Below are positions 1-64,000 of a stretch of 64,000 nucleotides of DNA, piece by piece. Made by a program: the position numbers and the translations under genes. Every line of letters begins with the position of its first letter. The stretch's first letter is position 1. The DNA is taken from positions 295,972 through 359,971 of the forward strand of contig JAKASU010000001.1 in the NCBI GenBank assembly GCA_021818925.1. The letters are read 5' to 3'. The notes beneath the pieces are model-generated. The model did not search any database. It worked only from the letters and a program-made list of their open reading frames with translations, and was not told where the DNA came from. The DNA is from Candidatus Micrarchaeota archaeon (GTDB lineage Archaea > Micrarchaeota > Micrarchaeia > Micrarchaeales > CABMGC01).

Positions 1-129
1 GGCGTCATGCCTGTTCTCAGTGCCGCACCTAGGGCAGCGCACCGTCCTCTTAACCAGGTCGGTACCGCACTCTGTGCAGTACTTTGCGCCTTCCTTGTTC
101 TCGACGCCGCAGTTGTGGCACGTGACCAT
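1..129 (-). CDS. zinc-ribbon protein, N-terminal part (gene runs off the left edge)
   Basis: Reverse-strand ATG at 129-127 opens MVTCHNCGVENKEGAKYCTECGTDLVKRTVRCPRCGTENRHDA with no stop before position 1. It has three CxxC pairs. Absent from the ORF track because it is truncated. Confidence 0.45.
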   Translation of the reverse strand, partial: MVTCHNCGVENKEGAKYCTECGTDLVKRTVRCPRCGTENRHDA

Positions 130-179
130 CAGTATCGGTCAGATATTCCCTTTTTGCCTTCTTTAACTTTCGTGTTAGC

Positions 180-605
180 CTACCGCTTGGAGAAGAGATG
201 CTCCCTCACCCTGGAGCCCAGGTAGGCCCCGAGCAGGGCGAAGAAGACTATGCCCGCTATCAACACCGCAGGCCCGGAGGAGAAGAAGGCGGTGAAGATG
301 GCGCCGCCTATGCCCGAAAGCGGGCCTTCCGTAACTACGAAGACCTCGGAGCCGACCACATAGAAGATCCAGGCGAGTATGACCGCGCTGACAGAACTGG
401 ATATGAAGCCTGTTACAAGGCTCTTCCGGCGGGTCTCCAGATGCATGCCTACCAGGTAGCCCGCGATGAACGGGCCAAGTATAGGGATCCATCCCAGAGC
501 CAGGAATAGAATTATGAATAGGGCCAGCTCTATTGCGTTCAGCGGCGGACCGCGCCCAGTTGCCATGCTGTCATTCGGTGCTTTTTGGTTTATACGCATT
601 TCCAT
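180..605 (-). CDS. small integral membrane protein (about 4 TM)
   Basis: 141-aa ORF with hydrophobic helices (LALFIILFLALGWIPILGPFIAGYLVG, VILAWIFYVVG, AIFTAFFSSGPAVLIAGIVFFALLGAYLG). Overlapping + strand ORFs are Arg/Pro/Gly-rich, as expected for antisense frames in G+C-rich DNA. Confidence 0.45.
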   Translation of the reverse strand: MEMRINQKAPNDSMATGRGPPLNAIELALFIILFLALGWIPILGPFIAGYLVGMHLETRRKSLVTGFISSSVSAVILAWIFYVVGSEVFVVTEGPLSGIGGAIFTAFFSSGPAVLIAGIVFFALLGAYLGSRVREHLFSKR

Positions 606-626
606 CGTTGTTGACTGTCGCGAAAC

Positions 627-1295
627 TCAACGTACCATAGCCCTGGCCTTCTTCAGCACATCAACAAACATCTTCTCCGTAAGCGTGCCCGTGTTGGTGT
701 TCCTCGGGGATACGTGGTAAGAAGTTAGTATCCTGTAGCGGCCCGCATTGTACATCTTTCCGTGCCCGAAATCCTCGATGCCGCTCGTGTCCACGCCGAT
801 CTGCCTTAGCGCGTACTCGAGCCACTTGTGCGCGAATGCCCCAAGCGGCACTATCACGCTGACCTTCTTGAGCGCGAGCAGCTCGTTCACGAGGAAGGCG
901 CCGGTGCATCTCGCCGCTTCGACCTTCTCGGGTTTGTTGTCTGGAGGTGCGCACTTCACCACAGCGGTAACGTATAGCCCCTTGAGCTTAAGCCCGTCGT
1001 CGACGCTTCTCGATTCGCGCTGGTTCGAGAGGCCCGCCTTGTAGATCGCGTCGAAGAGGAAGTCCCCGGAGGGGTCGCCGGTGAAGACCCTGCCGGTGCG
1101 GTTGCCGCCGTGCGCCGAGGGGGCGAGCCCCACGATGAGTATGCGCGCGTCCATGTCTCCGAATCCGGGCACAGGCCTGTGCCAGTACTTCCAACCTGAG
1201 AACCTCTTTGCCGGCTTGACTGACTCCCTGTACCTGACAAGCCTGGGGCAGAGCCTGCAGGCTGCTATCTCATTGTATAGTATCTGCTTCTGCAC
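627..1295 (-). CDS. udg: uracil-DNA glycosylase, Fe-S type (family 4/5)
   Basis: N-terminal CRLCPRL Cys motif, GLAPSAHGGNRTGRVFTGD active-site motif, later VVKCAPP and HVSPRN. Typical size of 222 aa. Confidence 0.85.
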   Translation of the reverse strand: MQKQILYNEIAACRLCPRLVRYRESVKPAKRFSGWKYWHRPVPGFGDMDARILIVGLAPSAHGGNRTGRVFTGDPSGDFLFDAIYKAGLSNQRESRSVDDGLKLKGLYVTAVVKCAPPDNKPEKVEAARCTGAFLVNELLALKKVSVIVPLGAFAHKWLEYALRQIGVDTSGIEDFGHGKMYNAGRYRILTSYHVSPRNTNTGTLTEKMFVDVLKKARAMVR

Positions 1296-1317
1296 GTTTG
1301 CAGAATTGGCACCAATA

Positions 1318-2088
1318 CTATAAATTGTTTAGCCTTACCCTTATCTCGTCGCCGTTGAGCTTCGTGGTCAGCAATGGTATCTTCTCTATCTGCGCTATCT
1401 TTATCGCCAGCTTGTCCACCTGGTCCACGTTCTGTATCACGACGAGCTTCGGCTTTATCGGCGCGACGCGTATGACTACCATCGGCGACCTGCCGGTCGA
1501 GACCTGGTCGAAGATGAAAGCGCGCTCCGTAGTAGTGCCGAAGAGCTTCGGGTACTCCGCTGGCGATATCTCCAGTATAACCTTGAGGCTGTCGAGAAGC
1601 GTGTAGCCGAAGAGCTTGACTGTGTCGAGAAGCCCGGGGTTCGCAGCTATCTTCGCCTCTATAAGGCGCGAGAAGTCCATGCCGCTTATCGGCGTGGAGA
1701 AGTCCTTGATCATGTAGAAGCTCCCGCTCTCCTCCTTTGCGGCGTTGAACTTCTGCAGGTTGCGGGTGACCTCGCTCCCCTTCTGCTCGTCCAGGGTGAG
1801 GAGCGCCTTCACGAACCTCTTGATTATGCCCACTCCGGGGCTTGCCCTCCTGTTCCCCTCGTAGTCGCTTATTGTGCTGGCCGATATCTTGAGGTACTTG
1901 GCGAGCTCGACTTGCGAGATGCCGAACAGCTCACGCCACTTCTTCATGGCGCTGCCGGCGCTCTCGGCCATCGCGATCTCCCCTCCGATTCTCTCCTCCA
2001 GGCTGTCCATGCAAGGAATTGGAAAGAGAGGTTTAATAAGGTATCTGTCTAAGTCGGCTACGTCAGTTTGTTCGGTAGGATTGCACAC
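1318..2088 (-). CDS. XRE-type HTH transcriptional regulator with C-terminal domain
   Basis: KWRELFGISQVELAKYLKISASTISDYEGNRR is a classic Cro/C1 helix-turn-helix, followed by an uncharacterised domain of about 150 aa. The true start may be an internal Met. Confidence 0.7.
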   Translation of the reverse strand: MCNPTEQTDVADLDRYLIKPLFPIPCMDSLEERIGGEIAMAESAGSAMKKWRELFGISQVELAKYLKISASTISDYEGNRRASPGVGIIKRFVKALLTLDEQKGSEVTRNLQKFNAAKEESGSFYMIKDFSTPISGMDFSRLIEAKIAANPGLLDTVKLFGYTLLDSLKVILEISPAEYPKLFGTTTERAFIFDQVSTGRSPMVVIRVAPIKPKLVVIQNVDQVDKLAIKIAQIEKIPLLTTKLNGDEIRVRLNNL

Positions 2089-2160
2089 TCGCTTGGGAAG
2101 CTGGCCAAATTCGCTCAGGAAAGAAAGAGCGCCTGTCGCGTGGTCTACGCAGACCAGTAG

Positions 2161-2844
2161 TCAGCCACTCTTCCCGACCTTCTTTTTTCTCTCCATCAGC
2201 TCGTACTCCCGCGCCGCCTCCTTGTCAATCTGCATCTCGTCGCCGCGCTTTGCGCCGGAGACGAAGCCGTATATAGCCAGGCAGATGCCGGCTATGAAGG
2301 ACAGCGCCGCCACCCCCGTGTACTCGAAGAACGAGTTCTTCTGAGACTCGAGCCCGGAGAGCGAGAACGGCCTCAGGCCGACAGATATGTTGTCCTGGCT
2401 AGCGCCGGGATTGTAGAAGATCGCATAGTAGGTGCCAGGCCTCAGGAAGGTGATGTTGAAGTAGCCGGGCTGCGTCTCGTTGGGCAGGCTTACGAACGGG
2501 AACTCGCCACCAGTCGCGTTGAAGTACGCCTCGAAGATTCCGCGGCCTTCCAGCGCAGGCGCTTCGGTCTCGATCCTGGTGCTGTTCTTGGAACCTAGCG
2601 ATGAGAACGCAGAGTAGTTCGCGAAGAAGAAGTCGAAGCTGCGCTTGGACCCGAAGACAAGAGAGGTGAAGTTGGTGTCGTTGAGCATCACGGGTATGCT
2701 TTTCATCGAGCCCGGTAGAACGGTGAGGTTGCGCACAGATTGCGAGCTCTGGAAGAGCGGGATGAGCGAGTTTAGCGAGAGCGCGAACAGCGCCAAGCTG
2801 ATAAGTATGAGCGCTATGCCGAGATACATGATGTTCTTCTTCAA
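2161..2844 (-). CDS. surface protein with N- and C-terminal TM anchors, many N-x-S/T sequons
   Basis: N-terminal TM YLGIALILISLALFALSL, C-terminal TM VAALSFIAGICLAIYGFV followed by a charged tail. The ectodomain is rich in NxS/T. Confidence 0.5.
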   Translation of the reverse strand: MKKNIMYLGIALILISLALFALSLNSLIPLFQSSQSVRNLTVLPGSMKSIPVMLNDTNFTSLVFGSKRSFDFFFANYSAFSSLGSKNSTRIETEAPALEGRGIFEAYFNATGGEFPFVSLPNETQPGYFNITFLRPGTYYAIFYNPGASQDNISVGLRPFSLSGLESQKNSFFEYTGVAALSFIAGICLAIYGFVSGAKRGDEMQIDKEAAREYELMERKKKVGKSG

Positions 2845-2928
2845 ACGATCGCTACCTGTTGGAGTCTAACCCTTAAAACTTTTTTTGTCACGAGACGGCA
2901 ACATTATTAAAAGCATCTAGTAGTAATA

Positions 2929-3681
2929 GTGTCAGTGGTCATATTGCCTAACATGGTGAAGACGGGCATAGAGGGCCTTGACGCGATGCTCTTCGGGGGC
3001 ATCGTTGAGGGAAACCAGATGATGCTCGCTGGAGGGCCTGGCGCCGGAAAGACGCTGCTTTCCTTCGAATTCCTTTACAGGAGCGCAAAGATGGGAGTAA
3101 CCTCTGTCCTGTTCGCGCTGGAGGAGGACCCGCAGCGCGTCATAGCCAACGCCAAGGAGGCATTCTCCGATTTCAAGGACATCGACCAGCTCATCAAGAA
3201 CAAGAAGCTCATAATCGACGGCGAGGATCCGGCGACGGTGCTGCACAGCAGCACCTCTGGTGACAACTCCTCCCAGTACGAGTTCGGGAAGGTGGTTTCA
3301 GACATAGAGTCAACGATCGTGGCGACGGGCGCGAAGCGCGTAGTCATCGACTCGCTCTCGGTGTTCGACATGCTGATAAACGACCCAGTATCGTACAGGC
3401 GGGCGATGCTCGCCCTGGTGAGCAACCTGCGCAGGCTCGGAGTAACATCGATACTCACAGCGGAGATGAGCACGCCGGAGAGGAGCAAGCTGAGGTTCCG
3501 TACCGAGTACTTCGTCTTCGACGGCATACTCATAATGTACGAGAAGGGCGAGGCTGAGAAGAGAATGCTCGCCATGGAAGTGATAAAGACCCGCGGATCG
3601 AAGCACAGCTTCGTGACCACGCCTTATGAGATAACCCCGCAGGGGTTCAGCGTGCTCTCGGCCGAGGAACTGGGCCTCTAG
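2929..3681 (+). CDS. KaiC/RecA-superfamily ATPase (single KaiC-like domain)
   Basis: TGIEGLDAMLFGG...LAGGPGAGKT (Walker A), VVIDSLS (Walker B-like). The track start is GTG. ATG at 2953 (MVKTGIEGLD) is a plausible alternative. Confidence 0.8.
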   Translation: MSVVILPNMVKTGIEGLDAMLFGGIVEGNQMMLAGGPGAGKTLLSFEFLYRSAKMGVTSVLFALEEDPQRVIANAKEAFSDFKDIDQLIKNKKLIIDGEDPATVLHSSTSGDNSSQYEFGKVVSDIESTIVATGAKRVVIDSLSVFDMLINDPVSYRRAMLALVSNLRRLGVTSILTAEMSTPERSKLRFRTEYFVFDGILIMYEKGEAEKRMLAMEVIKTRGSKHSFVTTPYEITPQGFSVLSAEELGL

Positions 3682-3693
3682 CCGCAAGCTGGT

Positions 3694-4746
3694 TTGATGC
3701 GAGAGGAAGCCAAGGACGTTGATCCCGCACGGAGGCTTAAGATATACGCTGCGCTCACGCTGCTCCTCATACTCGCCGCTGCCGTCTCATTCCTGCTCGC
3801 ACCCGAAAGCGGAGGCGGAAGCCTCAGTTCGTGCGACAGACTGATCCTGTCGGGCAGCAGGTACACGTGCATAATGGCCCTGGCCCTCTCGCAGGAGAAC
3901 GCAAGCCTGTGCGGCGGGCTGGGCGGCGCTTATGCAGATTCATGCTACTCGCAGGTCGCTGAGAAGAGTGGCAATGCGAGAGCGTGCGGCGATGTGCAGA
4001 ACACGACGGAAGCGAGCCTTTGCTTCTCGTCGATCGCGAGCGCCGAGAACAACTACACCCTTTGCTCCAGCGCGCAGGAGCCGTATGCGTCAGCCTGCCA
4101 AAGCGGGGTGGCTGTGAGGCTCGGAGACTATTCGCTCTGCGGTCAGATATCTAACTACACGTACGGCTCCGAATGTTCGTCGATAATCTCTACGAGGTAC
4201 GCGGTGCGCACCGGAGACGCGGCGTTCTGCGCCAACGCCAGCGCCTCGAACGACAGGAACCTTACTGATTACGTGATAGCAAACCTGAGCGCCAATTCCA
4301 CGATAGGCTCGCTGCAGAGCAACTTCCTGCTGAGCTCGCTCTCGGTGCTGCCGAACGTCGTCTATACCGCGCGCGACTACTGCTACATAGTGCTCGCTTC
4401 CAAGACCCTCAACCCCGCCCTCTGCGCTTACGTAAGCCCGGGCGAGACCGCAACCATCTGCGGCAGGGAAGCCGGAGCTGCGGCAAACACTACGTCCAGC
4501 ACGACCCAGAACCTAACCGAGCTACTGAGGTCGTGCTCACAGGCAGGAAACTACGCGCAGCAGTGCCAGCAGGCGATAGTGCTATCGAAGGCGCTCTCCA
4601 CAAAGAACGCTACGCTCTGCACTATGCTCTCCGGGCAGCAGGAGACAAGCTGCTACGACCTGCTCGCAAGCACATACGCGAACTCAACATACTGCGACTA
4701 CATATCCGGCCAGGGTGCGCAGTCTTCATGCATATCTAACTCGTGA
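3694..4746 (+). CDS. membrane-anchored Cys-rich repeat protein, unknown function
   Basis: N-terminal TM (IYAALTLLLILAAAVSFLL), then about 30 Cys in a recurring ...LC...(8-12)...C(Y)...(10-14)...C pattern (e.g. ASLCGGLGGAYADSCYSQVAEKSGNARAC). Confidence 0.55.
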   Translation: MMREEAKDVDPARRLKIYAALTLLLILAAAVSFLLAPESGGGSLSSCDRLILSGSRYTCIMALALSQENASLCGGLGGAYADSCYSQVAEKSGNARACGDVQNTTEASLCFSSIASAENNYTLCSSAQEPYASACQSGVAVRLGDYSLCGQISNYTYGSECSSIISTRYAVRTGDAAFCANASASNDRNLTDYVIANLSANSTIGSLQSNFLLSSLSVLPNVVYTARDYCYIVLASKTLNPALCAYVSPGETATICGREAGAAANTTSSTTQNLTELLRSCSQAGNYAQQCQQAIVLSKALSTKNATLCTMLSGQQETSCYDLLASTYANSTYCDYISGQGAQSSCISNS

Positions 4747-6169
4747 TGTCTTGAGAGGCCTCGTATCATGCATCAGGCGTTACCCTGACGCTGAGGAAAC
4801 GGACTACTTCATTGTCACCAGCGACGCTTCCCTGCGGACCAATTCACTGCACAGCAGGATGAATCTGAACGCGGGAGAGATTGGGGAGATTACGATCGCG
4901 GAGGGATTCGTCTCCGTGTTCGAGCCGATCGAGGGCGAGAAGACAAGAAATGAGATCGGAAGGGAGATAGAGAAGGCAGCGGCGGGCATGATGAAGGGCG
5001 CGCTTCACAGGATAATGGTACCACAGGTGGACAGCGTTACCGAGAAGATGCACAAGAAACTGGGCGACGCTATGCTTCTGCTCGCGCACAAGCTTACAAT
5101 CGGCGCTCCGATAGTGGTGAGGTTCCACAACGACATCGACGGAGCGAGCGGAGCCTATGCCCTATACAAGACGGTAAGGTTCGCGTGCGAGACGAGCGAA
5201 CACATCGCGTACAAGCCAAACATAACGTGGAGGATGCACGGCTCTGTGTCATACTCGCGGGAGGACGCCACCGCCGACGTGCTCACGTGCAACAACTACG
5301 AGTGCATGGAGAAGCCGCTCCTTCTCATCCTAGACTTCGGGACGAGCGATGAGAGCAACGCGGGGCTCGAGGTGGCGAAATCGCGGTTCGACATAGTCTG
5401 GCTCGACCACCACCCGATAATCGAGGGGTTCGAAGGCAGGAAGCTCGATCACTACATCAACCCGTGGAACTTCGGCGGCGACTCCAACTACACCGCCGGA
5501 TTCCTCACGTGCGTCTTCGCGAAGACGCTCGCCAACATTGACACGCGAGACATCGAGGAGGCGTCGTTCATAGGCGACTACAGCGAGCATTCGAAGCCAA
5601 CAGTTGCAAGCAGGAAGCTTGCCGCGCTGCTCGACCTTGTCACCAGCGACACACGCGTGATCGCCGGCATAAAGGGCAACCTCACTCCCGCTGACATAGA
5701 TGCGGTGCTGGGAGACAGGGCAAAGAGCGAGGAGCTGATAGCGTACGCGGAGAACAGGGTGAGTGAGATGCTCGACCTGGCGATAGGGTCGGTCAAGATA
5801 TACAAGGCGGGAAAGACGCAGATATACGTGACTGATTTCAACGACGTGAGGATCAACGAGCAGGAGAGGTATCCGCTACCTGGAAGGTTTGCGTCAAAGC
5901 TGCTCGGCAGGATAGAGGAGCTGAACAGGTCTCCGTGCATACTGCTGCTGCATTTCGGCAGCTTCGTCTCGGCCCGAATGAGCAAGAAACTGATCGGGAA
6001 GGTTGAGCTGCTAAGGGTGCTTGACGCTGTGCGTTCGGATTTCCCAAATTACGTGGAGTCGACGGGCGGGCACAGCAACGCCGCAAGCATAAAGCTAAAG
6101 GGGGAGGAGATGAAGAAGGAGATAGTCAGGCACACGGTTGAGAAGCTGAAGGAGGAGATCGGGGCCTAG
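4715..6169 (+). CDS. DHH/DHHA1 phosphoesterase, archaeal RecJ/Cdc45-like
   Basis: Motifs HNDIDGASG, LDFGTSD, WLDHHP (DHH) and C-terminal GGHSNAAS (DHHA1 GGGH). The start is uncertain because the track start overlaps the upstream gene. Confidence 0.7.
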   Translation: MRSLHAYLTRDVLRGLVSCIRRYPDAEETDYFIVTSDASLRTNSLHSRMNLNAGEIGEITIAEGFVSVFEPIEGEKTRNEIGREIEKAAAGMMKGALHRIMVPQVDSVTEKMHKKLGDAMLLLAHKLTIGAPIVVRFHNDIDGASGAYALYKTVRFACETSEHIAYKPNITWRMHGSVSYSREDATADVLTCNNYECMEKPLLLILDFGTSDESNAGLEVAKSRFDIVWLDHHPIIEGFEGRKLDHYINPWNFGGDSNYTAGFLTCVFAKTLANIDTRDIEEASFIGDYSEHSKPTVASRKLAALLDLVTSDTRVIAGIKGNLTPADIDAVLGDRAKSEELIAYAENRVSEMLDLAIGSVKIYKAGKTQIYVTDFNDVRINEQERYPLPGRFASKLLGRIEELNRSPCILLLHFGSFVSARMSKKLIGKVELLRVLDAVRSDFPNYVESTGGHSNAASIKLKGEEMKKEIVRHTVEKLKEEIGA

Positions 6170-6744
6170 CCCCTGCTGTTCGGCGTGACTGTCAGGTAGC
6201 CTATGACGGAGTAGGTCTGCACGCCGTATGCTGAGGAAGCGGAAGACAGCACGATGTTTGCGGTGTAGCTGCCTGTGCTTGCTGGCGCGTTATCGGCGGA
6301 TCCTCCGGCAAACGTGACGTTAAGCGCCTCGCCCGAGAACATGCGTGATATGTTCTGCGATCTCGGAAACTGTGATGCCTCCTGCGGGCTGAAGTTCGCT
6401 GAGAGCGGGACGAGGTAGAGCGTGGAGTTGAAGAGCTCCGTGTTGCTGTTCTGGATGAACCTGAAGGACACGGTCCCGTTATCGATCATCGGGACCTCGC
6501 ATGAGTACTGCTGAGTGAAGGCGCATATGTTGATGATTTTGGGCGAGTTCCTGGGCAGGCTTGAGTAGAAGCTGGCCAGCGGATTTACGACGAGCACAAC
6601 GATCAGGTATATGGCTGTGGAGATGATCGCTATCGCCCTTATTGCCGGCCAGAAGAGGCTGGCCTTCAGTTCAGGCTCCTCGCGCGGAGGCTCGTCACCG
6701 AAGTACTCGCGAACCTTCTCTCTGCCGCGCCTCTCTTCGCTCAT
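6166..6744 (-). CDS. type II membrane protein with glycosylated ectodomain, unknown function
   Basis: Charged N-terminus, single TM (AIAIISTAIYLIVVLVV), NxS/T-rich C-terminal domain. Confidence 0.45.
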   Translation of the reverse strand: MSEERRGREKVREYFGDEPPREEPELKASLFWPAIRAIAIISTAIYLIVVLVVNPLASFYSSLPRNSPKIINICAFTQQYSCEVPMIDNGTVSFRFIQNSNTELFNSTLYLVPLSANFSPQEASQFPRSQNISRMFSGEALNVTFAGGSADNAPASTGSYTANIVLSSASSAYGVQTYSVIGYLTVTPNSRG

Positions 6745-6783
6745 CTATTAACTTCTTGCACCGAGCGATTAAAAAACAGTGGC

Positions 6784-7494
6784 TCACACGCCGTGGAACC
6801 AGAAGCCCTTCTCGTCCTTCTTGGCCTTCTTCTTGAGAACCTTGCCGAGCATTCCCTTCTCCTCCTTCGGCTCCTGGACCTTAACGCCCATTTCTGCCGC
6901 GAGCTCCGGATGTTCGCGGAGATAGTTGTTCTGGAACTCGTGGTACTTGTCGAGTTTCGCCTTGTCGTATGCGGCCTTGTGCGTCTCGTACTCGGCCTTC
7001 ATCCCGTTCCTCCATTCGTCGAGCGTGTACCCGTATGGCGGGTGCTCCCTTATGCTCGGCGGATTGTAATGATACTTGTAGTGCTCGTTGTAGTAGTCGA
7101 CATCGCGCTCCGAGACGCTTTCGGGATTGGTTCCTACATGGACGCCCTGCTTCGCGAGGAAGTCGACCACATCCTGCCTGCTCATCTGCGCCTTCCTGTT
7201 GTCCGCGCCAGTGGGATTGTAGGTTATGCTTATCTTCCTGGCGACGAACTCGACCTTGGCGAAGAGCACAGCCTCTTGGAGCATGAGCCTGTACTGCAGG
7301 CGCGCCGCGTGCTCCGTGTCTATGAGCTCCTCCTTCTTCACGTCGGTGAAGACTATCTGCCTTACCGTGTGGAACGGGACCCTGTACTTCAGCCCGTTCT
7401 CCTCAACGTACTCGTTGTACTCCTTGGTCTCGGCTCGCTCCTTCTCTAGCTCTTTTTGGTAGGTGTACGTGTCCGCGTCTTCCCTTCTGTCCAT
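6784..7494 (-). CDS. hypothetical protein (possible ferredoxin-fold/HMA-like core without metal Cys)
   Basis: 236-aa ORF 22 nt downstream of the radical SAM gene on the same strand. The central VEFVARKISITYNPTG...VVDFLAKQGV resembles a beta-alpha-beta module. Charged Lys/Glu-rich termini. Confidence 0.45.
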   Translation of the reverse strand: MDRREDADTYTYQKELEKERAETKEYNEYVEENGLKYRVPFHTVRQIVFTDVKKEELIDTEHAARLQYRLMLQEAVLFAKVEFVARKISITYNPTGADNRKAQMSRQDVVDFLAKQGVHVGTNPESVSERDVDYYNEHYKYHYNPPSIREHPPYGYTLDEWRNGMKAEYETHKAAYDKAKLDKYHEFQNNYLREHPELAAEMGVKVQEPKEEKGMLGKVLKKKAKKDEKGFWFHGV

Positions 7495-7516
7495 CTATGT
7501 CACCGCTTGCGGTTTT

Positions 7517-9496
7517 TCAGCAGTCGCAGTTCCCGCCGCAGCTGCATGCCCCTCCTGAGCCGCATCCGCAGTCGGACCCTGATTCGTGAGTGTGATCGTG
7601 CTCGTGTTCGTGTTCGTGTTCGTGCGCGTGCTCCTCAGCCGCCGGCTCCTTGAGAGGCATCTTCACGGACACAGTGCCGCCGGTGTTTATCTCTGCCACC
7701 GCGATCCTGTCCTTTCCCCTTTCGTGCCTTATCTTCTCAGCCTCGACCATGTTGTTCGGCAGCTTGAAGAAGTCGGTTGCCTGCTGGTAGAGCTTCTGGT
7801 ACTCTGATGTGGCCTCCAGCGCCTTGATGTCCCTCTTGTACTTGTCTGCGGCGTAGTTCCAGCCGGAGTGCGTTGCCTCCCAGTCCTTGCTCGGTATGGC
7901 GTACTGCCTCTGCACCTTGTCCCTGTAGACTTCTGGGAATACGTTGAACGTGCAGAACGGAAGCACACGCCCGTCAGGCATCGAGTAGTGTATGTCGCAC
8001 TTCTCCACCCTCTTTATGTCGTATGTGTACTCGTCCTGGAAGTGCATCATGCCCAGGAACAGGCTCTTCATCTGGAACATTCCGACGCTGGCGAAGTCGT
8101 GCTTCATTAGCACGCTCATGAAGAGCTTTGCGAAGTTTATCGACTTCGGCTGCTTCTCCTTGTCTATGAACTTGTTTATGTCAAGGAGCGCCCTCATCGC
8201 TATTATCCTGCGCTCGATCTTGCTCTTCCCGTGCATCTCGTTGACCGCCTCCTGCAGGTGCTCGAGAAGCCCGGCGGCGTCAACAAACCTTGTCAGCGGT
8301 ATTATCTTGTTGTTGTTGTCGAGGAAGATGTAGCTTCCGGCTCCGCAGGCGAAGTGTATCGAGAGATCGTACTTGTACTCGCCCGTAAGCGCCTCTATGA
8401 ACCTGTTGATTCCGCCGACGTAGGGAACGGAGAACCAGTCCTCCTTTGTTATAACGCCTCCCGTCTGCTCCTCTATCTGCTTTATCGCTCCGGGTATCGT
8501 AATGCGCTGCTTCTCCCTAAGCCTGGCCGGCATCCTGCCCACGAGCGAGACGGGCTGGAAGTTTACGGCCCTTATTATGTCGATGTTGTTCAGCGCGAAG
8601 TTGATTATGCTGCCTAGCTCGTGGTCGTTGATCGTTCTTATGACCGTCGGCACAAGCACTATGCTGAGGTTCGCCTTCCTCGCGGCCTTCAGCGTCATCG
8701 GCACCTCCCAGTGGTTCTTCGGGTTGGCCCTCTTGCTCACTCCGTCGAAGCTCATGTAGAGCGTGCTGACTCCTGCGTGCCTCAGCTTCAACATCATCTC
8801 GGGGTGAATGCCCAGGTTTATGCCGGTGGTGTTGAGCTGTATCTGGTCGAAGCCCGCCTCCTTGGCCATCGTGATTATCTGCGGCAGGTCCTCACGCATG
8901 GTGGGCTCGCCGCCGGTTATCTGCAGAGCGTTTGCGGGTATGGGCTTCTGGTTCCTGAGCTTGATGAACATCTTGTTCAGCTCCTGCGTCGACGGCTCGT
9001 AAACAGGCTCGCCCTCCTTTGCGTAGAAGAAGCAGTACCAGCACGAGAGGTGGCACCTGTTAGTTATGACCACGTTGACGAGCCCGCTGTGGCTCTTGTG
9101 CCTCATGCACATCGCGCAGTCGAACGGGCAGTTCTCCCCCTTGTTTATCACGTCAGGGTTGTCGAATCCCCTCCCGTAGTAATTGTAGTTCCTCATTCGC
9201 ATGTACATGTCGTAGTCCTCCCAGTACTTCTCTACGGTCCAGCCGTCGTCGGGGCAGTACTTGCGAATCATCACGTTGTCCGCGTCCTTGTAGATTATGC
9301 CGTCTATTATCAGCTTGCAGCTTGGGCAGACGGTCTTAGTCTTGTCGATGACAGGCATCGCCTCTATCTGCTCCATCGTCCTGTGGTAAGGGGCATTGAG
9401 GGCCGTTATCGCCTCGCCGTTCGAGCCAACTACCGTATTGGTTTTCTCGTCTATTTGGAGTATGTCAGATGGTCTGGATGCGCTACTTATTCCCAA
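7517..9496 (-). CDS. large radical SAM enzyme with N-terminal Cys-rich domain and C-terminal His/Cys-rich tail (COG1964/tetraether-synthase-like, tentative)
   Basis: CX3CX2C radical SAM motif NRCHLSCWYC, SAM-binding-like ITGGEPTMRED, upstream CPSC...CPDDG and CPFDCAMC Cys clusters. The tail is HAHEHEHEHEHDHTHESGSDCGCGSGGACSCGGNCDC. TTG start. Confidence 0.8.
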   Translation of the reverse strand: MGISSASRPSDILQIDEKTNTVVGSNGEAITALNAPYHRTMEQIEAMPVIDKTKTVCPSCKLIIDGIIYKDADNVMIRKYCPDDGWTVEKYWEDYDMYMRMRNYNYYGRGFDNPDVINKGENCPFDCAMCMRHKSHSGLVNVVITNRCHLSCWYCFFYAKEGEPVYEPSTQELNKMFIKLRNQKPIPANALQITGGEPTMREDLPQIITMAKEAGFDQIQLNTTGINLGIHPEMMLKLRHAGVSTLYMSFDGVSKRANPKNHWEVPMTLKAARKANLSIVLVPTVIRTINDHELGSIINFALNNIDIIRAVNFQPVSLVGRMPARLREKQRITIPGAIKQIEEQTGGVITKEDWFSVPYVGGINRFIEALTGEYKYDLSIHFACGAGSYIFLDNNNKIIPLTRFVDAAGLLEHLQEAVNEMHGKSKIERRIIAMRALLDINKFIDKEKQPKSINFAKLFMSVLMKHDFASVGMFQMKSLFLGMMHFQDEYTYDIKRVEKCDIHYSMPDGRVLPFCTFNVFPEVYRDKVQRQYAIPSKDWEATHSGWNYAADKYKRDIKALEATSEYQKLYQQATDFFKLPNNMVEAEKIRHERGKDRIAVAEINTGGTVSVKMPLKEPAAEEHAHEHEHEHEHDHTHESGSDCGCGSGGACSCGGNCDC

Positions 9497-9576
9497 TCAA
9501 AACACCGTTATTACTCTGTTATGAGCAGAAGATATTTAAGCATATTCCAGACCATCCGCATGGAAGCGTTCGCTTA

Positions 9577-10182
9577 TCATCGAAGCAGGTGCTTATCCGC
9601 GGGTTTCGGCGCTGAGAGCTCCATTCCGAAGAGCTTGGCACTCTTCTCGAACATCGGCTTGTCGACGAAGAACATGAAGCTGTTGTCCAGTTCGATACAG
9701 CCGGCGAGGTCACCGGGCCCCCTGTCCCTGTTCTTCATAGCCTCTCTCAGTCCAACGTAGTCCCTTGTCCTTATTCCCCCATGCGCGATCCTCTTGATTA
9801 CGTTCCTCACCTCCCCCTCTATCCGCTTGTTGCAGATGTAGAACACATCCGCCTCTCCCAACTTAAGAACTCCGGCAATCAGCTCTTTCTTAGCTCCGTG
9901 GTCCCACATCTTGCCGAGCGACTCCGGAATCGCGCCCCATTCATACTCAGCCGCGCCCATGTAGTCGAACGCGAATATTTTGCTGAGCGTCGCGTATGCC
10001 TTCTTGTTCAAGCCTCCGTGCTCGAGGCCAGCCCCGAAAGTGAAGGGATTGCAGAGGTCTTTTTCGCGCGGTATCTCCAGCCTCTGTATCAGCCTGGTCT
10101 GGTTCATGGCGCTCTCCCTCCTCAGCCCGTCCAGCTGCGCCGCCTCGGTTTCGGTTTTTGCCTTCTGTCCCTCTTTTGTCAT
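9577..10182 (-). CDS. hypothetical protein in the position usually occupied by fibrillarin
   Basis: 201-aa ORF starting 6 nt after the nop5 stop. No SAM-methyltransferase motif (no VLYLGAASGTT-like G-rich loop) and no motif I recognise. Confidence 0.5.
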   Translation of the reverse strand: MTKEGQKAKTETEAAQLDGLRRESAMNQTRLIQRLEIPREKDLCNPFTFGAGLEHGGLNKKAYATLSKIFAFDYMGAAEYEWGAIPESLGKMWDHGAKKELIAGVLKLGEADVFYICNKRIEGEVRNVIKRIAHGGIRTRDYVGLREAMKNRDRGPGDLAGCIELDNSFMFFVDKPMFEKSAKLFGMELSAPKPADKHLLR

Positions 10183-10188
10183 GCCGCT

Positions 10189-11097
10189 CTATCTCCTCCC
10201 TCTGCGGTCCTGCCATCGCGGCCTGCCCTGCTGCTGGCCCTGCGGCCTCTGCTGCCTTCGCGGGCCTGGAGTCCACTGCGACGGCTTCCTCGGCAGCTTC
10301 TCCTTCTCCCTTATCTTCGCCAAGCTCTTGTCTATCTGCTCGCGAAGCTCCTTGCCTATGAACCTCTTTGTGATCGCGTCGGCGCGCGCCGCTATGCTCA
10401 GCTTGGTGGCGAAGAGCCTGGCCACGCGGCCCTTGCTCCGCCTGTCAGCCTCCGTGACCTCCTTGAGCTTGAAGAGAACCCCGTACTTCGGCGGCTTGCT
10501 TCCTGAGCGCAGGTGCCTGAAGAGAGCCTTCTCGGCTCCCAGCAGCTGCAGCGTTCCGCTCGGCATCATAGCCAGCTTGTTGAGCGAGCCAGCCTTGCTG
10601 AGCAGCTCCGCCGCAAGCTTGTAGTCGACAAGATACGACACGTTTGGCATCAGCTTGGGCACGCTCTCCTTCAGGTATGCGTCGATCTCCTTCTCAGTGT
10701 TCATCAGCTCCAGCTCGGCGTTAGCCACGGTGCTCAGCGCCTTGAACTCTATGCCCTCCGGCTCGGCGCCTATGCTCTGCTTTATCCTCTCCAGCATTCC
10801 GCTGCTGCCGTCGCCGAAGAACTCCCTTAGCGAATCCTCGCTCGCCTGCTTCTTGTTCGCGCCAACCATGAGCACGAACCTCGTGTACTTCTCCGCGCTG
10901 GGTATCATCAGCTCGGGGAAGTAGATGCCGTACCACTCCTCTATGCGCTCGTGCAGCAGGTTCCTTGTCTTCTCTATCTCGTTGTAGGCGTTTATCGCCT
11001 GCGCTATCGAGTGCTCGCCGGTCGAATAGGCCTTGCTGACCGCTTCTTTTGCCAGGCCTATAATCCTGCTTCTCTTCTCCTCCTGCGTTTCAACCAA
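10189..11097 (-). CDS. nop5: Nop5 (Nop56/58) C/D box sRNP core protein
   Basis: LAMMPSGTLQLLGAEKALFRHLRSGSKPPKYGVLF is the conserved NOP-domain signature. N-terminal and coiled-coil regions are present, with a basic Arg/Gln-rich C-terminal tail. Confidence 0.9.
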   Translation of the reverse strand: MVETQEEKRSRIIGLAKEAVSKAYSTGEHSIAQAINAYNEIEKTRNLLHERIEEWYGIYFPELMIPSAEKYTRFVLMVGANKKQASEDSLREFFGDGSSGMLERIKQSIGAEPEGIEFKALSTVANAELELMNTEKEIDAYLKESVPKLMPNVSYLVDYKLAAELLSKAGSLNKLAMMPSGTLQLLGAEKALFRHLRSGSKPPKYGVLFKLKEVTEADRRSKGRVARLFATKLSIAARADAITKRFIGKELREQIDKSLAKIREKEKLPRKPSQWTPGPRRQQRPQGQQQGRPRWQDRRGRR

Positions 11098-11147
11098 AAA
11101 AGCCCCGAATAGATATCGCGCTTAGGCTATAAATATGTTGCCAATGC

Positions 11148-12488
11148 TCAGGAGCCCTGGATTACGTCGTTGGTTCCGCTGACGCTCTTGTACGCTACCG
11201 TAGTGTTCTGAAGCACTATGAGGTTGTTGTTCCCGCTGGCCGTGAGGTTGCTTATCCTGCTGTTCACGAACTCTACGCGGTTGTAAGTGCCGGTGATGTC
11301 GAGAACCGCGTTGCTATCGTACATCGTGACGTTGTTGTAGTTGCCTGCGATCTTCAGCGTGGCGGTGCTGTTGAAGACCGCGATCTGGTTCTGCGAGCCC
11401 GTAGAGGAGATGTTGATGAACACGTTAGACAGCGTGAACAGCCCTGCTGTGTTGTTCTTTCCGCTCACGGACACGCTCTTCGTAGTTGCCGCCAGGTCGA
11501 GGCAGCCTCCGTTGGTGTTGCCCGAGAGCTTGTAGTTGCTGCTTGTGTAGTTGGTAGCGTTGAGCGCGAAGACGCCCACTGCGGTCTGGTTCGCGTAGGT
11601 GACGTTGACAACTGCGGCGCAGCCGTTCGAAAGCGTGGTTACTGAAACGTTTATCGCAGACTGGTCAGGGCCCGAATAGGTAAGCTTTGGAGCCGCTCCG
11701 GGCTGCGGCGTAAGCGTAAGCGTAGCCAGGTAGAGAGAGTAGCCGAATATGTCGAAGCTCGCGTTTATCGAGTACGGGCCGTTCGACCTGTAGTTGGGCG
11801 TGAAGAGAACTAGCCCTATCTGAGGGGTCGTGTACCTGCCCGTGGAGGTTATGTAGCTGCCAACGAAGTTCTGCGGCTGCGCCGTGGTGCAGTCGCCGCC
11901 GTTGAAGCCGCAGTAGCCGACGTGTGCTGTGAGATTGCCGCTCGAGGAGCTTCCCGGCTTCTGGAACGTGGCAAGCTTTGCGAAGCAGACGAAGACCTGG
12001 CCAGGCATTATCTTGCCCTTTGTGCACTGCGCGCTTGTGGACTGGCCGTCGAGGCCCACGTTGAGACTCATGCCTGTTATTGGATACTCTTGGGAGTTGC
12101 TTCCCACTAGGGCGAACATTGTAGAGGTTGAATTAGAGGTTACAACTAGGTCGCTGCACGCTATCCCGAGATCGAAGTTGCAAGTTGTGCTAATCACGCT
12201 TGCCACTCCGTTCCCTATGCCGAGTAACGTGTATGCGGCACCGACTATTACGCTTAGACCGGCCACGAATGTCAACAGGAACTCTATTGACACCTGGGCC
12301 CTAAGCCCACCGTGCGTTTCCCCCACCCCACCGAACTGTGACGCCTGATAGTACTTGTGCGTTTCCGAGTATTTAAAGATTGGTATAAGCTTCGCTATAC
12401 CATGTACTCGTGAAAGCCCGGTGGGCGCGTTTTTGTCGTCAGCAGCGGCGCTGTAGCTGCCTTTAGCGTGAATGAACTTGTGAAACAT
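11148..12488 (-). CDS. prepilin-like adhesin with C-terminal beta-helix-type repeats (paralog 1)
   Basis: Class III signal-like RAQVSIEFLLTFVAGLSVIVGAAYTLL. The C-terminus has about 20-aa repeats (NVFINISSTG / ATLKIAGNYNNVTMYDSNAVLDITGTYNRVEFVNSRISNLTASGNNN). The true start is probably downstream of the track start (in-frame GTG about 11 codons before QVSIEF). Confidence 0.6.
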   Translation of the reverse strand: MFHKFIHAKGSYSAAADDKNAPTGLSRVHGIAKLIPIFKYSETHKYYQASQFGGVGETHGGLRAQVSIEFLLTFVAGLSVIVGAAYTLLGIGNGVASVISTTCNFDLGIACSDLVVTSNSTSTMFALVGSNSQEYPITGMSLNVGLDGQSTSAQCTKGKIMPGQVFVCFAKLATFQKPGSSSSGNLTAHVGYCGFNGGDCTTAQPQNFVGSYITSTGRYTTPQIGLVLFTPNYRSNGPYSINASFDIFGYSLYLATLTLTPQPGAAPKLTYSGPDQSAINVSVTTLSNGCAAVVNVTYANQTAVGVFALNATNYTSSNYKLSGNTNGGCLDLAATTKSVSVSGKNNTAGLFTLSNVFINISSTGSQNQIAVFNSTATLKIAGNYNNVTMYDSNAVLDITGTYNRVEFVNSRISNLTASGNNNLIVLQNTTVAYKSVSGTNDVIQGS

Positions 12489-12600
12489 GAAACCATCATC
12501 TGATCCTCACCCTCTGATGCTCTTCCGAAACTTTTAAAAACAGTCCCGCATTGCCCATTACCGGAGGTTACACGACAAAAAGCGATGGAAACAGGGCAGG

Positions 12601-13806
12601 CTAGGTGTTCTGGATTACGTCGTTGACACCGGTGACGCTCTGGTAGAACACGGTGGTGTTGTACAGCACTATCAGGTTGTTGTTGCCTCCGGCCGTGAGG
12701 TTGAGCAGCCTGCTGTTGATGAGCTTGACCATGTTGTACGTGCCGGTTATGTCAAGCGCGACGTTGCTGCCGAAGAACGTGACGTTGTTGTTGTTTCCTG
12801 CTATCTTCACTGTGGCGGTGCTGTTGAAGACCGCGAGGTTGTTGTAGCCTCCTGTGGAGGAGATGTTTATCGAGACGTTTGAGAGCAGGAAGACCCCAGC
12901 GGTGTTGTTCTGTCCGCTAACCTTCACGGTTTTGGTGGTGTTCGACAGCTGATAGCAGTTGCTGTTGGTGTTGCCGCTCAGCTGGTAGTTGCTTCCCGTG
13001 TAGTTGGTAGCGTTGAGCTCGACGATCCCTATGCCGGTCTGGTTCGCGTAGGTGACGTTGAGCATCGCGGCGCAGTCGTTGGCCAGTGTGCTTACAGATA
13101 CGTTGAGCGAAGATATCGAGGGTCCCGAATAATTTACTGTAGGCGCCATGCCGTTGTGCGGTATTACGGTTATGGTGCCGAGGTAGAGCGTGTAGCCGAA
13201 TATGTCGAAGCTCGCGTTTATCGGCCAGTCCCCGTTGACCTTGCCGTTCGGGGCTAAGAGCTGAAGGCCTATATGGGGCTTCAGGAACCTGCTTGTTGGC
13301 GCCGTGTAGGTGCCGATGAAGTTCTGAGGCTGCGCCGTTGCGCAGTCGCCGCCGTTGAAGCCGCAGTAGCCGACGTGCACCGTGAGGTTGCCGCTCGCCG
13401 GGTAGCCCGGTTTCTGGAAGTTGGAGAGCTTGCCGAAGCAGACGAAGGTCTGGCCCGGCCTTATCTTCCCGGTGGTGCACTGCGTCCTGCTCACCTGCCC
13501 GTCCAGCCCAACGCTGAGGCTCAGCGCCGTTATCGGGTACTCCTGCGCGTTCGTGCCGAGGATCGCGAACTCCGTCGAGGTGGAGTTGGAGCTGAGCACA
13601 AGGTCTGAGCAGCTCACCCCTACGGCGAAGCTGCAGCTGCTTGGCGCGGTGTTGCTTACGTTGTTGAACAGCTGGAGGATGAGCAACGATGCCACTATTG
13701 CTATGGCGACCCCGAAAGCGAGAGCCGTTATCTCCTCTATCGATACCTGCTCCTTCTCGGTGTGTCTCCCGTGCCTTCCGCCTGCGTTAGCTTTGTTTCT
13801 AGCCAT
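12601..13806 (-). CDS. prepilin-like adhesin with C-terminal beta-helix-type repeats (paralog 2)
   Basis: KEQVSIEEITALAFGVAIAIVASLLIL class III-like N-terminus. Collinear with the neighbouring paralog along its whole length (e.g. YPITALSLSVGLDGQ vs YPITGMSLNVGLDGQ, CGFNGGDC in both). Confidence 0.65.
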   Translation of the reverse strand: MARNKANAGGRHGRHTEKEQVSIEEITALAFGVAIAIVASLLILQLFNNVSNTAPSSCSFAVGVSCSDLVLSSNSTSTEFAILGTNAQEYPITALSLSVGLDGQVSRTQCTTGKIRPGQTFVCFGKLSNFQKPGYPASGNLTVHVGYCGFNGGDCATAQPQNFIGTYTAPTSRFLKPHIGLQLLAPNGKVNGDWPINASFDIFGYTLYLGTITVIPHNGMAPTVNYSGPSISSLNVSVSTLANDCAAMLNVTYANQTGIGIVELNATNYTGSNYQLSGNTNSNCYQLSNTTKTVKVSGQNNTAGVFLLSNVSINISSTGGYNNLAVFNSTATVKIAGNNNNVTFFGSNVALDITGTYNMVKLINSRLLNLTAGGNNNLIVLYNTTVFYQSVTGVNDVIQNT

Positions 13807-13934
13807 GCCCCCGCTCCAAGCATGCTCACTTACTCATATGCTGTACTCTTCCTTTATATAAAAGTTCATATAAAAGTTGCCATCGGGCTGCACGCATCGG
13901 ATTAATAATTGCTCTGCGTAATTAGTTTGTTTTT

Positions 13935-15413
13935 ATGCCGACAAAACAGGAGAGCAGGGCAAATGACATAGCTGCGAGGAGGGGCATATACTTCCAGGCG
14001 TTCGGGATATACGACGGAATAGCGGGATTCTACGACTACGGGCCGATAGGGGTGAGGATAAAGAGAAAGTTCGAGGCGGCGTGGCGCGCCCTGTTTGTCG
14101 AGAGGACCGGCGCTCTCGAGATAGAGAGCACGAACATAGTGCCTGAGGCGGTGCTGCGCGCGAGCGGGCACCTTGCAGCGTTCACCGACCCGATGATCGC
14201 GTGCACCGTATGCAAGACGCCGTACAGGGCAGACAAGCTTCTCGAAGAGTACTACGGGAAGAAGGGCAGGAAGGACGAGGGGGCGAAGGTCAAGAAGATG
14301 AGCACCGAGGAGATGGGCAGGCTCATAGGCGAGCACGGGATAAAGTGCGAGAGGTGCGGCAACGCGCTCGGCAAGGTCGAGAGGTTCAACATGACATTCA
14401 AGACGCAGATCGGGCCGACGTCTGGAGGAAGCGCCGCGTACCTCAGGCCCGAGACCGCGCAGAGCATCTTCGTCGACTTCATGCACCTTTACAAGACCTA
14501 CGCGCTGAAGCTTCCCGCGGGCGTGGCTCAGATAGGCAGGGCCTACAGGAACGAGATATCGCCGAGGCAGCAGCTCGTCAGGCTCCGGGAGCTGACGCAG
14601 ATGGACCTCGAGCTCTTCATCGACCCCGACCAGGACCCCGACGAGATACTCGGATTTGACATGAAGTCTGTGCTCAGTGAGAAGGTGAGGTTCATGGCGA
14701 AGGGGGGCGAGGAGGAGAGGCTGGCCAGCCTTGATGAGCTTCTGAAGAAGGGCTCTATACCCAACAAGTACCTCGCGTTCCTGATCTACCTGCAGGAGAA
14801 GCTGATGCAGGAGCTTGGAGCGGACAAGAGATCCTACAGGTTCCGCGAGCTGGAGAAGGAGGAACTGCCCCATTATTCGAAGGGCAATGTGGACCTTGAG
14901 ATGAAGACATCATACGGATACATCGAGCTTTCGGGCACTGCGTACAGGACCGACTGGGACCTCTCGCAGCACTCAAAGGAATCAGGCAAGGAGCTAACGG
15001 TGCTGACCGAGACGGGAAAGCGGCTGGTTCCTCACGTGGTGGAGATGACCATGGGCAGCGACAGGCCGGTCTTCGCGCTGCTCGACAACAGCGTGGTTGA
15101 CGACGACGGCAGGGGATGGGCCTGGCTGAAGCTAAACGAGGCGATAGCGCCGTACAGGTATGGGGTGTTCCCGCTGCAGAAGGACGACAAGCTGATAGAG
15201 AAGGCCAGGAAGGTGTACAGGCTCCTGCAGGAGAAGCGCGTTGACTGCTACTACTCTGAGACCGCGAGCATAGGCAAGAGGTACGCGCGCGCCGACGAGA
15301 TAGGGGTGCCGTACTGCATTACCGTGGACTACACAACGCTGGACGACGACACCGTCACTGTGAGGGACAGGGACACGACAAAGCAGGCAAGGAAGAAGAT
15401 CGGAGAGATTTGA
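13935..15413 (+). CDS. glyS: glycyl-tRNA synthetase (archaeal/eukaryal class II type)
   Basis: GFYDYGPIGVRIKRKFEAAWRALFV, RPETAQSIFVDF, AQIGRAYRNEISPRQ, and a C-terminal anticodon-binding module (IGKRYARADEIGVPYCITVD). Confidence 0.9.
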   Translation: MPTKQESRANDIAARRGIYFQAFGIYDGIAGFYDYGPIGVRIKRKFEAAWRALFVERTGALEIESTNIVPEAVLRASGHLAAFTDPMIACTVCKTPYRADKLLEEYYGKKGRKDEGAKVKKMSTEEMGRLIGEHGIKCERCGNALGKVERFNMTFKTQIGPTSGGSAAYLRPETAQSIFVDFMHLYKTYALKLPAGVAQIGRAYRNEISPRQQLVRLRELTQMDLELFIDPDQDPDEILGFDMKSVLSEKVRFMAKGGEEERLASLDELLKKGSIPNKYLAFLIYLQEKLMQELGADKRSYRFRELEKEELPHYSKGNVDLEMKTSYGYIELSGTAYRTDWDLSQHSKESGKELTVLTETGKRLVPHVVEMTMGSDRPVFALLDNSVVDDDGRGWAWLKLNEAIAPYRYGVFPLQKDDKLIEKARKVYRLLQEKRVDCYYSETASIGKRYARADEIGVPYCITVDYTTLDDDTVTVRDRDTTKQARKKIGEI

Positions 15414-16324
15414 TGCATAGCATAAAAGTGGGGGACTTCAGCATAAGGCACACGATAGAGAGCGCGCAACCGATAACGTTCTTCGGGGACGAGAAGGGCG
15501 ACGGAAGCGGGGTGGCGTATCCGCTAGGGAGCAGCCTGATAGAGGTGGAGCAGCGCGGCGACAGCGTGGCCTACGGGGCCTACGGTCCGATAGGCAGGAG
15601 GGAGCTCGCGGTCGAGATAACAAGAAGGTTCGGGCTGCGAGACGACATGAAGAGAATATACGCAAGCATAGGAACGGATGCGTTCATGAGGAGCGCGATA
15701 AGGAACTACGGCGGAATGAGGATAACCAGGAACGATCCGTGGGAGACGGCCCTGTGCTTCGTCATCTCGCAGTTCAACAACATAAAGAGGATACGCGGGA
15801 TCGTGAAGAGGCTCATGGCCGCTTACGGCAGGGAGCACGCCTTCTCGGCCGGCAGCGTGAATCTAAGCTTCCGCGAGTTCCCTACAGCGGAGTCGATAGC
15901 GAATCGCAGCGCAGACGAGCTCATGCTCCACGGCGCGGGCTTTAGGGCAAGGTACATAAGGTCTGTGGCGAGGGAGTGGAGTGACGGGAGCGGATTCGGG
16001 AAGCTTGGAGGCATGCGGTATGCGGATGCGAAGGAGGAGCTGATGAAGCTGGACGGGGTGGGCGACAAGGTCGCCGACTGCATACTTCTCTTCGGATACG
16101 GCAGGCTTGAGGCATTTCCTACCGATACCTGGATCAAGCGCATAGTGGAGCACGTCTACTTCGGGGGCAGGAAGCAGAGCATACGCGCGATACACGAGTT
16201 CGCTGACGAGAGATGGGGCGGCTACGCAGGCTACGCGCAGCAGTACCTATTCCACAGCGGAAGGCTGATGAAGACCGGAAAGAGGCGCGCGGCGCCAAGG
16301 ATTGTTGCCGCAGCGAGTGTTTGA
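15410..16324 (+). CDS. ogg: 8-oxoguanine DNA glycosylase/AP lyase (HhH-GPD, Ogg family)
   Basis: HhH-GPD signature LMKLDGVGDKVADCILLFGYGRLEAFPTDTWIKR with the catalytic Lys and Asp. Start overlaps the glyS stop (ATGA). Confidence 0.8.
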   Translation: MMHSIKVGDFSIRHTIESAQPITFFGDEKGDGSGVAYPLGSSLIEVEQRGDSVAYGAYGPIGRRELAVEITRRFGLRDDMKRIYASIGTDAFMRSAIRNYGGMRITRNDPWETALCFVISQFNNIKRIRGIVKRLMAAYGREHAFSAGSVNLSFREFPTAESIANRSADELMLHGAGFRARYIRSVAREWSDGSGFGKLGGMRYADAKEELMKLDGVGDKVADCILLFGYGRLEAFPTDTWIKRIVEHVYFGGRKQSIRAIHEFADERWGGYAGYAQQYLFHSGRLMKTGKRRAAPRIVAAASV

Positions 16325-16325
16325 T

Positions 16326-16904
16326 ATGGCAGGAATGCGGGAGATGGGAAGGATAGAGAGCAGACTCTCGGCGCTGCAGGAGAGGAAGGACAGGGTGCTC
16401 TCTCTGTCGAGGGAGATGGTTAGGCTCGCGGGCAGGAGCATAACGCTGATGCACGCGAAGAGGCTGGGCGAGGCGTCGAGGATCATGTCGAGGATGTCTG
16501 CCCTTTCAAGGAAACTCAAGAGGGAGGAGCGCGGCTTTGAGTTCTTCTCGACGCAGGCGCACCAGGAGTACGTCGAGGCACTCGCCTTCTATAATATACT
16601 AAAGAAGGGCGAGCTCGCCACGATGAAGGAGCTAGGGGTCGGAGAGGTGCCCTACCTCCTCGGCATTATGGACCTTACAGGCGAGCTGAAGCGGGAGGCG
16701 ATAGATGCGATAAGGGACGGTGATTATGAATCCGCAGACGGGTACTACTCGCTCATGAAAGGCATATACGACTCCACGAGGGCGATGCGCTTCGCAAACT
16801 CGCTTGTTCCTGAGTTCAGAAGGAAGCAGGACACGGCCAGGATACAGCTGGAAAGCATCGCGGGCGAGCTCGCATCTTCTGGGCGCAAACCGAGATACGT
16901 TTAA
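16326..16904 (+). CDS. translin-family nucleic-acid-binding protein
   Basis: All-helical protein of about 190 aa: HQEYVEALAFYNILKKGEL...PYLLGIMDLTGELKREAIDAIRDGDYESADGYYSLMKGIY matches the translin/COG2178 pattern. ATG at 16326 is preferred over the track start at 16302, which overlaps ogg. Confidence 0.6.
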   Translation: MAGMREMGRIESRLSALQERKDRVLSLSREMVRLAGRSITLMHAKRLGEASRIMSRMSALSRKLKREERGFEFFSTQAHQEYVEALAFYNILKKGELATMKELGVGEVPYLLGIMDLTGELKREAIDAIRDGDYESADGYYSLMKGIYDSTRAMRFANSLVPEFRRKQDTARIQLESIAGELASSGRKPRYV

Positions 16905-16950
16905 ATTACTTACCATTTCATTATGTTAGAAGATTCTAGGGAATGGGAAG

Positions 16951-17490
16951 ATGAATAACAATAATAGAAGGTTTGTGAAAGCGCAGAGCGCGATGGAGTA
17001 CCTGATGACCTACGGATGGGCCATACTAATCATCGCAGTGGTGCTGGGAGCGCTGTTCTCCCTCGGAGTGTTCAGCAGCAGCAACCTGCTCGGCACGGCA
17101 TGCATCGCATACTCGGGCTTCGAGTGCACGAACCCGCTCCTTCACAACGGAGTCTTTACGGCCACGATAGGCCAGTCAACAGGAACCAGCTGGACTTCTA
17201 CGAACCTGATATTCATTGGATCGGGAGGCGGCACACCCACCGAAGCCTCATTCAACGCCTTCGGAACAAACTCGATAACATGCCCGCCTGACACCGTGTC
17301 CGGAGGTCTTAGCACTGGTTCATCGACAACATTCACCACGTACAACTACCTCACGGGCGCCACGACATGCAGCGGTATGCCAACCACCCTGGGCCAGGCT
17401 GAGGCCGGGACGATCTGGGCGCAGTACAACACAGCAAGCGGAAGCGGGCTGATATCCCAGGTGGCGACGATCAACATAAAGGCAACATAA
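16951..17490 (+). CDS. archaeal type IV pilin-like protein (class III signal peptide), copy 1
   Basis: MNNNNRRFVKA|QSAMEYLMTYGWAILIIAVVLGALFSL: basic leader, KA/Q cleavage context, Glu at +5, hydrophobic helix. Ser/Thr/Gly-rich globular part. Confidence 0.8.
   Translation: MNNNNRRFVKAQSAMEYLMTYGWAILIIAVVLGALFSLGVFSSSNLLGTACIAYSGFECTNPLLHNGVFTATIGQSTGTSWTSTNLIFIGSGGGTPTEASFNAFGTNSITCPPDTVSGGLSTGSSTTFTTYNYLTGATTCSGMPTTLGQAEAGTIWAQYNTASGSGLISQVATINIKAT
16977..17090 (+). repeat. 114-nt perfect direct repeat (5' region of pilin gene, copy 1)
   Basis: gaaagcgcagagcgcgatggagtacctgatgacc...agcagcaacctgct is identical, by my base-by-base reading, to 17535-17648. Confidence 0.85.
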
Positions 17491-17511
17491 TAATTAGAAA
17501 GGGTACGAGCT

Positions 17512-18039
17512 ATGAAAACTACCTTTAAAACCAGGAAAGCGCAGAGCGCGATGGAGTACCTGATGACCTACGGATGGGCCATACTAATCATCGCAGTGGT
17601 GCTGGGAGCGCTGTTCTCCCTCGGAGTGTTCAGCAGCAGCAACCTGCTGGGAACAAGCTGCATCGCATACTCCGGATTCACCTGCACAAGCCCGCTCCTT
17701 CACAGCTCGTCATTCACAGCTACGGTAGGACAGGCAACCGGGACAACGTGGACCGCGGCAAACATACTGCTTGTAGGATATGGAGCAGGCACGCCTGCGG
17801 CTGCGGCTTTCGCAGTAGCTGGATGCTCCGACCCATTCACCAACGGCATCACCAGCGGCCAGACTGTGAACGTGATCATGACAAGCTACGCTTCCACCAC
17901 AACAGGATGCACCTCCCTGTCAACCAACTACGGAAGCGTGGGAAGCGCGTTCGCCGGGAGCCTCTGGGCCTTCTACACGGCCAGCGGAACAGCAGGCCTG
18001 ACAACGCAGCTTGCGAACCTGAACGTCAAGGCGTCATAG
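17512..18039 (+). CDS. archaeal type IV pilin-like protein (class III signal peptide), copy 2
   Basis: MKTTFKTRKA|QSAMEYLMTYGWAILIIAVVLGALFSL. The mature N-terminus is identical to copy 1, and the C-terminal part has diverged. Confidence 0.8.
   Translation: MKTTFKTRKAQSAMEYLMTYGWAILIIAVVLGALFSLGVFSSSNLLGTSCIAYSGFTCTSPLLHSSSFTATVGQATGTTWTAANILLVGYGAGTPAAAAFAVAGCSDPFTNGITSGQTVNVIMTSYASTTTGCTSLSTNYGSVGSAFAGSLWAFYTASGTAGLTTQLANLNVKAS
17535..17648 (+). repeat. 114-nt perfect direct repeat (5' region of pilin gene, copy 2)
   Basis: Identical to 16977-17090. Similarity continues downstream with mismatches. Confidence 0.85.
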
Positions 18040-18969
18040 CCCTCCGTTCATCCTTGGCTTCTGACCCTCCTTGATTAGCTTCAGAACCTCCATCAGCTCG
18101 TTGGCGCTCAGCAGCGGCTTCCTCAGCCTGTCGGTGTCGTCTATCGCTATGCGCGGGCATGCGGTGTTGACGAAGGCGTCGAATTCCAACATGTTGTTTA
18201 TCGACTCGAAGTCGAGCGTGTTTGATATGAGGATAGCCGCGGTAATGCCCGCGCTCTCTATCCTCTTCTTCAGTATGCGCGCGAGGTTCATGTTATACTG
18301 CCCGTTCTTCGTGCTTACAAGTATTCCAAAGTTCCTGGACTTGAGCGAAGACAGTATCTTGCCTCTGCTCCTCTTCCTGTACGTCTCGCGCATCTCATCC
18401 ATGCGCCATACCCTGCGCTGGAACGGGTCGACCGCAAGGAAGGGTTTCGTTGTCTGCAGCAGGGCGCCGAGCGGGTGGAAGATGCCGCCGCCGAAGTAGA
18501 CGAACGCGTCAACGCTCCTGTCGATGACCATGACGTTGCCATCGTCGCAGCCGAGTATCTGGCCGTTCGCCTTGGCGAAGCCGTTGGGCCTGTTCAGCAC
18601 GACCTCCCTGCCGCTCTCCTCGTAGAAGCGCCTTATCGCATCGAGCTGATGCAGGTGCTGCACCGTTGTGAGCAGGCAGATCTTCCTCATGCCTTCGAGC
18701 TGCCTGAGCGACTCGGGCAGGACGTCAAGGGGCGCATCGATGAGGTAGGGCACGTACTCGACGTTGAAGTCCACGTGGTGGAACTCTGAATGGCCGAAAT
18801 GCACGAGCTTCTCGGCTCCTACCTTCTTCGCCTCGTCTATCGCGAGGTCGCACGCGCCGAAAGTGGGCGACGCAGATATTATGACCTCATTGCCCTCGCT
18901 CTCGAGCTTCTTCGCGTGCTTGAGCGCTTCCTGCTTCAATCCCTCAGGGAACTGGAGTAGTATTCTCAT
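18034..18969 (-). CDS. dph2: diphthamide synthesis protein Dph2 (2-(3-amino-3-carboxypropyl)histidine synthase)
   Basis: MRILLQFPEGLKQEAL...SASPTFGACDL...VHFGHSEF...LGCDDG...NTACPRIAIDD match Dph2 hallmarks. I start at the internal ATG 18969 (MRILLQFPEG), since the track extension to 19140 looks non-coding. Confidence 0.85.
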   Translation of the reverse strand: MRILLQFPEGLKQEALKHAKKLESEGNEVIISASPTFGACDLAIDEAKKVGAEKLVHFGHSEFHHVDFNVEYVPYLIDAPLDVLPESLRQLEGMRKICLLTTVQHLHQLDAIRRFYEESGREVVLNRPNGFAKANGQILGCDDGNVMVIDRSVDAFVYFGGGIFHPLGALLQTTKPFLAVDPFQRRVWRMDEMRETYRKRSRGKILSSLKSRNFGILVSTKNGQYNMNLARILKKRIESAGITAAILISNTLDFESINNMLEFDAFVNTACPRIAIDDTDRLRKPLLSANELMEVLKLIKEGQKPRMNGGL

Positions 18970-19192
18970 GCAATCATCTCGCAGGCCATGAATAAATCCT
19001 TTCCTATAAAGTGCAAGTTTATTAAGAGGGAAAATGTCATTGGAAGCATGGTGGTGAAGGCCGATGGCACGAAGAGGAAGCCTCATTGGTTCCTTGCAAA
19101 GGGCCAGGCAGAGGTGTGGGAGCACAACCTGAAGGAGCACGAGCGTTCAATTGAGGACCCGGCTTATGAGCCCGAATGGATGCTGTTCCGGG

Positions 19193-19738
19193 TCAAGAGA
19201 CCTGGGGAGCGTGCTTCTGGCTTGACTGCATGACTATCGCGTATGTGCCAGATAGCTTATCCTTCGCCCTTCTCAGGGCCTCGCGCGCCACATCTTTGTT
19301 CGCCGCGTTCGTCTTAAGCTCTAAGACGGCATCGCCCTCGAAGATCCTGGCTGCGACCGCGGCTGGCTTTCCGAAAGAGAGAGTCATTCCCTGAGAGACT
19401 CGGTCAGCGCCGGCCCCCGTGGCGAACTTCTTCTCGCGCACGACGTTGTGCGGGAACGGGACGACGCGCATGAAGTATGCGCCTGGCGTCTCGCGTTCGA
19501 GGTACTTGTTCGCGGCCTGCCTTGCGGCCTCGATTGCGTTCGACCTCAGCTGAACGTTCTGCCTTGACTTAAGTGTTAGCATGAGATCGTAGGAGTCGTC
19601 CCTCACTCCCATGTTGAAAATCAGCAGCGATGTCCTGGGAAGAGCCTTGATGTAGTTCTTCTTCGGCTTCTTTATCGAGTAGCGCGCCCAAGCCTGGCTG
19701 TTGATCTTGCGCACCGTCCTTCCTGGTCTAAGCTTCAT
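19193..19738 (-). CDS. rpl10e: 50S ribosomal protein L10e (uL16)
   Basis: MKLRPGRTVRKINSQAWARYSIKKPKKNYIKALP...RVVPFPHNVVREKKFATGAGADRVSQGM. Confidence 0.9.
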   Translation of the reverse strand: MKLRPGRTVRKINSQAWARYSIKKPKKNYIKALPRTSLLIFNMGVRDDSYDLMLTLKSRQNVQLRSNAIEAARQAANKYLERETPGAYFMRVVPFPHNVVREKKFATGAGADRVSQGMTLSFGKPAAVAARIFEGDAVLELKTNAANKDVAREALRRAKDKLSGTYAIVMQSSQKHAPQVS

Positions 19739-19791
19739 GCTGGCTCACCTAGTTAGCCTACAGATGTTGTTTTGAAGCTATTTATGGCTTT

Positions 19792-20382
19792 CTACTTCTT
19801 CGCCGCCTCGAACCTTTTCGCCACGTCCTGCCAGTTGACTATGTGCCACCAGTTGTCTATGTACTTGGCGCGGTCCGGGCCAACGTCTATGTAGTAGGCG
19901 TGCTCCCACACGTCGAGGCCAAGTATCGGGACCTGGCCCTGCGTCACGGGGGAGTCCTGGTTGGGCGTGCTCGCAAGCGCGAGCTTTCCCTTGTCCACGA
20001 CGAGCCATTCCCAGCCTGAGCCAAATATCTTCTTCGCGCCATCGCTGAACTGAGCCTTGAACGTGTCAACGCTCCCGAAGCTCCTGGTTATCTCGTCTGC
20101 CAGGGGCCCCGAAGGCTGCTGGTCCTTCTTCGGGCTCATCATGAGCCAGAAGAGCGAGTGGTTGTAGAAGCCACCGCCGTGGTTCCTTAGCGCGCCCTTG
20201 ATGTCGTCCGGTGCGCTCGAATAAGTCTTCAGTATCTCCTCTATGCTCTTGTTCCCCCACTCGGGATGCTTCTCTATGGCAGCGTTGAGGTTGTTCGTGT
20301 AGCCGACGTGGTGCTTGTCGTGGTGCAGCTGCATTATCTTCTCGGAGATGTAGGGTTCGAGGGCATTGTACGCGTACGGCAA
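19792..20382 (-). CDS. sod: Fe/Mn superoxide dismutase
   Basis: LPYAYNALEPYISEKIMQLHHDKHH, HSLFW, LGLDVWEHAYY metal-ligand motifs. The track start is TTG, and conserved N-terminal residues continue upstream (see findings). Confidence 0.9.
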   Translation of the reverse strand: MPYAYNALEPYISEKIMQLHHDKHHVGYTNNLNAAIEKHPEWGNKSIEEILKTYSSAPDDIKGALRNHGGGFYNHSLFWLMMSPKKDQQPSGPLADEITRSFGSVDTFKAQFSDGAKKIFGSGWEWLVVDKGKLALASTPNQDSPVTQGQVPILGLDVWEHAYYIDVGPDRAKYIDNWWHIVNWQDVAKRFEAAKK

Positions 20383-20490
20383 TGCCGGTACTTCAAATTT
20401 TGCTATGTTATCACCGAGTTCTGTTAGAGCTAAAAATATTTAACACTTGGGCAGAAAAAAAGCGGACGAAGGTAATGCAGAGCAGAAAAC

Positions 20491-20497
20491 TTAAATA
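20491..20497 (+). promoter_or_regulatory. TATA-like box with purine-rich BRE-like upstream element for the small RNA
   Basis: gcAGAAAAcTTAAATActacg lies about 24-29 nt upstream of the first base of the predicted outer helix (20520). Confidence 0.45.
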
Positions 20498-20519
20498 CTA
20501 CGTGATGTAAAGAGCATTA

Positions 20520-20620
20520 GCTCGCCGGGTGGGGAATGGAACCCACCAAGGCTTTGCGACCTGTCGTTTTCAGACGACACCGCTTCCATAGCGGTTTACC
20601 CCGGCTTTGAGCTGCTTTTT
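20520..20620 (+). ncRNA. orphan structured small RNA (about 95 nt, four-way junction, tRNA-like outline but not a canonical tRNA)
   Basis: Outer helix GCUC-GCCGGG (20520-20529) pairs with CCCGGC-uuu-GAGC (20600-20612). Three internal hairpins: GGUGGG[GAAUGGAA]CCCACC, UGUCGU[UUUCAG]ACGACA, CCGC[UUCCAUA]GCGG. Flanked by a TATA-like box and a T-run terminator on the + strand. Intergenic. Confidence 0.55.
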
Positions 20621-20634
20621 CTTTTTTGTTTTTT
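20616..20634 (+). terminator. oligo-T archaeal terminator
   Basis: tttttcttttttgtttttt (T5, T6, T6) follows immediately after the closing helix of the predicted RNA. Confidence 0.55.
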
Positions 20635-20676
20635 CGGAACAACACGGGTAGATATGATACGTAAGGTTTAAATATT

Positions 20677-20706
20677 TACTTAAGTAAAAGATTATCTACT
20701 TAAGTA
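20677..20706. promoter_or_regulatory. two identical 10-bp palindromes (TACTTAAGTA) 20 bp apart, between a TATA-like box and the first island gene
   Basis: TACTTAAGTA at 20677-20686 and 20697-20706, directly downstream of TTTAAATATTT (20667-20677). ATG of the first island gene is at 20718. Confidence 0.5.
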
Positions 20707-20717
20707 GATGATTTGCT

Positions 20718-21095
20718 ATGAAGGGAAACTGTGACACAAGCGAGATCTGGTCGTTCGTAAAGAGATACGTAAAGATTGCGTGGATTCCGCTCGTGTTATT
20801 TACCGGAAAGACTTTCGCAACTGCGTTTTCGTTTGATATTGTAGGGACTCTATCTGGCGTTCAAACGCTTCTTGCACATTTAGGACCCGTCCTTAGTGCG
20901 GTATTATTCATAGTCGCGGGCATCTTCTACGCCATCGGCCAACTCTTTCCTGCTACAAAAAGAGCCAACTTCCATTCCACCTCGATAGACATACTGATAG
21001 GCGCGATAATCGTCGCGGTCCTTTCCGTGGCGTCAAATGGGCTTGCGCTGGCCTCCTCTCATCTGCTTGTGAACATCACCAATTCCTCGGTGTAG
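20718..21095 (+). CDS. VirB2/TrbC/CedA1-like small two-helix membrane protein (putative conjugative-type pilin)
   Basis: Signal-like N-terminus (IAWIPLVLFTGKTFA|TAF). The mature part of about 85 aa has two hydrophobic helices (LGPVLSAVLFIVAGIFYAIGQLF and IDILIGAIIVAVLSVASNGLAL) joined by a short basic loop PATKRANFHS. Confidence 0.5.
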   Translation: MKGNCDTSEIWSFVKRYVKIAWIPLVLFTGKTFATAFSFDIVGTLSGVQTLLAHLGPVLSAVLFIVAGIFYAIGQLFPATKRANFHSTSIDILIGAIIVAVLSVASNGLALASSHLLVNITNSSV

Positions 21096-21098
21096 CTG

Positions 21099-22100
21099 AT
21101 GAACGCCGCGCCTTTCGGTGCTTACGGGCTGAGCGTCTCGATTTTGCTTGTGAGCATAATGCTCGCAATAGGAGGTGTGGTGCTCGGTGTGGGGCACGCG
21201 CTTTCTGACAAGAAACTCAAGGAGTGGGGTAAAAACGAGATCGTGCAGTCTCTGATAAACGGCGCGCTTGTCGGTGGATTTTTGCTTCTGTTCGTCAAAG
21301 GAGGAATAATCGGCTCTTTCATAAACTCGTTAACTTTTTCAAACGGAGCTAGTTTCAGCTGCAGTTCGTTCTTGCAGTACAACTCTGCGATATGCTTCGC
21401 TTACAACTACCTCGTAGGCCCTGCACAGTTCTACTTCATGGGCGCCTATCATCCCTCAATATTGAGCACCGCATCTCTGGTCATCGCGGGGCTTGTGTCG
21501 CTATACGCGGTTCTGGGCGTGTTTAGGTTGTTTCTGAGCCCTGTGCTGGCGCAGATCCAGGGAGCCGTCCAGGTAATGGGCACCGCAGCCATCAGCGCCA
21601 CGGTGCAGGCGGCGGTTCTGTCTTTCATAGCGGTCAGCGCACTTACCATCATCCTGCCGTCGGGTTTGGTGCTGCGCACTTTCTATCCCACAAGGAAGAT
21701 CGGCAGCTTTTTGATCGCCTTGACGATCGGCATGTACATCGTGCTTCCACTCACGTATTTGATGAATGCTACAATAGTCGGGCAGTATTCCATCGTGTCC
21801 AACCAGACGGGCATTGAGACACTATCGCTCAGCTTAAACGGCATCAAGAGCAGCGCGCTATCCTATGTGAATGCAGGAACAAACAACACCGGGATTATTG
21901 CGGGACTGGAAAACATAGGGAACAGCCTTGCGGTGCAGATATCGGACCTGCTGAGCTATCTGTTCAACATAATCTCGTTCTTCATCGTTTACACATTCAT
22001 ACTTCCGGCTTTCAGCCTAATGCTTACCGGGATATCTGTAAAAGAACTTTCGGCGCTGATGGGTTCTGATTCCTTCTTCGGAAAGTTCAGCTTGCTGTGA
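21099..22100 (+). CDS. polytopic (about 7 TM) membrane protein, VirB6/CedA-like
   Basis: Multiple TM helices. The segment LPSGLVLRTFYPTRKIGSFLIALTIGMYIVLPLTYLM aligns with IPGIIFRAILPLRSIGGMLIAVALSFYFIMPMLFSVAF of the ORF at 63164-64000. Confidence 0.55.
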   Translation: MNAAPFGAYGLSVSILLVSIMLAIGGVVLGVGHALSDKKLKEWGKNEIVQSLINGALVGGFLLLFVKGGIIGSFINSLTFSNGASFSCSSFLQYNSAICFAYNYLVGPAQFYFMGAYHPSILSTASLVIAGLVSLYAVLGVFRLFLSPVLAQIQGAVQVMGTAAISATVQAAVLSFIAVSALTIILPSGLVLRTFYPTRKIGSFLIALTIGMYIVLPLTYLMNATIVGQYSIVSNQTGIETLSLSLNGIKSSALSYVNAGTNNTGIIAGLENIGNSLAVQISDLLSYLFNIISFFIVYTFILPAFSLMLTGISVKELSALMGSDSFFGKFSLL

Positions 22101-22104
22101 TCGT

Positions 22105-22836
22105 ATGCTTGATCTCGAGGCCGAAAATAAACGTTATTCCTATGCGCTCTACTCCCTCTCCGCGGTAGTGGCCATTGCTAGCCTGATCTCGGGAAATGCA
22201 TATTTTGCCGTCCTTAGCGCGATTTTACTGCTTCTGTCCGCAGTCTACTTCAATTCAGGCCACATCGTAAACAACTTCCTGATTAAGCACAACATGGTTA
22301 TCGAAACTTACAATGGCTACAGACTCAGCGAAGGGCTTTCTGCAGCAGTGAAGAGAATAGGAAACGAATATTTTGCCGTTTCCTGCAGTGTGATCACAAA
22401 TCCTTCCGAAGGGCACGATGGCGAACACATAGCCGCGCTTATTAGAAACGCAGACTGCCCGTTTGAGTTCAGCATCGGCCTGAAAAGCGTGGACAGCGGG
22501 AGGCTTCTCGACAAGCTTGAGGAGAGGAGGCGGCTAAAGGAGATACAAATAGCACGTGGCGATCAGAAGAAGTACGACAAGGTAAATGAGCTAAGACGGG
22601 AACTCGCACTGATTGAAAGCGAGATGAGAAGCGTAAGGGACGGAAAAATGCTTGCGATAGCAGTTAGGTTGAAGACGTTCGGGAGGTCTGTAAGCGAGTT
22701 CGAGGCTGCCAGGGAAGCTGCAAAGAATGCGGAGCGGATTGCGAGCGCGTTCTCAAACGCTTTGGGTTTTGAGCACGAGATACTGAAAGGCGAAAAATTG
22801 CTGGAGTTGTTGGAAATAGAACGTGAATCTACATGA
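22105..22836 (+). CDS. 2-TM anchored soluble-domain protein (VirB3/VirB4-N-like position)
   Basis: Hairpin TM (YALYSLSAVVAIASLISGNAYFAVLSAILLLLSAVYF), then a domain with CPFEFSIGLKSVDSGRLLDKLEERRRLKEIQI. This is homologous by eye to FPFRFNIISVAEDVQKYRDELEGRRGVLEVQL in 61460-62284. Confidence 0.55.
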   Translation: MLDLEAENKRYSYALYSLSAVVAIASLISGNAYFAVLSAILLLLSAVYFNSGHIVNNFLIKHNMVIETYNGYRLSEGLSAAVKRIGNEYFAVSCSVITNPSEGHDGEHIAALIRNADCPFEFSIGLKSVDSGRLLDKLEERRRLKEIQIARGDQKKYDKVNELRRELALIESEMRSVRDGKMLAIAVRLKTFGRSVSEFEAAREAAKNAERIASAFSNALGFEHEILKGEKLLELLEIEREST

Positions 22837-23894
22837 GTAGGGCACTTGCAAGCTGGGAATCCGCGTCTGACCTGATCAGGTTTCCGGTTTTTGATATCCA
22901 GAATGAAGCACAGGTATTTTCCGGGGCAGGAAAATGCGTACTTGTGGGCATGATGCACAATCTTCCATTCTTCCTCGACCTTGATGCGGCGGTAAATCCT
23001 CATGTGTTTATATGCGGCATTACTGGAAGCGGCAAGACGTACCTGATGAAGAACCTCATGCTTAAACTGGCCCTCTTCTCAGACGCCGAGATATTGCTGA
23101 TTGATTTCACGGGAGAGTATGAGGCGTTCGCAAAGACAACCTCGCTTGTGCGTTATTCAAACCTTAAGGGCGCAGGGGATGAAAAGACAAAAACTAAGCT
23201 TGCAGACGAGATACTGAATCAAGCACTCGAGAGGATGAGGCACGAAGATTTGGGTAGGAAGCGAGTGTTTGTGATGCTTGACGAAGCTTGGAAGCTTCTT
23301 GGGAGCAGCAAACCGCTGATTACGCTCCTGCGAGAAGGCCGAAAGTACGGGTACGGCTTGCTGTTCTCATCGCAACTCATAGAGGACGTAGACATAGCCA
23401 TGCTTTCGAACGTGGCCACCGTATTCGTTTTCAGACTGCAAAACAAGCAAGGGCTTAACAAATTGGCTGGAAACTATGGTCTGAGGCAGCGGCAGGTGGA
23501 GCTTATCCAGGGGTTGGGGGTGGGCAGTTGCGCAGTACTGCAAATGCAAAAGTCCGGAAAGCGAAGCTTTTTCCATATCGAAAAAGTCCACGGCATGGAA
23601 GCGGACGAAACTATCAAGCTAAAGAATGGTGCCAAAATGCAAATAGAAATCACAAGAAGAAAGTTTGAGGAGACTGTAGGAAGCGTATGCCCAAAAGATG
23701 TCGTATCTGCCGCAATTGCGATGTCTGAGCGTGAAGGATATGTGGATCTCGCTTTTCTCATAGATTTGTTTCTAAAGAACGGCACAGACAGCAGAACCGT
23801 TCTTGCCACGTTGCGAAAGTTAGGAATAGATGACGCATCTGCAGCAGAGTCTTTCGCGACAGTGCTGTCTCAGGCAGGCAAAACAAAAGTGTAG
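22833..23894 (+). CDS. VirB4/TraC-class (FtsK-HerA superfamily) ATPase, short form
   Basis: Walker A GITGSGKTYL, Walker B VFVMLDEAWKLL (the DEAW typical of VirB4), REGRKYGYGLLFSSQ. Start overlaps the upstream stop (ATGA). Confidence 0.75.
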   Translation: MSRALASWESASDLIRFPVFDIQNEAQVFSGAGKCVLVGMMHNLPFFLDLDAAVNPHVFICGITGSGKTYLMKNLMLKLALFSDAEILLIDFTGEYEAFAKTTSLVRYSNLKGAGDEKTKTKLADEILNQALERMRHEDLGRKRVFVMLDEAWKLLGSSKPLITLLREGRKYGYGLLFSSQLIEDVDIAMLSNVATVFVFRLQNKQGLNKLAGNYGLRQRQVELIQGLGVGSCAVLQMQKSGKRSFFHIEKVHGMEADETIKLKNGAKMQIEITRRKFEETVGSVCPKDVVSAAIAMSEREGYVDLAFLIDLFLKNGTDSRTVLATLRKLGIDDASAAESFATVLSQAGKTKV

Positions 23895-23897
23895 CCA

Positions 23898-24557
23898 ATG
23901 AAAGACGAAAACTATCTTTTTAGTAGAATCTGCATCGATGCCGATCTCAGGACCGGAGTCGGACATGTGAAAAAGTTGCTAAGTAATTATCCAAGCATGC
24001 ATCTGATTAAGGAAGGGACTTTGCTCTCGTATTCGATAAAGAACGATGGCGGGCCCTTTTTCACCGTTGATTTCGAACACAGCAGAATTTCAATAACCGT
24101 GCATTCGAAAGAAACTCCATCATTTTATTTGCAGGAAACCGTGCTGAGGCTGCTATCGATCTTGCAGATCGTATCGGAAAACTATGAGGTAAAGATCAGG
24201 TCATTGTATCCTTATTTGATAATGGTTTTGGCGGTGCAGCAGCTGCGTGTAACGCAATCTAAGAAACCTATAGCGGCAATCTGCATGCCGGACATTGTAC
24301 TTTCGAAGAGGCTTATCGCATTGCTTAACGAAAATACGCGCATAAATGCTGAAAACAGAAGATTACTTGCTGATCTTCGGAAGGTTTTGCTGAGAACAGT
24401 ATCTGTCTATGCCGCATCGGGTTTGAGTCTTGATGAGATTTCGTCAGAACTTGGAGTGGATAAGGCAAGAGTGATTGATGCCATTGACAGGGCTCCAGAT
24501 CTGGGCCAAAGGGTTGTGCGCACGGGGAAGGGTTCGTTTAACATTGTGAGAATTTGA
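23898..24557 (+). CDS. coiled-coil protein with C-terminal wHTH-like module
   Basis: 219 aa with C-terminal SLDEISSELGVDKARVIDAIDRAPDLG. Same size and architecture as 58493-59158 (DVGEFSKTYKVPEPRVEQILDKMVSLGFLE). Confidence 0.5.
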   Translation: MKDENYLFSRICIDADLRTGVGHVKKLLSNYPSMHLIKEGTLLSYSIKNDGGPFFTVDFEHSRISITVHSKETPSFYLQETVLRLLSILQIVSENYEVKIRSLYPYLIMVLAVQQLRVTQSKKPIAAICMPDIVLSKRLIALLNENTRINAENRRLLADLRKVLLRTVSVYAASGLSLDEISSELGVDKARVIDAIDRAPDLGQRVVRTGKGSFNIVRI

Positions 24558-25009
24558 CAAGCTTGATTGAAGAATACATTGCACAGTTGGCTCCGATACT
24601 GATAGGATTGGTGTTCTTGATGGTCATTCGATTAGCGGTGACGAAAGAGGACAGATTATTGATCAGAAGCACGACTCCGGGGATTGTGGTCGACAGCGCA
24701 GATTCACCAGAAACAGAAAAGCCTGCAAGGCATGAAATCTTTTACGATTCGCTGATTGCAGGAGGCATATTTCCCAAAAACCTGTCTATAAATGCGCTGG
24801 AAAGAACTGCTGCAAGAAGTTTGGGAGTAATCGACATCGCTAATCTGTCGAAATTTAAAAAAGAGCTCATTAGATCAGACCACAAGAAGCTTTTGGTGCA
24901 TGTTCACGACGTCACAACGCCGCTTATGCAAATACTGTCATTTGAAGGCAACTCTGGTTTCTTGCTAAGCTATCTTGCCGGATACAGGCTTGAGTTCGAG
25001 GTGGTGTAA
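24554..25009 (+). CDS. single-TM protein, unknown function
   Basis: TTG start overlapping the upstream stop, N-terminal TM (LAPILIGLVFLMVIRLAV). Contains ARSLGVIDIANLSKF, related to the LRxxG(I/V)DD mini-module (see findings). Confidence 0.45.
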   Translation: MTSLIEEYIAQLAPILIGLVFLMVIRLAVTKEDRLLIRSTTPGIVVDSADSPETEKPARHEIFYDSLIAGGIFPKNLSINALERTAARSLGVIDIANLSKFKKELIRSDHKKLLVHVHDVTTPLMQILSFEGNSGFLLSYLAGYRLEFEVV

Positions 25010-25191
25010 TGGGAATAGGAGGCACGCTTGATGCTTTAGTATTGAAAGCCAGCGCGATAATATCAAGTGTTTACGTATCTGCTCTTATGCTTATGATGGT
25101 GCTGCACGGAGAAAACGATGCGGTGAATAAGCAGGCGGTAGGATTCATCGCTCTTTTTTACATAGCCCTGCTCGTTTACCTGGTGATGTGA
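25009..25191 (+). CDS. small 2-TM membrane protein
   Basis: 60-aa ORF with two hydrophobic helices. ATG overlaps the upstream stop (TAATG). Confidence 0.4.
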   Translation: MGIGGTLDALVLKASAIISSVYVSALMLMMVLHGENDAVNKQAVGFIALFYIALLVYLVM

Positions 25192-25469
25192 TGCGCAACA
25201 TAGCGAAGATCTACAAGAGAGGGTTTATGGAAAGAAGAGGCATCGCGTCGTTAGCTGTGCTAACTAGCGTTTCTATGACTTTGAGCGTAATTCTTGTGAT
25301 CCTGCACACGATTCATTATTGGCCTGCAACAGTACTTTGTGGGATTTTCTGCGGAGCGGTGACGTACAGGTACGGTAGGCCGCATGAGGCAAACGTGGCT
25401 ACCTGGAAAGCCGCAGCGCTTCTGACCATCAACCTGCTGATCTTATACACGGCAATTATAATAGTGTGA
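25188..25469 (+). CDS. small 3-TM membrane protein
   Basis: 93-aa ORF, start overlaps the upstream stop (ATGA), three hydrophobic helices. Confidence 0.4.
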   Translation: MMRNIAKIYKRGFMERRGIASLAVLTSVSMTLSVILVILHTIHYWPATVLCGIFCGAVTYRYGRPHEANVATWKAAALLTINLLILYTAIIIV

Positions 25470-25489
25470 GATAGCACTAAAAATCAGAA

Positions 25490-25564
25490 TGGGCCCGGAG
25501 AGATTTGAACTCTCGACCTTCCGATTATCAGTCGGACGCTCCAACCAGGCTAAGCTACGAGCCC
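25490..25564 (-). tRNA. tRNA-Ile (anticodon GAU)
   Basis: GGGCUCG-UA-GCUU..GAGC-G-UCCGA-CUGAUAA-UCGGA-AGGUC-GAGAG-UUCAAAU-CUCUC-CGGGCCC-A. Full cloverleaf folded by hand, with no intron and no encoded CCA. Confidence 0.9.
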
Positions 25565-25601
25565 ACGCTTATCTCTCGCAGCTCAGTTTATAATTGCTTT
25601 T

Positions 25602-27161
25602 CTATCTCCAGAGCAGGTTATAGGACAGGCACTGAGCCGAGAGGATGTTGCTGCTCACCGTCTGGTTGTAGTTAGAAGGGGTGAGCGCGTTGAAGAGCAG
25701 CGAGTAGAACCAGTCGTAGCTCATGCACGAGGCGCTGTACTTCGGAAGGTCCACGGCCGGAATAACTAGGTACGTGCCGCTGATGACCTCTGACGAGTTG
25801 GAGATTGAGAGAGCCAGGTTGGTGTTGTACACCAGGAACTCGGTGTTGTTGGAGATCAGGTCGATCACCTGGTCCTCCGCACCCCTGGCATTGAAGAACC
25901 TCCGTTCGCCAAGAACCCGGTTGTTCTGCGACAGCCCCTCTAGGGTGTTGCTGTTCGGCCCGCTCATTATCAGCAGAAGCGCGTTGGTGGAGTTTATCGT
26001 GTTGTTTGTCAGAGTTGCGAATATGCTGGTTGCATTAGAGTTTGCTATCACCAGGTAGATGAACTTGCCTTTGGTCAGGACGCCCTGTACCGCTGCGGCG
26101 GTCTGGTTGTTGCTGTAGTTGAACTGCTCCACATGCTGGAGTGCCATGGGCGAGATCGCAAGCGCCGTCGAATAGTTGAACGTGATGAGCAGGTAGATTA
26201 TGCTAAAGGCGAACGCGGCCGCTATGGGAAGCACGTTGACTTTCGTGCTGCGCGCCCTACTCCTGGCTCTCGAGGCCCTCGCTATACCGAGCCCGAAGAA
26301 CCTTGAGATCAGGATCATCACCACTATCACTGCATAGAACAGAATAACGCCTATGAAGTTGTGGATCAGCAGCGCGGTGGCGTTGGGGCCGTAATCCAGC
26401 CACACCATCGATATGCCAAGCATCCTGGCGATATTGAGCAGGAAGAGAAGTAATATTCCTGCAGATACCCACTTTGCCTTGTCGCGCATCTTGCCGTTGA
26501 AGAAGAACGCGAGTGGAATCAGGAACAACGCCAGCGCCACGAATATGCCAAGGCTCACGCACGTCTGCCCTATGCCTATCGAGTAGCCGTTTGCGCTGAT
26601 CGTTATCGGCGCTGAGTACTGCACCGCTGCCACGAACGGCTTCAGTAGGCCGTAGACTATGAGCGTATTGAGCTGCACGAATGCTCCGGACTGTAGAAGC
26701 AGAGGAAGCAACACCGCTGGAGAAGCGAGAAGCGAGTAGGCGATCGCGGCCCTGAAGCGCCTCACGTTCTCCGTGCCGAAGGTCAGGGACACGAGTGCGA
26801 AGAGGGCAAGCGGCATGAGCAGCATGTCTATCCTGAAGCTGATGAAGAAGATAGAGAAGTAGAGACGCAGTACGATGGCCAGCACGATGAAGAGCGCGAA
26901 CGCCGCTGCGCCGAAGATCGCGCTCCTCTTGTTTACTTTCGGCTCGGGCCTTGACTTGAGCGAGAACAGCAGGAACAGCGGGAGCATGAGGAGGGGCACT
27001 ACCACGTACGTTGAGGGGTCTGCATCGCTTACCGTGGCCGAGGTTATGTACAACGACGTGGAAAGCGTGATGATTGTTGCGGCAACAAGGAGCACGGCGG
27101 CGATGTTCCTGTTGTAGCGCATTGTATCATCATTGTCCTCAGCCGATATAGACCTCATCAA
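25602..27161 (-). CDS. archaeosortase/exosortase-family membrane protein with extra C-terminal extracytoplasmic domain
   Basis: Polytopic protein with the ordered Cys...Arg...His triad in TM context: IGQTCVSLGIF, then (about 45 aa) LLNIARMLGI, then (about 22 aa) LIHNFIGVILF. A C-terminal NxS/T-rich domain of about 190 aa follows a further TM. Confidence 0.5.
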   Translation of the reverse strand: MMRSISAEDNDDTMRYNRNIAAVLLVAATIITLSTSLYITSATVSDADPSTYVVVPLLMLPLFLLFSLKSRPEPKVNKRSAIFGAAAFALFIVLAIVLRLYFSIFFISFRIDMLLMPLALFALVSLTFGTENVRRFRAAIAYSLLASPAVLLPLLLQSGAFVQLNTLIVYGLLKPFVAAVQYSAPITISANGYSIGIGQTCVSLGIFVALALFLIPLAFFFNGKMRDKAKWVSAGILLLFLLNIARMLGISMVWLDYGPNATALLIHNFIGVILFYAVIVVMILISRFFGLGIARASRARSRARSTKVNVLPIAAAFAFSIIYLLITFNYSTALAISPMALQHVEQFNYSNNQTAAAVQGVLTKGKFIYLVIANSNATSIFATLTNNTINSTNALLLIMSGPNSNTLEGLSQNNRVLGERRFFNARGAEDQVIDLISNNTEFLVYNTNLALSISNSSEVISGTYLVIPAVDLPKYSASCMSYDWFYSLLFNALTPSNYNQTVSSNILSAQCLSYNLLWR

Positions 27162-27241
27162 ATTTCAGCAGTTACTCTGTTCTTCACAGGACACGCTAAT
27201 AAGGAAATCAGCATTATATAAACGTATTGCGGATTGAGAGC

Positions 27242-27682
27242 ATGGAAAGGAGGAGGTTCAGGTACCTTCCGCACACGGCAGACATCGCGTTCGTTGCATA
27301 CGGCGACAGTTTCAAGGCGCTGATTGAGAACTCGGCGCTGGCAACCATAGGGCTAATGTTCGACACGAAGGCCATAAAGAATGAGAAGGGCACGGTGAAG
27401 ACTGCGAGAATAACTGAGAGGGCGCGCAGCAGGGAGGACGCGCTGTGGTTCATCCTGCAGGACATAGTCTCGAAAGTTGACCAGAAGAAGCTTAACGCTT
27501 TCTCCTTCAAGGTAAACCGCCTGAGCGAAAAGGAAGACGCGATAACGATACGCGGCTGCATCTTCTACAAGCGCGTGAAAAGGTACGTGGCGCTGCTGGA
27601 CGTGAAGGCGGTGACGCCCCACACGCTTGAGGTTAAGCGTTCGGGAAGGGGATATAGGGCGCACGTCCTTGTTGACGTCTAG
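27242..27682 (+). CDS. archease (RtcB tRNA-ligase cofactor)
   Basis: MERRRFRYLPHTADIAFVAYGDSFKALIENSALA...VKAVTPHTLEV. HTAD(I/V) N-terminal signature and typical size. The track start at 27227 is an alternative. Confidence 0.8.
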   Translation: MERRRFRYLPHTADIAFVAYGDSFKALIENSALATIGLMFDTKAIKNEKGTVKTARITERARSREDALWFILQDIVSKVDQKKLNAFSFKVNRLSEKEDAITIRGCIFYKRVKRYVALLDVKAVTPHTLEVKRSGRGYRAHVLVDV

Positions 27683-27742
27683 GCACAGGAAGCAGGAATC
27701 AGATTTTAAAGAGTATGCATTGTATGCTAATCGAGTGGTAGG

Positions 27743-28111
27743 ATGGCGAAAAAGGGAAATGCACAGCTTGGTGGAGCCCTAACCTTCTTGGGCTCTTTGG
27801 TGTACCTGTACGTGTACTTTACATGGTACAGCAGCGGATATGCGGCGAGCGGATGGCTGAGCATGGCGTCGTTTTTGGCCCCGTTGATTGTGGGCTTCGC
27901 GCTATTCAGCGCAGTGACGCTGTTCTTCATCGGACTGGGCAGCATGGCAGGCAAGATGCCCCATGATGCAAAGAGGACGAAGGACGTGCTCTGGAAGTTC
28001 GTGACCATAGCTGCGGTCGCGTTCGTGATAATAACAGGAGGAAGCGGCTGGTACTACTGGGCGGTTCTTGCGCTTCTGCTGACATACATAGGCGCGATGT
28101 TCGCGTACTAG
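27743..28111 (+). CDS. small 4-TM membrane protein
   Basis: 122-aa ORF with four hydrophobic helices and no recognisable motif. Confidence 0.45.
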   Translation: MAKKGNAQLGGALTFLGSLVYLYVYFTWYSSGYAASGWLSMASFLAPLIVGFALFSAVTLFFIGLGSMAGKMPHDAKRTKDVLWKFVTIAAVAFVIITGGSGWYYWAVLALLLTYIGAMFAY

Positions 28112-28155
28112 AAGGAGCTGCGAGCAACAGGTTTTGCTTTCTTCGCGAATAGCAG

Positions 28156-28226
28156 AGCCAGGAGAGGGAGTCGAACCCTCCTTTACCGCTCTGCAGGCGG
28201 TCGCATAGCCGATCTGCCATCCTGGC
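28156..28226 (-). tRNA. tRNA-Cys (anticodon GCA)
   Basis: GCCAGGA-UG-GCAG..AUGC-G-ACCGC-CUGCAGA-GCGGU-AAAG-GAGGG-UUCGACU-CCCUC-UCCUGGC-U. Folded by hand, 71 nt, with a G13:A22 mismatch. Confidence 0.9.
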
Positions 28227-28276
28227 GAATGTGTATTTAATCCTTATCAGGGGAATATTTTAAAGGGAAAGGTTCC

Positions 28277-29443
28277 ATGCCCGAGTTATTTGAATCGATG
28301 CCAAAGGAGTTCGTCTCAAGCACCTCGTTCTACGATTACAAGACGCCGGTGACCGAGACGCTAGACAAGGTGAGGAAGCAGGGGGCCGTCGTGGTGCTGC
28401 GAGACAGGGAGTACTACGGCGTTGTCGACGACAGATCGCTGTTCAGGAACCGCACCCTGAAGCCGCTAAGCTTCTCCAAGAGCTTCTCTGTGGGCAAGCT
28501 TGCCAGAAAACTGCCGGTCCTCGATTCCGAGACCTCGCTCGGCATGCTCATAGGCTACTTCCACGACTTCTCTGCCAAGGCGCTTCCGTACCAGGAGGGA
28601 AACAGGATAACAGGCGTTGTGAAGCGAAGCGTAGTCGTCAGCACGATACTGTCGCTGCACATGCTTTCCAAGGCGAAGGTATCAGACATCATGTCGTCTC
28701 CTGTGATAGGCATAGACAGCAAGGCCAACATCGCTCAGGCTATGAGCACGATGTCGAAAAACAACATAGCTAGGCTTGTCGTCCTGGACGGGAGGGAGAG
28801 GCTTCTGGGACTGCTCTCCTTGCGTGACATATCTGACACGCTCACGAAGCCGCAGGAGAAGCTTCCGGAGAGGAAGTCGTACACATTCTCGCCTTCGAAC
28901 ATATCGGTGGACAGCATGATGCAGTCGCCCGTCTTAACCATTGAATTTGACAGGCAGGCAGAGGAGGCGGCGAAGCAGCTGCTCGAGAAGCACGTGTCAT
29001 CGCTGGTGGTCACACGCAACTCCAAGCCCATAGGCATCGTTTCGGTGAGGGACGTCATAGAGAGCGCTGCAGCCACCACCGCGAAGACGCAGAGCAGGGT
29101 CATCGTCTCGGGGCTCGACGAGAGCACGAGGGAGTACGAGCAGGACCTGCGCGACGAGATCAACAGGATGGTCTCGAAGATAGACAGGTTCGAGCACACT
29201 GACGTGGACTACATCTCGGTGAACGTGAAGAGGCACAGGGAGAGGAACTATGAGATGCACGCTAGGCTCGCGCTTCGAAGGCGCGGAGTTGTCTTCGCGC
29301 ACGCCTCGGGCTACTCGCTCGAGAGCACGCTCTCGGCGCTGCTCGCAAGCGTATACAAGCGCGTGCGCGAGAGGAAGGAGAGCTTCCTCAGCGGCAGGAG
29401 GCACGCGGAAAGGAGGTATGGGGAAGAAGAGGAAGAGGAGTAG
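28277..29443 (+). CDS. CBS-domain protein (two CBS pairs) fused to a C-terminal HPF/RaiA (S30AE)-like domain
   Basis: Repeated CBS-like units (e.g. VSDIMSSPVIGIDSKANIAQAMSTMSKNNIARLVVLDG, VDSMMQSPVLTIEFDRQAEEAAKQLLEKHVSSLVVT). The C-terminal ~100 aa, VIVSGLDESTREYEQDLRDEINRMVSKIDRFEHTDVDYISVNVKRH..YEMHARLALRRRGVVFAHASGYSLESTLSALLASVYKRVRERKE plus an EEEEEE tail, is collinear with the YfiA/HPF pattern. Confidence 0.6.
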   Translation: MPELFESMPKEFVSSTSFYDYKTPVTETLDKVRKQGAVVVLRDREYYGVVDDRSLFRNRTLKPLSFSKSFSVGKLARKLPVLDSETSLGMLIGYFHDFSAKALPYQEGNRITGVVKRSVVVSTILSLHMLSKAKVSDIMSSPVIGIDSKANIAQAMSTMSKNNIARLVVLDGRERLLGLLSLRDISDTLTKPQEKLPERKSYTFSPSNISVDSMMQSPVLTIEFDRQAEEAAKQLLEKHVSSLVVTRNSKPIGIVSVRDVIESAAATTAKTQSRVIVSGLDESTREYEQDLRDEINRMVSKIDRFEHTDVDYISVNVKRHRERNYEMHARLALRRRGVVFAHASGYSLESTLSALLASVYKRVRERKESFLSGRRHAERRYGEEEEEE

Positions 29444-29900
29444 GATGAAGCTGCAGTCGAGTTTCGAGTTGCTGGTAACGCTAGCGTTCGGTCTCGCGAT
29501 ACTGCTCCCTCTGGTCATAATCGCTTTCATACAGCTGGCGGGGGCGAACGCAAACCTCTCTTCGATAGAGTCGCAGCAGGCAGCGAGCAAGCTGGCGAGC
29601 GTGGCGACGCTGATCGGCAGCCAGGGGCCGCCCGCGAAGCAGCTCGTGCAGATACAGGTGCCGCCGAACGTGAGGTTCATCTACGTGGGCAACGTCAACA
29701 ACACCGTGGGCCATGAGATAATCTTCGTGATCACGTCCCCGTCGGGGCTCAGCTACATTACCTCTTACACGCCGGTGAACGTAAGCGGCAGCCTGGGGGG
29801 CATAACCTCTACCGGAGCGTATCTCGTGAACGTCACAGCGACCTCGTCGTGCCCCAGCAACAACCAGGAGCCTTGCGTGTACATGACGCCGAAGGTATAG
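29418..29900 (+). CDS. prepilin-like protein (class III signal peptide)
   Basis: GGAGG at 29412-29416 precedes ATG 29418: MGKKRKRSRMKL|QSSFELLVTLAFGLAILLPLVIIAF. ATG 29445 is an alternative start. The long track start at 29250 lies inside the CBS gene and is unlikely. Confidence 0.65.
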   Translation: MGKKRKRSRMKLQSSFELLVTLAFGLAILLPLVIIAFIQLAGANANLSSIESQQAASKLASVATLIGSQGPPAKQLVQIQVPPNVRFIYVGNVNNTVGHEIIFVITSPSGLSYITSYTPVNVSGSLGGITSTGAYLVNVTATSSCPSNNQEPCVYMTPKV

Positions 29901-29901
29901 G

Positions 29902-32900
29902 ATGCGCACAATGAAGCTTCAGATCGCACTGGAATACATGATCATATTCACATTCGTGCTCGTCGTGTTCCTCTTCCTCTTTGCGCTCGTGGCAAGCCAG
30001 CGTGCGCAGACATCAAGCAGCCAGGTGTACTCGCAGGAACAGCTCATAGCTCAAAGCGTTGCTACACAGATAGACACGGCCCTACGGGCTGGAAACGGCT
30101 ACACGGCGAGGGTGCCGGTGACTGGAGCGATAGGCACGCTGGCATACCAGCTCCTAATTACAAAGAACGGAGGGGTGATAGTCAACGCCACCGTGGGCAA
30201 CCAGGCGCTGCAGGCGTTCGCATTCAGCACAGCGAGGAACGTAGTGTCAAGCAGTTCCTACCTTCAGGCAAATACATTCTACTACAACCTGCCCATAGCG
30301 AACGGCACGCTTGTCATACAGAACTCGTTCGGGACGATATGCGTTGATTACTACTCCTGCCCGAACTCGAGCACCCAGGCCACGAACGTCAGCCTGTCGA
30401 GCCAGGTGGTGCACGCTGCGCAGTTCAACGGAGCGAGCAGCAAGGTAACTATGGGTGCTTTGGGTACAACTAATGTTATTTCTATTACAGCATGGGTCTA
30501 CTTTACTAGTTTCCCTACGGCTCCTGTCACTGCAGGCATAGCGGGGATTGGTTCTAGTGGGGCGACTGGCGACGGATTTGACCTCGAAATCTGTGGTGCA
30601 GGTTATGTCAATGTTCACATACAGAGTCAGGGGAGTCAATGCGCAACAGCGGTACCTCAAATTAGCCTGAATACTTGGGAGTTTGTAGCCGCAACAGAAA
30701 CAAGTGGCACTGTCACAGTCTACGTGGGAACAACAAGCGGAGTATATGCGACAGGGGTAGCAACAAGCAGGACGAGCCAACCGTTGGCAATTGGTTACGA
30801 CCCGCTATGTTGTGCGAATGGCTATGCTAATGCACGAATCGCAAACGTCCAAATTTATAATAGCGCCCTGTCTGCATCGCAGGTTCAGCAGCTCTACCAA
30901 GAGGGCATAACCGGAAATCCGATAGCTCCAGCCAACGTAGTCGGCTGGTGGCTGCTCAACGGAAACGCGAATGACTACAGCGGACAGGGAAACAATGGAG
31001 TTATTAACGGTCCGTTGCTGTTTCCAGCAGTGGCAGAATTGTTTGCAAAAGTCACGAATCAAGTAGGATATGCTATCTCAAACGCCCTCGTGGGGTTCAC
31101 GACGACGCTAGGTGTGCTCAACGGGAACGCGATTCCTGCAAATCAAGTCTACACAAACTACACAAACGCCAACGGCATCGCGGTCGCGTTCCTCAACCAG
31201 CAAGGCAACAACGGCCAGGCGCTGGTGAAGGCAACAGCTTACAATGGAAATACCGCCCTTACCGCCAATCTGGTCGGCTGGTGGCCTATGAATCTCGGGC
31301 AGGGAAACACTACCTTTGACCTGAGCGGGAACGGGAATGCTGGCTCTATCGAAGGCGGGGCCGGATGGAGCAATCCCAATTACGTTGCTGGCTTTAATGG
31401 AAACACTAGCTATGTAAGAACAAACAATGCCCTATCTACTTCAACGAGCACACTAACTGTTGGCGTATGGGTATACCCGACCGCGAGCGGAGGGAACAGG
31501 GGCATAGTAGGACAGGGAGACTTTGGCACCGATTACTGGAATCTGAAAACCTCAGGTACAAAGTATGACTTTGTTATATACGGGATAAAGGACAATACCT
31601 TTGGCACCTTGGTGCTAAACAAATGGTCATTCCTCACTGCAACATACAACGGTGCAGTTGTCAATCTGTACGTAAACGGTGTACAGACAGCAAGCTACTC
31701 GGAGAGCGCGACTCTTGTCACATCGAACAGTCTCTACTTCGGCTACACTCCTGGCTCTGACATCCCTCCTCTCTACTTCGGCGGAAACATGGCCAACGTA
31801 CAGGTGTATAACTCTGTTCTTTCACAGCAACAGATATCGCAGCTTTATCAAGAGGGCATCTCCGGCCCTCCGGTCGGAAACATGGCCCTGGACGGCTGGT
31901 GGCCGCTCAACGGCAACGCGAACGACTACAGCGGAAACGGGTTCAACGGGACGATTTACGGGAACCTCAGATTCTCATCATCGCCTACCGCTACAGATGG
32001 AGGGAATAACGCCACCGGTGTTATTGCCGCCAGCTTCAACGGAGTCGCAGACATAAGTGTCCCTGCTGCAACATCATTGAACGCAAGCAGCATAGCGGTG
32101 TCTGCGTGGGTCAACCCCTATGCCTCCGGAGACCAGGCGATCATCTCCAAGTCTAACACGTGCGGAGGTGGGATAGATAACGGCTGGGTCCTTGAGCTGA
32201 TAAACAACTATCCTTCGGTGTGGATATACGGAGTTACATCCGGGTGGGTAAGCAGCAGCACACTAGCAGTTGCCACAAATGCGCTATCGGATGTAGGCTT
32301 CACATACGCTTCCGGACGCCTTACTTTCTACGTAAATGGCCAGAACTCCACCGTCACCACGACAACCTCCAACGATCTGCCGCTAAACGACGTCAACCTT
32401 CTCATTGGAAACCAGGGCGCATGCAACCTCTTCCACGGCAACATCTCGAATGTGCAGATGTACAATACAGCACTCACCTCTAGGCAGATGCAGCAGGTAT
32501 ATGGCATGGGCCAGGCAGGATTGCCGCTTGCCAATTCAAGTCTGGTGGCTTGGTGGCCGCTCAACGGCAACTCCAACGATTACAGCGGAAAGGGGAACAA
32601 TGGAACGGCGTACAATGTAATTTACTCTGCGCAGCAGGCGACGCTACCGAATGCGCCAGTGGTTCTCTCAGGGTCAGGGATAGGCTTAAATGGCGAAAAC
32701 GGCTACATGAATGTGCCAGCTTCTGGCTCGATAGACTCATGGAGCACGTTTACAATCGGTGCGTGGGTATATTTCAGGTCTCAGGGATTTGAGCATATAG
32801 TAGCAGAGAGACCGGTTTCGGGCCCATACAATTTCGATTTATGGATGGGTGCTACGGGGTACAAGCTCAGGCTGGGCATATATGCTGGAGGAGGGCAGAT

Positions 32901-33225
32901 TTATATGACGGACGCGCAGCCGGGAACAACAATGCAACCAGGAACCTGGTACTACGTCGTTGGAGAATACGATGGCACCGATCTTTACACATACCTAAAC
33001 GGCGCCCTCGACTACACTCTCGGCGCAAGCGGAGCGACAAACCAGGGAAGTGAGGCGCTTACGGTAGGCAGCGCGGCGTATGACGGAGGTCACTACTGCA
33101 ACTGCGCAATAAGCAACGTGCAACTCTATAACTCTGCGCTTTCGAGCAACCAGATAGAGCAGTTGTACCTTTCGCAGACGCCTCCAAGCGCGAGCGCTGT
33201 GATACCGCTGAGTTGGTTCCCATGA
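29902..33225 (+). CDS. giant prepilin-like surface protein with four LamG (concanavalin A-like lectin) modules
   Basis: N-terminus MRTMKL|QIALEYMIIFTFVLVVFLFLFAL. Four modules end in (A/S)NVQ(I/V/M/L)YN(S/T)AL..Q(V/I/M)QQ(L/V)Y and are linked by WWPLNGNANDYSG.GNNG, the Laminin_G_3-type signature. Confidence 0.75.
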   Translation: MRTMKLQIALEYMIIFTFVLVVFLFLFALVASQRAQTSSSQVYSQEQLIAQSVATQIDTALRAGNGYTARVPVTGAIGTLAYQLLITKNGGVIVNATVGNQALQAFAFSTARNVVSSSSYLQANTFYYNLPIANGTLVIQNSFGTICVDYYSCPNSSTQATNVSLSSQVVHAAQFNGASSKVTMGALGTTNVISITAWVYFTSFPTAPVTAGIAGIGSSGATGDGFDLEICGAGYVNVHIQSQGSQCATAVPQISLNTWEFVAATETSGTVTVYVGTTSGVYATGVATSRTSQPLAIGYDPLCCANGYANARIANVQIYNSALSASQVQQLYQEGITGNPIAPANVVGWWLLNGNANDYSGQGNNGVINGPLLFPAVAELFAKVTNQVGYAISNALVGFTTTLGVLNGNAIPANQVYTNYTNANGIAVAFLNQQGNNGQALVKATAYNGNTALTANLVGWWPMNLGQGNTTFDLSGNGNAGSIEGGAGWSNPNYVAGFNGNTSYVRTNNALSTSTSTLTVGVWVYPTASGGNRGIVGQGDFGTDYWNLKTSGTKYDFVIYGIKDNTFGTLVLNKWSFLTATYNGAVVNLYVNGVQTASYSESATLVTSNSLYFGYTPGSDIPPLYFGGNMANVQVYNSVLSQQQISQLYQEGISGPPVGNMALDGWWPLNGNANDYSGNGFNGTIYGNLRFSSSPTATDGGNNATGVIAASFNGVADISVPAATSLNASSIAVSAWVNPYASGDQAIISKSNTCGGGIDNGWVLELINNYPSVWIYGVTSGWVSSSTLAVATNALSDVGFTYASGRLTFYVNGQNSTVTTTTSNDLPLNDVNLLIGNQGACNLFHGNISNVQMYNTALTSRQMQQVYGMGQAGLPLANSSLVAWWPLNGNSNDYSGKGNNGTAYNVIYSAQQATLPNAPVVLSGSGIGLNGENGYMNVPASGSIDSWSTFTIGAWVYFRSQGFEHIVAERPVSGPYNFDLWMGATGYKLRLGIYAGGGQIYMTDAQPGTTMQPGTWYYVVGEYDGTDLYTYLNGALDYTLGASGATNQGSEALTVGSAAYDGGHYCNCAISNVQLYNSALSSNQIEQLYLSQTPPSASAVIPLSWFP
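30943..30983 (+). repeat. LamG inter-module linker DNA repeat (copy a)
   Basis: ggctggtggctgctcaacggaaacgcgaatgactacagcgg, with 4 mismatches to the copy at 31894. Confidence 0.7.
31894..31934 (+). repeat. LamG inter-module linker DNA repeat (copy b)
   Basis: ggctggtggccgctcaacggcaacgcgaacgactacagcgg. Confidence 0.75.
32548..32588 (+). repeat. LamG inter-module linker DNA repeat (copy c)
   Basis: gcttggtggccgctcaacggcaactccaacgattacagcgg. Confidence 0.7.
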
Positions 33226-33761
33226 AGGCACAGTTCTGGTCGTTCGATGTCATCTTCGCCATGATCATATTCGGATCGGCGCTGATACTCCTGACGTTCG
33301 TCTGGGTGAACATCAGCAGCCAGTACGACACCGCGTACAGCTTCGGACTGGAGACCATGCAGGCTCAGCTGCAGAGCCTTCAGAGCAGGATACTCTCACA
33401 GGGCGTACCTTCGGACTGGAACTCTGCGGTGAATATCACGAACACAGGCACATGGTCCAACGTGAGCGTCGGCCTCGGTACGGGAGCGGGAAGCGCGCTG
33501 TCGATGAACAAGATCGCCACTCTCGCGGCCATGTCAAACTACAACACAATCACTTACCAGTCCACCAAGCAGCTGCTAGGGGTGGGCTACGACTGGTACA
33601 TTGCTATAAACTACAGCAATTCGACTCTTGCCGCGGGGCTTTACCCCTACACAAGGGATCCCTATGCGATTCAGGTGGCGAGGCAGTCTGCTGTGCTGAA
33701 CGGCGTGCCAGTGAGCGTGCAGATAATACTCTGGACTAACAAGAGCTTCGGTGTTAGCTGA
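33213..33761 (+). CDS. prepilin-like protein (class III signal peptide)
   Basis: MVPMKA|QFWSFDVIFAMIIFGSALILLTFVWV. 182 aa, overlaps the upstream gene by 13 nt. Confidence 0.65.
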   Translation: MVPMKAQFWSFDVIFAMIIFGSALILLTFVWVNISSQYDTAYSFGLETMQAQLQSLQSRILSQGVPSDWNSAVNITNTGTWSNVSVGLGTGAGSALSMNKIATLAAMSNYNTITYQSTKQLLGVGYDWYIAINYSNSTLAAGLYPYTRDPYAIQVARQSAVLNGVPVSVQIILWTNKSFGVS

Positions 33762-35932
33762 TGAAAGCGATAGTGTTCACGATGGATGCGATATTCTCGC
33801 TAGTCATAACCATGGTCGGCATATCCATACTCCTCTTCTTCCAATTTTACAACCAGTCTGCATACAATCTGCACTACTCCAACGCACAGACCATATTCGC
33901 CAATCTCGCCTCGACAAGCGTGGACTCGGTGCGGAACAGCAGCGCAATCGCGAGGTCGCTCTCGAACCAGTACATGGGAGCGAACGAAACGTGGCCGATG
34001 TTCATGAACGGTCAGTTCTCGAACAGCAGCAACCCGATAGGGCCCCTGTATCCGATATTGGAGTATACGTTCAGCCCCGGCAATACGATAATGACGGGCA
34101 TCGTAGCTGGTTATGGAAACATCTATTTTGCTGCAAACTCCATTCTCTACGCCGTCAACGCGACAACCAACAGGACGGTCTGGACCACGAACACGATCTC
34201 CGACGTGGTCAGCAACCCTGCTCTTTACTACGGCTCGATCTTCTACGCTAATGCGACAAACCTCACCGCAGCGAACGCGGGCACAAATACCATCGTGTGG
34301 AGCACCAACTCTATAAAGAGTACGTCAATCACCACGCCGCTGCTCGTATACGACAACCTCGTGATATTCGGGAGCAGCAACAATAAGATAAACGCGTACT
34401 TCGTGAACAACGGCACAAGCGCCTGGTCAGAGAGCATAGGCGCAACGCCCGTATCTATGACCATCGCAGGCGGCAGTCTGGTTATCAAGACAGACACGAA
34501 CGTCATCTATGTTGTAGCGTATTCTGGATCGCTGCCTCCGGTGACGCTGACAACCATCACGTTCTCGTCAGGCATTTTGCCTACAGGGATGGCGTACGGG
34601 GCCAACATAATATATTTAGGCAGCGGCACAACCGCGAACGCGATACTTGTAAACGGAACGACAATTAGCGGATTCCCTCTTGGTGAAGTTTCCACTGTCT
34701 CCGGAGTTGCCACCTACAAGAATTATACCGCATACCAGACGGGCAGTACGGTCACTGTTGTTTCGCCTACCGGCGCCACTGACTGGCTCGCTTCGGTTCC
34801 CTCGTACTTCGGTGCCAACGTGGTCAACGCCACTCCTGTGGTTTCTGGTCAGATGGTGTATACGCTTTGGGACAATGGCATAGCTGCGGAGAACCTGACA
34901 AGCGGGTCGCTGAAATGGTTTGCGCGCGTGTCTGGCGCACCGTCATACTCTTACATGACGCTCGCCTACGGCAGGATCTACATAGAGGTCAACAACCGCA
35001 TCTACGCCTATGGCTCTTGCTACTCGCCGGTGCACGCGACGCTGCTCTACGCTTTGGCCACGATGTCGTACAACGGTCAGGGAGGATGCGAGACAGCGCT
35101 GTTGAACAGCGTGTACCCTTCTGCAAACTACACGCTGTTTGCAAATTCACCGTCTACGAATACCATCGAGGCCGCTAGTTTCAACGGGGCAAGGGGATAC
35201 ATGATTGCTAGGAATATGGGAGCGCTGAACACTTCCTACGTGAGCGTCTCCTTCTGGGTAAACATCAGCGCATACAATCCAAGTGGGGATAGGCTCGTCA
35301 ATTACGGAGACAACGGCGGCTGCCTATCACCCACAACCTACTGTGGCTGGTTCTCGTCCCTGACAAGCTCTAACACGATACAGTTCTCCATAATGGCCAA
35401 CGGGATGGAGATTGACGCTAACGGCCCTAAGCTCAGCCTGAACAAGTGGTACATGATAACTGGGACATACAATGGAACGAGCGTGGACGTGTACGTCAAC
35501 GCAAATACGCCCTCCACGAACAGCTTCACTGGCGTAATATCCCCGGCAAGCACTAACATCAACCTGACCATAGGGGCCGGAAGGCCGAGCGATTCGAGAT
35601 ACTTCACGGGCAACATGGCAAACGTGCAGATCTACAGCCAGCCGCTCGGAGTGCAGCAGATAGCCGCGCTCTACAGGGGAGGCGCGGCAGGAGTCCCGGT
35701 AAAGGGCTACGGCTTGGTGTCGTGGTATCCGCTTAGGGGCGACACGAACGACTACGCGGGCTTCAACACCGGATTCGCAGTTGGCAGCATGAAGTTCGTC
35801 ACTAAGACATACGCCTCGCCTGCGTTCTCCAACGCTTACGAGGTGTCGCGAGCCAGCACCCTGCTGCCTGTGCTTAACTACACGAGCGGAGTCGGCAACA
35901 CAATAAGCGTTGGCATATATTCGTGGGAATGA
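33761..35932 (+). CDS. prepilin-like surface protein with PQQ-like beta-propeller and C-terminal LamG module
   Basis: MKA|IVFTMDAIFSLVITMVGISILLF. Repeated blades (LYAVNATTNRTVWT, LTAANAGTNTIVWS, INAYFVNNGTSAWS, IAAENLTSGSLKWF, IYAYG). LamG end NMANVQIYSQPLGVQQIAALY plus WYPLRGDTNDYAG. Confidence 0.6.
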   Translation: MKAIVFTMDAIFSLVITMVGISILLFFQFYNQSAYNLHYSNAQTIFANLASTSVDSVRNSSAIARSLSNQYMGANETWPMFMNGQFSNSSNPIGPLYPILEYTFSPGNTIMTGIVAGYGNIYFAANSILYAVNATTNRTVWTTNTISDVVSNPALYYGSIFYANATNLTAANAGTNTIVWSTNSIKSTSITTPLLVYDNLVIFGSSNNKINAYFVNNGTSAWSESIGATPVSMTIAGGSLVIKTDTNVIYVVAYSGSLPPVTLTTITFSSGILPTGMAYGANIIYLGSGTTANAILVNGTTISGFPLGEVSTVSGVATYKNYTAYQTGSTVTVVSPTGATDWLASVPSYFGANVVNATPVVSGQMVYTLWDNGIAAENLTSGSLKWFARVSGAPSYSYMTLAYGRIYIEVNNRIYAYGSCYSPVHATLLYALATMSYNGQGGCETALLNSVYPSANYTLFANSPSTNTIEAASFNGARGYMIARNMGALNTSYVSVSFWVNISAYNPSGDRLVNYGDNGGCLSPTTYCGWFSSLTSSNTIQFSIMANGMEIDANGPKLSLNKWYMITGTYNGTSVDVYVNANTPSTNSFTGVISPASTNINLTIGAGRPSDSRYFTGNMANVQIYSQPLGVQQIAALYRGGAAGVPVKGYGLVSWYPLRGDTNDYAGFNTGFAVGSMKFVTKTYASPAFSNAYEVSRASTLLPVLNYTSGVGNTISVGIYSWE

Positions 35933-35936
35933 AGGC

Positions 35937-38585
35937 ATGAGGTTCGGAAACAGCAAGGGACAGCTGATGACGCTGATAATGCTAGTCGTATTCATACTCA
36001 TGCTTGCCGAACTCTTCGCCTTCGCCCTCATTAACATAAGCTCTAATAGCATCTCGCAGTCGCTGACGCTGACATCCTCTTCGGCAAACTACGGCAACCT
36101 TTTCAGGCTTAGCGCAAATAATTTTGCGTATGCAAGCCTGAGCAGAGCGATAGCAACGCTCGCAAACTACGAATCCACGCCAGCATACAGGAAGGGCAAC
36201 TTCATCACAAACACAAGTCTCTATCTGTCGTATCTTGTGACGAACGGCGTTCTGCCCAACGATACATCAGGCTACCCGCAGAACGCGATGGGCAACCTGA
36301 CGCTGAAACTTTACAACATTTCCGTGGCGAACGTTATAGGCTTTGGATCGCAAGCGGTGACAATAAATGAGACGGAGCCGATCGTGTTCCAGACCGACCC
36401 ATACCACATAAGAGTGGCATATACAGAGAGCATAGCTGTCAACACCTCGGGCAACGATTACAAGTATACCATACCTGTGAACGTGTCCCTTCCTCTGAAC
36501 GGCACCCCTGATCTCCTCTACTCGCAGCAGGGCATCACGAGCCAGATCAGGTTCGCAAGCATGGCAAACCTTACCTCGGCAATAGGGGGAATGGCCACAT
36601 CCGGAAACACGCTCGCATACGGCTACGGCACAGTCTACTGGCTGCCAAGCAACTCGGTCAGCGGCGCAACGTGCTCCTCCATACCGGGCGCAATCTCCTC
36701 CGCGTCAGTCAGCGGAAACATTGTGCTTGCCACATACAACGCGATAGGCCTTGAGGGATGCGAGAACAACTACGCGGGGCTGATAGCCTACATTGCGCCA
36801 ACGACCCTGCCGACCGTTGCCTACCTCATATACCCAAGCTCGTCAAACTTCCTGCAGCTCATACCTACAGGTACGCGTGTGCTTGTATACGGTCCTATGC
36901 TGGAAACCTTGAACATCGAAGGCCTGAGGAATGCGATAACGAACGGCTACTACTTCGCGTCGCCGTTCACTCCCTCGTACCTTGACAGGGCCGATGGCAA
37001 CTTTAACACGCAGTCGCCGAACGGCATATTCACCTTCTCGAACTACAACACGCAGGCAGCGTATTTCAATGGCGGTGGCCATATTACGACGCCGCTGCTT
37101 TCGGGGCTGACCACAAACACAATTACAGTAATGGCGTGGTCTGATAGTTATGGACCTACGGGTGGTAGACAAGAGATTATAGCTCATGAGTCCCAGACGG
37201 GCTGTGACAATGGGGGAGTGGGAGGCAGCGGTTTCATACTTTCTGCACCTAATGAGGGAAACGACATCATAGCATGGTTCTGCCTTTATAATGCCGGGTG
37301 GTCGTGGTACAGCGCGGAGGTACCGTTTTCAAACTATGGATACAACAAACAGTTGTTAATAGCAGGCACATGGGACGGTAGTAACATCAAGCTCTATGTT
37401 AATGGAGCACTTGTTGCGACAACAGCGTGTTCTGGATGCGTTTTTGTAGACCCAACAACTGACGGGCCCGGAATAGGTGCCAACGACGGTGGCGTGTACA
37501 CGTTCAACGGAGAGATATCAAACGCCCAGATTTATAGTAAATCGCTATCTGCACAACAGATAATGAAAATTTACCAAGAAGGCATATCTGCTTTGCCGAT
37601 AAGCAACAATAGGTTGGCAGGCTGGTGGCCGCTCGACGGCAACGCGAACGACTACAGCGGTCAGGGAAACAATGGAGCCGCGACGGGCGTTACATACACA
37701 CTGCTCCAGAACTACAGCCGCGATAGTATACTAAACACTCCTGTGCCAACGAAGCTCTCGCCAATACCCGGAATACTGTCGTGCACCTCTACTGGCAACT
37801 GCGCCTCTAACACGCTGCCGAACCTGTATCTCGGAACAATGCCGCTGGAGGTGCAGAGCGGGCACATGCAGACAGCGAACTTAAACGGGCAGAGCAGCAG
37901 TATAGAGGTTCCTTATGCGTCTGACATTGCGCTGACCGGCAATTTTGCGATAGGATGGTGGTTCTCCAGCTCTTTGTCCCCAAGCACAACATACGACCAA
38001 GAGATGGTTACCTCTAGGTGCCAGACAGATACAACATTTGACATGCAGCTTGAGAATACGGTATTACACGGTGACATAGGAACTGGGACGGGAACATGGC
38101 TGTCTACTGGCGTCAATTATGCATTTACTCCATTGCAAAACACGTGGTACTTTATCGAAGTCGTATTTGCAAACACCGGGTGGTCCATATTCCTTAACGG
38201 AAAAAACGTCTCATATGGCACGTATACAGGCAATCCAAGCCTCTTAGACAGCAACGACAACCTTAACATCGGCGGGGCCTGCGGCGCGAACCTCTTTGAT
38301 GGAAAAATTGCGAACATGCAGTTGTATAACACGGCCATTGGAGCAAACGAGATCTATACGCTCTACCAGGAGGGCATCGGCGGCGCGCCGATAAATCTGC
38401 AGAACCTCGTCGGCTGGTGGCCGCTCGACGGCAACGCCAACGACTACAGCGGCTTCACAAATAACGGGGTTGCGACAGCGGTGACGTATCCCTACTTTTC
38501 AGGCACCTACAACGCGCCAGGGCTCTCGACCATCGCGACCTCGGCGAACGAGTGGCAGGCGCTCGGGCTGGCGACGCCACAGTAG
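35937..38585 (+). CDS. giant prepilin-like surface protein with two LamG modules
   Basis: MRFGNSKG|QLMTLIMLVVFILMLAELFAF (ATG 35937, 5 nt after the upstream stop). LamG ends ISNAQIYSKSLSAQQIMKIYQEGI and IANMQLYNTAIGANEIYTLYQEGI. Two WWPLDGNANDYSG linkers. Confidence 0.7.
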   Translation: MRFGNSKGQLMTLIMLVVFILMLAELFAFALINISSNSISQSLTLTSSSANYGNLFRLSANNFAYASLSRAIATLANYESTPAYRKGNFITNTSLYLSYLVTNGVLPNDTSGYPQNAMGNLTLKLYNISVANVIGFGSQAVTINETEPIVFQTDPYHIRVAYTESIAVNTSGNDYKYTIPVNVSLPLNGTPDLLYSQQGITSQIRFASMANLTSAIGGMATSGNTLAYGYGTVYWLPSNSVSGATCSSIPGAISSASVSGNIVLATYNAIGLEGCENNYAGLIAYIAPTTLPTVAYLIYPSSSNFLQLIPTGTRVLVYGPMLETLNIEGLRNAITNGYYFASPFTPSYLDRADGNFNTQSPNGIFTFSNYNTQAAYFNGGGHITTPLLSGLTTNTITVMAWSDSYGPTGGRQEIIAHESQTGCDNGGVGGSGFILSAPNEGNDIIAWFCLYNAGWSWYSAEVPFSNYGYNKQLLIAGTWDGSNIKLYVNGALVATTACSGCVFVDPTTDGPGIGANDGGVYTFNGEISNAQIYSKSLSAQQIMKIYQEGISALPISNNRLAGWWPLDGNANDYSGQGNNGAATGVTYTLLQNYSRDSILNTPVPTKLSPIPGILSCTSTGNCASNTLPNLYLGTMPLEVQSGHMQTANLNGQSSSIEVPYASDIALTGNFAIGWWFSSSLSPSTTYDQEMVTSRCQTDTTFDMQLENTVLHGDIGTGTGTWLSTGVNYAFTPLQNTWYFIEVVFANTGWSIFLNGKNVSYGTYTGNPSLLDSNDNLNIGGACGANLFDGKIANMQLYNTAIGANEIYTLYQEGIGGAPINLQNLVGWWPLDGNANDYSGFTNNGVATAVTYPYFSGTYNAPGLSTIATSANEWQALGLATPQ
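37621..37661 (+). repeat. LamG inter-module linker DNA repeat (copy d, in a different gene)
   Basis: ggctggtggccgctcgacggcaacgcgaacgactacagcgg, with 1 mismatch in 41 nt to copy b. Confidence 0.75.
38412..38452 (+). repeat. LamG inter-module linker DNA repeat (copy e)
   Basis: ggctggtggccgctcgacggcaacgccaacgactacagcgg, with 1 mismatch to copy d. Confidence 0.75.
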
Positions 38586-38734
38586 TCAGCTGCACGAGAC
38601 TCAGAGATACACGATGTGAATGAACCTGATGCGCATCCCGCCTACCTTTTTCTCGCCCAGAAGTTCTTTGTGACAACTTTTCTACTTCCTCAAGTAAGGC
38701 CCTGCAACGGCTGCGCTGTGGTTGATTGGCGCAA

Positions 38735-39727
38735 TCAGGCTCCGCTTATGCTGGTGAATATTCCCCCTATCAGTGCTGATACCACGAAGAAGACCCCGAG
38801 CCCGACCAGAAGGAATGCGGGCAGATACCGCAACCCTTTGAGTACCGAGCCTGTGGATATGGCCGAGACTATGAACGCGCCGAACCCGCAGATCAGTATG
38901 ACGCTTGCGAGAGCGAAGTTGTGGTATGCCGCTATCGTTATCTTGGGGGGGCTTGGCCTGAGAAACGAGATGCCAGCTGTTGGCAGTCCTCCAGGGTTCT
39001 GCTTCAGTATACCGGCCCACACCGTGTCTGTCACCCCGATCATCTGCGACGTGAGCGCATAGAGCACCGGTGCTCCGATCAGAGCTGCGAATGCTATGAA
39101 GATTGTGTACATGAATAGCTGCCCGCTTATCTCGCGCTGCACCATGTGCTGGCTGCGTATGTCCTTTGCTATCTGGTTGAGCAGGTCGGTCATTCCCCCT
39201 CCGTACTGTATGCCCTCAACCATCATCCTTATCGTGTGCTGAAGCTGAAGCGACCTGTACCTCTTGCCGAGGCTCTGCATCGATTGCTGCAGCGTCATGC
39301 CCCCGTACAGATCCTTGTTCATCGCCTTTATGTCCTCGCTGAAGAAGCCGAACTCCGGCCTTGCGGCGAGCGCCATGGCCTTGTCCAGCGCAATCCCGCT
39401 CCTCACGTTTGCAGCTGTGAGCTGCAGGTAGTCTGGCAGTATCTCCTCGACGAACGTCCTGCGCTGCTCGATCCTGAACTCCAGGAACGCATATACGACA
39501 ACCTCGAAGACAGCTGCAGAAACTATGCCCGCAAGTGCGGCTATGCCGGTGTTGAAGCCTGCAAGCAGCACAAGAGCGAACGGTATCACGATGAAGAGGC
39601 CAAGGCCTCCGAGTATGAGGATCTGCAGGAACTTGTTGATATCCACCTTCACTCCAGCGAGCTCGATCTCGCGCAAGAGGAGGTTAGCAACGCTCCTCGA
39701 TATCAGCCTCTCATACTCTATCTTCAT
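38735..39727 (-). CDS. type IV pilus/T2SS platform protein, single T2SS-F domain (TadC/FlaJ-half-like)
   Basis: 330 aa. N-terminal TM pair, cytoplasmic helical domain (LPDYLQLTAANVRSGIALDKAM...LQQSMQSLGKRY), C-terminal TM bundle. Confidence 0.65.
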   Translation of the reverse strand: MKIEYERLISRSVANLLLREIELAGVKVDINKFLQILILGGLGLFIVIPFALVLLAGFNTGIAALAGIVSAAVFEVVVYAFLEFRIEQRRTFVEEILPDYLQLTAANVRSGIALDKAMALAARPEFGFFSEDIKAMNKDLYGGMTLQQSMQSLGKRYRSLQLQHTIRMMVEGIQYGGGMTDLLNQIAKDIRSQHMVQREISGQLFMYTIFIAFAALIGAPVLYALTSQMIGVTDTVWAGILKQNPGGLPTAGISFLRPSPPKITIAAYHNFALASVILICGFGAFIVSAISTGSVLKGLRYLPAFLLVGLGVFFVVSALIGGIFTSISGA

Positions 39728-39731
39728 TTTA

Positions 39732-40856
39732 TCACATTGCGAAGGTCGGCCTCGATGACCTCATTATGTTGAGGAAGATTACCTGCAGGAAGAATATGCC
39801 GATAACCGCAAACAGCAGCGTGTTCTCATCTACGGTGAACAGGCTGATGAACGTGGTCAGTATAGCGGCGACGGCTATCCCCATGCTCGGGAAGATGACT
39901 CCGAAAAGCATGTAGAACATGGCGAGCGCGTTGAGCCTCTGCCCGTATCTCCTCAGTTCTATGACTCGCTCCTGCTCTACCTCATCGACCACTCCCTGCA
40001 GCGCGCCGACCACGTCGGCTCCGGCCTTCAGGCTTACCGTCGCCTGCAGCATTATCCTCTTGAAAGTCTTCGATTGGGATCTGTTGCTCACCTCATCAAG
40101 AGCCTGCTCTATCGGTGTGCCAAGCTGCACCAACTCAACAACCTTGGCGAACTCGAGGCTGGCCGCGCCATAGCCCGTGCTGACCGCCGTTATCGCGTTG
40201 AAGAGAGGCATGCCAGATCTCATGCTGATGACCAGGTCCCTGGCTGCAAAGAGTATGTCCTTCTCTATGTCCTTGCCCACGACTTTGCTCCTGTCGAGTG
40301 GGTAGCTTATGAACTTGTTGAAGAGGCCGAAGTAGCATGCGAACCCGAGAACTATGCCGAGTATTGGGGTAAGGCCGAGAGAGACGAGCAGTATAGAAAC
40401 AGCTATCGTGATGACTACGCTGATTACTATCGAGTAGGTGAACATCTTCTGCACGAACTCGTAGGGGCTCTCCTTCATGTTCTGTGCCCTGAGCGCCGCC
40501 TCGAGGTCCTTGTGCTGGTTCGCGATCTGCATGAAGTACATCTGCAGCTGGTTCGGCTTGCCCTGCGGGTGCTGAAGCTTTATCGAGGGCTGTGCCTGGG
40601 CCCTGGACGCCGATTGCACGCTCTCCTGTGCCTGCGCGGGCTTGCGCTGCAAGAATTTTGGAATGGACATCGGCCTGTTCGGTTCGGTCGCTTGATTCGT
40701 CCGGACCTGCGGCTGCGGTTGCGGCGCCTGACTGTCGTTAGAGTAGATGGGCTTTGATTTTATCTTGAAAAACAGAAACCTCTTAGGCTTGGTGAACCCT
40801 ACCACGGGCCCCTTGTCCCCTGCTTTCTCCTCCTTCTTCTTTACGAACAGCGCCAT
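39732..40856 (-). CDS. type IV pilus/T2SS platform protein, single T2SS-F domain (TadB/FlaJ-half-like) with Gln/Pro-rich N-terminus
   Basis: T2SS-F-like region DILFAARDLVISMRSGMPLFNAITAVS...ALDEVSNRSQSKTFKRIM flanked by TM helices. Disordered QAPQPQPQ N-terminus. Confidence 0.65.
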   Translation of the reverse strand: MALFVKKKEEKAGDKGPVVGFTKPKRFLFFKIKSKPIYSNDSQAPQPQPQVRTNQATEPNRPMSIPKFLQRKPAQAQESVQSASRAQAQPSIKLQHPQGKPNQLQMYFMQIANQHKDLEAALRAQNMKESPYEFVQKMFTYSIVISVVITIAVSILLVSLGLTPILGIVLGFACYFGLFNKFISYPLDRSKVVGKDIEKDILFAARDLVISMRSGMPLFNAITAVSTGYGAASLEFAKVVELVQLGTPIEQALDEVSNRSQSKTFKRIMLQATVSLKAGADVVGALQGVVDEVEQERVIELRRYGQRLNALAMFYMLFGVIFPSMGIAVAAILTTFISLFTVDENTLLFAVIGIFFLQVIFLNIMRSSRPTFAM

Positions 40857-40874
40857 TAGACCACACAGGCAGAT

Positions 40875-41471
40875 CTACTTGATATTCAGTCTGCCTTTTA
40901 TCTCTTTAACTCTTTGGTTTCTTGCCTGAACCAGTTCGCGCTGCTCGGATCCCATCGTGCTTGCGTCCTCGCGGGCCAAGATCTGAGACATTCCGCCTAT
41001 CTCCTCCCTGATTATTGATATCTGTTCCTTGTCGAAAACATTCTCGTCGAGGCCCTCCCTTATCTTCTCAAGGTCGGAAAGCTGGTCCTGCAGCGACAGC
41101 TTAGGCATCACGAGCTGTGCCTCCTTCGCCGTCTCCACCCTTGTTGATACGCTCTCGGCCAGCTCCTTGCCCGCTCCGCCCACCATGCTTCTGAGCCTAG
41201 AAGCAGCACTCTCCCTCTCTGCTGATACCTCCTGCTTCGTCACGCGGATCTGCGTTTTCGGCTGCTGTACCTGCTCCTGGACCGCCTCAGCCCTCCTGAG
41301 ATCTCCCTTCTCAAGCATCTGATCTGCTTCAGCATACTTCAGCGTCCTGATTGCAAGCCTGTTCGCAAATACCTCGCTAATGTCTATCGTAGCCTGCTCG
41401 GAGCCGCGCGCGGCCTCTATGGAGTCCACAAGCGAAGCGCTGCTTTCGTACTCTGTTTCCTGCACCATCAC
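40875..41471 (-). CDS. acidic coiled-coil protein, unknown function (pilus operon)
   Basis: 198-aa Glu/Gln-rich helical ORF between the ATPase and platform genes. Confidence 0.45.
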   Translation of the reverse strand: MMVQETEYESSASLVDSIEAARGSEQATIDISEVFANRLAIRTLKYAEADQMLEKGDLRRAEAVQEQVQQPKTQIRVTKQEVSAERESAASRLRSMVGGAGKELAESVSTRVETAKEAQLVMPKLSLQDQLSDLEKIREGLDENVFDKEQISIIREEIGGMSQILAREDASTMGSEQRELVQARNQRVKEIKGRLNIK

Positions 41472-41476
41472 AACTC

Positions 41477-43033
41477 CTAAAGTTTTTCAAGCAGCTCCTT
41501 GGAGTACGGCTGGTTCGCCTCTGCGACCTTCAGCACGCCCTCCGCGTTCCTGTAGTAGCTTGAAACGACATAACCGGCATCGTCGACATCGACTATCTTG
41601 TTCCTGACCATCCAGTCGAGCACCTTCTTCTTATCTTCGATGTTCTTCGCGAGCTCGCTCTTTTCGTACCCTCCGTACAGCGATATGGTCTCGCTCATTC
41701 TCGCCAGCTCGGCAATCTGCGTGAACGTGTCGTTCCTTGCATCCCACCTGTAGATGACGTTCACGTCACCGCTCCTCAGCATCTCAGAGAACTCGAGCAC
41801 GCGCCTTATGCCTAGCCTCCTGTGCCTGAAGAGCGATATCACGCCTCCGAAGGCGTTAAGCATCATCTTCGGCACCTCGATTGGCGGGTTGGTCATACGC
41901 ACTATAGTGTCCTGCGAGTTGTCCGCGTGAACGGTTCCGTATACCGCGTGCCCGGTGTGTATGGCTTCGAAGAGCGTCTGCGCGTCGTCCTTGGTGCGCA
42001 CCTCTCCGACGAGCATGACGTCAGGCCTCTGTCTGAGCGCGTTGATCATGAGGTTGTATAGTGATACCTCCCCCTTGCCCTCGGGGTTGGGCTGTCTGGT
42101 GAGCATTGGCACCCAGTGCAGGAAGTTAGGCAGCGTGAGCTCGCGGTCCTGCTCTACCGAGATCACCCTGTGGTTAGTCGGTATGAATATGCTCATCGCG
42201 TTGAGGAAGCTTGTCTTGCCGCTTGCAGTTCCGCCGGAGATGAGTATGCTGACCTCGTTCTCCACAGCAAGCCAGGTCAGTGCCGCGACATCCTTGTTGA
42301 GAGTTCCGTTCGCTATCATCGCCGTCATTGTCCACGGGTTCTTACCGAACTTTCTTATCGTGAGGGTGTTGCCCTTCTGCGATATCGGGTATAGCGTGGC
42401 GTTGACTCTCGACCCGTCTGGCAGCTCCGCATCCATCAGGGGTGAGAGGTTCGAGATCTGCCTGCCTATCCTCCTGCCTATCTGCTCTGCGTCATCGTAG
42501 ATTACGTCCTCGTTCTGCAGCATGAGGTTGCTCTTGCACCAGCCGAACTTCTTGTGGTAGATCCAGACGGGCTCCTTGGCCGTGTTGACAGCTATCTCCT
42601 CAAGGTTGTCGTCTGCAAGCGGAATCTCCAGATCCCCGAGTCCGAGCATGAAGTTGACGACATAGGCTATGAGTATCTGCTTCGTCGATGGGGTCGATCC
42701 GGGCAGATACCTGTCTACGATTATGTTCGACGCATCGATGTACCTCTGCGTCAGCTCCTCCACATACGCCTTGTCTTCTATCCTGGTTGGGTCGATCGGG
42801 ACCATGGAGAGCAGCTCCTGCCTCAGGGATATTAGCAAAACCTTTGTGGCGTCGCCGAGCCCGGGCACTGTGACCTCGTATATCGGTATGAAGCTCCCCT
42901 TATCCACTATTCTTATCTTCACCTTCAGTCCGTGGGCGTCGAGCTCGTAGGAGGCGTATTCCTTTTCCCCTTGCGTTTGTTGCGCGTCCTGCATCAGCTC
43001 ACTTACCCATGTTGTCGATGCCCTTCTTGACAT
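41477..43033 (-). CDS. type II/IV secretion-family ATPase (PilB/FlaI/TadA-like)
   Basis: Walker A ISGGTASGKTSFLNAM, Asp box RVISVEQDRELTL, Walker B RQRPDVMLVGEVR, His box GHAVYGTVHAD. Confidence 0.85.
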   Translation of the reverse strand: MSRRASTTWVSELMQDAQQTQGEKEYASYELDAHGLKVKIRIVDKGSFIPIYEVTVPGLGDATKVLLISLRQELLSMVPIDPTRIEDKAYVEELTQRYIDASNIIVDRYLPGSTPSTKQILIAYVVNFMLGLGDLEIPLADDNLEEIAVNTAKEPVWIYHKKFGWCKSNLMLQNEDVIYDDAEQIGRRIGRQISNLSPLMDAELPDGSRVNATLYPISQKGNTLTIRKFGKNPWTMTAMIANGTLNKDVAALTWLAVENEVSILISGGTASGKTSFLNAMSIFIPTNHRVISVEQDRELTLPNFLHWVPMLTRQPNPEGKGEVSLYNLMINALRQRPDVMLVGEVRTKDDAQTLFEAIHTGHAVYGTVHADNSQDTIVRMTNPPIEVPKMMLNAFGGVISLFRHRRLGIRRVLEFSEMLRSGDVNVIYRWDARNDTFTQIAELARMSETISLYGGYEKSELAKNIEDKKKVLDWMVRNKIVDVDDAGYVVSSYYRNAEGVLKVAEANQPYSKELLEKL

Positions 43034-44207
43034 CGTCCATCTGCTTGTTCACCATCTCGACCTTCTTCCCCGTCTCGTTCATCCGGCCTTCGACCTGCTG
43101 CATGCGCATCGTCTTCTCAGCGACCTTCGACTCGTCGAGGGCGGATAGTGCCTTCAGCTGCTCCTGCAGCTCCGACAGTTCCTTCTGCAACTCATCCTTC
43201 TCTTTTGATATGGAATCAAGGGTATTTTTAATACCGTTAAGGTTGTCGCTGAGGGTCGCGAAGCCTCCGAACTGCGACTTCATGTCGCCTAGGGTCTTCT
43301 TCACGTCGCCTATCTGCCTCTCTGCGACCGAGTACACCCTTCTCGCATCGTCACTCGCCCTGGCGATGTCGTCGAGCATCCTGGCGCGCTCCCTGACGAC
43401 CTGCCGCTTCACAGCGTCAGACTCCTGCCTGTAGGATTTCAGCGAGGAATCGTAGTCCTGCAGCTCCTTCTCACGCTGGCTGAGCGAACCTTTGAGCAGC
43501 TTTATCTCCTCCTTCACGCTCTCTGAGAGCTGCACGAAGTTCCTCCTGCTCTGGTCCAGCGTCGAGTTCATGCTCGCGTTGAGCGCCTTGAGCCTGCCCT
43601 CCGAATCTTCGAGTTTCGCCCTTATGTCGGTGATGGCGCGCCTGGAGTCGCTGTCGTTGCTGCTTATAGATGATGCTGCCTTTGCCTTCTCCTCTATCTC
43701 CGCCGCCTCCTTGTCCAGCTTGGCTGAGAGTTGGTCTATGTAGTCCTTCTTCTCCTTCAGCTTCTTGTAGGCGCCGTCAACCTGGAGGCTGAGCTTGTCT
43801 ATCTGGTCAATCGCCTCCTTTATCTGGCCCGCCTTGCTCTTGAATGCGCCTTCAGCGCCGGAAACGTACCTGCTGAACTCGGCGAGCTTGGTGTTGACCT
43901 GGTTGATCATGTTTATTTGGCTCGCCAGCTCCGCCTCGGCGACGCCCTTCTTCAGCTCTACCGTCTTCTTCGCTACCTCAACGCCCTCCTTCGTCACGGT
44001 CATCGGCGATACGAACATCTTGCCGAGCTTGTAGTTCACCTTGACTATCTGCGCCTTCTCCAGCACATCGGCCCATGTCTCAATTATACCCTCGCTCACT
44101 TTCAGCGCTGCCGCCAATGTGCTAGAATCGGTTTCACCGTGCTCGTTGAGGTATCGTACCATGTCGTCGATACTAGTAGTGATCGGCTGGTCGGCCATGT
44201 TTACCAT
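42999..44207 (-). CDS. wHTH-like N-terminus plus about 300-aa coiled coil, first gene of the pilus-assembly operon
   Basis: Start taken at ATG 44207 (MVNMADQP...; TTAAATCTTTTAATT box upstream). The track start at 44282 would abut the trkA-like gene. N-terminal DDMVRYLNEHGETDSSTLAAALKVSEGIIETWADVLEKAQIV, then a long heptad-rich region. The 3' end overlaps the ATPase start by 35 nt. Confidence 0.5.
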   Translation of the reverse strand: MVNMADQPITTSIDDMVRYLNEHGETDSSTLAAALKVSEGIIETWADVLEKAQIVKVNYKLGKMFVSPMTVTKEGVEVAKKTVELKKGVAEAELASQINMINQVNTKLAEFSRYVSGAEGAFKSKAGQIKEAIDQIDKLSLQVDGAYKKLKEKKDYIDQLSAKLDKEAAEIEEKAKAASSISSNDSDSRRAITDIRAKLEDSEGRLKALNASMNSTLDQSRRNFVQLSESVKEEIKLLKGSLSQREKELQDYDSSLKSYRQESDAVKRQVVRERARMLDDIARASDDARRVYSVAERQIGDVKKTLGDMKSQFGGFATLSDNLNGIKNTLDSISKEKDELQKELSELQEQLKALSALDESKVAEKTMRMQQVEGRMNETGKKVEMVNKQMDDVKKGIDNMGK

Positions 44208-44268
44208 AGGACTGTTGCAATTAAAAGATTTAACTCTTTCTGGATGCGGTATAATCGTCGGCAAAGGC

Positions 44269-44994
44269 CTAGCCGTTCGCAACCAGGAAGTCGCTCATCT
44301 CTATGCCGACCGCGGCTTCGGGCAGTATGATGCGCCTGGCCCCGGAGCGTTCCATCTTCGGTATGTCCTCAAGGTGCTTTATTCTTGTGAGCACCCTGAT
44401 CTGGCCGGCTCCGCGCCTCGCCTCTATTATGACTAGCGTGTTCTTTATGTCGTCGTCGTAGAGTGCGCATATGGCCTTGGCTCTGTAGGTTCGCGCCTCG
44501 AGGAGCGTATCCTCCTTCGTGGGGTCGCCGTGTATCGCCATCGCGCCCATGTTGTGCGCCTTCCTAACCTCGTACTTGTTGTCGTCAACGAAGATGAAAG
44601 GTATGTGCGACTCCTTCAGCTTCTTCGCGAGCTCTAGGCCTATGCTGTTTATCGGGGTTATGATCACATGGTCTGACATGCCGCGCAGCTTTTGGCGGGC
44701 GAGGGCGTCGCGCACGTCTACGGAAACGAGGATCTGGTAGAAGATTGTAGCGAATGTTATCGTGAATATGATGTTGCCTATGCCTGTGAGCGTAAGCGAA
44801 AGGAGTACAAAGGGATTGTTTGCATCGATGAGGCTGTTTGAAGGGGGGAATGTGGCGCCTATTATGTTCATGAAGCTGTACAGCGCCGCGGCGAAAAGGC
44901 CGAAGTTGTCGAGCATTATAAGCACCGTGGAGGCTACGAATATTCCGATTATTAGGAGTATGGAAGCTATCTGTATTGCCCTGAGTCTAACCAT
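44269..44994 (-). CDS. 2-TM ion-channel-like protein with RCK/TrkA-N domain (degenerate selectivity filter)
   Basis: N-terminal TM-pore-TM region with TLTGIGN where K+ channels carry T(V/I)GYG, then the Rossmann-type HVIITPINSIGLELAKKL...FVDD. Confidence 0.55.
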   Translation of the reverse strand: MVRLRAIQIASILLIIGIFVASTVLIMLDNFGLFAAALYSFMNIIGATFPPSNSLIDANNPFVLLSLTLTGIGNIIFTITFATIFYQILVSVDVRDALARQKLRGMSDHVIITPINSIGLELAKKLKESHIPFIFVDDNKYEVRKAHNMGAMAIHGDPTKEDTLLEARTYRAKAICALYDDDIKNTLVIIEARRGAGQIRVLTRIKHLEDIPKMERSGARRIILPEAAVGIEMSDFLVANG

Positions 44995-45825
44995 CTAATT
45001 ACCTCTGACCCTCACCATGAAATCGCCTATCTCTATTCCCGCCAGGTACTCAGGTATGACAGCCATGTCAGCCCCGATGCCGTATACCTGCTTCCTTATG
45101 CTCTCGTCCGCGAGCCTGAGAAGTACCTTTATCTTGGGATTAAGCCTGCGAGCGACCATCGCCGATGCTACATTGTCAATGTCACGATCTGAAACGAATG
45201 CTATCGCATACGCCTTGCCTATGCGTGCAGTCTTCAGGAGCTCCTCGTTGGCGAAGTCGCCAACTATGCCGAATACCTTCTTCTCAGCGAACTCGGTGTC
45301 GAGCCCCTTGCGTGAGTCTAGCACAACGTAGTTCGTGTGCTGCTCCTCGAGCCTTTTGATTATGCGCTCAGCTATGTCGTTGTAACCGCAGATGATTACG
45401 TGGTTCTTTAGGCCGCGCGACTTGAAGATGTTGATGATCTGCTCCACGTTCGCATAGGTTAGGAAGTCTATCACCGCGGCTATTATGAAGCTCACGATGA
45501 GTATCCTGCTGAGGTTGTCCATCACTACAATCAGCACTATCGGTAGCCACTGAGTCGGACCTTCGGCGAAAGCCATCGCGGCCAGGTCCGTAGATGCGGC
45601 GGTGTTCTGGGCGTCGAAGAACGCCTCAAGCGTGAAGTACGAATCAAGGTAGAGGTTATGCGTCAGCGTGGCGAGCGCGAAGACCGAGATGCCTATCACG
45701 GCCACCACGATGACTAGGGTAAGCACCATTACGTTGAAGGCGTCATCCCTATTCGCCTGCACTTTAGACACCCTTCGTGAGCTCGCGGAAGAGCTCATCG
45801 CTGGCGGACTTGTTGGGCGTGGCAA
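44995..45825 (-). CDS. membrane protein with RCK/TrkA-N domain
   Basis: TM helices, then HVIICGYNDIAERIIKRLEEQHTNYVVLDS (GxGxxG-like Rossmann). The start is uncertain: the track start overlaps the upstream gene by 62 nt, and an in-frame GTG at 45762 lies 1 nt after the upstream stop. Confidence 0.55.
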   Translation of the reverse strand: MPRPTSPPAMSSSASSRRVSKVQANRDDAFNVMVLTLVIVVAVIGISVFALATLTHNLYLDSYFTLEAFFDAQNTAASTDLAAMAFAEGPTQWLPIVLIVVMDNLSRILIVSFIIAAVIDFLTYANVEQIINIFKSRGLKNHVIICGYNDIAERIIKRLEEQHTNYVVLDSRKGLDTEFAEKKVFGIVGDFANEELLKTARIGKAYAIAFVSDRDIDNVASAMVARRLNPKIKVLLRLADESIRKQVYGIGADMAVIPEYLAGIEIGDFMVRVRGN

Positions 45826-46186
45826 CGAACTTCGCTCCCGCTTCCTTCAGCTTGTCCTTCAGGAACTCGTCATTGGCGCGCGTTGCAATAACTATCTTGT
45901 CGTTAAGGCTGCGGGCCGTGATGACGGCGAAAAGGTTCTTGGCGTCGTCGTCCATCGCGACGGCGATGGCCCTCGCCCTGTCTATCCCTGCGGACCTGAG
46001 CACCTTCGAAGATGTGGCGTCGCCCACAATCGTGCGCACACCGCGCTCTGCGAGCGCTTCCATCTTGCCCTTGTCCTGGTCTATCACTACGATGTCCACG
46101 TTGTGCTGCATCAGTATGTCAACTATTTTCTCTCCCACAAGGCCGTAGCCGCATACTATTACGTGGTCGCTAGGTTCAGCCGCCAT
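45764..46186 (-). CDS. stand-alone TrkA-N/RCK NAD-binding domain protein
   Basis: HVIVCGYGLVGEKIVDILMQHNVDIVVIDQD...IVGDATSSKVLRSAGIDRARAIAVA. Confidence 0.75.
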   Translation of the reverse strand: MAAEPSDHVIVCGYGLVGEKIVDILMQHNVDIVVIDQDKGKMEALAERGVRTIVGDATSSKVLRSAGIDRARAIAVAMDDDAKNLFAVITARSLNDKIVIATRANDEFLKDKLKEAGAKFVATPNKSASDELFRELTKGV

Positions 46187-46230
46187 GCTTTCGAGTGTCT
46201 TCTACAAAAGCAAGCATAAAAAAGTATGTG

Positions 46231-46303
46231 TAGCTCCAGCCAGATTCGAACTGGCGTCAGCGGGTCCAGAGCCCGCCGTCCTTGACCACTAGACGATGGA
46301 GCT
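46231..46303 (-). tRNA. tRNA-Gln (anticodon CUG)
   Basis: AGCUCCA-UC-GUCU..GGAC-G-GCGGG-CUCUGGA-CCCGC-UGAC-GCCAG-UUCGAAU-CUGGC-UGGAGCU-A. A1:U72 pair, folded by hand. Confidence 0.9.
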
Positions 46304-46361
46304 GCGCATCCTATTCCGCACTCGCATTTAATAAGATTTTTCGCCCTATTGAATTGTTTCG

Positions 46362-47096
46362 ATGCGGATACCTAGGGGTTTCAGCCTTACAAGGGAGGTC
46401 GAGGACATACTCATAGCGGATGCTGCACTGACCATAGGCTTTGCGCTCGTGCTCTCCGGCGGCGTATTCGGGGTGTCATCATTAGGGTTCATCCTCATGC
46501 TCCCGATCGCATTCGTGGCGGTTTCGCTCTCCTTCGTGCTGCACGAGTTGATGCACAAGTTCGTGGCGCAGCGCTTCGGGGCGATCGCCGCATTCAGGAA
46601 GTCCGACTATGGCATAATAATAACGCTGATAACCAGCGTTTTTGGCTTCCTCATAGGCCTAGTCGGCGCAACTGTGATTTACGCACCGCACTTCACAAGG
46701 CGCGAGGAAGGCTACGTCTCCCTCGCTGGACCGCTGACCAACTTCGCGGTCTTCGCGGTGTTCTTCGTGCTTGGCAGCATAGCGTTCAACGGCTTCTCGC
46801 AGAACTTCCTGAGCGCATTGCAGACCACTTCGCTGACCGCGGGCACGTACCTGCGCGCGGTGGTCGGATTCACTGTATTCATCAGCATCTACCTCGCCTT
46901 CTTCAACATGCTTCCGATCATGCCGCTGGACGGAAGCAAGGTGCTGAGGTGGAGCAAGCCAGTTTACTTCACAGTCATGGCGGTAATTTTTGTGCTCCTG
47001 TTCATGATCACAGGCCTGGCGCTGATACCCAGCCTCGTGTTCATACTAATCATAGCGCTGGTATTGTCGATGGTCTACAGATCAATCATCTTCTGA
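46362..47096 (+). CDS. site-2 protease family (M50) membrane metalloprotease
   Basis: HELMH zinc motif inside a TM helix and FNMLPIMPLDGSKV (NxxPxxxLDG) second motif. Confidence 0.85.
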   Translation: MRIPRGFSLTREVEDILIADAALTIGFALVLSGGVFGVSSLGFILMLPIAFVAVSLSFVLHELMHKFVAQRFGAIAAFRKSDYGIIITLITSVFGFLIGLVGATVIYAPHFTRREEGYVSLAGPLTNFAVFAVFFVLGSIAFNGFSQNFLSALQTTSLTAGTYLRAVVGFTVFISIYLAFFNMLPIMPLDGSKVLRWSKPVYFTVMAVIFVLLFMITGLALIPSLVFILIIALVLSMVYRSIIF

Positions 47097-47161
47097 ACAC
47101 CGACGAATCTCAAAGCATTTATTAACTTTTATAAGCATAGATTAGGCTAAGGGGGTCACCG

Positions 47162-49318
47162 ATGGCCAACGGCATAGAGCTTACTGTCAGCGACGCACTA
47201 ATCACAGATTCCGGCAGAGGAATCGCTAGGCTGGACTCAAAGTCGCAGAAGACACTTGGCGTGGTCTCGGGCGAGGCCGTCGAGATCAAGGGCAAGACCA
47301 AGTCAACCGCGGCGATAGTCTGGCAGGCGCATCCGAGCGACGAGGGGCTGGGCTTCGTGAGGATAGACGGCTACCTGAGGCAGAACATAGGCGTGGGAAT
47401 CGGCGACAAGGTTTTCGTTTCAAAGGCTGAGGTCAAGGAGGCCGAGAAGGTGACGATAGCGCCTCCCATGAACCAGCGACCTCCGCTCTCTCCGGATTTC
47501 GCAGATTATGCGAAGCGCAGGCTGGAGAACAGGCCGCTGGTCAAGGGCGACTCCATACCCATTCCCATGTTCGGACTCGTTTTCAACTTCATAGTCGTGC
47601 AGGTTTCGCCGCACGGCGTGGTTAAGATAACAAAGGACACGGTGCTTACAGTCAAGGAGGAGCCAGTTTCCGAGTCAGAAGTACGCGTAGCGGACGTACA
47701 CTACGAAGACATAGGCGGACTCAGGAACGAGATACAGAAGATAAGGGAGATGGTAGAATACCCGATACGCTATCCCGAAGTCTTCGAGAGGCTCGGCATA
47801 GAACCGCCACGAGGGGTGCTGCTTTACGGCTCTCCCGGAACGGGAAAGACGCTGCTCGCGAAGGCCGTGGCCAACGAAAGCGACGCGCACTTCATCTCGA
47901 TATCTGGACCGGAGCTCGTCAGCAAGTTCGTGGGGGAGAGCGAGGAGAAGCTGAGGGAGATATTCAGGGAGGCGAACGAGAAGGCGCCGAGCATAATATT
48001 CATGGACGAGATCGATGCGATCGCGCCCAAGAGGGAGGAGGCGACGAACGAGGTGGAGCGGCGCATGGTCTCTCAGCTGCTTACGCTGCTCGACGGGATG
48101 CCGGCGAGGGGGCAGGTCATCGTGCTCGCGGCGACGAACAGGCCAGACGCGATAGACCAGGCGCTCAGGAGGCCGGGCAGGTTCGACAGGGAGATAGAGA
48201 TAGGCATACCAGACAGGACGGCGAGAAAGGAGATACTCCAGATCCACACAAGGAACATGCCTGTTGCCAAGGACGTGAGCGTTGACGAGCTCGCCACGAT
48301 CACTCACGGATACACGGGCGCGGACCTAAGCGCACTCGCCAAGGAGGCGGCAATGGCGTCGCTGCGAAACATCTGGCCGCAGATAACAGACAAGAAGCGC
48401 ATCCCGGAAGAGATACTTACATCGCTAACGGTAACCAGGGACAACTTCATGGAAGCGCTGAAGAACATAAGGCCGAGCGCGCTGCGCGAGGTCTTCATCG
48501 AGAGGCCGAACGTTCACTGGGGAGACATAGGAGACCTCGAGAAGGTCAAGGAGGAGATAAAGGAGGCGGTTGAGCTGCCTCTCAAGGAGCCGCAGACATT
48601 CGAGAAGATAGGGATAAGGCCGATAAAGGGCATACTGCTCGTGGGACCTCCGGGCACGGGAAAGACGCTGCTCGCCAAAGCGGTAGCGACGGAGCGCGAG
48701 GCAAACTTCATCTCCATAAAGGGCCCTGAGGTGCTCAGCAAGTTCGTGGGGGAGAGCGAGAAGACGGTGAGGGAGATGTTCAGGAAGGCGAGGATGGCTT
48801 CGCCATGCATAGTGTTCATAGATGAGATAGACGCGCTTGCGCACTCGAGGGGCAGCGGCTACATGGATTCCGGAGTGTCGGAGCGCGTGGTCGACACGCT
48901 GCTGACCGAGATGGACGGCCTGAGCGAGCTCAAGAACGTGGTTGTGCTCGCGGCGACGAACAGGCCCGAGGACGTCGATCCGGCGCTGCTGCGTCCTGGC
49001 AGGTTCGACAAGGTCATAGAGATACTAATGCCGGACGCCGGCGCAAGGTTCGAGATATTCAAGGTGCATACGAAGCGCATGCCTATAGACAAGGACGTCG
49101 ACCTGGCCGAGCTCGCGAACATGACAGAGGAGTACACCGGAGCGGAGATAGAGAACATAGTTCGGGAGGCTGGCATGAATGCGATAAGGAACAAGCGAAC
49201 GATAGTCAGGAAGGAGGACTTCATCAAGGCGCTGCAGGAGATAAGGCCGGCTGTGCCGAAGGAGGTAACGGAAAGGATAAAGCGCTTCAAGGAAGAGCCG
49301 GAAAGCATGTACAGGTAG
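47162..49318 (+). CDS. cdc48: Cdc48/VCP-type AAA+ ATPase (two AAA domains)
   Basis: N-domain ([23 protein letters not shown]), D1 [24 protein letters not shown]2 [23 protein letters not shown]. Confidence 0.95.
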
Positions 49319-49322
49319 GAGC

Positions 49323-49733
49323 ATGAAGATAGTTTTCTCTGACAAGAAGAGCGGGAGAACCGCACAGCTAGAGGTTGCGAAGGACGGCGAGGGCGCGCTG
49401 ATGGGAAAGAGGATCGGCGAAGTGATAGAGGGAACGTTCGTGGGGCTCGAAGGCTACAAGCTGCAGATAACAGGCCTGAGCGACAAGATGGGATCGCCGA
49501 GCAGGAAGGAGATAGAGGGCACTAGGAAGGCGTACGCGCTGATAAGCAGGGGCCCTGGAATAAGAGATACGGGAAAGGGAAAGCGCATCAGGAAACTGGT
49601 CAGGGGCAACACGATCAACGCTGATACAATCCAGATAAATACTGTCATAGCGGAGTACGGGCCTAGGGGCGTCGACGAGCTGTTCCCGAAGAAGGAGGCA
49701 AAGGAGCAGGAAGCGGCGGCGGAGGCCAAGTAG
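49323..49733 (+). CDS. rps6e: 30S ribosomal protein S6e
   Basis: GYKLQITGLSDKMGSPSRKEIEG...RKLVRGNTI pattern, 136 aa. Confidence 0.85.
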   Translation: MKIVFSDKKSGRTAQLEVAKDGEGALMGKRIGEVIEGTFVGLEGYKLQITGLSDKMGSPSRKEIEGTRKAYALISRGPGIRDTGKGKRIRKLVRGNTINADTIQINTVIAEYGPRGVDELFPKKEAKEQEAAAEAK

Positions 49734-49753
49734 CCCGCATCTATCTTACGCTT

Positions 49754-50977
49754 ATGAACAACGTACTGAAGCAGAGCCAGCTTAACATAGGCACGCTGGG
49801 CCACGTGGACCACGGCAAGACCACGCTCACGTATGCGATAACGCACAGCTGGACAGACGTGCACAGCGAAAGCGTCAAGAGGAGCATGACCATAAAACTG
49901 GGCTACTCCGACGCAACGATAGGGATGTGCGGCGACAAGGACACACCGGAAGCATACACGACCGAGCAGAAGTGCAAGGACGGTAAGGAGGCCAGACCCG
50001 TCAGGAGGCTCTCAATGCTCGACGCGCCGGGCCACGAGACGCTCATGGCCACGGCGATAGCGGGCAGCAACATAATCGACGCTGCGCTCTTTGTCATCGC
50101 CGCCACGGAACCGGTGCCAATGCCGCAGACCAAGGAGCACCTGATGCTGATCAACGCGCTCGGAATAAAGAACGCGGTGATAGTGCAGACCAAGATAGAC
50201 ATAGTCGGGAGGGAGCGCGCGGTCAAGAACTACGAGCAGATAAAGAGTTTCGTTAGGGGCAGCAGCATAGCGAACGCGAAGATAATACCCGTAATGCCGA
50301 ACAGGAACGTGAATGTCGATGTCGTGCTTTCGGAGCTAGCGAACCTTCCGCTTCCGGAGCGCGACACGACGTCAGACCCATCAATGTACATCGCGAGGTC
50401 CTTCGACGTCAACAGGCCGGGAACGAAGATAAGGGACATGAAGGGCGGAGTCGTGGGCGGCTCGATAATAAGGGGAAAGTTCAAAGTAGGGGACGAGATA
50501 GAGATAAGGCCAGGCATCGTTACCTCGAAGGACAAGCAGAAGAAGGAAACGTACGAGCCGATAATAACGAAGGTGGAGAGCCTTTCAGCAGACAAGGACA
50601 GGCTCGACGAGGCGATGGCGGGCGGTCTCATCGCCATCGGCACGTCCCTGGATCCCGCGGTCACCAAGGCCGACACTCTCGTCGGCCAGATGGTAGGGCA
50701 CGTGGGCAAGCTTCCCGAAGTGACCTATGAGCTCAACGTGAAGTACGAGTCCCTGAACCGAGACGACCTCCCAAAGCAGGCGTTCAAGGCTGAAGAGCCC
50801 CTGCTCCTCGGCATAGGGACGGGCACGAATGTCGGCTATGTGAAGAGCGCGAAGAAGAACGCGCTGCTCATAGAGCTGAGGCACGGCGCATGCATCGACA
50901 AGTCTGCGAAGGTGTCTGTGCTGAGGAACTTCAGCCAGAGATGGAGGCTTGCGGGCTACGGGACTGTGCAGGCCTAG
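49754..50977 (+). CDS. eif2g: translation initiation factor aIF2 gamma subunit
   Basis: NIGTLGHVDHGKTTL (G1), DAPGHE (G3), QTKID (G4). 407 aa. Confidence 0.95.
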   Translation: MNNVLKQSQLNIGTLGHVDHGKTTLTYAITHSWTDVHSESVKRSMTIKLGYSDATIGMCGDKDTPEAYTTEQKCKDGKEARPVRRLSMLDAPGHETLMATAIAGSNIIDAALFVIAATEPVPMPQTKEHLMLINALGIKNAVIVQTKIDIVGRERAVKNYEQIKSFVRGSSIANAKIIPVMPNRNVNVDVVLSELANLPLPERDTTSDPSMYIARSFDVNRPGTKIRDMKGGVVGGSIIRGKFKVGDEIEIRPGIVTSKDKQKKETYEPIITKVESLSADKDRLDEAMAGGLIAIGTSLDPAVTKADTLVGQMVGHVGKLPEVTYELNVKYESLNRDDLPKQAFKAEEPLLLGIGTGTNVGYVKSAKKNALLIELRHGACIDKSAKVSVLRNFSQRWRLAGYGTVQA

Positions 50978-51960
50978 ATCAGCCCTGCTCTCTTCGCTTT
51001 GCTCTCGACAAAAGCGACAAACCTCTGCTTGTCGCGACTTGTTTTGAAGGAGTGGAAATCGCTCATTCTTATGTTGAACGCAGATGCGCGCGGGTGACCT
51101 CCGCCTCCCATGGCGTTCGCCAGCCCCACCACGCTCCTGCCAACGCTCCTTATGCTCGCCTTGCTGTGGTCCAGGTTCACAACTATGCCGACCTCGGCCT
51201 TCTTCTCGCGTATGAGCGCCATGCAAGCATCGGTGGAGTCGACCTGCTTGCTGAACGCCACTGCTATCCTGCCCGCTATCATGTAATTGTTTCTGAGTAT
51301 GCTCTCTATTCTCTTGCTGTTAAGCGCCTCGAATCTCCTTGCCCCGTCGCTGATCTCGCCGTCGATCAGCCTGCGTGAGTCGATCACAGCGACCATATGC
51401 CTGAGCCTCCTTAGTTTTGCGTCGTAGCTCCTGCCCGCGTTCACGCCGGCTATGTGCATAGCGTACTGCTTGACGAGCCTGCCCTGGCTCTTCTCGTCGA
51501 GCTGGATGTAGAAGTCTGAATGGTGAACTATCCGGGCGAACTTCCGTGCGAAGGCTCCGTTGAGACGCAGGTACCTGCGCACGAGCTCTGTGGCGCACAT
51601 CTTCCTGTTCTCTCCGAAGGTTGCGAACAGGCACCTGGCCGCGATCCTCTTTGCCGCCTCGGAGCTCCAGGGATGGTGGTCCAGGAACACGACCTTTCCG
51701 CCGTTGGCGTTTACGTTTTTGACGATCCTCTCGTATATCGGCACCGCATCGGATTCGGGCACCAGGTCCGTGATGAAGAGCAGAAGGCCTCTCCTGTACA
51801 GCCTGCCCAGGCGCTCCTCGGCCTTGGACACCTCCTCCGCGCTGTAGCCTGTGAAGAACATGTTTGAGAGCGGCATGCGGTAGCGCATGCGCACAAGCGC
51901 GGCTGCGCCTACGCCGTCTATGTCAGAGGTGTGAGATAGCGTGGCAACGTCGTCGTTCAT
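50974..51960 (-). CDS. DHH/DHHA1 phosphoesterase (NrnA-like)
   Basis: SHTSDIDGVGAAAL, FITD, FLDHHPW (DHH), C-terminal GGGGHPRASAF (DHHA1). Confidence 0.75.
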   Translation of the reverse strand: MNDDVATLSHTSDIDGVGAAALVRMRYRMPLSNMFFTGYSAEEVSKAEERLGRLYRRGLLLFITDLVPESDAVPIYERIVKNVNANGGKVVFLDHHPWSSEAAKRIAARCLFATFGENRKMCATELVRRYLRLNGAFARKFARIVHHSDFYIQLDEKSQGRLVKQYAMHIAGVNAGRSYDAKLRRLRHMVAVIDSRRLIDGEISDGARRFEALNSKRIESILRNNYMIAGRIAVAFSKQVDSTDACMALIREKKAEVGIVVNLDHSKASIRSVGRSVVGLANAMGGGGHPRASAFNIRMSDFHSFKTSRDKQRFVAFVESKAKRAGLI

Positions 51961-52064
51961 GCGCCTCTTATCGACGCTCAGCTATATATCAGTTATAGCG
52001 GCCTGGCAAACGCCGCTAAAAGAGAACAGGCCTGCTCTTGGGGGAAGACGCAGGCCCGCGTTTC

Positions 52065-52613
52065 TTACTGTGGAGGTGATACAATAAGTTTCATGGTCGC
52101 CTTGCCAGCATAATACACCTTGTGGCCCAGCCTGTGGGTCTCAAGCAGGCCCATCATCCTGAGCCTGTTCATCCTCGCGCACGCAGCGTTGTTTCCTCTG
52201 TATCCCATGTACTTTCTAACGTCCGACGCGCAGGCCATTCCCTGCGGCTGCGTCTGGATGAAGTTGAGTATCTTTACATCTACTTCAGAGAGCTCGGCAG
52301 GCTCGTCGCGCTGCACCTCGTATGCGTCCTGCTCCCCCGCTCCCAGGGCCATGTCGGCCACGCTCTCCTCGAGCATCTTCATGCGCTCGCTCAGCGAGCT
52401 TAGTATAAGGTTCGTCTTCTCGCGCTGCTCGCCCAGGTATCTATACCAGCCCTCGGCGCTCAGGTTTGACGGTATTGCGGTATTATTCCGCTGGAGGAGT
52501 TCGACTACCTGCTTCTTTAGCTCTTGAAGTTCGATCTCCATCTGTTTCTTGTCCATTACTCCACTCCACGCATGACTGTCTCCCAACCCTCTCATGAGAG
52601 AATCATGAAACAA
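52065..52613 (-). CDS. winged-helix transcription regulator with N-terminal coiled coil
   Basis: C-terminal ILNFIQTQPQGMACASDVRKYMGYRGNNAACARMNRLRMMGLLETHRLGHKVYY (wHTH). The track start is TTG 52613, with internal ATGs at 52595 and 52556 as alternatives. Confidence 0.6.
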   Translation of the reverse strand: MFHDSLMRGLGDSHAWSGVMDKKQMEIELQELKKQVVELLQRNNTAIPSNLSAEGWYRYLGEQREKTNLILSSLSERMKMLEESVADMALGAGEQDAYEVQRDEPAELSEVDVKILNFIQTQPQGMACASDVRKYMGYRGNNAACARMNRLRMMGLLETHRLGHKVYYAGKATMKLIVSPPQ

Positions 52614-52630
52614 TCATATGTGTGTGATTG
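52611..52630. promoter_or_regulatory. inverted repeat CAATCA-N8-TGATTG at the regulator gene start, next to palindromic TATA-like ATATTTAAATAT
   Basis: caatcatatgtgtgtgattg (52611-52630), followed by gatATTTAAATattgc a few nt further along the + strand. Confidence 0.35.
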
Positions 52631-52755
52631 TCAAGATATTTAAATATTGCGTTTTTGCGGAATAATATAATGACCGCGCTTCCGGACTTCCGCTAATTGC
52701 GTTGTAGAATTATGTCGTCGTGAACACGAAGGAATAAAAGGGCGCTGCGCTTACT

Positions 52756-53859
52756 TTGAGCATGCTCAAGTTGATTTTTGCCGCCATCCTGGTTGCAATC
52801 ATAGCAGGCGGACTGATGTTCGTCTACTTGCATCTTCACAGCGGCACCACCAGCAGCCACGCGCAGCCTATCAACAGCTCGTGGCTGTCCCAATGGGACA
52901 GCGCGCTTGCAGGAACGCAGCCGTATCCGACGATGAAAACAGGCGAGTTCCTGGCTGTCAGCTACGGAAACATCGTACAGGCCAGCCTTAACAGAAGCGG
53001 CGCTTCTGCGGACCTTGCGATGCTTTATGATGCGAACGTAAGCGCGATAAGGATAGACCTCAACTACGGGCCGTGGCTCGCGAACAACACCACGCAGATA
53101 GCCACATACGACTACTTCGTGAACAACATCAGCGCGAACAACAAATCGCTCGTAATAGCGGACTCTGCCGCCGAGTACTACAGGCAGCACCAACTGACCT
53201 GGAGCCAGTTCAAGGCTGCGTGGATACAGCGCGTCTCGACGATAGCCGCGAGGTATCATCCGGCTTATTACATAGTTATCAAGGAGCCGCCATGGTACTT
53301 TCCGATGATAAAAGGCTTCCCGCTGTACAGGCCGATGAACGTCTCTGACTGGGTCAACCTCACGGAGCAGCTCGTGGCCGCTGTAAAGAAAGCTTCACCG
53401 AACACGAAAGTGGGCGTGGCTGTGTCCGGGGATGTTTATCACTCGAGCTCACTGCTGGACCTCAACTACATGATAGCGGCACGCAAGATACCTGGCCTCG
53501 ATTTTCTAGGCTTCGACATCTATGACGCGAACGCTTGGAACGACACCCAGACGTTCCTGAAGCGTTACGGAAGCGGCGGGAAACAGGTATGGATAGCTGA
53601 AGCGTGGAGCGGAACCGGGGGCGCTTCCGGGGGCATAGTCGAAAACGCGAGCAGGGAAGGCTTGGATTCCGAATGGATCAGGACCATGTACCTGTTCGCG
53701 GAGAGCATACATGCGCAGTACATAAACCCGTTCTTCTCCAACCTTTTCGCCTCTTACCAGCCGGTTCCAAACAATACGTATCTGCCGGCGTCGTTTTACC
53801 AGAACCGCACGCCTGTCTTTTACGCTTATAAGAATATCACACCAATAACTAACCCGTAA
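52756..53859 (+). CDS. membrane-anchored glycoside-hydrolase-like protein (clan GH-A TIM barrel, tentative)
   Basis: N-terminal TM. YIVIKEPPW (NEP-like acid/base strand) and VWIAEAWSG (nucleophile-strand-like) at about the GH5-type spacing. Weak call. Confidence 0.35.
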   Translation: MSMLKLIFAAILVAIIAGGLMFVYLHLHSGTTSSHAQPINSSWLSQWDSALAGTQPYPTMKTGEFLAVSYGNIVQASLNRSGASADLAMLYDANVSAIRIDLNYGPWLANNTTQIATYDYFVNNISANNKSLVIADSAAEYYRQHQLTWSQFKAAWIQRVSTIAARYHPAYYIVIKEPPWYFPMIKGFPLYRPMNVSDWVNLTEQLVAAVKKASPNTKVGVAVSGDVYHSSSLLDLNYMIAARKIPGLDFLGFDIYDANAWNDTQTFLKRYGSGGKQVWIAEAWSGTGGASGGIVENASREGLDSEWIRTMYLFAESIHAQYINPFFSNLFASYQPVPNNTYLPASFYQNRTPVFYAYKNITPITNP

Positions 53860-53875
53860 ACCTAACGGTGTCTTT

Positions 53876-54382
53876 TTGCATCAACTCCTCATACCTACGA
53901 AGAGGGCAGAGCTGCTGAAGGGCAAGGGGCTCATCGCAAGTGCGCAGAAACGCCTCGGATGCAGGCTAAAGATAAAGGACGAGAACGAGCTGGTCATAGA
54001 TGGCGACGCGTTCAGCGAGTACAACGCGCGCATCGTTATGCAGGCCTTCGCCCGCGGGTTCGAGTTCGAGACGGCGTGCAAGCTGCTGAGCGACGACCGC
54101 TTCTTCGAGAGCATAGACATGAAACAGATTTTTAAGAATGAGGAGCAGATAAAGAGGATAAAGGCGAGGATCATAGGCAGCGAGGGAAAGGCGAAGAGCT
54201 ACGTACAGAGCGTAAGCGGCGCTGACCTGGCGATATACGGCGACACTGTGAGCCTGATAGGCACAGTGGACGAGATAAGGATAGCGAAGGCAGCACTCGA
54301 GGTGCTGCTCGAGGGCGGCACACACAAGAAGGCCTATGCGATAATGGAGAAGGCGAAGCGCAGGCTCAGGGAGGGAAGATGA
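53876..54382 (+). CDS. KH-domain RNA-binding protein (archaeal Dim2/Pno1-like)
   Basis: Two KH-like units including IIGSEGKAKSYVQSVSGADLAIYGDTVSLIG (GxxG loop). 168 aa, TTG start. Confidence 0.7.
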   Translation: MHQLLIPTKRAELLKGKGLIASAQKRLGCRLKIKDENELVIDGDAFSEYNARIVMQAFARGFEFETACKLLSDDRFFESIDMKQIFKNEEQIKRIKARIIGSEGKAKSYVQSVSGADLAIYGDTVSLIGTVDEIRIAKAALEVLLEGGTHKKAYAIMEKAKRRLREGR

Positions 54383-55989
54383 TGGCAGAGGAGAAGACGA
54401 AGAGCGCCGACGAGATATTCAAGGAGTTCAAGGAGCACTCGATAACGGAGTTCTTCAGGAAGAACAGCCAGATGCTCGGATACGCGGGCAAGGTGCGATC
54501 CCTCACGACGATAGTGCACGAGTACATAACCAATTCGCTGGACGCGTGCGAGGAGGCGGGAATACTGCCTGAGATAGAGGTGAGGATAAAAGAGCTGGCT
54601 GAGAACAGGTACGGCATATACGTGGGCGACAACGGGCCAGGCATACCCTCGAAGCACGTGGGCAAGGCGCTGGCCTCGGTGCTGACAGGGACAAAGTTCC
54701 ACAGGTACATGCAGCAGAGGGGACAGCAGGGCATAGGCGCCGGAGGCTGCACCATCTTCGCGCTCATAACGACGGGCAAGGGCATACACGTCAGGTCGAG
54801 CACCGGAAAGGAAGCGTACACCTGTGATCTCAGCGTTGACATAAAGGGCAACAAGCCGCTTGTGACAAACCTCCAGTCCATAAAGCCCGACTTCAGGGGC
54901 CTCAGGGTGGAGGGCGAGTTCGGGGACGTCAAGTACGAGAAGAGCGACCACGGAGTATACGAGTACGTGCGCAGGACCGCGCTCTCCAACCCGCACACGA
55001 GCATAAAGCTCATCGAGCCTGACGGCAACGAGGCCATATTCCCAAGGTCGGTGAAGACTATGCCGCGAAAGCCAAAGCAGATACTTCCGCATCCGCTCGG
55101 AATATCCGCTAGCGACCTGCTAGACTTCGCACACACGAGCCAGAGCAGGAAGGTCACCTCGTTCCTAGTTGACTCCTTCTCCAGGGTGACGCACGACAAG
55201 GTGCGCGAGCTCGTGGGGATAGCGAAAGACGTTGATTTCGAGAAGGAACCCAAGCACCTCACGTGGGAGGATGCGAACAAGATAGTGAGCGCGTTCAAGC
55301 AGGTGAAGTGGATAGGGCCGGAGCTCGATGCCATGTCAACCATAGGCGAGAGCCAGGTCGACGTGGCAATGCGCAACATACTCGACCCGAGGTTCACCAG
55401 CGTGGTAGAGAGGAAGCCACAGGTCTTCAAAGGCGGCATACCATTCGTGGTTGAGGTCGGCATAGCATACGGAGGTAAGGCCGGAAAGGCCAGCGGCGAG
55501 TTGGTATCGGGCAACATACTCAGGTTTGCGAACAAGGTTCCGCTCCTCTTCGACACGGGCAGCTGCGCCATAACCGAAGCGGTGCAGGGCATAGACTGGA
55601 AGCGCTACTCGATAGCGAGGTTCGACGAGGAGCCCGTGAGCGTTCTCGTGAACGTATCATCAGTGTACATACCATACTCAGGGGTGGGCAAGCAGGCGAT
55701 AGCGCAGGAGGACGAGATAGTGGAGGAGATAAGGCTCGCTGTGCAGGACGCGGGGAGGAAGCTGCAGAGGTTCCTCAGCGGAGAGAGGCATAGGAGCGTC
55801 CAGGAGAGCGGCTACAAGACGATAATGCGCTACGTGAGCCAGCTCTCCGGCGACCTTGAGGAGATAACCGGAAGGAAGAAGGAGCAGACCGAGAAGGAGC
55901 TCAAGGAACTGATAGAGAAGAGGTACAGGGGGCTGTTCAAGCAGGAGGAAGGGGATGAACAGGAGACAGCGGCTCAGAACACGAGCTGA
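54379..55989 (+). CDS. top6B: DNA topoisomerase VI subunit B
   Basis: Bergerat-fold motifs EYITNSLDA, VGDNGPGIP, GQQGIGA, followed by H2TH and transducer regions. No top6A is adjacent. Confidence 0.95.
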   Translation: MMAEEKTKSADEIFKEFKEHSITEFFRKNSQMLGYAGKVRSLTTIVHEYITNSLDACEEAGILPEIEVRIKELAENRYGIYVGDNGPGIPSKHVGKALASVLTGTKFHRYMQQRGQQGIGAGGCTIFALITTGKGIHVRSSTGKEAYTCDLSVDIKGNKPLVTNLQSIKPDFRGLRVEGEFGDVKYEKSDHGVYEYVRRTALSNPHTSIKLIEPDGNEAIFPRSVKTMPRKPKQILPHPLGISASDLLDFAHTSQSRKVTSFLVDSFSRVTHDKVRELVGIAKDVDFEKEPKHLTWEDANKIVSAFKQVKWIGPELDAMSTIGESQVDVAMRNILDPRFTSVVERKPQVFKGGIPFVVEVGIAYGGKAGKASGELVSGNILRFANKVPLLFDTGSCAITEAVQGIDWKRYSIARFDEEPVSVLVNVSSVYIPYSGVGKQAIAQEDEIVEEIRLAVQDAGRKLQRFLSGERHRSVQESGYKTIMRYVSQLSGDLEEITGRKKEQTEKELKELIEKRYRGLFKQEEGDEQETAAQNTS

Positions 55990-58334
55990 TCGAGATGGTC
56001 GCTGTCCACCAGCTTCACGTAGTTGTATTCTATGCTTAGCTTCAGCAGCTCAGCTTCAGAACCGTATGCGGCATAGAGTTTCTCGGTGAAGCTCTTTACC
56101 GAGTCGTCGTTAAGGAAGACGATTGCGGCCTTCGAGCCGCTCGACAGGCTCATCTTCTTCATCTTCGTTCCCTCAGAGTATATGTAGATGCTCATCTGCT
56201 TGCTCTCCCTTGTTATCAGCATGTCGGCGGAGTCGTTGGAATCGATATCGGTGAAGAGTATCGCGTGCGAAACGCAGTAGTCGCGAAGCTTCCTGAATGT
56301 TATCAGGTACTCGATGCTGTGCCCTGAAGCCTCGATCCACGCCGCGGGAGCGTAGTAGTCAGACATGCCAACCAGCGACCTGTCGCTGACCAGCCTGGAG
56401 AGTATGCTGTTCGCGTTCTGCGTTGTTATGGATATGGGCATGTTGTTCGCCCTTATGTTGTTCCCTATTCCCATTTTCACCTCATCGGCTGTGAGAGGCA
56501 TGTACTTCCACCTGTGATAGTAGTTGACCTTGTCGAAGACGCCGAGAACAGAGCTTTTCGGAACGCGCACCTTCTCCCTCTTAGAGGGCGGGAACTCGGG
56601 CACGTCTATATAGTACTCGTCGCGGTTAGGCGGCTTGAGTATGAGGTTGAGGAGAACTACAACAATTATGACGATGCCCAGCTCTATGTATATCGGAGGT
56701 ATGTTTGCGGCGCCCTGCTGGTATGGCGATACGTATGAGTAGTGTGTGTTGAACATGTAGAAGTTGAAGGTCTCGGTTCCGTAGCCGACAAGCGTGCCCG
56801 GGGGCAGCGTGTAGTTTAGCACGCCGTTGCTTATGGAGCCGCTGGACGAGAAGAGGCCGTTGAGGTCTACGGTGTACGTTGTGTTGGTCACAGGAAGGCC
56901 GTTGCTGTACACGGTGAATAGGAAGACACCGTTCTTGAAGTCGAGGCTCGTGGGAGTTATCACCGCTCCGGTGAGGTTGAAGATCGCGCTGCCGTAGTAG
57001 TTGTTGTTGAAGTCCTTGAGCTGCGCTATGTAGTAGCCGCTGGGGAGCTGGAACGCGTGGTACTTGACAACGCCAAGAGAACCGGAAACGAAGCCTATCG
57101 GTATGGAGCTCACATAGCTGAGATTGCGATCATAGAGGTCAAGATGCACGAGCAGGTTCTGGCTGGCGTTGCTGATCTGTATCAGTATCGGTATGTTCTG
57201 GCTCTCCCCGACGGACGCCGCTATGCTGACGCTTCCCTTCGGATGGTAAACGTTCTGCATCCCGAACTCCTTGATCGAAGAGGACTGCTTGTTCGATGCG
57301 GACATCGTCACGAGCGCAAAGCTCCCGGCAAGTGCAAGAGTTGCATTGAACCTGCTGAGGTTCTGCTTGACCGGGGACACAACCTGCGTGAACAGGCCAA
57401 TGCTGCCTGTGGATTTTGCGCTTGTGTTGAGCAAGGTCTGCGACGAGCCCATCTGCGGCATCCAGAACCTTGCGTTAAGGACGCTGGCTATATCGTTGGC
57501 CATTGAGGTGGCTGTGCGCCATGAGCTTGTTGGATAGTTGGAGAACGCTATAATCGTGCCCGTACCGGAGTTGGCATAGGTGACGTTACCGTACCTGAAG
57601 CCGGAAAGGAACGAGAAAGAAGGTTTGGAGAAGCTGAGGTTCTCGGCTGTTGAGAAAGGCGATGATGACGTCGGCTGCGTTGCCAGACCGGCGGCCGCAA
57701 GGCTGTCCATGGTCTGCAGGTTGTTAACGAAGATCAGCCCGTCGGGGCCTATCGACCTGCTGAAGTTCAGCCCTGCGTACACCACGGTGTCTCCGTTCTG
57801 CAGTAGGTCGAGCAGCGATGGCGAGGTGCCGTTAAGGAGGAAGATTGGTATGAGTCCCGAAGGTATTATCACAACTGATCCTGCAGGGATTGACCCGAGG
57901 GCGCTCATGTTGATGTAGTTGAAGCTCGTCCCGTTTCTTATGAGGTCGTAGTTAAGCAAGCTTGACTGGAGGGCTGACCTGAGCGCGTTCTCGTCGAAGC
58001 AGGAGACGCAGAAGTCGCTGACATTCAGCAGGTATATGCGCTCGAACGGGTTTGACTGGTACAGCGATATGGTTGCTGTTGCGTTGGTGGCGTTGGCTAT
58101 CCTGTACGAGACGAGGGAATACACGGCAAGCGAGTTGTTGTAGTTGAACACCTGGCTCTGTGCTGCCGACGCTGTTATCGAAACGGGTCCGGACGCGCTC
58201 TGGTTTGATGAGCTGAAGTTTAGGTTCTGGAGCGAGCTGGCTGCGTTCCTGAGGTACAGCCCCATCGCGCCGAGGAGCACGACTATCGCGATTATCACTA
58301 TTGCTATTTTGTACGCTCCTCGCATCTCGACCAC
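55974..58334 (-). CDS. 786-aa bitopic surface glycoprotein with about 230-aa cytoplasmic domain, last gene of the T4SS-like cluster B
   Basis: GTG start. N-terminal TM (YKIAIVIIAIVVLLGAMGLYL), NxS/T-rich ectodomain of about 520 aa, second TM (IELGIVIIVVVLLNLIL), then a soluble C-terminal domain with no motif I recognise. Confidence 0.55.
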   Translation of the reverse strand: MVEMRGAYKIAIVIIAIVVLLGAMGLYLRNAASSLQNLNFSSSNQSASGPVSITASAAQSQVFNYNNSLAVYSLVSYRIANATNATATISLYQSNPFERIYLLNVSDFCVSCFDENALRSALQSSLLNYDLIRNGTSFNYINMSALGSIPAGSVVIIPSGLIPIFLLNGTSPSLLDLLQNGDTVVYAGLNFSRSIGPDGLIFVNNLQTMDSLAAAGLATQPTSSSPFSTAENLSFSKPSFSFLSGFRYGNVTYANSGTGTIIAFSNYPTSSWRTATSMANDIASVLNARFWMPQMGSSQTLLNTSAKSTGSIGLFTQVVSPVKQNLSRFNATLALAGSFALVTMSASNKQSSSIKEFGMQNVYHPKGSVSIAASVGESQNIPILIQISNASQNLLVHLDLYDRNLSYVSSIPIGFVSGSLGVVKYHAFQLPSGYYIAQLKDFNNNYYGSAIFNLTGAVITPTSLDFKNGVFLFTVYSNGLPVTNTTYTVDLNGLFSSSGSISNGVLNYTLPPGTLVGYGTETFNFYMFNTHYSYVSPYQQGAANIPPIYIELGIVIIVVVLLNLILKPPNRDEYYIDVPEFPPSKREKVRVPKSSVLGVFDKVNYYHRWKYMPLTADEVKMGIGNNIRANNMPISITTQNANSILSRLVSDRSLVGMSDYYAPAAWIEASGHSIEYLITFRKLRDYCVSHAILFTDIDSNDSADMLITRESKQMSIYIYSEGTKMKKMSLSSGSKAAIVFLNDDSVKSFTEKLYAAYGSEAELLKLSIEYNYVKLVDSDHLDQLVF

Positions 58335-58337
58335 AAG

Positions 58338-58487
58338 CTACGCTCCAGCCTTCTTCTTGTTAAGAAGCCCGTTTATAAACGAGGCCATCCCCCTTGAGAG
58401 GGCGTTCGTGCTCTCGTTCATCTTCTTGAGCACATTGTAAACTTTGATGTACTGGTACTTCCTGTTTATCGTGACTAGGTACTTCAT
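58338..58487 (-). CDS. possible 49-aa basic small protein
   Basis: ATG 58487: MKYLVTINRKYQYIKVYNVLKKMNESTNALSRGMASFINGLLNKKKAGA*. It fills the gap between two cluster genes and is below the track cutoff. Confidence 0.3.
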   Translation of the reverse strand: MKYLVTINRKYQYIKVYNVLKKMNESTNALSRGMASFINGLLNKKKAGA

Positions 58488-58492
58488 GCGAA

Positions 58493-59158
58493 CTAACTCT
58501 TCAGCTCGAGGAATCCGAGCGAGACCATCTTGTCAAGTATCTGCTCAACCCTGGGCTCTGGAACCTTGTACGTCTTCGAGAACTCGCCGACGTCTATAGA
58601 GCTGTTGTGCACCTCTATCCAGTCCTGGACCATCGCCATCAGGCTCTCGTCTGAGTACGTCTGCAGTGACTTGAGCTGCTCCGTGATGGACTTGTTGTCC
58701 TCGCTGAGCTGGCTGGTCTGTATCGTGAGGTTCCTGTTCGACTGCTCGAGCTCGTGCATCAGCCTCTTTATCTCGACGTACTGGTTCAGCAGCGAGTCGT
58801 ACTTGTTGAACAGGGTGCTGTAGCTCTGCGACATGCCGTTTATCAGGTTGTCCAGCACTGAATCTACGTACTGCAGAAACTTCGACTCGTCTATCTGGAA
58901 GCTGTTTCCCATTATGGAGAGCATCGATGCGAGGTCCTTGATCACGGTCGCCCTCCTGAGCCTGTCGCTGCTGCCCGGGACTATGGAGTAGGTAAGCTGA
59001 AGCGACGACTGCGATACCACCACTATGTAGAACAGGAAGGGCTTCTTGTGTATGTTCCTGCTCTCCACCCTTGCTATCTCCAGCTTCTCCCCTGTTGCCT
59101 GGAAGGCGTAGAATGGTATGCTTGAGAGTTTCTGCTTTATTTCGTCAAAGCTCGTCAC
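58493..59158 (-). CDS. coiled-coil protein with C-terminal wHTH-like module (counterpart of 23898-24557)
   Basis: GTG start. Central heptad region (LLNQYVEIKRLMHELEQSNRNLTIQTSQLSEDNKSITEQLKSL). C-terminal DVGEFSKTYKVPEPRVEQILDKMVSLGFLELK. Confidence 0.5.
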   Translation of the reverse strand: MTSFDEIKQKLSSIPFYAFQATGEKLEIARVESRNIHKKPFLFYIVVVSQSSLQLTYSIVPGSSDRLRRATVIKDLASMLSIMGNSFQIDESKFLQYVDSVLDNLINGMSQSYSTLFNKYDSLLNQYVEIKRLMHELEQSNRNLTIQTSQLSEDNKSITEQLKSLQTYSDESLMAMVQDWIEVHNSSIDVGEFSKTYKVPEPRVEQILDKMVSLGFLELKS

Positions 59159-59247
59159 CAGCCTTCCTGGAAAGTCGACCTGTTCGACCTTTGGTTCGCC
59201 TTCGACCTCATCCTGTGTTACTCACTCACCCTTTTTCTGCCAGAATA

Positions 59248-59604
59248 CTATTGCTTAGGTTGTTTTTTTATGTTTATGCGTGGCGTGTAGGTGAGGAGCG
59301 AGAGCGAGTACAGGAAGGCAACGATCAGTATGGAAATGAGGAGCGTTGCGGGCCTCGGGGAGATGAAAAGGCTGAGCATCGCGAAGAGTATGCCGAGGGT
59401 GAGGTAGACGCGCTCGCGGAACTCGAACTTCTTCCTGCTGACTGTGTATTTCGGATAGCAGTCCTTGCACACGACTAGCCTGTTGTTCTTCGCGTTGTGC
59501 GTCACGTTCTCCTTCAGCCACCTTATGGTGCCGAGCACGAAGTCGTCCTGCACCTCTATGCCGTTCCTCTGCCTGCCGCAGACTATGCAATAGCTCTTTT
59601 GCAA
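59248..59604 (-). CDS. zinc-ribbon protein with two C-terminal TM helices
   Basis: CIVCG...CKDC (CxxC x2), then VYLTLGILFAMLSLFI and LLISILIVAFLYSLSLL. Confidence 0.5.
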   Translation of the reverse strand: MQKSYCIVCGRQRNGIEVQDDFVLGTIRWLKENVTHNAKNNRLVVCKDCYPKYTVSRKKFEFRERVYLTLGILFAMLSLFISPRPATLLISILIVAFLYSLSLLTYTPRINIKKQPKQ

Positions 59605-59614
59605 AAAACCACCC

Positions 59615-59911
59615 TTACTCTATGCTCAGGTCTACTACCTTTCCGTATGCACTCTTTATCCTCTCCTCTTCCAGCATGCTGAAGATGTTAGTTATCGTTA
59701 TGTCGTCTATGCCTATCCTCCTGAGCACGTTCGCGATATCCTCCTCCTTCACCCCCGCCTTCTGCAGCATGCCCGCAAAGACTACCGCGTTTGCGTGCCT
59801 GTGCATCTTGTTGAGCTCCGCTGTCATTTCGTCTATGCTTCGCTCGCTCACTCCAAGCATCGTGAGCATCCTCTTCAGCTCTATCCTGTTGACGGTGAAC
59901 GTGGCTCCCAT
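59615..59911 (-). CDS. 98-aa protein made of two LRxxG(I/V)(D/S)(D/E) helical mini-modules
   Basis: LTMLGVSERSIDEMTAEL and LRRIGIDDITITNIFSML. The same module sits at the C-termini of both VirB4-like ATPases. Confidence 0.5.
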   Translation of the reverse strand: MGATFTVNRIELKRMLTMLGVSERSIDEMTAELNKMHRHANAVVFAGMLQKAGVKEEDIANVLRRIGIDDITITNIFSMLEEERIKSAYGKVVDLSIE

Positions 59912-59919
59912 TTGAACGC

Positions 59920-61425
59920 CTATGTTACGTAAGCGAAGACTCGTGTGATGAGCGAGTCCGATAGCCCGAAGCTCCTCAGGAGCTCCACTATGGTTTCCTT
60001 TGAGACGTGCTCGTTTACCAGGATCTGCACCAGTCCGCGTATGTCTATCAGCCTGTTCCTGGAATCAAGCTCCTTGAAGACGTTGTTTATCACATCGGAG
60101 TTGAGGTTTGACTGTATGAACTTGGAATTGAGGTCTATCTTCTCGAAGTAGTACTCTTTCTGCGTCTCCGCGTCCGCGAGCTCCTGCTGGTTGAGCATCT
60201 CTGCTATGGTTATCGTGTATACGTCAAGGGGTATCTCGCCCACTATCCTCTCGATAAGGAATACCTCGGGAAACTGCACGCTGGTCTGGAAGGACATGTC
60301 GACTGCGGCCTGCCCGACTCCGAACGTGCTTATCTCCTTGCGCATGAAATCGGAGAAGTTGAGCGAGCCCTGCAGGTACGTGAGGAACTTCTCGAACTTT
60401 ATCCTGAGCATTATGGTTGTGCCGACGTTCGAGAATATCGCCTCGTTGATGTCCGTGGGGTTCTGCGAAGCCACTATCAGCCCGAACTGGTACTTCCTGC
60501 CCTCCCTCACTATGGTGACAGCGTCGCTCCTGTCGTCGCTCGCCACCTTCCACGCCTCGTCAAGAACGACCAGTGCCTTAAGCCCCTTTGACGCGCTCCA
60601 TCCCTCCGCGCGCATCTTCTCCTTGAGCGTCTGGAGTATGAAGAGCGCGGCGAGGGCCCTGAACTTCTCGTCCGGAAGGGAGGAGAGGTCGATGTCGACG
60701 AGCCCTGACGAAGCAAGCTTGCCCAGGTCGAGCGTGCTCTTCTTTGCGAAGAAGTCCTCGCCCTCCCTTGCGAACTGCCTCAGCCTGTATATCGCGTTCT
60801 CGAGCTCCGCGGGATACTCATACGTGCCCTCCTGCAGCTTGTCCTCGAGCACGCCGATGACGTCCTTGAGCGTCGGAGCGTCCTTCCCTGGCGGTGGCAC
60901 GTCGGCCATGTTGAATCCGAAATTGGTGTACGCATTCTCTATGCCCTCCATTGTGAGCCTCCTCTGCTCCGGATACTCGCCCATGTCCGTCAGTATTTCC
61001 AGCGAGTTTACGATCTGCTTGCTCCTGTCCAGGGGCCTCATGCCTGAGAGGTCCATTATGTTTATGTAGTCGCCCTTGCCGAGCGAGATTATCGTGCCGC
61101 CGCTCTGCCTGACCCACGCTTTGTACTCGCCGGCCCAGTCGATTATGACGGCACTGGTGTTCCATATGTAGCTGGCCCTTGTAAGGAACGTCTTGACGAA
61201 GAAGCTCTTTCCAGCTCCGGTTATTCCCACCACTGCGATGTGCGGGTTTGTGAGGCTGGCGAAGGTCCAGGTGAAGGGCACGTTGAAGAGCTTGGTTATG
61301 CCTATGAATATCGAGTTTGTCGGGTCGTTGAGCAGGTACTCCTGCGGAGGTTCGGGCGGCCTTGTGAATATGCTCCTCTTGGCGAGCTCGTTGCTCATTA
61401 TGTTCTGTACCCTGACGAGGCTCAT
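59920..61425 (-). CDS. VirB4/TraC-class (FtsK-HerA superfamily) ATPase, long form
   Basis: Walker A GITGAGKSFF, Walker B LVVLDEAWKVA, REGRKYQFGLIVASQNP. An insertion of about 100 aa between the Walker motifs relative to 22833-23894. C-terminal LRSFGLSDSLITRVF module. Confidence 0.8.
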   Translation of the reverse strand: MSLVRVQNIMSNELAKRSIFTRPPEPPQEYLLNDPTNSIFIGITKLFNVPFTWTFASLTNPHIAVVGITGAGKSFFVKTFLTRASYIWNTSAVIIDWAGEYKAWVRQSGGTIISLGKGDYINIMDLSGMRPLDRSKQIVNSLEILTDMGEYPEQRRLTMEGIENAYTNFGFNMADVPPPGKDAPTLKDVIGVLEDKLQEGTYEYPAELENAIYRLRQFAREGEDFFAKKSTLDLGKLASSGLVDIDLSSLPDEKFRALAALFILQTLKEKMRAEGWSASKGLKALVVLDEAWKVASDDRSDAVTIVREGRKYQFGLIVASQNPTDINEAIFSNVGTTIMLRIKFEKFLTYLQGSLNFSDFMRKEISTFGVGQAAVDMSFQTSVQFPEVFLIERIVGEIPLDVYTITIAEMLNQQELADAETQKEYYFEKIDLNSKFIQSNLNSDVINNVFKELDSRNRLIDIRGLVQILVNEHVSKETIVELLRSFGLSDSLITRVFAYVT

Positions 61426-61459
61426 GCTTCTAACTCTGCAAAATAAGTTTATATGCGTT

Positions 61460-62284
61460 CTATCTCTGGGTACTGAAGATGAGATCGAGCGTGCTGCTTT
61501 CCGGAAGGGAGTAGTTGAACGTGAAGAGGTGATACACCTCCCTTCCTACGATCCTGGTTATGCTCAGGTCGAAGGAGTTGAAGAGCGTCTGCAGGTGGTT
61601 GAGCTGATTCGTGAGAGCGTCCACCGCCTCCTTCTCGCTTACTCCCACAGCCGTGGTGTCTATGTACATTATAGCGTCTATGGGCCTCTCACCCCCCGAG
61701 AGCCTGTTGATCCTCGCGTCGAGCACGTTCATCTTCCTCTGCAGGTCCTGTATGGCGAGCTGGTTCGGGTTGCTGCCCCCCATCTCCTTTGAGAGCTGAA
61801 CCTCAAGCACGCCCCTCCTCCCCTCGAGCTCGTCCCTGTACTTCTGCACGTCCTCTGCAACTGAGATTATGTTGAATCTGAACGGAAATCCGGCGCTCAT
61901 GACTATTCGCTCCCACTTGTCAGGCGACTCCCCAAGCTTTATGTCCTCTGTCTCGTCGACGTTCTCCGCGGAGAAGACGTAGTTGTAGATGTTCGCTGTC
62001 AGGAAGCCGGTGGCGTAGTAGATCCCGTTCACGTACTTGACCACGGCGTTTGAGCTCTTGGGTATCGTGTAGCCAGCGGCCGGCATTATCTTTATGCCGA
62101 AGAGCATGGTCAGCACGGGAAAGACAACGAAGTCTGCGTAGTTTATGATGAATATTAGCACTATGGTTAGCGCGGCGAGCATGACACCGATCACACCGAA
62201 AGCCCCCAGCAAGGGGGAGACGAACATTACAAGCAGCGCTAGGAAAGAGGTCGATCCTATGTAGAGTATTGTCTGCTCGTCCAT
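61460..62284 (-). CDS. 2-TM anchored soluble-domain protein (paralog family with 22105-22836 and 62293-63120)
   Basis: TM hairpin (FLALLVMFVSPLLGAFGVIGVMLAALTIVLIFII), FPFRFNIISVAEDVQKYRDELEGRRGVLEVQL. Confidence 0.55.
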   Translation of the reverse strand: MDEQTILYIGSTSFLALLVMFVSPLLGAFGVIGVMLAALTIVLIFIINYADFVVFPVLTMLFGIKIMPAAGYTIPKSSNAVVKYVNGIYYATGFLTANIYNYVFSAENVDETEDIKLGESPDKWERIVMSAGFPFRFNIISVAEDVQKYRDELEGRRGVLEVQLSKEMGGSNPNQLAIQDLQRKMNVLDARINRLSGGERPIDAIMYIDTTAVGVSEKEAVDALTNQLNHLQTLFNSFDLSITRIVGREVYHLFTFNYSLPESSTLDLIFSTQR

Positions 62285-62292
62285 GCAAACGC

Positions 62293-63120
62293 CTACTGCG
62301 CCATCGTTGGCCCTCCGCCGAGCTGCTCCGTGACTGTGACAAGCGGTATCATGTAATCCGGCTCTATGTATTTCAGCAGGTCGCGGCCCTCCACTATGTT
62401 GGACTGCACCCCGAATGTCGCGCTTATCCCAGCGGCTATCTCATCGGCCTGCTGCAGCGCCAGGTTTATCGCTTCCTCCTCGGTGCCGCCCTGCGCCGTT
62501 GTCATCGCGTACGCCTCGAGCGCCTGCGACTTGATCTTGCTCACGTTGTCGAATAGGTTGTGCCACATCGTGACCTCGCCGCGTATCCTCTCCGACTCGG
62601 CCTTTGACACCGTCTTGCTGACGGTGGCAGTCTGGTACTTCTCCTCCGCCTCGTCGAGCTTCGTCTTGATGTTGTTTACGTACTCGTCCTTGTTTATCAC
62701 GTATAGCTGGGCCCCAAACTTCACGGGCAGCTTGGTGAGCGTTAGGGCGCGGCTGAAGAGCCTTGCGAAATCAACCTTCTCGTCCTGGTTCATCTCGCTC
62801 GACGACCTGTACGTAGGTATGGTCACGAAGGCGCTAGCGAATATGTCGGAGCCCCTCCTGACCACTATGGCGTTGTTGGTGGGCGCCATGCGGAACGGCT
62901 CATCAGCGTCTATCACGGCTGTCCTGTTCTTCATCTTCAGCATAGGAATGAAGAAGTCCATGTAGAGCTTTGTCGAGAACGCCAGCAGGTCGATGAGGAG
63001 CGCCACGGCCACCATCGCGAGCTTGATGACCGGACCGAGAGGCAGCAGGTACACTACCAGGACAAGCGTGAACGCGAAAACCAGCAGGATTGCGAAAAGA
63101 AACCTCTGTGAGATTGCCAA
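62293..63120 (-). CDS. 2-TM anchored soluble-domain protein (second copy in cluster B)
   Basis: TM hairpin (FLFAILLVFAFTLVLVVYLLPLGPVIKLAMVAVALLIDLLAF). LPVKFGAQLYVINKDEYVNNIKTKLDEAEEKY occupies the equivalent position to the FPFRF...ELEGRR segment. Confidence 0.5.
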   Translation of the reverse strand: MAISQRFLFAILLVFAFTLVLVVYLLPLGPVIKLAMVAVALLIDLLAFSTKLYMDFFIPMLKMKNRTAVIDADEPFRMAPTNNAIVVRRGSDIFASAFVTIPTYRSSSEMNQDEKVDFARLFSRALTLTKLPVKFGAQLYVINKDEYVNNIKTKLDEAEEKYQTATVSKTVSKAESERIRGEVTMWHNLFDNVSKIKSQALEAYAMTTAQGGTEEEAINLALQQADEIAAGISATFGVQSNIVEGRDLLKYIEPDYMIPLVTVTEQLGGGPTMAQ

Positions 63121-63163
63121 GAGACCACTCGATTATATTATCCATCGCAGGTTTTATACTTTC

Positions 63164-64000
63164 TTATACGAGACCCATCTTTCCCGTGCGCTTCGCCACA
63201 CCTCCTATGAAATCTGCGAGAACCTCCATCGAGTAGTAGGTTATGGCAAGTATCAGCGCGGGGTAGAACAGTATCGAGAGGAAGTATGCCCCCATCGTGC
63301 TCTGCAGCGCTGTCACGTCGGTGACAAGGGGCGAGGTTGGAGACACAGCGTTCGTCTGCGACTGCGTCCCCTGGCTGTTTGCGGTTATCGAAGCGCTCGC
63401 GGCGTTTATGCTCTGTATCACGCCCGTGTTTGTGAAGTAGAAGGCAACGGAGAAGAGCATGGGCATTATGAAGTAGAAGGAGAGCGCGACGGCTATGAGC
63501 ATGCCGCCTATGCTTCTCAGCGGAAGTATCGCGCGGAAGATTATGCCCGGTATCAGGAATACGGGTATGGCTATGTACATGAAGAAGAGTATCATGTAGA
63601 ACTCGGCGCTGAGCGCGAGAAGGCCGTCGAGCAGCAGGCTGCTCAGGACCTGCGCGGGTATGATGAAGAACTGCACTATCTGATTGGCGAGCGGATTAAT
63701 CACTGTGGAGAGGCTGGAGACTGCGGTTTGCGCCGCGCTGCTCTCCGGGCCGAATGACACGTTGAGCGTTATGCTGCCGTAATAGGAGTCGACGAGTATT
63801 ACGTTGTACATGCTCTTTATCGCGGTCTGTGTGGAGTTTATCGTGCTGTTTATGTAGGAGAGCGAGGTGTTGTAGGGGTTTACGGGGCCGGTGATGAACG
63901 CGGGTATGATGCCGAAGAGTATCGCTGAGAGCATCATGAAGAATATCACTATCAGCGCGGTGGCCGTTGCCTCATAGAGCTCTCCGGTGCCGAAGTCCCT
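63164..64000 (-). CDS. polytopic VirB6/CedA-like membrane protein, 5'-truncated by the window edge
   Basis: The reading frame stays open from the track GTG (63949) to position 64000 (...RDFGTGELYEATATALIV-IFFMML), so the gene probably starts outside the window. Homologous by eye to 21099-22100. Confidence 0.55.
   Translation of the reverse strand, partial: RDFGTGELYEATATALIVIFFMMLSAILFGIIPAFITGPVNPYNTSLSYINSTINSTQTAIKSMYNVILVDSYYGSITLNVSFGPESSAAQTAVSSLSTVINPLANQIVQFFIIPAQVLSSLLLDGLLALSAEFYMILFFMYIAIPVFLIPGIIFRAILPLRSIGGMLIAVALSFYFIMPMLFSVAFYFTNTGVIQSINAASASITANSQGTQSQTNAVSPTSPLVTDVTALQSTMGAYFLSILFYPALILAITYYSMEVLADFIGGVAKRTGKMGLV

Follow-up and report, generated by a model that had tools for sequence, protein, structure and literature searches.

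Between the sod gene and a neighbouring gene cluster, the genome of a Candidatus Micrarchaeota archaeon carries a short intergenic element that folds into a cloverleaf-like outline, which raises the question of what kind of RNA this locus encodes and on which strand. The window, that is, the whole 64,000-nt stretch of DNA analysed here, had been described from its letters alone as carrying at this place an orphan plus-strand RNA with its own promoter and terminator, fitting no tRNA on either strand. The features on which this sequence-only reading was built, namely a BRE/TATA-like block, a long closing helix, three hairpins and a T5-T6-T6 series, are all present (Table 1). Both strands fold well beyond shuffled sequences (−43.3 kcal/mol and z −3.99 for the plus strand, −42.2 kcal/mol and z −3.87 for the minus strand), with none of 200 shuffles as stable in either case, in agreement with a structured, cloverleaf-like element. 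Since G20528–G20529 are used both by hairpin 1 and by the closing helix, these two can never be complete at the same time. A further small hairpin (20549–20562), absent from the earlier description, corresponds to a variable arm on the minus strand. The pairing of the flanks reaches further out than the closing helix, with AGCA (20513–20516) facing UGCU (20613–20616) on the plus strand, and this outer pairing together with 3-nt bulges makes the motif called bulge-helix-bulge (BHB). The BHB formed by the flanks was likewise missing from the earlier description.

Searches for tRNA genes placed the element at the edge of recognition. ARAGORN with default thresholds and Rfam at the gathering score both retrieved only tRNA-Ile, tRNA-Cys and tRNA-Gln in the window, leaving the element uncalled and unmatched. 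When the searches were relaxed, calls appeared on the minus strand: a permissive Rfam scan (401-nt search) matched 20524–20605 to tRNA-Sec with 28.7 bits (E 9e-4; threshold 47), and ARAGORN at 85% thresholds (-ps85) drew a tRNA of 85 nt whose anticodon loop has 6 nt, tRNA-?(Ser|Phe)(ga). The minus strand does, then, fit a degenerate tRNA, contrary to what had been stated, and the passing remark that the arms resemble D and T arms on the opposite strand proved to be the right lead, as relatives are called tRNAs there. The window copy departs from the canonical tRNA of RF00005 and ARAGORN (7-bp acceptor, 5-bp T stem, 7-nt UUCRANY loop and 7-nt anticodon loop with U33). Its T loop reads UUCCAUU(C), with the stem off-register, and it has one nucleotide fewer on the 3' side, so that the acceptor and T stems are not both in standard register.

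The element is not an orphan. An L10e genome scan yielded 18 loci (by title, 16 from Candidatus Micrarchaeota, one from a Candidatus Marsarchaeota, L013, and one from an 'archaeon'), among which nhmmer detected one homologue, in L013. The gene order of L013 is that of the window (a cluster of 125-, 333- and 243-aa genes with an ATPase gene, the element, sod and L10e), and its copy reached 37.7 bits with the Rfam tRNA model, above threshold, and was called tRNA-Val(CAC) of 88 nt by ARAGORN, both on the sod strand. Further lineages were reached through sod homologues traced to their contigs. At the same place, L034/L035 carry a copy called tRNA-Phe(GAA) of 89 nt (Rfam tRNA-Sec, 41.3 bits) and L044 a copy called tRNA-Ile(UAU) of 90 nt; L013, L034 and L044 were all called by ARAGORN with default thresholds. 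In these three other lineages the homologue lies upstream of sod and is encoded on the same strand as sod, corresponding to the minus strand of the window. By these comparisons, at least four lineages of Micrarchaeota have a member of the family at this place. No extra copies were detected by nhmmer and a covariance model (R1, below) in 396 kb of fetched loci. Pattern scans of metagenomes for BHB flanks plus a T arm, with patterns that recovered the known copies, gave no matches in the first round and six chance matches in coding DNA in the second, none of them tRNA-like; a scan of viral contigs gave no matches, and BLAST against plasmids and phages found none.

All four lineages share an acceptor helix of 6–7 bp, a D arm of variable form, an anticodon stem of 5 bp and G at position 73. 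The variable-arm hairpin is 4 bp long in the window and in L013, against 7 bp in L034 and L044, and places the element in the tRNA-like family of class II (long variable arm) that this analysis delimits. L013, L034 and L044 have the canonical T arm GxGGG-UUCRAAU-CCCxC, and ARAGORN draws the acceptor and T stems of the relatives as 7/5. The anticodon loops read CUCACAC in L013, CUGAAAA in L034 and CCUAUAA in L044; the window copy resembles L034 (anticodon GAA) minus one A of this loop. The best Rfam match of both the window copy and L034 is tRNA-Sec (RF01852). Their scores of 28.7 and 41.3 bits lie below the 47-bit gathering threshold, the anticodon is not UCA, the relatives are 7/5, and the element has neither the 9/4 or 8/5 acceptor/T arrangement of tRNA-Sec (a 13-bp branch; 9/4 in archaea) nor its 6–7-bp D stem; we therefore rejected a tRNA-Sec identity.

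Table 1. Coordinates of the minus-strand tRNA-like gene, its BHB flanks and the plus-strand features of the same element in the window.
Feature	Positions	Strand	Sequence or size	Remarks
tRNA-like body	20524–20605	−		G1 = 20605, C72 = 20524; Rfam, ARAGORN, model R1, called homologues, covariation
Acceptor helix of window copy		−	6 bp	
D arm	20579–20595	−		
Anticodon arm	20563–20578	−		
Anticodon loop	20568–20573	−	CUGAAA, 6 nt	Read from sequence, alignment A3, ARAGORN drawing
Variable-arm hairpin	20549–20562	−		
T arm	20528–20547	−		
BHB 5' bulge	20606–20608	−	AAA	Invariant in all four lineages
Predicted 5' endonuclease cut	between 20607 and 20606	−		From canonical BHB geometry
Central 4-bp BHB helix, 5' strand	20609–20612	−	GCUC	Pairs with GAGC 20520–20523
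Central BHB helix, 3' strand	20520–20523	−	GAGC	G20523 = discriminator-position G73
Outer BHB helix, 5' strand	20613–20616	−	AGCA	Pairs with UGCU 20513–20516
Outer BHB helix, 3' strand	20513–20516	−	UGCU	Covariation
BHB 3' bulge	20517–20519	−	UAA	UAA in three lineages, UGA in L044
Predicted 3' endonuclease cut	between 20518 and 20517	−		From canonical BHB geometry
Conserved block	20483–20497		minus UAUUUAAGUUUUCUG; plus CAGAAAACTTAAATA	Minus reading a T-rich candidate terminator; plus reading BRE/TATA-like, centred 26 nt before 20520
A-rich leader	20616–20640	−		Equals plus-strand T5-T6-T6 runs
TATA region	20662–20677		AAATATTTAAACC	Common to divergent 125-aa gene; candidate promoter of minus-strand precursor
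Promoter-like block	20484–20490, 20491–20497	+	AGAAAAC, then TTAAATA	Plus-strand reading
Closing helix	20520–20523 and 20524–20529; 20600–20605 and 20609–20612		GCUC and GCCGGG; CCCGGC, UUU, GAGC	
Hairpin 1	20528–20547	+	GGUGGG[GAAUGGAA]CCCACC	
Hairpin 2	20562–20579	+	UGUCGU[UUUCAG]ACGACA	
Hairpin 3	20580–20594	+	CCGC[UUCCAUA]GCGG	
T-runs	20616–20620, 20622–20627, 20629–20634	+	T5, T6, T6	

On the minus strand the flanks of the window copy read AGCA, GCUC and AAA before the acceptor helix and GAGC, UAA and UGCU after it, a strict hBHBh' motif with two 3-nt bulges on opposite strands exactly 4 bp apart and flanking helices of at least 2 bp. L013, L034 and L044 have the same architecture, kept through compensatory changes. 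For the outer helix, the window and L044 have AGCA/UGCU, L013 has AGUA/UACU and L034 has AAUA/UAUU; for the central helix, the window and L013 have GCUC/GAGC, L034 has GUUC/GAAC and L044 has GCUC/GAGU. Across the four lineages the flanks are better conserved than the tRNA-like body. A conserved GAAAAAG immediately 5' of the outer helix could lengthen that helix through the U-rich trailer. BHB-type pairing of the flanks was also sought at the window's three ordinary tRNA genes and was absent there.

Covariation was assessed in an alignment (A3) of five distinct sequences from the four lineages, with 25 named pairs (outer helix 4, central helix 4, acceptor 7, anticodon 5 and T stem 5). Paired cells made up 95.2% of A3, as against 34–47% when partners were slid by 1–3 columns, and 12 of the 25 pairs change on both sides, values that none of 500 shuffles attained. 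The helices are thus conserved and covary in the relatives, and the pattern indicates that the structure is under selection. Of the eight BHB pairs, those at columns 8-119, 9-118 and 12-112 covary and a fourth shows a G-C to G-U change; two of the four outer-helix pairs covary perfectly (8-119 and 9-118), and in the central helix every cell is paired, with C-G turned into U-A in L034 and G-U in L044. A covariance model built from A3 (R1) gave 107–129 bits for six copies (window, L013, L031, L034, L035 and L044; 107.3 bits for the window) and at most 30 bits for ordinary tRNAs. Minimum-free-energy folding favours a central helix of 5–6 bp, extended by one or two pairs that draw on the first bulge nucleotides, so that only the AAA bulge is left. 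Forcing the BHB fold costs 0.1–0.5 kcal/mol over the minimum in four of the five sequences and 3.6 kcal/mol in L034. Pair 9-115 of this one-bulge alternative shows one compensatory change, and covariation favours the outer helix of the BHB, with two perfect pairs against one imperfect pair for the alternative, which, for a set of four lineages, is suggestive rather than conclusive. The homology of the copies, the strand on which they lie, their structure, its covariation and the presence of the motif are what the sequences of the family show.

Which strand is expressed is a separate matter, as the plus-strand fold is as good as the minus-strand one. The plus-strand unit described earlier would be an independent small RNA of about 95–100 nt, starting some 26 nt after the BRE/TATA at 20484–20497, ending at T5-T6-T6 and working via its hairpin loops, which would kiss or allow an alternative fold. 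The block on which it would depend can be taken as a good BRE/TATA with its centre 26 nt before 20520; it is like the promoters of the tRNA genes in the window and is conserved as CAGAAAACTTAAATA in all four lineages, at 18–19 nt from ATTAGYTC. In every lineage the closing helix is followed by T-runs, the A-rich leader of the other strand, and by eye block and T-runs together suit a plus-strand unit equally well. Set against this, the canonical T arms and tRNA calls of the relatives lie on the opposite strand. In a hand segmentation of seven helices, G-U pairs and mismatches numbered 6 and 4 in the sense of the window's minus strand and 1 and 9 in the antisense, six G-U pairs turning into A-C mismatches on the plus strand. 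The RNAalifold consensus was a full cloverleaf with V arm in the sense direction, with 33 pairs at −36.5 kcal/mol; in antisense it was poorer, with 28 pairs at −34.1 kcal/mol. A plus-strand start at about 20520 would leave out the covarying outer helix, and the same conserved block can be read as the T-rich terminator of a minus-strand gene, UAUUUAAGNUUUUC lying 18–19 nt after the BHB in the four lineages. Nor is the loop complementarity conserved: the 6-nt match AUGGAA/UUCCAU between hairpin loops 1 and 3, the T and D loops of the minus strand, is present in the window (chance 0.1–1.2%), and the relatives match over only 1–3 nt, so that conservation does not back a kissing interaction. We regard such a plus-strand RNA as improbable, although, given the fixed spacing of the conserved block, some antisense transcription may occur.

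A possible promoter for the minus strand also points the same way. The TATA region AAATATTTAAACC is conserved in the window, L013 and L034 at 66–74 nt upstream of G1, and L044 has a different TATA-like box, AAATATATAAG, about 55 nt upstream. The region is a candidate promoter of a minus-strand precursor with a leader of about 40 nt. The TATA boxes of the window's ordinary tRNA genes are centred about 27–33 nt before +1, implying very short leaders, and in the window the tRNA-like gene has no TATA box at this distance; a long leader needing endonucleolytic removal would be consistent with its absence. With the canonical T arms and tRNA calls, the G-U census, the placement of the outer helix, the upstream TATA elements and the candidate terminator all in its favour, the minus strand is likely the expressed one.

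On this evidence we think it probable that the element is a minus-strand gene whose product is a tRNA-like RNA of non-canonical class-II type (long variable arm, G73), flanked by a BHB and excised by an endonuclease, and that it belongs to a small family. In the route that we propose, the gene would be transcribed with a leader and a trailer, which would pair into a strict hBHBh' abutting the acceptor stem, in the order outer 4-bp helix, 3-nt bulge, central 4-bp helix, 3-nt bulge and acceptor helix. The archaeal splicing endonuclease (EndA) would then cut in both bulges. Canonical BHB cuts fall after the second bulge nucleotide, as given by the 37/38 intron position and the two-fold symmetry of the motif, and it is from this geometry that the two cuts are predicted (Table 1). 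The released RNA would be 89 nt long (20606 to 20518), made up of A(−1), the cloverleaf and a 6-nt 3' tail, GAGCUA, and could be circularised by RtcB. As such cuts leave A−1 and the 3' tail in place, BHB cleavage alone would not produce mature tRNA ends. Transcription, cleavage, circularisation and any aminoacylation are what we infer from the conserved features. The helices and the BHB are kept by compensation and the anticodon (GAA, CAC or UAU) is not, which argues for selection on a tRNA-shaped, endonuclease-processed RNA rather than on any particular decoding. The enzyme context is plausible, since Ca. Micrarchaeum has an EndA of epsilon2 type that accepts both strict and relaxed BHBs for cleavage, and 56% of the tRNA genes of that archaeon are disrupted (PMC3239211).

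Other readings of the body and its flanks were considered and set aside. A circularly permuted tRNA gene is contradicted by the normal 5' to 3' order of the cloverleaf and by the junction loop GAGCUAA (sense) or UUAGCUC (antisense), which fits no anticodon, D or T loop. The variable arm has no bulges and is merely a 4–7-bp hairpin with a tetraloop, not a BHB intron. If the flanks were halves of another tRNA and the element its intron (spliced loop GCUCAAA), D-arm-like or T-arm-like sequence would be expected in the leader and trailer, and neither occurs. The flanks contain no boxes of a C/D-box sRNA, and the AUG of a possible small ORF is not conserved in L013.

Among known endonuclease substrates, the motif has clear likenesses. 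The BHB substrates listed in a Haloferax EndA study and a review of permuted tRNAs comprise tRNA introns, rRNA stems, one 5'-UTR, one mRNA and permuted or split tRNAs. The strict hBHBh' with 4 bp between 3-nt bulges is shared with tRNA introns, rRNA processing stems, the leader-trailer BHB of permuted tRNAs and the HVO_1309 5'-UTR intron, and in rRNA processing stems and permuted pre-tRNAs the BHB is likewise made by leader and trailer and the product can be circularised, as predicted here. The difference is that here the BHB brackets a complete, unpermuted cloverleaf at its acceptor end, an arrangement not described in that study or review. In the review, an unpermuted pre-tRNA closed into a circle at its acceptor stem figures only hypothetically, as a stage on the way to permuted genes.

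We then asked how far the window copy may still be functional. Among the four lineages it is the most degenerate member, and it could be the decaying remnant of a once-functional accessory class-II tRNA gene, drifting with residual structure and no function at the RNA level. Consistent with decay are its escape from default ARAGORN and the Rfam gathering score, its 6-nt anticodon loop and non-canonical T loop, and acceptor and T stems that together have fewer than 12 clean pairs. In 400 nt, strain L031 has three changes relative to L013; two of them harm the T arm (GUGGG has become GUAGG, and UUCAAAU has become UUCAAU), and these lesions, like the anticodon-loop and T-arm defects of the window copy, look like decay; the locus is, moreover, dispensable in many relatives. 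A long-dead pseudogene is nevertheless disfavoured by the intact BHB and by helices that are all intact in the window copy, whose differences from relatives are mostly compensatory double changes. The fold z-score of −3.9 also speaks against drift, as does the absence of variation among strains: the element is identical in ten contigs of the same species, whose intergenic region is 98–100% identical, and in one of these (L008) seven differences lie nearby and the element itself is unchanged. A pseudogene explanation is therefore unlikely in our view, and the preferred reading remains that of a degenerate member of a structurally maintained tRNA-like family.

The distribution of the gene bears on what such an RNA could be needed for. 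In 11 sod loci (L011, L012, L014, L015, L029, L030, L032, L033, L036, L045 and L046) the slot upstream of sod holds a PIN-domain (VapC-type) toxin gene instead, mostly with VapB, and in L037 an unrelated gene. This patchy distribution, with a toxin gene in the slot at 11 fetched sister loci, suggests that the RNA is dispensable, and the change of anticodon among orthologues, together with the absence of the gene from many sister genomes, means that it is not an essential decoder. An association of the UAU anticodon in L044 with the AUA start codon of sod was also considered and dropped, as the two do not correlate across lineages.

The element had been placed at the boundary of an island, as a possible degenerate tRNA remnant marking an old integration site. 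The relation to tRNA stands; the integration is not supported. The 'island' (20718–25009) has a lower GC content and encodes membrane proteins and a HerA/VirB4-like ATPase, yet its cluster of 125-, 333- and 243-aa genes and ATPase gene is kept at the same position in relatives. No direct repeat was found joining 20500–20640 to the tRNA-Ile gene at 25489–25565. With no such repeat, a complete cloverleaf and conserved intervening genes, we rejected an att remnant.

By analogy, the closest functional counterpart of the family would be the bacterial allo-tRNAs, which have a V arm, G73, wandering anticodons and frequent inactivating defects and lie near toxin-antitoxin systems (Mukai et al., 2017; PMC5389517). 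Allo-tRNAs and nev-tRNAs share with the Micrarchaeota genes the long variable arm, G73 and highly variable, non-serine anticodons (here GAA, CAC and UAU, with UAU common to both), as well as the many copies that seem inactive or have stem or loop defects; the toxin-antitoxin neighbourhood of allo-tRNAs has its parallel in the toxin genes that sister genomes hold in the same slot. In contrast to the relatives described here, which are 7/5, allo-tRNAs are bacterial and arrange a 12-bp acceptor branch as 8/4 or 9/3; neither arrangement is present here, an 8/4 register in L034, tried by hand from the sequence, giving no pairing. BHB flanks have not been described for allo-tRNAs.

This likeness brings up the reading in which the gene is an active decoding tRNA of serine-type identity that reads non-serine codons for regulated mistranslation, with the BHB as its maturation route, as an archaeal counterpart of allo-tRNAs or nev-tRNAs. 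Long V arm and G73 are identity elements for SerRS (PMC7609411), in the relatives the anticodon loops have 7 nt, the T arms are canonical and the acceptor/T stems are 7/5, and diverse anticodons with a toxin-antitoxin association recur in the bacterial genes. The G at position 73, however, is also constrained by the BHB helix and so is not an identity signal by itself; A14 is missing in three of the four lineages, L044 has C33, and there is no CCA. Because of its 6-nt anticodon loop and damaged T arm, decoding is disfavoured in the window genome, where the copy most likely does not decode codons. We consider an active decoder very unlikely. A broader proposal, which we advance only tentatively and as rather doubtful, is that Micrarchaeota carry an archaeal allo-tRNA counterpart: a dispensable, locus-hopping V-arm/G73 gene with shifting anticodons and a maturation by BHB excision and probable circularisation that would set it apart from all tRNAs described, which would rival PIN-domain (VapC-type) toxin genes, mostly with VapB, for its slot and whose role would be linked to tRNA-targeting toxins or stress-induced mistranslation and not to ordinary decoding.

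Together, our comparisons point to a small and hitherto new family of class-II tRNA-like genes with BHB flanks in Micrarchaeota, with the window copy as a degenerate member and with processing and function as predicted from the sequences. Genes of this family slip past default tRNA finders and Rfam thresholds, which matters for annotation. For the window genome itself the practical consequence is modest, because the copy is probably not a decoder. If the processing model is true, the family would provide a natural example in which a splicing-endonuclease motif brackets a tRNA-shaped RNA that is complete and unpermuted, and an added class of substrate for archaeal EndA and RtcB in a phylum with heavily disrupted tRNA genes. 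If the likeness to allo-tRNAs is true as well, V-arm tRNAs with wandering anticodons near toxin-antitoxin loci would extend from bacteria to DPANN archaea.

In the homologous loci of relatives, the slot between sod and the 125-aa gene, the first gene of the neighbouring cluster, was found to hold different genes. A gene for a PIN-domain (VapC-type) toxin, mostly with a VapB antitoxin, replaces the tRNA-like gene in sister loci (L011, L012, L014, L015, L029, L030, L032, L033, L036, L045 and L046), and at none of the loci were the tRNA-like gene and the toxin gene seen together. The two genes occupy the same variable hot spot as alternatives to each other. Between the copies of the tRNA-like gene in two strains of the same species (L031 2790-2815 versus L013 9180-9206), differences were confined to the T arm, where a G-to-A change disrupts one stem pair and a single A is deleted from the T loop. 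This suggests either that tRNA-type tertiary structure is under relaxed constraint or that the assembly is in error.

Immediately upstream of the 125-aa gene, a 20-nt repeat occurs twice in tandem (20673-20712), each copy containing the palindrome TACTTAAGTA and the pair overlapping the TATA region. L013 and L034 both retain the repeats, L044 shows them in a looser form, and they look like a candidate operator for a dimeric DNA-binding regulator. The cluster itself (20718-25009), termed an 'island' in the sequence-only reading, has a lower GC content and encodes several predicted membrane proteins without a Pfam match, as well as a 353-aa HerA/FtsK/VirB4-like P-loop ATPase (DUF87, AAA_10, TrwB_AAD_bind). 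Within reach of the fetched flanks, at least its first four genes were found again beside sod and the ribosomal protein gene L10e in relatives, and the cluster resembles a small DNA- or protein-translocation apparatus more than a recent insertion. Elsewhere in the window, two ORFs of 179 and 175 aa lie side by side (16951-18039); neither has a Pfam match. At the N-terminus of both, a short basic stretch leads into a hydrophobic helix (...KAQSAMEYLMTYGWAILIIAVVL...), an arrangement that resembles the class III (type IV pilin-like) signal peptides of archaea.

Ordinary tRNA genes in the window and in L013-L022 do not encode CCA, and their TATA boxes are centred ~27-33 nt upstream of +1. This spacing implies that their transcripts would be leaderless or carry a very short leader, recalling those of Nanoarchaeum equitans.

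Gene callers truncate the sod protein to 196 aa. No in-frame ATG, GTG or TTG was found upstream of its conserved KFE(V/L)P..LPY N-terminus, and an ATA codon lies 5-7 nt past a Shine-Dalgarno-like GGUGAU motif in the window and six relatives. L034 carries an ATG at exactly the equivalent position (~2491). These observations together suggest that AUA serves as the start codon of sod in these Micrarchaeota.

Positions of ordinary tRNA genes and of the sod ATA site
Feature	Sequence	Position	Strand
tRNA-Ile	window	25489-25565	
tRNA-Cys	window	28155-28226	
tRNA-Gln	window	46230-46303	
sod ATA site	window	20382-20408	minus
sod ATA site	relatives	L013 ~9318; L014 ~9313; L015 ~9027; L029 ~1262; L030 ~190; L044 ~2427

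Follow-up and report, generated by a model that had tools for sequence, protein, structure and literature searches.

Fusions of a CBS module to a ribosome-hibernation domain of the HPF/RaiA type are a described archaeal protein family, found in about 47% of archaeal genomes and studied by cryo-EM and genetics (PMC13324472, PMC12934967). HibA of P. abyssi (Q9UYR4; Madru et al., Nat Commun 2026, PMC13324472), which belongs to the same family as the Hib of a 2025 preprint, has been characterized by cryo-EM, by inhibition of in vitro translation and through a deletion in T. barophilus. The same family appears under another name as AHA in Haloferax volcanii (HVO_2384; Souza et al., bioRxiv 2026, PMC12934967), with cryo-EM and a deletion phenotype in H. 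volcanii. Binding to the 70S ribosome, blockage of the A, P and E sites and the mRNA channel, and preservation in stationary phase have been documented only for the proteins of P. abyssi, T. barophilus and H. volcanii (PMC13324472, PMC12934967). In the source data of the HibA paper, the N-terminal module alone barely inhibits translation (PMC13324472). The CBS modules of the HibA-CM clade are monophyletic and sister to the CM-5/SriA-like modules (PMC13324472).

Several other systems resemble part of this architecture. Bacterial HPF/RaiA (YfiA) and plastid pY share with the protein described here the β-α-β-β-β-α fold, detectable sequence similarity and an expected site in the 30S decoding channel, but the bacterial proteins are standalone (~95-115 aa) or carry a C-terminal dimerization domain (long HPF), and have no N-terminal CBS tetrad. 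SriA-D, ARC-A/P and Dri possess homologous ribosome-binding CBS tetrads, and are the top structural neighbours of the N-terminal module discussed below, but they are without an HPF domain and occupy other ribosome positions. Across genomes, Sri/ARC/Dri and HibA/AHA are largely mutually exclusive (PMC13324472, PMC12934967). AMPK gamma and MJ1225 have the same four-CBS disc fold (TMt ~0.64-0.69), with adenine-nucleotide sites in the CBS3/CBS4 region, but they act as regulatory subunits of kinases or as sensors on their own, and lack both a ribosome-binding domain and the CBS3 loop insertion.

Here we place a gene from a Candidatus Micrarchaeota archaeon in this landscape, working from a window of 64,000 nucleotides. 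An earlier note on this DNA had described archaeal hibernation factors as poorly charted, a view that is now outdated, as the fusion it recognized is already known as HibA/AHA (PMC13324472, PMC12934967). The gene is an ordinary Micrarchaeota member of that known family, and very probably the Micrarchaeota orthologue of the hibernation factor itself. As publications of 2025-2026 already cover the fusion together with its ribosome structures, nucleotide binding and phyletic spread, the locus opens no new question alone; the database of the published survey includes 130 Micrarchaeota genomes. The CBS-HPF fusion was recognizable to a reader from raw sequence.

The gene and its CBS tetrad

The gene, hereafter hibA, is an open reading frame of 388 codons running from an ATG to a TAG stop at 29441-29443 (Table 1). 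That this stretch is a real coding gene, as had been proposed, is confirmed by the exact recovery of the 388-aa frame and by more than 100 full-length homologues, which come chiefly from metagenome-assembled genomes of Micrarchaeota (DPANN); the weakest of the 107 homologues of the protein has E = 1.8e-14. Two close relatives carry the JGI name ‘CBS domain-containing protein/ribosome-associated translation inhibitor RaiA’. The JGI gene call chose a different start, ATG 28298, which would yield 381 aa; the start at 28277 is preferred here, since the family alignment shows almost no variation at M1 and P9. A family HMM search found no paralogue in the window, either as a second CBS tetrad or as a second HPF domain. 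One protein of the representative library, P0154 (2175 aa, 11 matched stretches), was discarded as a false positive, being a eukaryotic mucin-like protein with what look by eye like SEA-domain repeats. The AlphaFold model of the full-length protein (pLDDT 81) contains four CBS units followed by a C-terminal β-α-β-β-β-α domain.

Table 1. Features of the hibA locus, in window coordinates.
Feature	Position	Strand	Basis
50-nt intergenic region, divergent tRNA-Cys gene to hibA	28227..28276	+	read from sequence
hibA/AHA-type gene	28277..29443	+	ORF, 107 homologues, collinear match to P. abyssi HibA 9sr9_H
CBS tetrad, residues 1-268	28277..29080	+	Pfam CBS E = 2.8e-27, AF2 secondary structure, Foldseek
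Ribose-phosphate motifs G-h-h-S/T-x-x-D: CBS3 G178-LLSLR-D184, CBS4 G253-IVSVR-D259	28808..29053	+	sequence, family conservation
Long loop at end of CBS3, residues ~190-210, TKPQEKLPERKSYTFSPSNIS	28844..28906	+	AF2, alignment to HibA PTC loop
HPF/RaiA-like domain, residues ~273-372, β-α-β-β-β-α	29093..29392	+	PF02482, domain profile, AF2, Foldseek
Tail GRRHAERRYGEEEEEE: helix extension, R-R-Y motif, hexa-Glu run	29393..29440	+	tail table
GAGGAG, last two Glu codons of hibA, Shine-Dalgarno-like	29435..29440	+	4 nt upstream of ATG 29445
Pilin-like gene, class III signal peptide, 151 aa (160 aa from 29418)	29445..29900	+	conserved N-terminus, homologues

The four CBS-like units that had been read in the N-terminal ~270 aa are borne out by the Pfam match, the predicted structure and the tetrads retrieved by Foldseek, with approximate limits of 10-57 for CBS1, 72-126 for CBS2, 133-189 for CBS3 and 211-268 for CBS4. 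For the full-length model, Foldseek ranks four-CBS proteins highest, namely SriA-D, Dri, MJ1225 and AMPK-gamma, over 266-307 aligned columns. A profile built from the N-terminal module only resolves this likeness further: Sri, Dri, MJ1225 and AMPK-gamma match the CBS3-4 half only, and the divergent CBS1-2 half is matched, among solved structures, by HibA and 9l96_a only.

The ribose-phosphate motifs of CBS3 and CBS4 are well preserved in the family alignment, with G178 and G253 invariant and conservation of 90% or more at D184 and D259; the corresponding segments of CBS1 (GVVDDRS) and CBS2 (GVVKRSV) do not have the motif. In HibA, AMP or ATP is bound between CBS3 and CBS4, and the CBS module prefers AMP over ADP and ADP over ATP (PMC13324472), while AHA holds two AMP at the CBS3-CBS4 junction (PMC12934967). 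The intact motifs suggest that adenine nucleotides, and AMP best, would bind at the same place here; by the example of HibA, such binding would be expected to be adenine-specific, with a micromolar Kd. A coupling of energy-charge sensing to ribosome silencing is plausible, but control of ribosome binding or release by nucleotide state is unproven even for HibA, whose behaviour on ribosomes was left unchanged by nucleotides in vitro (PMC13324472).

The loop at the end of CBS3 is 2 residues shorter than its HibA counterpart, and has P192, K195, E198 and P206 in common with it in the hmmalign alignment; at the K195 position, 56 of 60 relatives have R. Model confidence is low here, with pLDDT below 50 at residues 192-201. 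The PTC loop of HibA (residues 190-207) is inserted into the peptidyl-transferase centre, where Y195 stacks on a PTC adenine (PMC13324472), and the extended ‘loop 3’ of CBS3 in AHA likewise enters the PTC (PMC12934967). Judged by the alignment, the CBS3 loop is the equivalent of the HibA PTC loop and of AHA loop 3, with Leu replacing Y195.

The C-terminal domain and its match to HibA

The HPF/RaiA-like character claimed for the C-terminal ~100 aa withstands four independent comparisons: with PF02482, with a domain profile, in predicted topology and by Foldseek on the isolated domain. PF02482 (Ribosomal_S30AE) matches residues 288-368 over profile positions 11-85 of 88 (E = 6.3e-4), with a score of 20.9 bits that lies below the Pfam gathering cut-off of 23.7 for the 388-aa sequence; 38 of 60 family members match at E <= 0.01, the best at 1.7e-9. 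The domain, sub-threshold here and matched in those 38 relatives, thus belongs to a divergent archaeal branch of the superfamily, and is no canonical Pfam member. When a profile of the C-terminal domain only is run against the PDB, bacterial HPFs lead, with E. coli HPF at 1.3e-5 and V. cholerae YhbH at 4.5e-5. The predicted secondary structure (E275-278, H285-303, E310-319, E325-333, E337-345, H348-387) has the same order of elements. The domain is basic, with a pI of ~10, and K367, within a basic K-x-K stretch of the last helix, is invariant.

As the Foldseek search with the full-length model returned CBS-tetrad proteins only, and was uninformative on the C-terminal domain, this domain was modelled and searched alone. 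In that search, which rests on a predicted model of pLDDT 76, all of the top 18 PDB matches are bacterial or chloroplast HPF, RaiA, pY or PSRP1 chains bound in the 30S decoding region; the fold matches include T. thermophilus YfiA, Listeria HPF and spinach pY, with TM 0.54-0.82 and rmsd 2.3-3.5 Å. The first matches of other folds, dsRBD and LptE, score much more weakly, and no ACT domain occurs among the 50 matches listed. The structure comparison therefore answers the concern that the domain might be ACT-like, and finds the HPF β-α-β-β-β-α fold instead.

The connection to HibA itself was drawn at full length. The single sequence matches P. abyssi HibA (9sr9_H) collinearly, residues 19-361 against 17-366, at E = 1.4e-16, and the family profile does so in a single stretch, 17-369 against 15-378, at E = 1.1e-41; PDB entries 9SR9-9SRF and 9T7H are tied to HibA by the data-availability statement of the paper (PMC13324472). 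A second solved structure, the 406-aa CBS protein 9l96_a, is matched by the profile at 1.7e-41 and has an identical two-module layout; the searchable literature yielded no mention of PDB 9l96. HibA entries are absent from the Foldseek match list, their release probably postdating the library cut-off of 2026-04-08. HibA's own C-terminal domain was missed when the PDB was searched with the C-terminal-only profile, which found 9l96_a only at E = 1, so the link to HibA rests on the full-length alignment together with the shared fold.

In plan, the two proteins are closely similar. The protein has 388 aa here and 392 in P. abyssi, with the tetrad at 1-268 and 1-269 and the HPF/RaiA domain beginning at ~273 and 270, respectively; the CBS3 loop sits in the same place, the CBS3/CBS4 motifs are intact and the C-terminal domain is basic. 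The two organisms differ in lifestyle, P. abyssi being a free-living hyperthermophile and the present host of the gene a DPANN symbiont; among Micrarchaeota, Ca. Micrarchaeum harzensis and Ca. Mancarchaeum acidiphilum are available in co-culture. The likeness to AHA, drawn from its description, covers the AMPK-gamma-like CBS tetrad joined to an HPF domain, loop 3, the AMP sites at the CBS3-CBS4 junction, and a terminal helix longer than that of E. coli HPF (H348-387 here). They differ in that AHA has been seen with two bound AMP, whereas the protein here is known from sequence and a model. It has the architecture and the fold of HibA, and is homologous to it over its full length.

Residue by residue, the correspondence is looser. 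HibA was aligned to the family with hmmalign, and an alignment by MAFFT --add was discarded for misplacing the C-terminal domain. Identity to P. abyssi HibA is ~22% (78 of 348 aligned positions). Of the 44 aligned C-terminal contact residues of HibA, 11 are identical here and 19 similar; over the whole domain the counts are 19 and 43 of 102. Conservation is thus not enriched at the contacts, which cannot be used as support. Individual rRNA contacts are kept, namely R336 of HibA as R330 here (R in 50 of 60 relatives), G342 as G337 (56 of 60), F288 as Y287 (56 of 60), K324 as R323, R366 as K361 and R299 as R297.

Two elements stand apart from HibA. The b2-b3 hairpin exceeds that of E. coli HPF by ~3 residues but is 5 shorter than that of HibA, whose FRGVH (325-329) has no counterpart here in the hmmalign alignment. 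The other is the tail. The C-terminal end of E. coli RaiA is acidic, and the EEEEEE tail resembles it. The hexa-Glu run that the earlier note likened to YfiA is indeed present, but it occurs in this sequence alone, and its relatives have 0-4 acidic residues among the last six; together with the junction comparison, the tail table rules out an acidic tail as a conserved YfiA-like feature of the family. The R-R-Y motif of the tail is common to about half of the family. Both elements have described contacts in the archaeal proteins: the FRGVH insertion of HibA touches h44 A1461 and uS12, the archaea-specific HPF-domain insertions of HibA/AHA reach uS12, h44 and uS19, and the basic tail of HibA (RYAKRF.E) contacts h23, uS7, uS11 and eS28 at the mRNA exit (PMC13324472). 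The acidic GEEEEEE here stands against the basic AKRF.E of HibA, in an alignment between both tails that is itself insecure.

Action on the ribosome and rival readings

By homology, the protein would bind ribosomes and adenine nucleotides at the sites described for HibA, and would probably serve the same physiological role. The basic HPF/RaiA-type domain would enter the small subunit's mRNA/tRNA channel and cover the decoding centre together with the A and P sites, in the manner of bacterial HPF, while the four-CBS disc would face the large subunit, from where the long CBS3 loop could enter the peptidyl-transferase centre. With both subunits held by one polypeptide, an idle 70S ribosome should stay assembled, closed to tRNA and mRNA, and protected during starvation or stress.

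This reading has to be weighed against three others. It is conceivable that the protein is a HibA homologue whose action has diverged in the reduced, symbiotic Micrarchaeota, perhaps binding the small subunit only, or taking only one of the three large-subunit positions of HibA, or acting jointly with the neighbouring pilin-like and LamG surface cluster so as to link dormancy to host attachment. The shorter decoding-centre hairpin (by 5 residues), the loss of the PTC-loop aromatic and the acidic rather than basic tail would fit such a change, as would the pilin-like gene that abuts or overlaps hibA in 5 of 5 loci examined (37-100% HibA identity) and the 28 hibA/pilin-like homologue pairs whose longest contigs are of identical size, 10 of them at <=4.2 kb. 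Yet the clade as a whole has kept both modules and the CBS3 loop in conserved form, small compact genomes often keep gene order without a functional link, the translational coupling is read from spacing and SD-like motifs alone, and nothing points to a ribosomal role of the pilin-like protein, so that we regard divergence of this kind as decidedly unlikely.

We give still less credence, and very little, to a generic CBS regulator like the CBS-tetrad factor HhpR, in which the C-terminal domain would be an unrelated ACT- or ferredoxin-like effector with no ribosome role. Several homologues are labelled ‘predicted transcriptional regulator’ by JGI, the CBS portions of HhpR and PrdR are weakly matched in NCBIfam, and PF02482 stays under its gathering score for this sequence; but those NCBIfam matches span the CBS repeats only and fall far under their cut-offs, and the protein has no DNA-binding domain. 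The fold matches of the isolated domain are uniformly HPF/RaiA/pY in the first 18 places and free of ACT in the 50 listed, the C-terminal profile independently puts HPFs first, and the HibA match is collinear and full-length. There is next to no chance that the protein instead belongs to another CBS-tetrad hibernation system (the standalone SriA-D and ARC-A/P type or the double-tetrad Dri), one of those that plug the ribosome by CBS modules and ‘occlusion elements’ in place of an HPF domain. Sri and Dri chains do head the Foldseek list of the full-length model, and with the N-terminal-only profile 9zni_6, from a SriC/SriD-ribosome entry, exceeds HibA by summed score. These matches cover the CBS tetrad only, however, and mostly match the CBS3-4 half twice. 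The Sri/ARC proteins are 270-340 aa long with no HPF-type domain reported, and the ARC proteins carry an ‘occlusion element’; Dri consists of two tetrads in 655 aa, whereas the protein here has one tetrad and an HPF domain, the architecture that defines HibA.

On the HibA/AHA reading, a two-module archaeal hibernation factor is kept even by very small DPANN genomes, which fits the published view of HPF-type ribosome silencing as ancient and nearly universal. The locus itself adds little: the hairpin at the decoding centre is shortened, the tail is acidic and not basic, and hibA is tightly coupled to a conserved pilin-like gene. Each of these lineage-specific details could guide structure-function work on the family.

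The pilin-like neighbour and the upstream region

The earlier note had hibA overlap the start of a pilin-like gene, at a GGAGG followed by ATG 29418. Both are there, and ATG 29418 is the start in the JGI gene call, but the end of the GGAGG is only 1 nt ahead of this ATG. A second ATG lies at 29445, 1 nt past the hibA stop, with GAGGAG 4 nt upstream of it, and the downstream protein has its conserved mature N-terminus just behind this second ATG. At 4 of 5 loci, an ATG beside the hibA stop has GAGGAG, GAGGAA or GGTGA 4-8 nt ahead of it. In one of the relatives, L002, that ATG (~7154) differs from the NCBI-called start (7142), and in another, L003, the genes share an ATGA overlap that has no more than a weak GTGG upstream of it. 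The spacing of hibA and its pilin-like neighbour lies between -26 nt (overlap) and +1 nt (gap) over the five loci.

The pilin-like protein is 55-93% identical across genomes whose HibA is 37-74% identical, and its N-terminus carries the conserved hydrophobic K[AL]-QSS[FL]E[LM]L. It has 330 homologues, all annotated as hypothetical proteins, and those with named sources are from Micrarchaeota or Marsarchaeota. We consider it unlikely that Micrarchaeota hibA forms a conserved, translationally coupled operon with this clade-specific, highly conserved pilin-like gene and, after it, giant LamG-repeat surface proteins, in which the last Glu codons of hibA would double as a Shine-Dalgarno sequence for the pilin-like gene. 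Were this so, the acidic tail of these Micrarchaeota HibA proteins would have been shaped by gene overlap and not by ribosome contacts, and the symbiont would regulate hibernation jointly with the apparatus for host attachment, going dormant on detachment from the host, for instance.

Upstream of hibA, the short intergenic region contains TATA-like AT-rich boxes, TATTTAAT at 28234-28241 and ATATTTTAAA at 28255-28264, and a purine tract, GGGAAAGG, before the ATG. The boxes may be regarded as a putative promoter. The region is near-identical in L002, and relatives show AT-rich boxes and purine tracts as well.

Domain architecture and family assignment

The ORF that an earlier note had read at 28277-29443 lies exactly there on the forward strand, encodes 388 aa and is a real gene, here called hibA. 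A public protein search returned 107 homologues of its product, the majority full-length (370-395 aa), and those that are named carry Candidatus Micrarchaeota or Micrarchaeia labels, with a few from Marsarchaeota. One JGI protein is 100% identical and begins at the second Met (28298), giving 381 aa; we prefer the start at 28277 because M1 and P9 are nearly invariant in the family alignment. A scan with the family HMM found no paralogue elsewhere in the 64-kb window.

The C-terminal domain is of the HPF/RaiA type, as had been proposed. Residues 288-368 match PF02482, the Sigma54 modulation/S30EA (HPF/RaiA) family, across profile positions 11-85 of 88 (E = 6.3e-4), with a score of 20.9 bits that falls just under the gathering score of 23.7. 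When 60 family members were scanned one by one, 38 matched PF02482 at E <= 0.01 (best 1.7e-9). A profile built from the last ~120 residues of 36 relatives ranked E. coli HPF (1.3e-5) and V. cholerae YhbH (4.5e-5) first in the PDB, followed by the HPF/pY proteins of Listeria, Borrelia, S. aureus and Thermus. AlphaFold2 modelled the whole protein at pLDDT 81 and the C-terminal domain alone at pLDDT 76, with unchanged b-a-b-b-b-a topology. An ACT-like or other ferredoxin-like fold, which the earlier note named as refuting its idea, is decisively disfavoured by Foldseek, since ranks 1-18 for the isolated domain are all HPF, RaiA/YfiA, protein Y or plastid PSRP1/pY (TM up to 0.82, rmsd 2.3-3.5 A) and no ACT domain occurs among the 50 matches listed; after rank 18 the matches score much lower and are to unrelated folds (dsRBD and LptE, for example).

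Searched against a 1.8-billion-protein library, the same C-terminal profile recovered 225 cluster representatives, a majority of 350-400 aa with the domain at ~255-380 and a minority of standalone proteins of 100-145 aa, a split known from the literature as HibA versus 'HPF/RaiA-like'. One library protein, P0154, scored 2.9e-17 and was rejected as a false positive: it is a eukaryotic mucin-like protein of 2175 aa whose 11 repeats, resembling SEA domains by eye, add up to that score. It is a reminder that small alpha/beta domains cross-match when repeated.

The four CBS-like units proposed for the N-terminus are borne out by a Pfam CBS match (E = 2.8e-27) and by Foldseek, where the CBS tetrad dominates matches to the whole model: SriC/D, SriA/B and Dri (CBS-tetrad hibernation factors without an HPF domain), MJ1225, SSO3205 and AMPK-gamma. 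With an N-terminal-only profile, the divergent CBS1-2 half was matched by HibA and 9l96_a only; Sri, Dri, MJ1225 and AMPK-gamma matched only the canonical CBS3-4 half. CBS3 (G178...D184) and CBS4 (G253...D259) retain an intact canonical ribose-phosphate motif, G-h-h-S/T-x-x-D, which CBS1 and CBS2 lack. It is between CBS3 and CBS4 that HibA (PMC13324472) and AHA (PMC12934967) bind adenine nucleotides.

The protein belongs to an already published family for which structures, genetics and phylogenomics exist. HibA of P. abyssi (Madru et al., Nat Commun 2026, PMC13324472; preprint October 2025) consists of four CBS domains (1-269) fused to an HPF/RaiA-like domain (270-392); 47% of archaeal genomes encode it. 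AHA of Haloferax volcanii belongs to the same family, with two AMP at the CBS3-CBS4 junction and a stationary-phase survival phenotype (Souza et al., bioRxiv 2026, PMC12934967). Among PDB sequences, our protein matches chain H of 9SR9 best, an entry that is HibA-ATP according to the data-availability statement (PMC13324472). Our single sequence aligns with HibA in one collinear stretch (19-361 on HibA 17-366, E = 1.4e-16), as does the family profile (17-369 on HibA 15-378, E = 1.1e-41). The same arrangement of two modules is seen in 9l96_a, a second solved CBS protein of 406 aa (1.7e-41), and JGI names two close relatives 'CBS domain-containing protein/ribosome-associated translation inhibitor RaiA'. 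The earlier note's observation of a CBS-HPF fusion is thus confirmed and its interpretation supported; its description of archaeal hibernation factors as poorly charted is outdated, as this fusion has been published and characterised as HibA/AHA (PMC13324472, PMC12934967). The locus would not surprise a specialist, and it opens no long-standing question.

Comparison with HibA and proposed action on the ribosome

Identity to P. abyssi HibA is ~22% (78/348 positions). When the published contact list was transferred through an hmmalign alignment, identity was not enriched at HibA contacts (11 of 44 aligned C-terminal contact residues, against 19/102 for the whole domain). Key contact positions kept here and conserved in the clade are R330, G337, Y287, R323, K361 and R297. 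Our protein lacks the five-residue HibA hairpin FRGVH (325-329), through which HibA touches h44 A1461 and uS12, and its hairpin is still ~3 residues longer than that of E. coli HPF. HibA ends in a basic tail, RYAKRF.E, that contacts h23, uS7, uS11 and eS28 (PMC13324472), whereas our protein ends in RRYGEEEEEE. The acidic tail likened to that of E. coli RaiA is therefore present but not a family trait, because the hexa-Glu run is found in this sequence only and the final six residues of relatives include 0-4 acidic ones.

On the ribosome, HibA places its C-terminal domain in the 30S mRNA/tRNA channel, its CBS module is seen at three sites of the 50S (PTC, uL5 and L1 stalk), and a 'PTC loop' (190-207) mimics the tRNA CCA-end (PMC13324472). 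A loop that AlphaFold2 modelled with low confidence in our protein (residues 192-201) is aligned to this PTC loop; it is shorter by 2 residues, and P192, K195, E198 and P206 are common to both. The K195 position is Arg in 56 of 60 relatives. Architecture, fold and homology to HibA are established by this analysis; from the homology we infer ribosome binding, nucleotide binding and a corresponding physiological role. The HPF-like domain, which is basic (pI ~10), would plug the small-subunit decoding centre and mRNA channel. On the large subunit, the CBS disc would occupy the space of tRNAs, with a CBS3 loop that could enter the PTC; the covalent link between the modules would keep 70S particles together and protected. 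The energy-charge switch that the earlier note proposed is plausible as a hypothesis. The HibA CBS module (HibA-CM) binds AMP (Kd 12 uM) more tightly than ADP (65 uM) or ATP (113 uM), but adding AMP or ATP leaves the conformational landscape of HibA on ribosomes largely unchanged (PMC13324472).

Gene neighbourhood and the pilin-like junction

Features in the window and pilin-like counterparts in four related Micrarchaeota loci (L002-L005)
Feature	Position	Strand	Remarks
HerA/FtsK-like P-loop ATPase	22833-23894	+	DUF87 at 8.3e-14
Exosortase/archaeosortase-type polytopic membrane protein	25602-27161	-	519 aa; PF09721 at 5.2e-10
Archease	27227-27682	+	PF01951 at 3.2e-23
ORF upstream of hibA			122 aa; no Pfam match
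tRNA-Cys(GCA)	28155-28226	-	divergent from hibA, 50 nt between the two
hibA	28277-29443	+	388 aa, ATG to TAG
Pilin-like gene	29445-29900 (alternative start 29418)	+	class III signal peptide; no Pfam match
Predicted giant LamG-repeat surface-protein cluster	29902-33225, 33761-35932, 35910-38585	+	LamG/concanavalin-like repeats
Pilin-like counterparts	L002:7142-7609, L003:6131-6586, L004:6139-6630, L005:6145-6603		

The window's order exosortase-like, archease, hibA, pilin-like is found again in the four other loci, where HibA is 37-74% identical. The gene for archease, which serves the tRNA ligase RtcB as its cofactor, precedes hibA in the same orientation in all five loci examined, at ~0.2-1.3 kb in four and at ~4 kb, beyond the exosortase-like gene, in L003. 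The exosortase-like gene is syntenic in all related loci, and its product has an Asn/Ser/Thr-rich C-terminal extension of ~230 aa. A single compact bidirectional promoter region probably serves both the tRNA-Cys gene and hibA: the gap between them is narrow, and the same tRNA end sequence also precedes hibA in L002 and L004.

The pilin-like gene directly follows hibA in all five loci, with a spacing of -26 to +1 nt. Its product (~151-163 aa) has the motif K[AL]-QSS[FL]E[LM]L before a hydrophobic helix, two conserved Cys and 330 homologues, all annotated as hypothetical proteins and, where named, from Micrarchaeota or Marsarchaeota. Across the same genome pairs it is more conserved (55-93%) than HibA. 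Among homologues of the two proteins, 28 pairs have longest contigs of equal length, 10 of them at <=4.2 kb. In 4/5 loci, GAGGAG, GAGGAA or GGTGA stands 4-8 nt 5' of an ATG adjoining the hibA stop, and in the fifth the genes overlap by ATGA; in L002 the ATG that follows the motif (~7154) differs from the NCBI-called start (7142). The GGAGG and ATG 29418 earlier proposed as the pilin-like start both exist, but we favour 29445, as GGAGG ends just 1 nt short of 29418 and GAGGAG (29435-29440) lies 4 nt upstream of 29445. This GAGGAG forms the last two Glu codons of hibA, whose acidic end may thus be in part an embedded Shine-Dalgarno element. The recurrent motifs suggest translational coupling; a functional hibA-pilin operon linking dormancy to host attachment in Micrarchaeota seems to us improbable. 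The purine tract at 29412-29447, which encodes EEEEEE in hibA, specifies KKRKRS in the ORF starting at 29418.

Downstream, the LamG cluster is syntenic in the window (L001), L002 and L003; L004 is without it, and L005 has a 944-aa protein with no Pfam match and a PQQ-propeller protein. The first giant protein begins with a pilin-like N-terminus (MKLQIALEYM...), the 1107-aa protein matches Laminin_G_3 in four stretches (2.3e-76), and a PQQ-type beta-propeller is additionally present in one of the giant proteins. As a group, these proteins could serve a DPANN symbiont as adhesins. The HerA/FtsK-like ATPase gene is followed by several small ORFs without Pfam matches and might belong to a module for secretion, pilus assembly or DNA translocation close to the pilin cluster.
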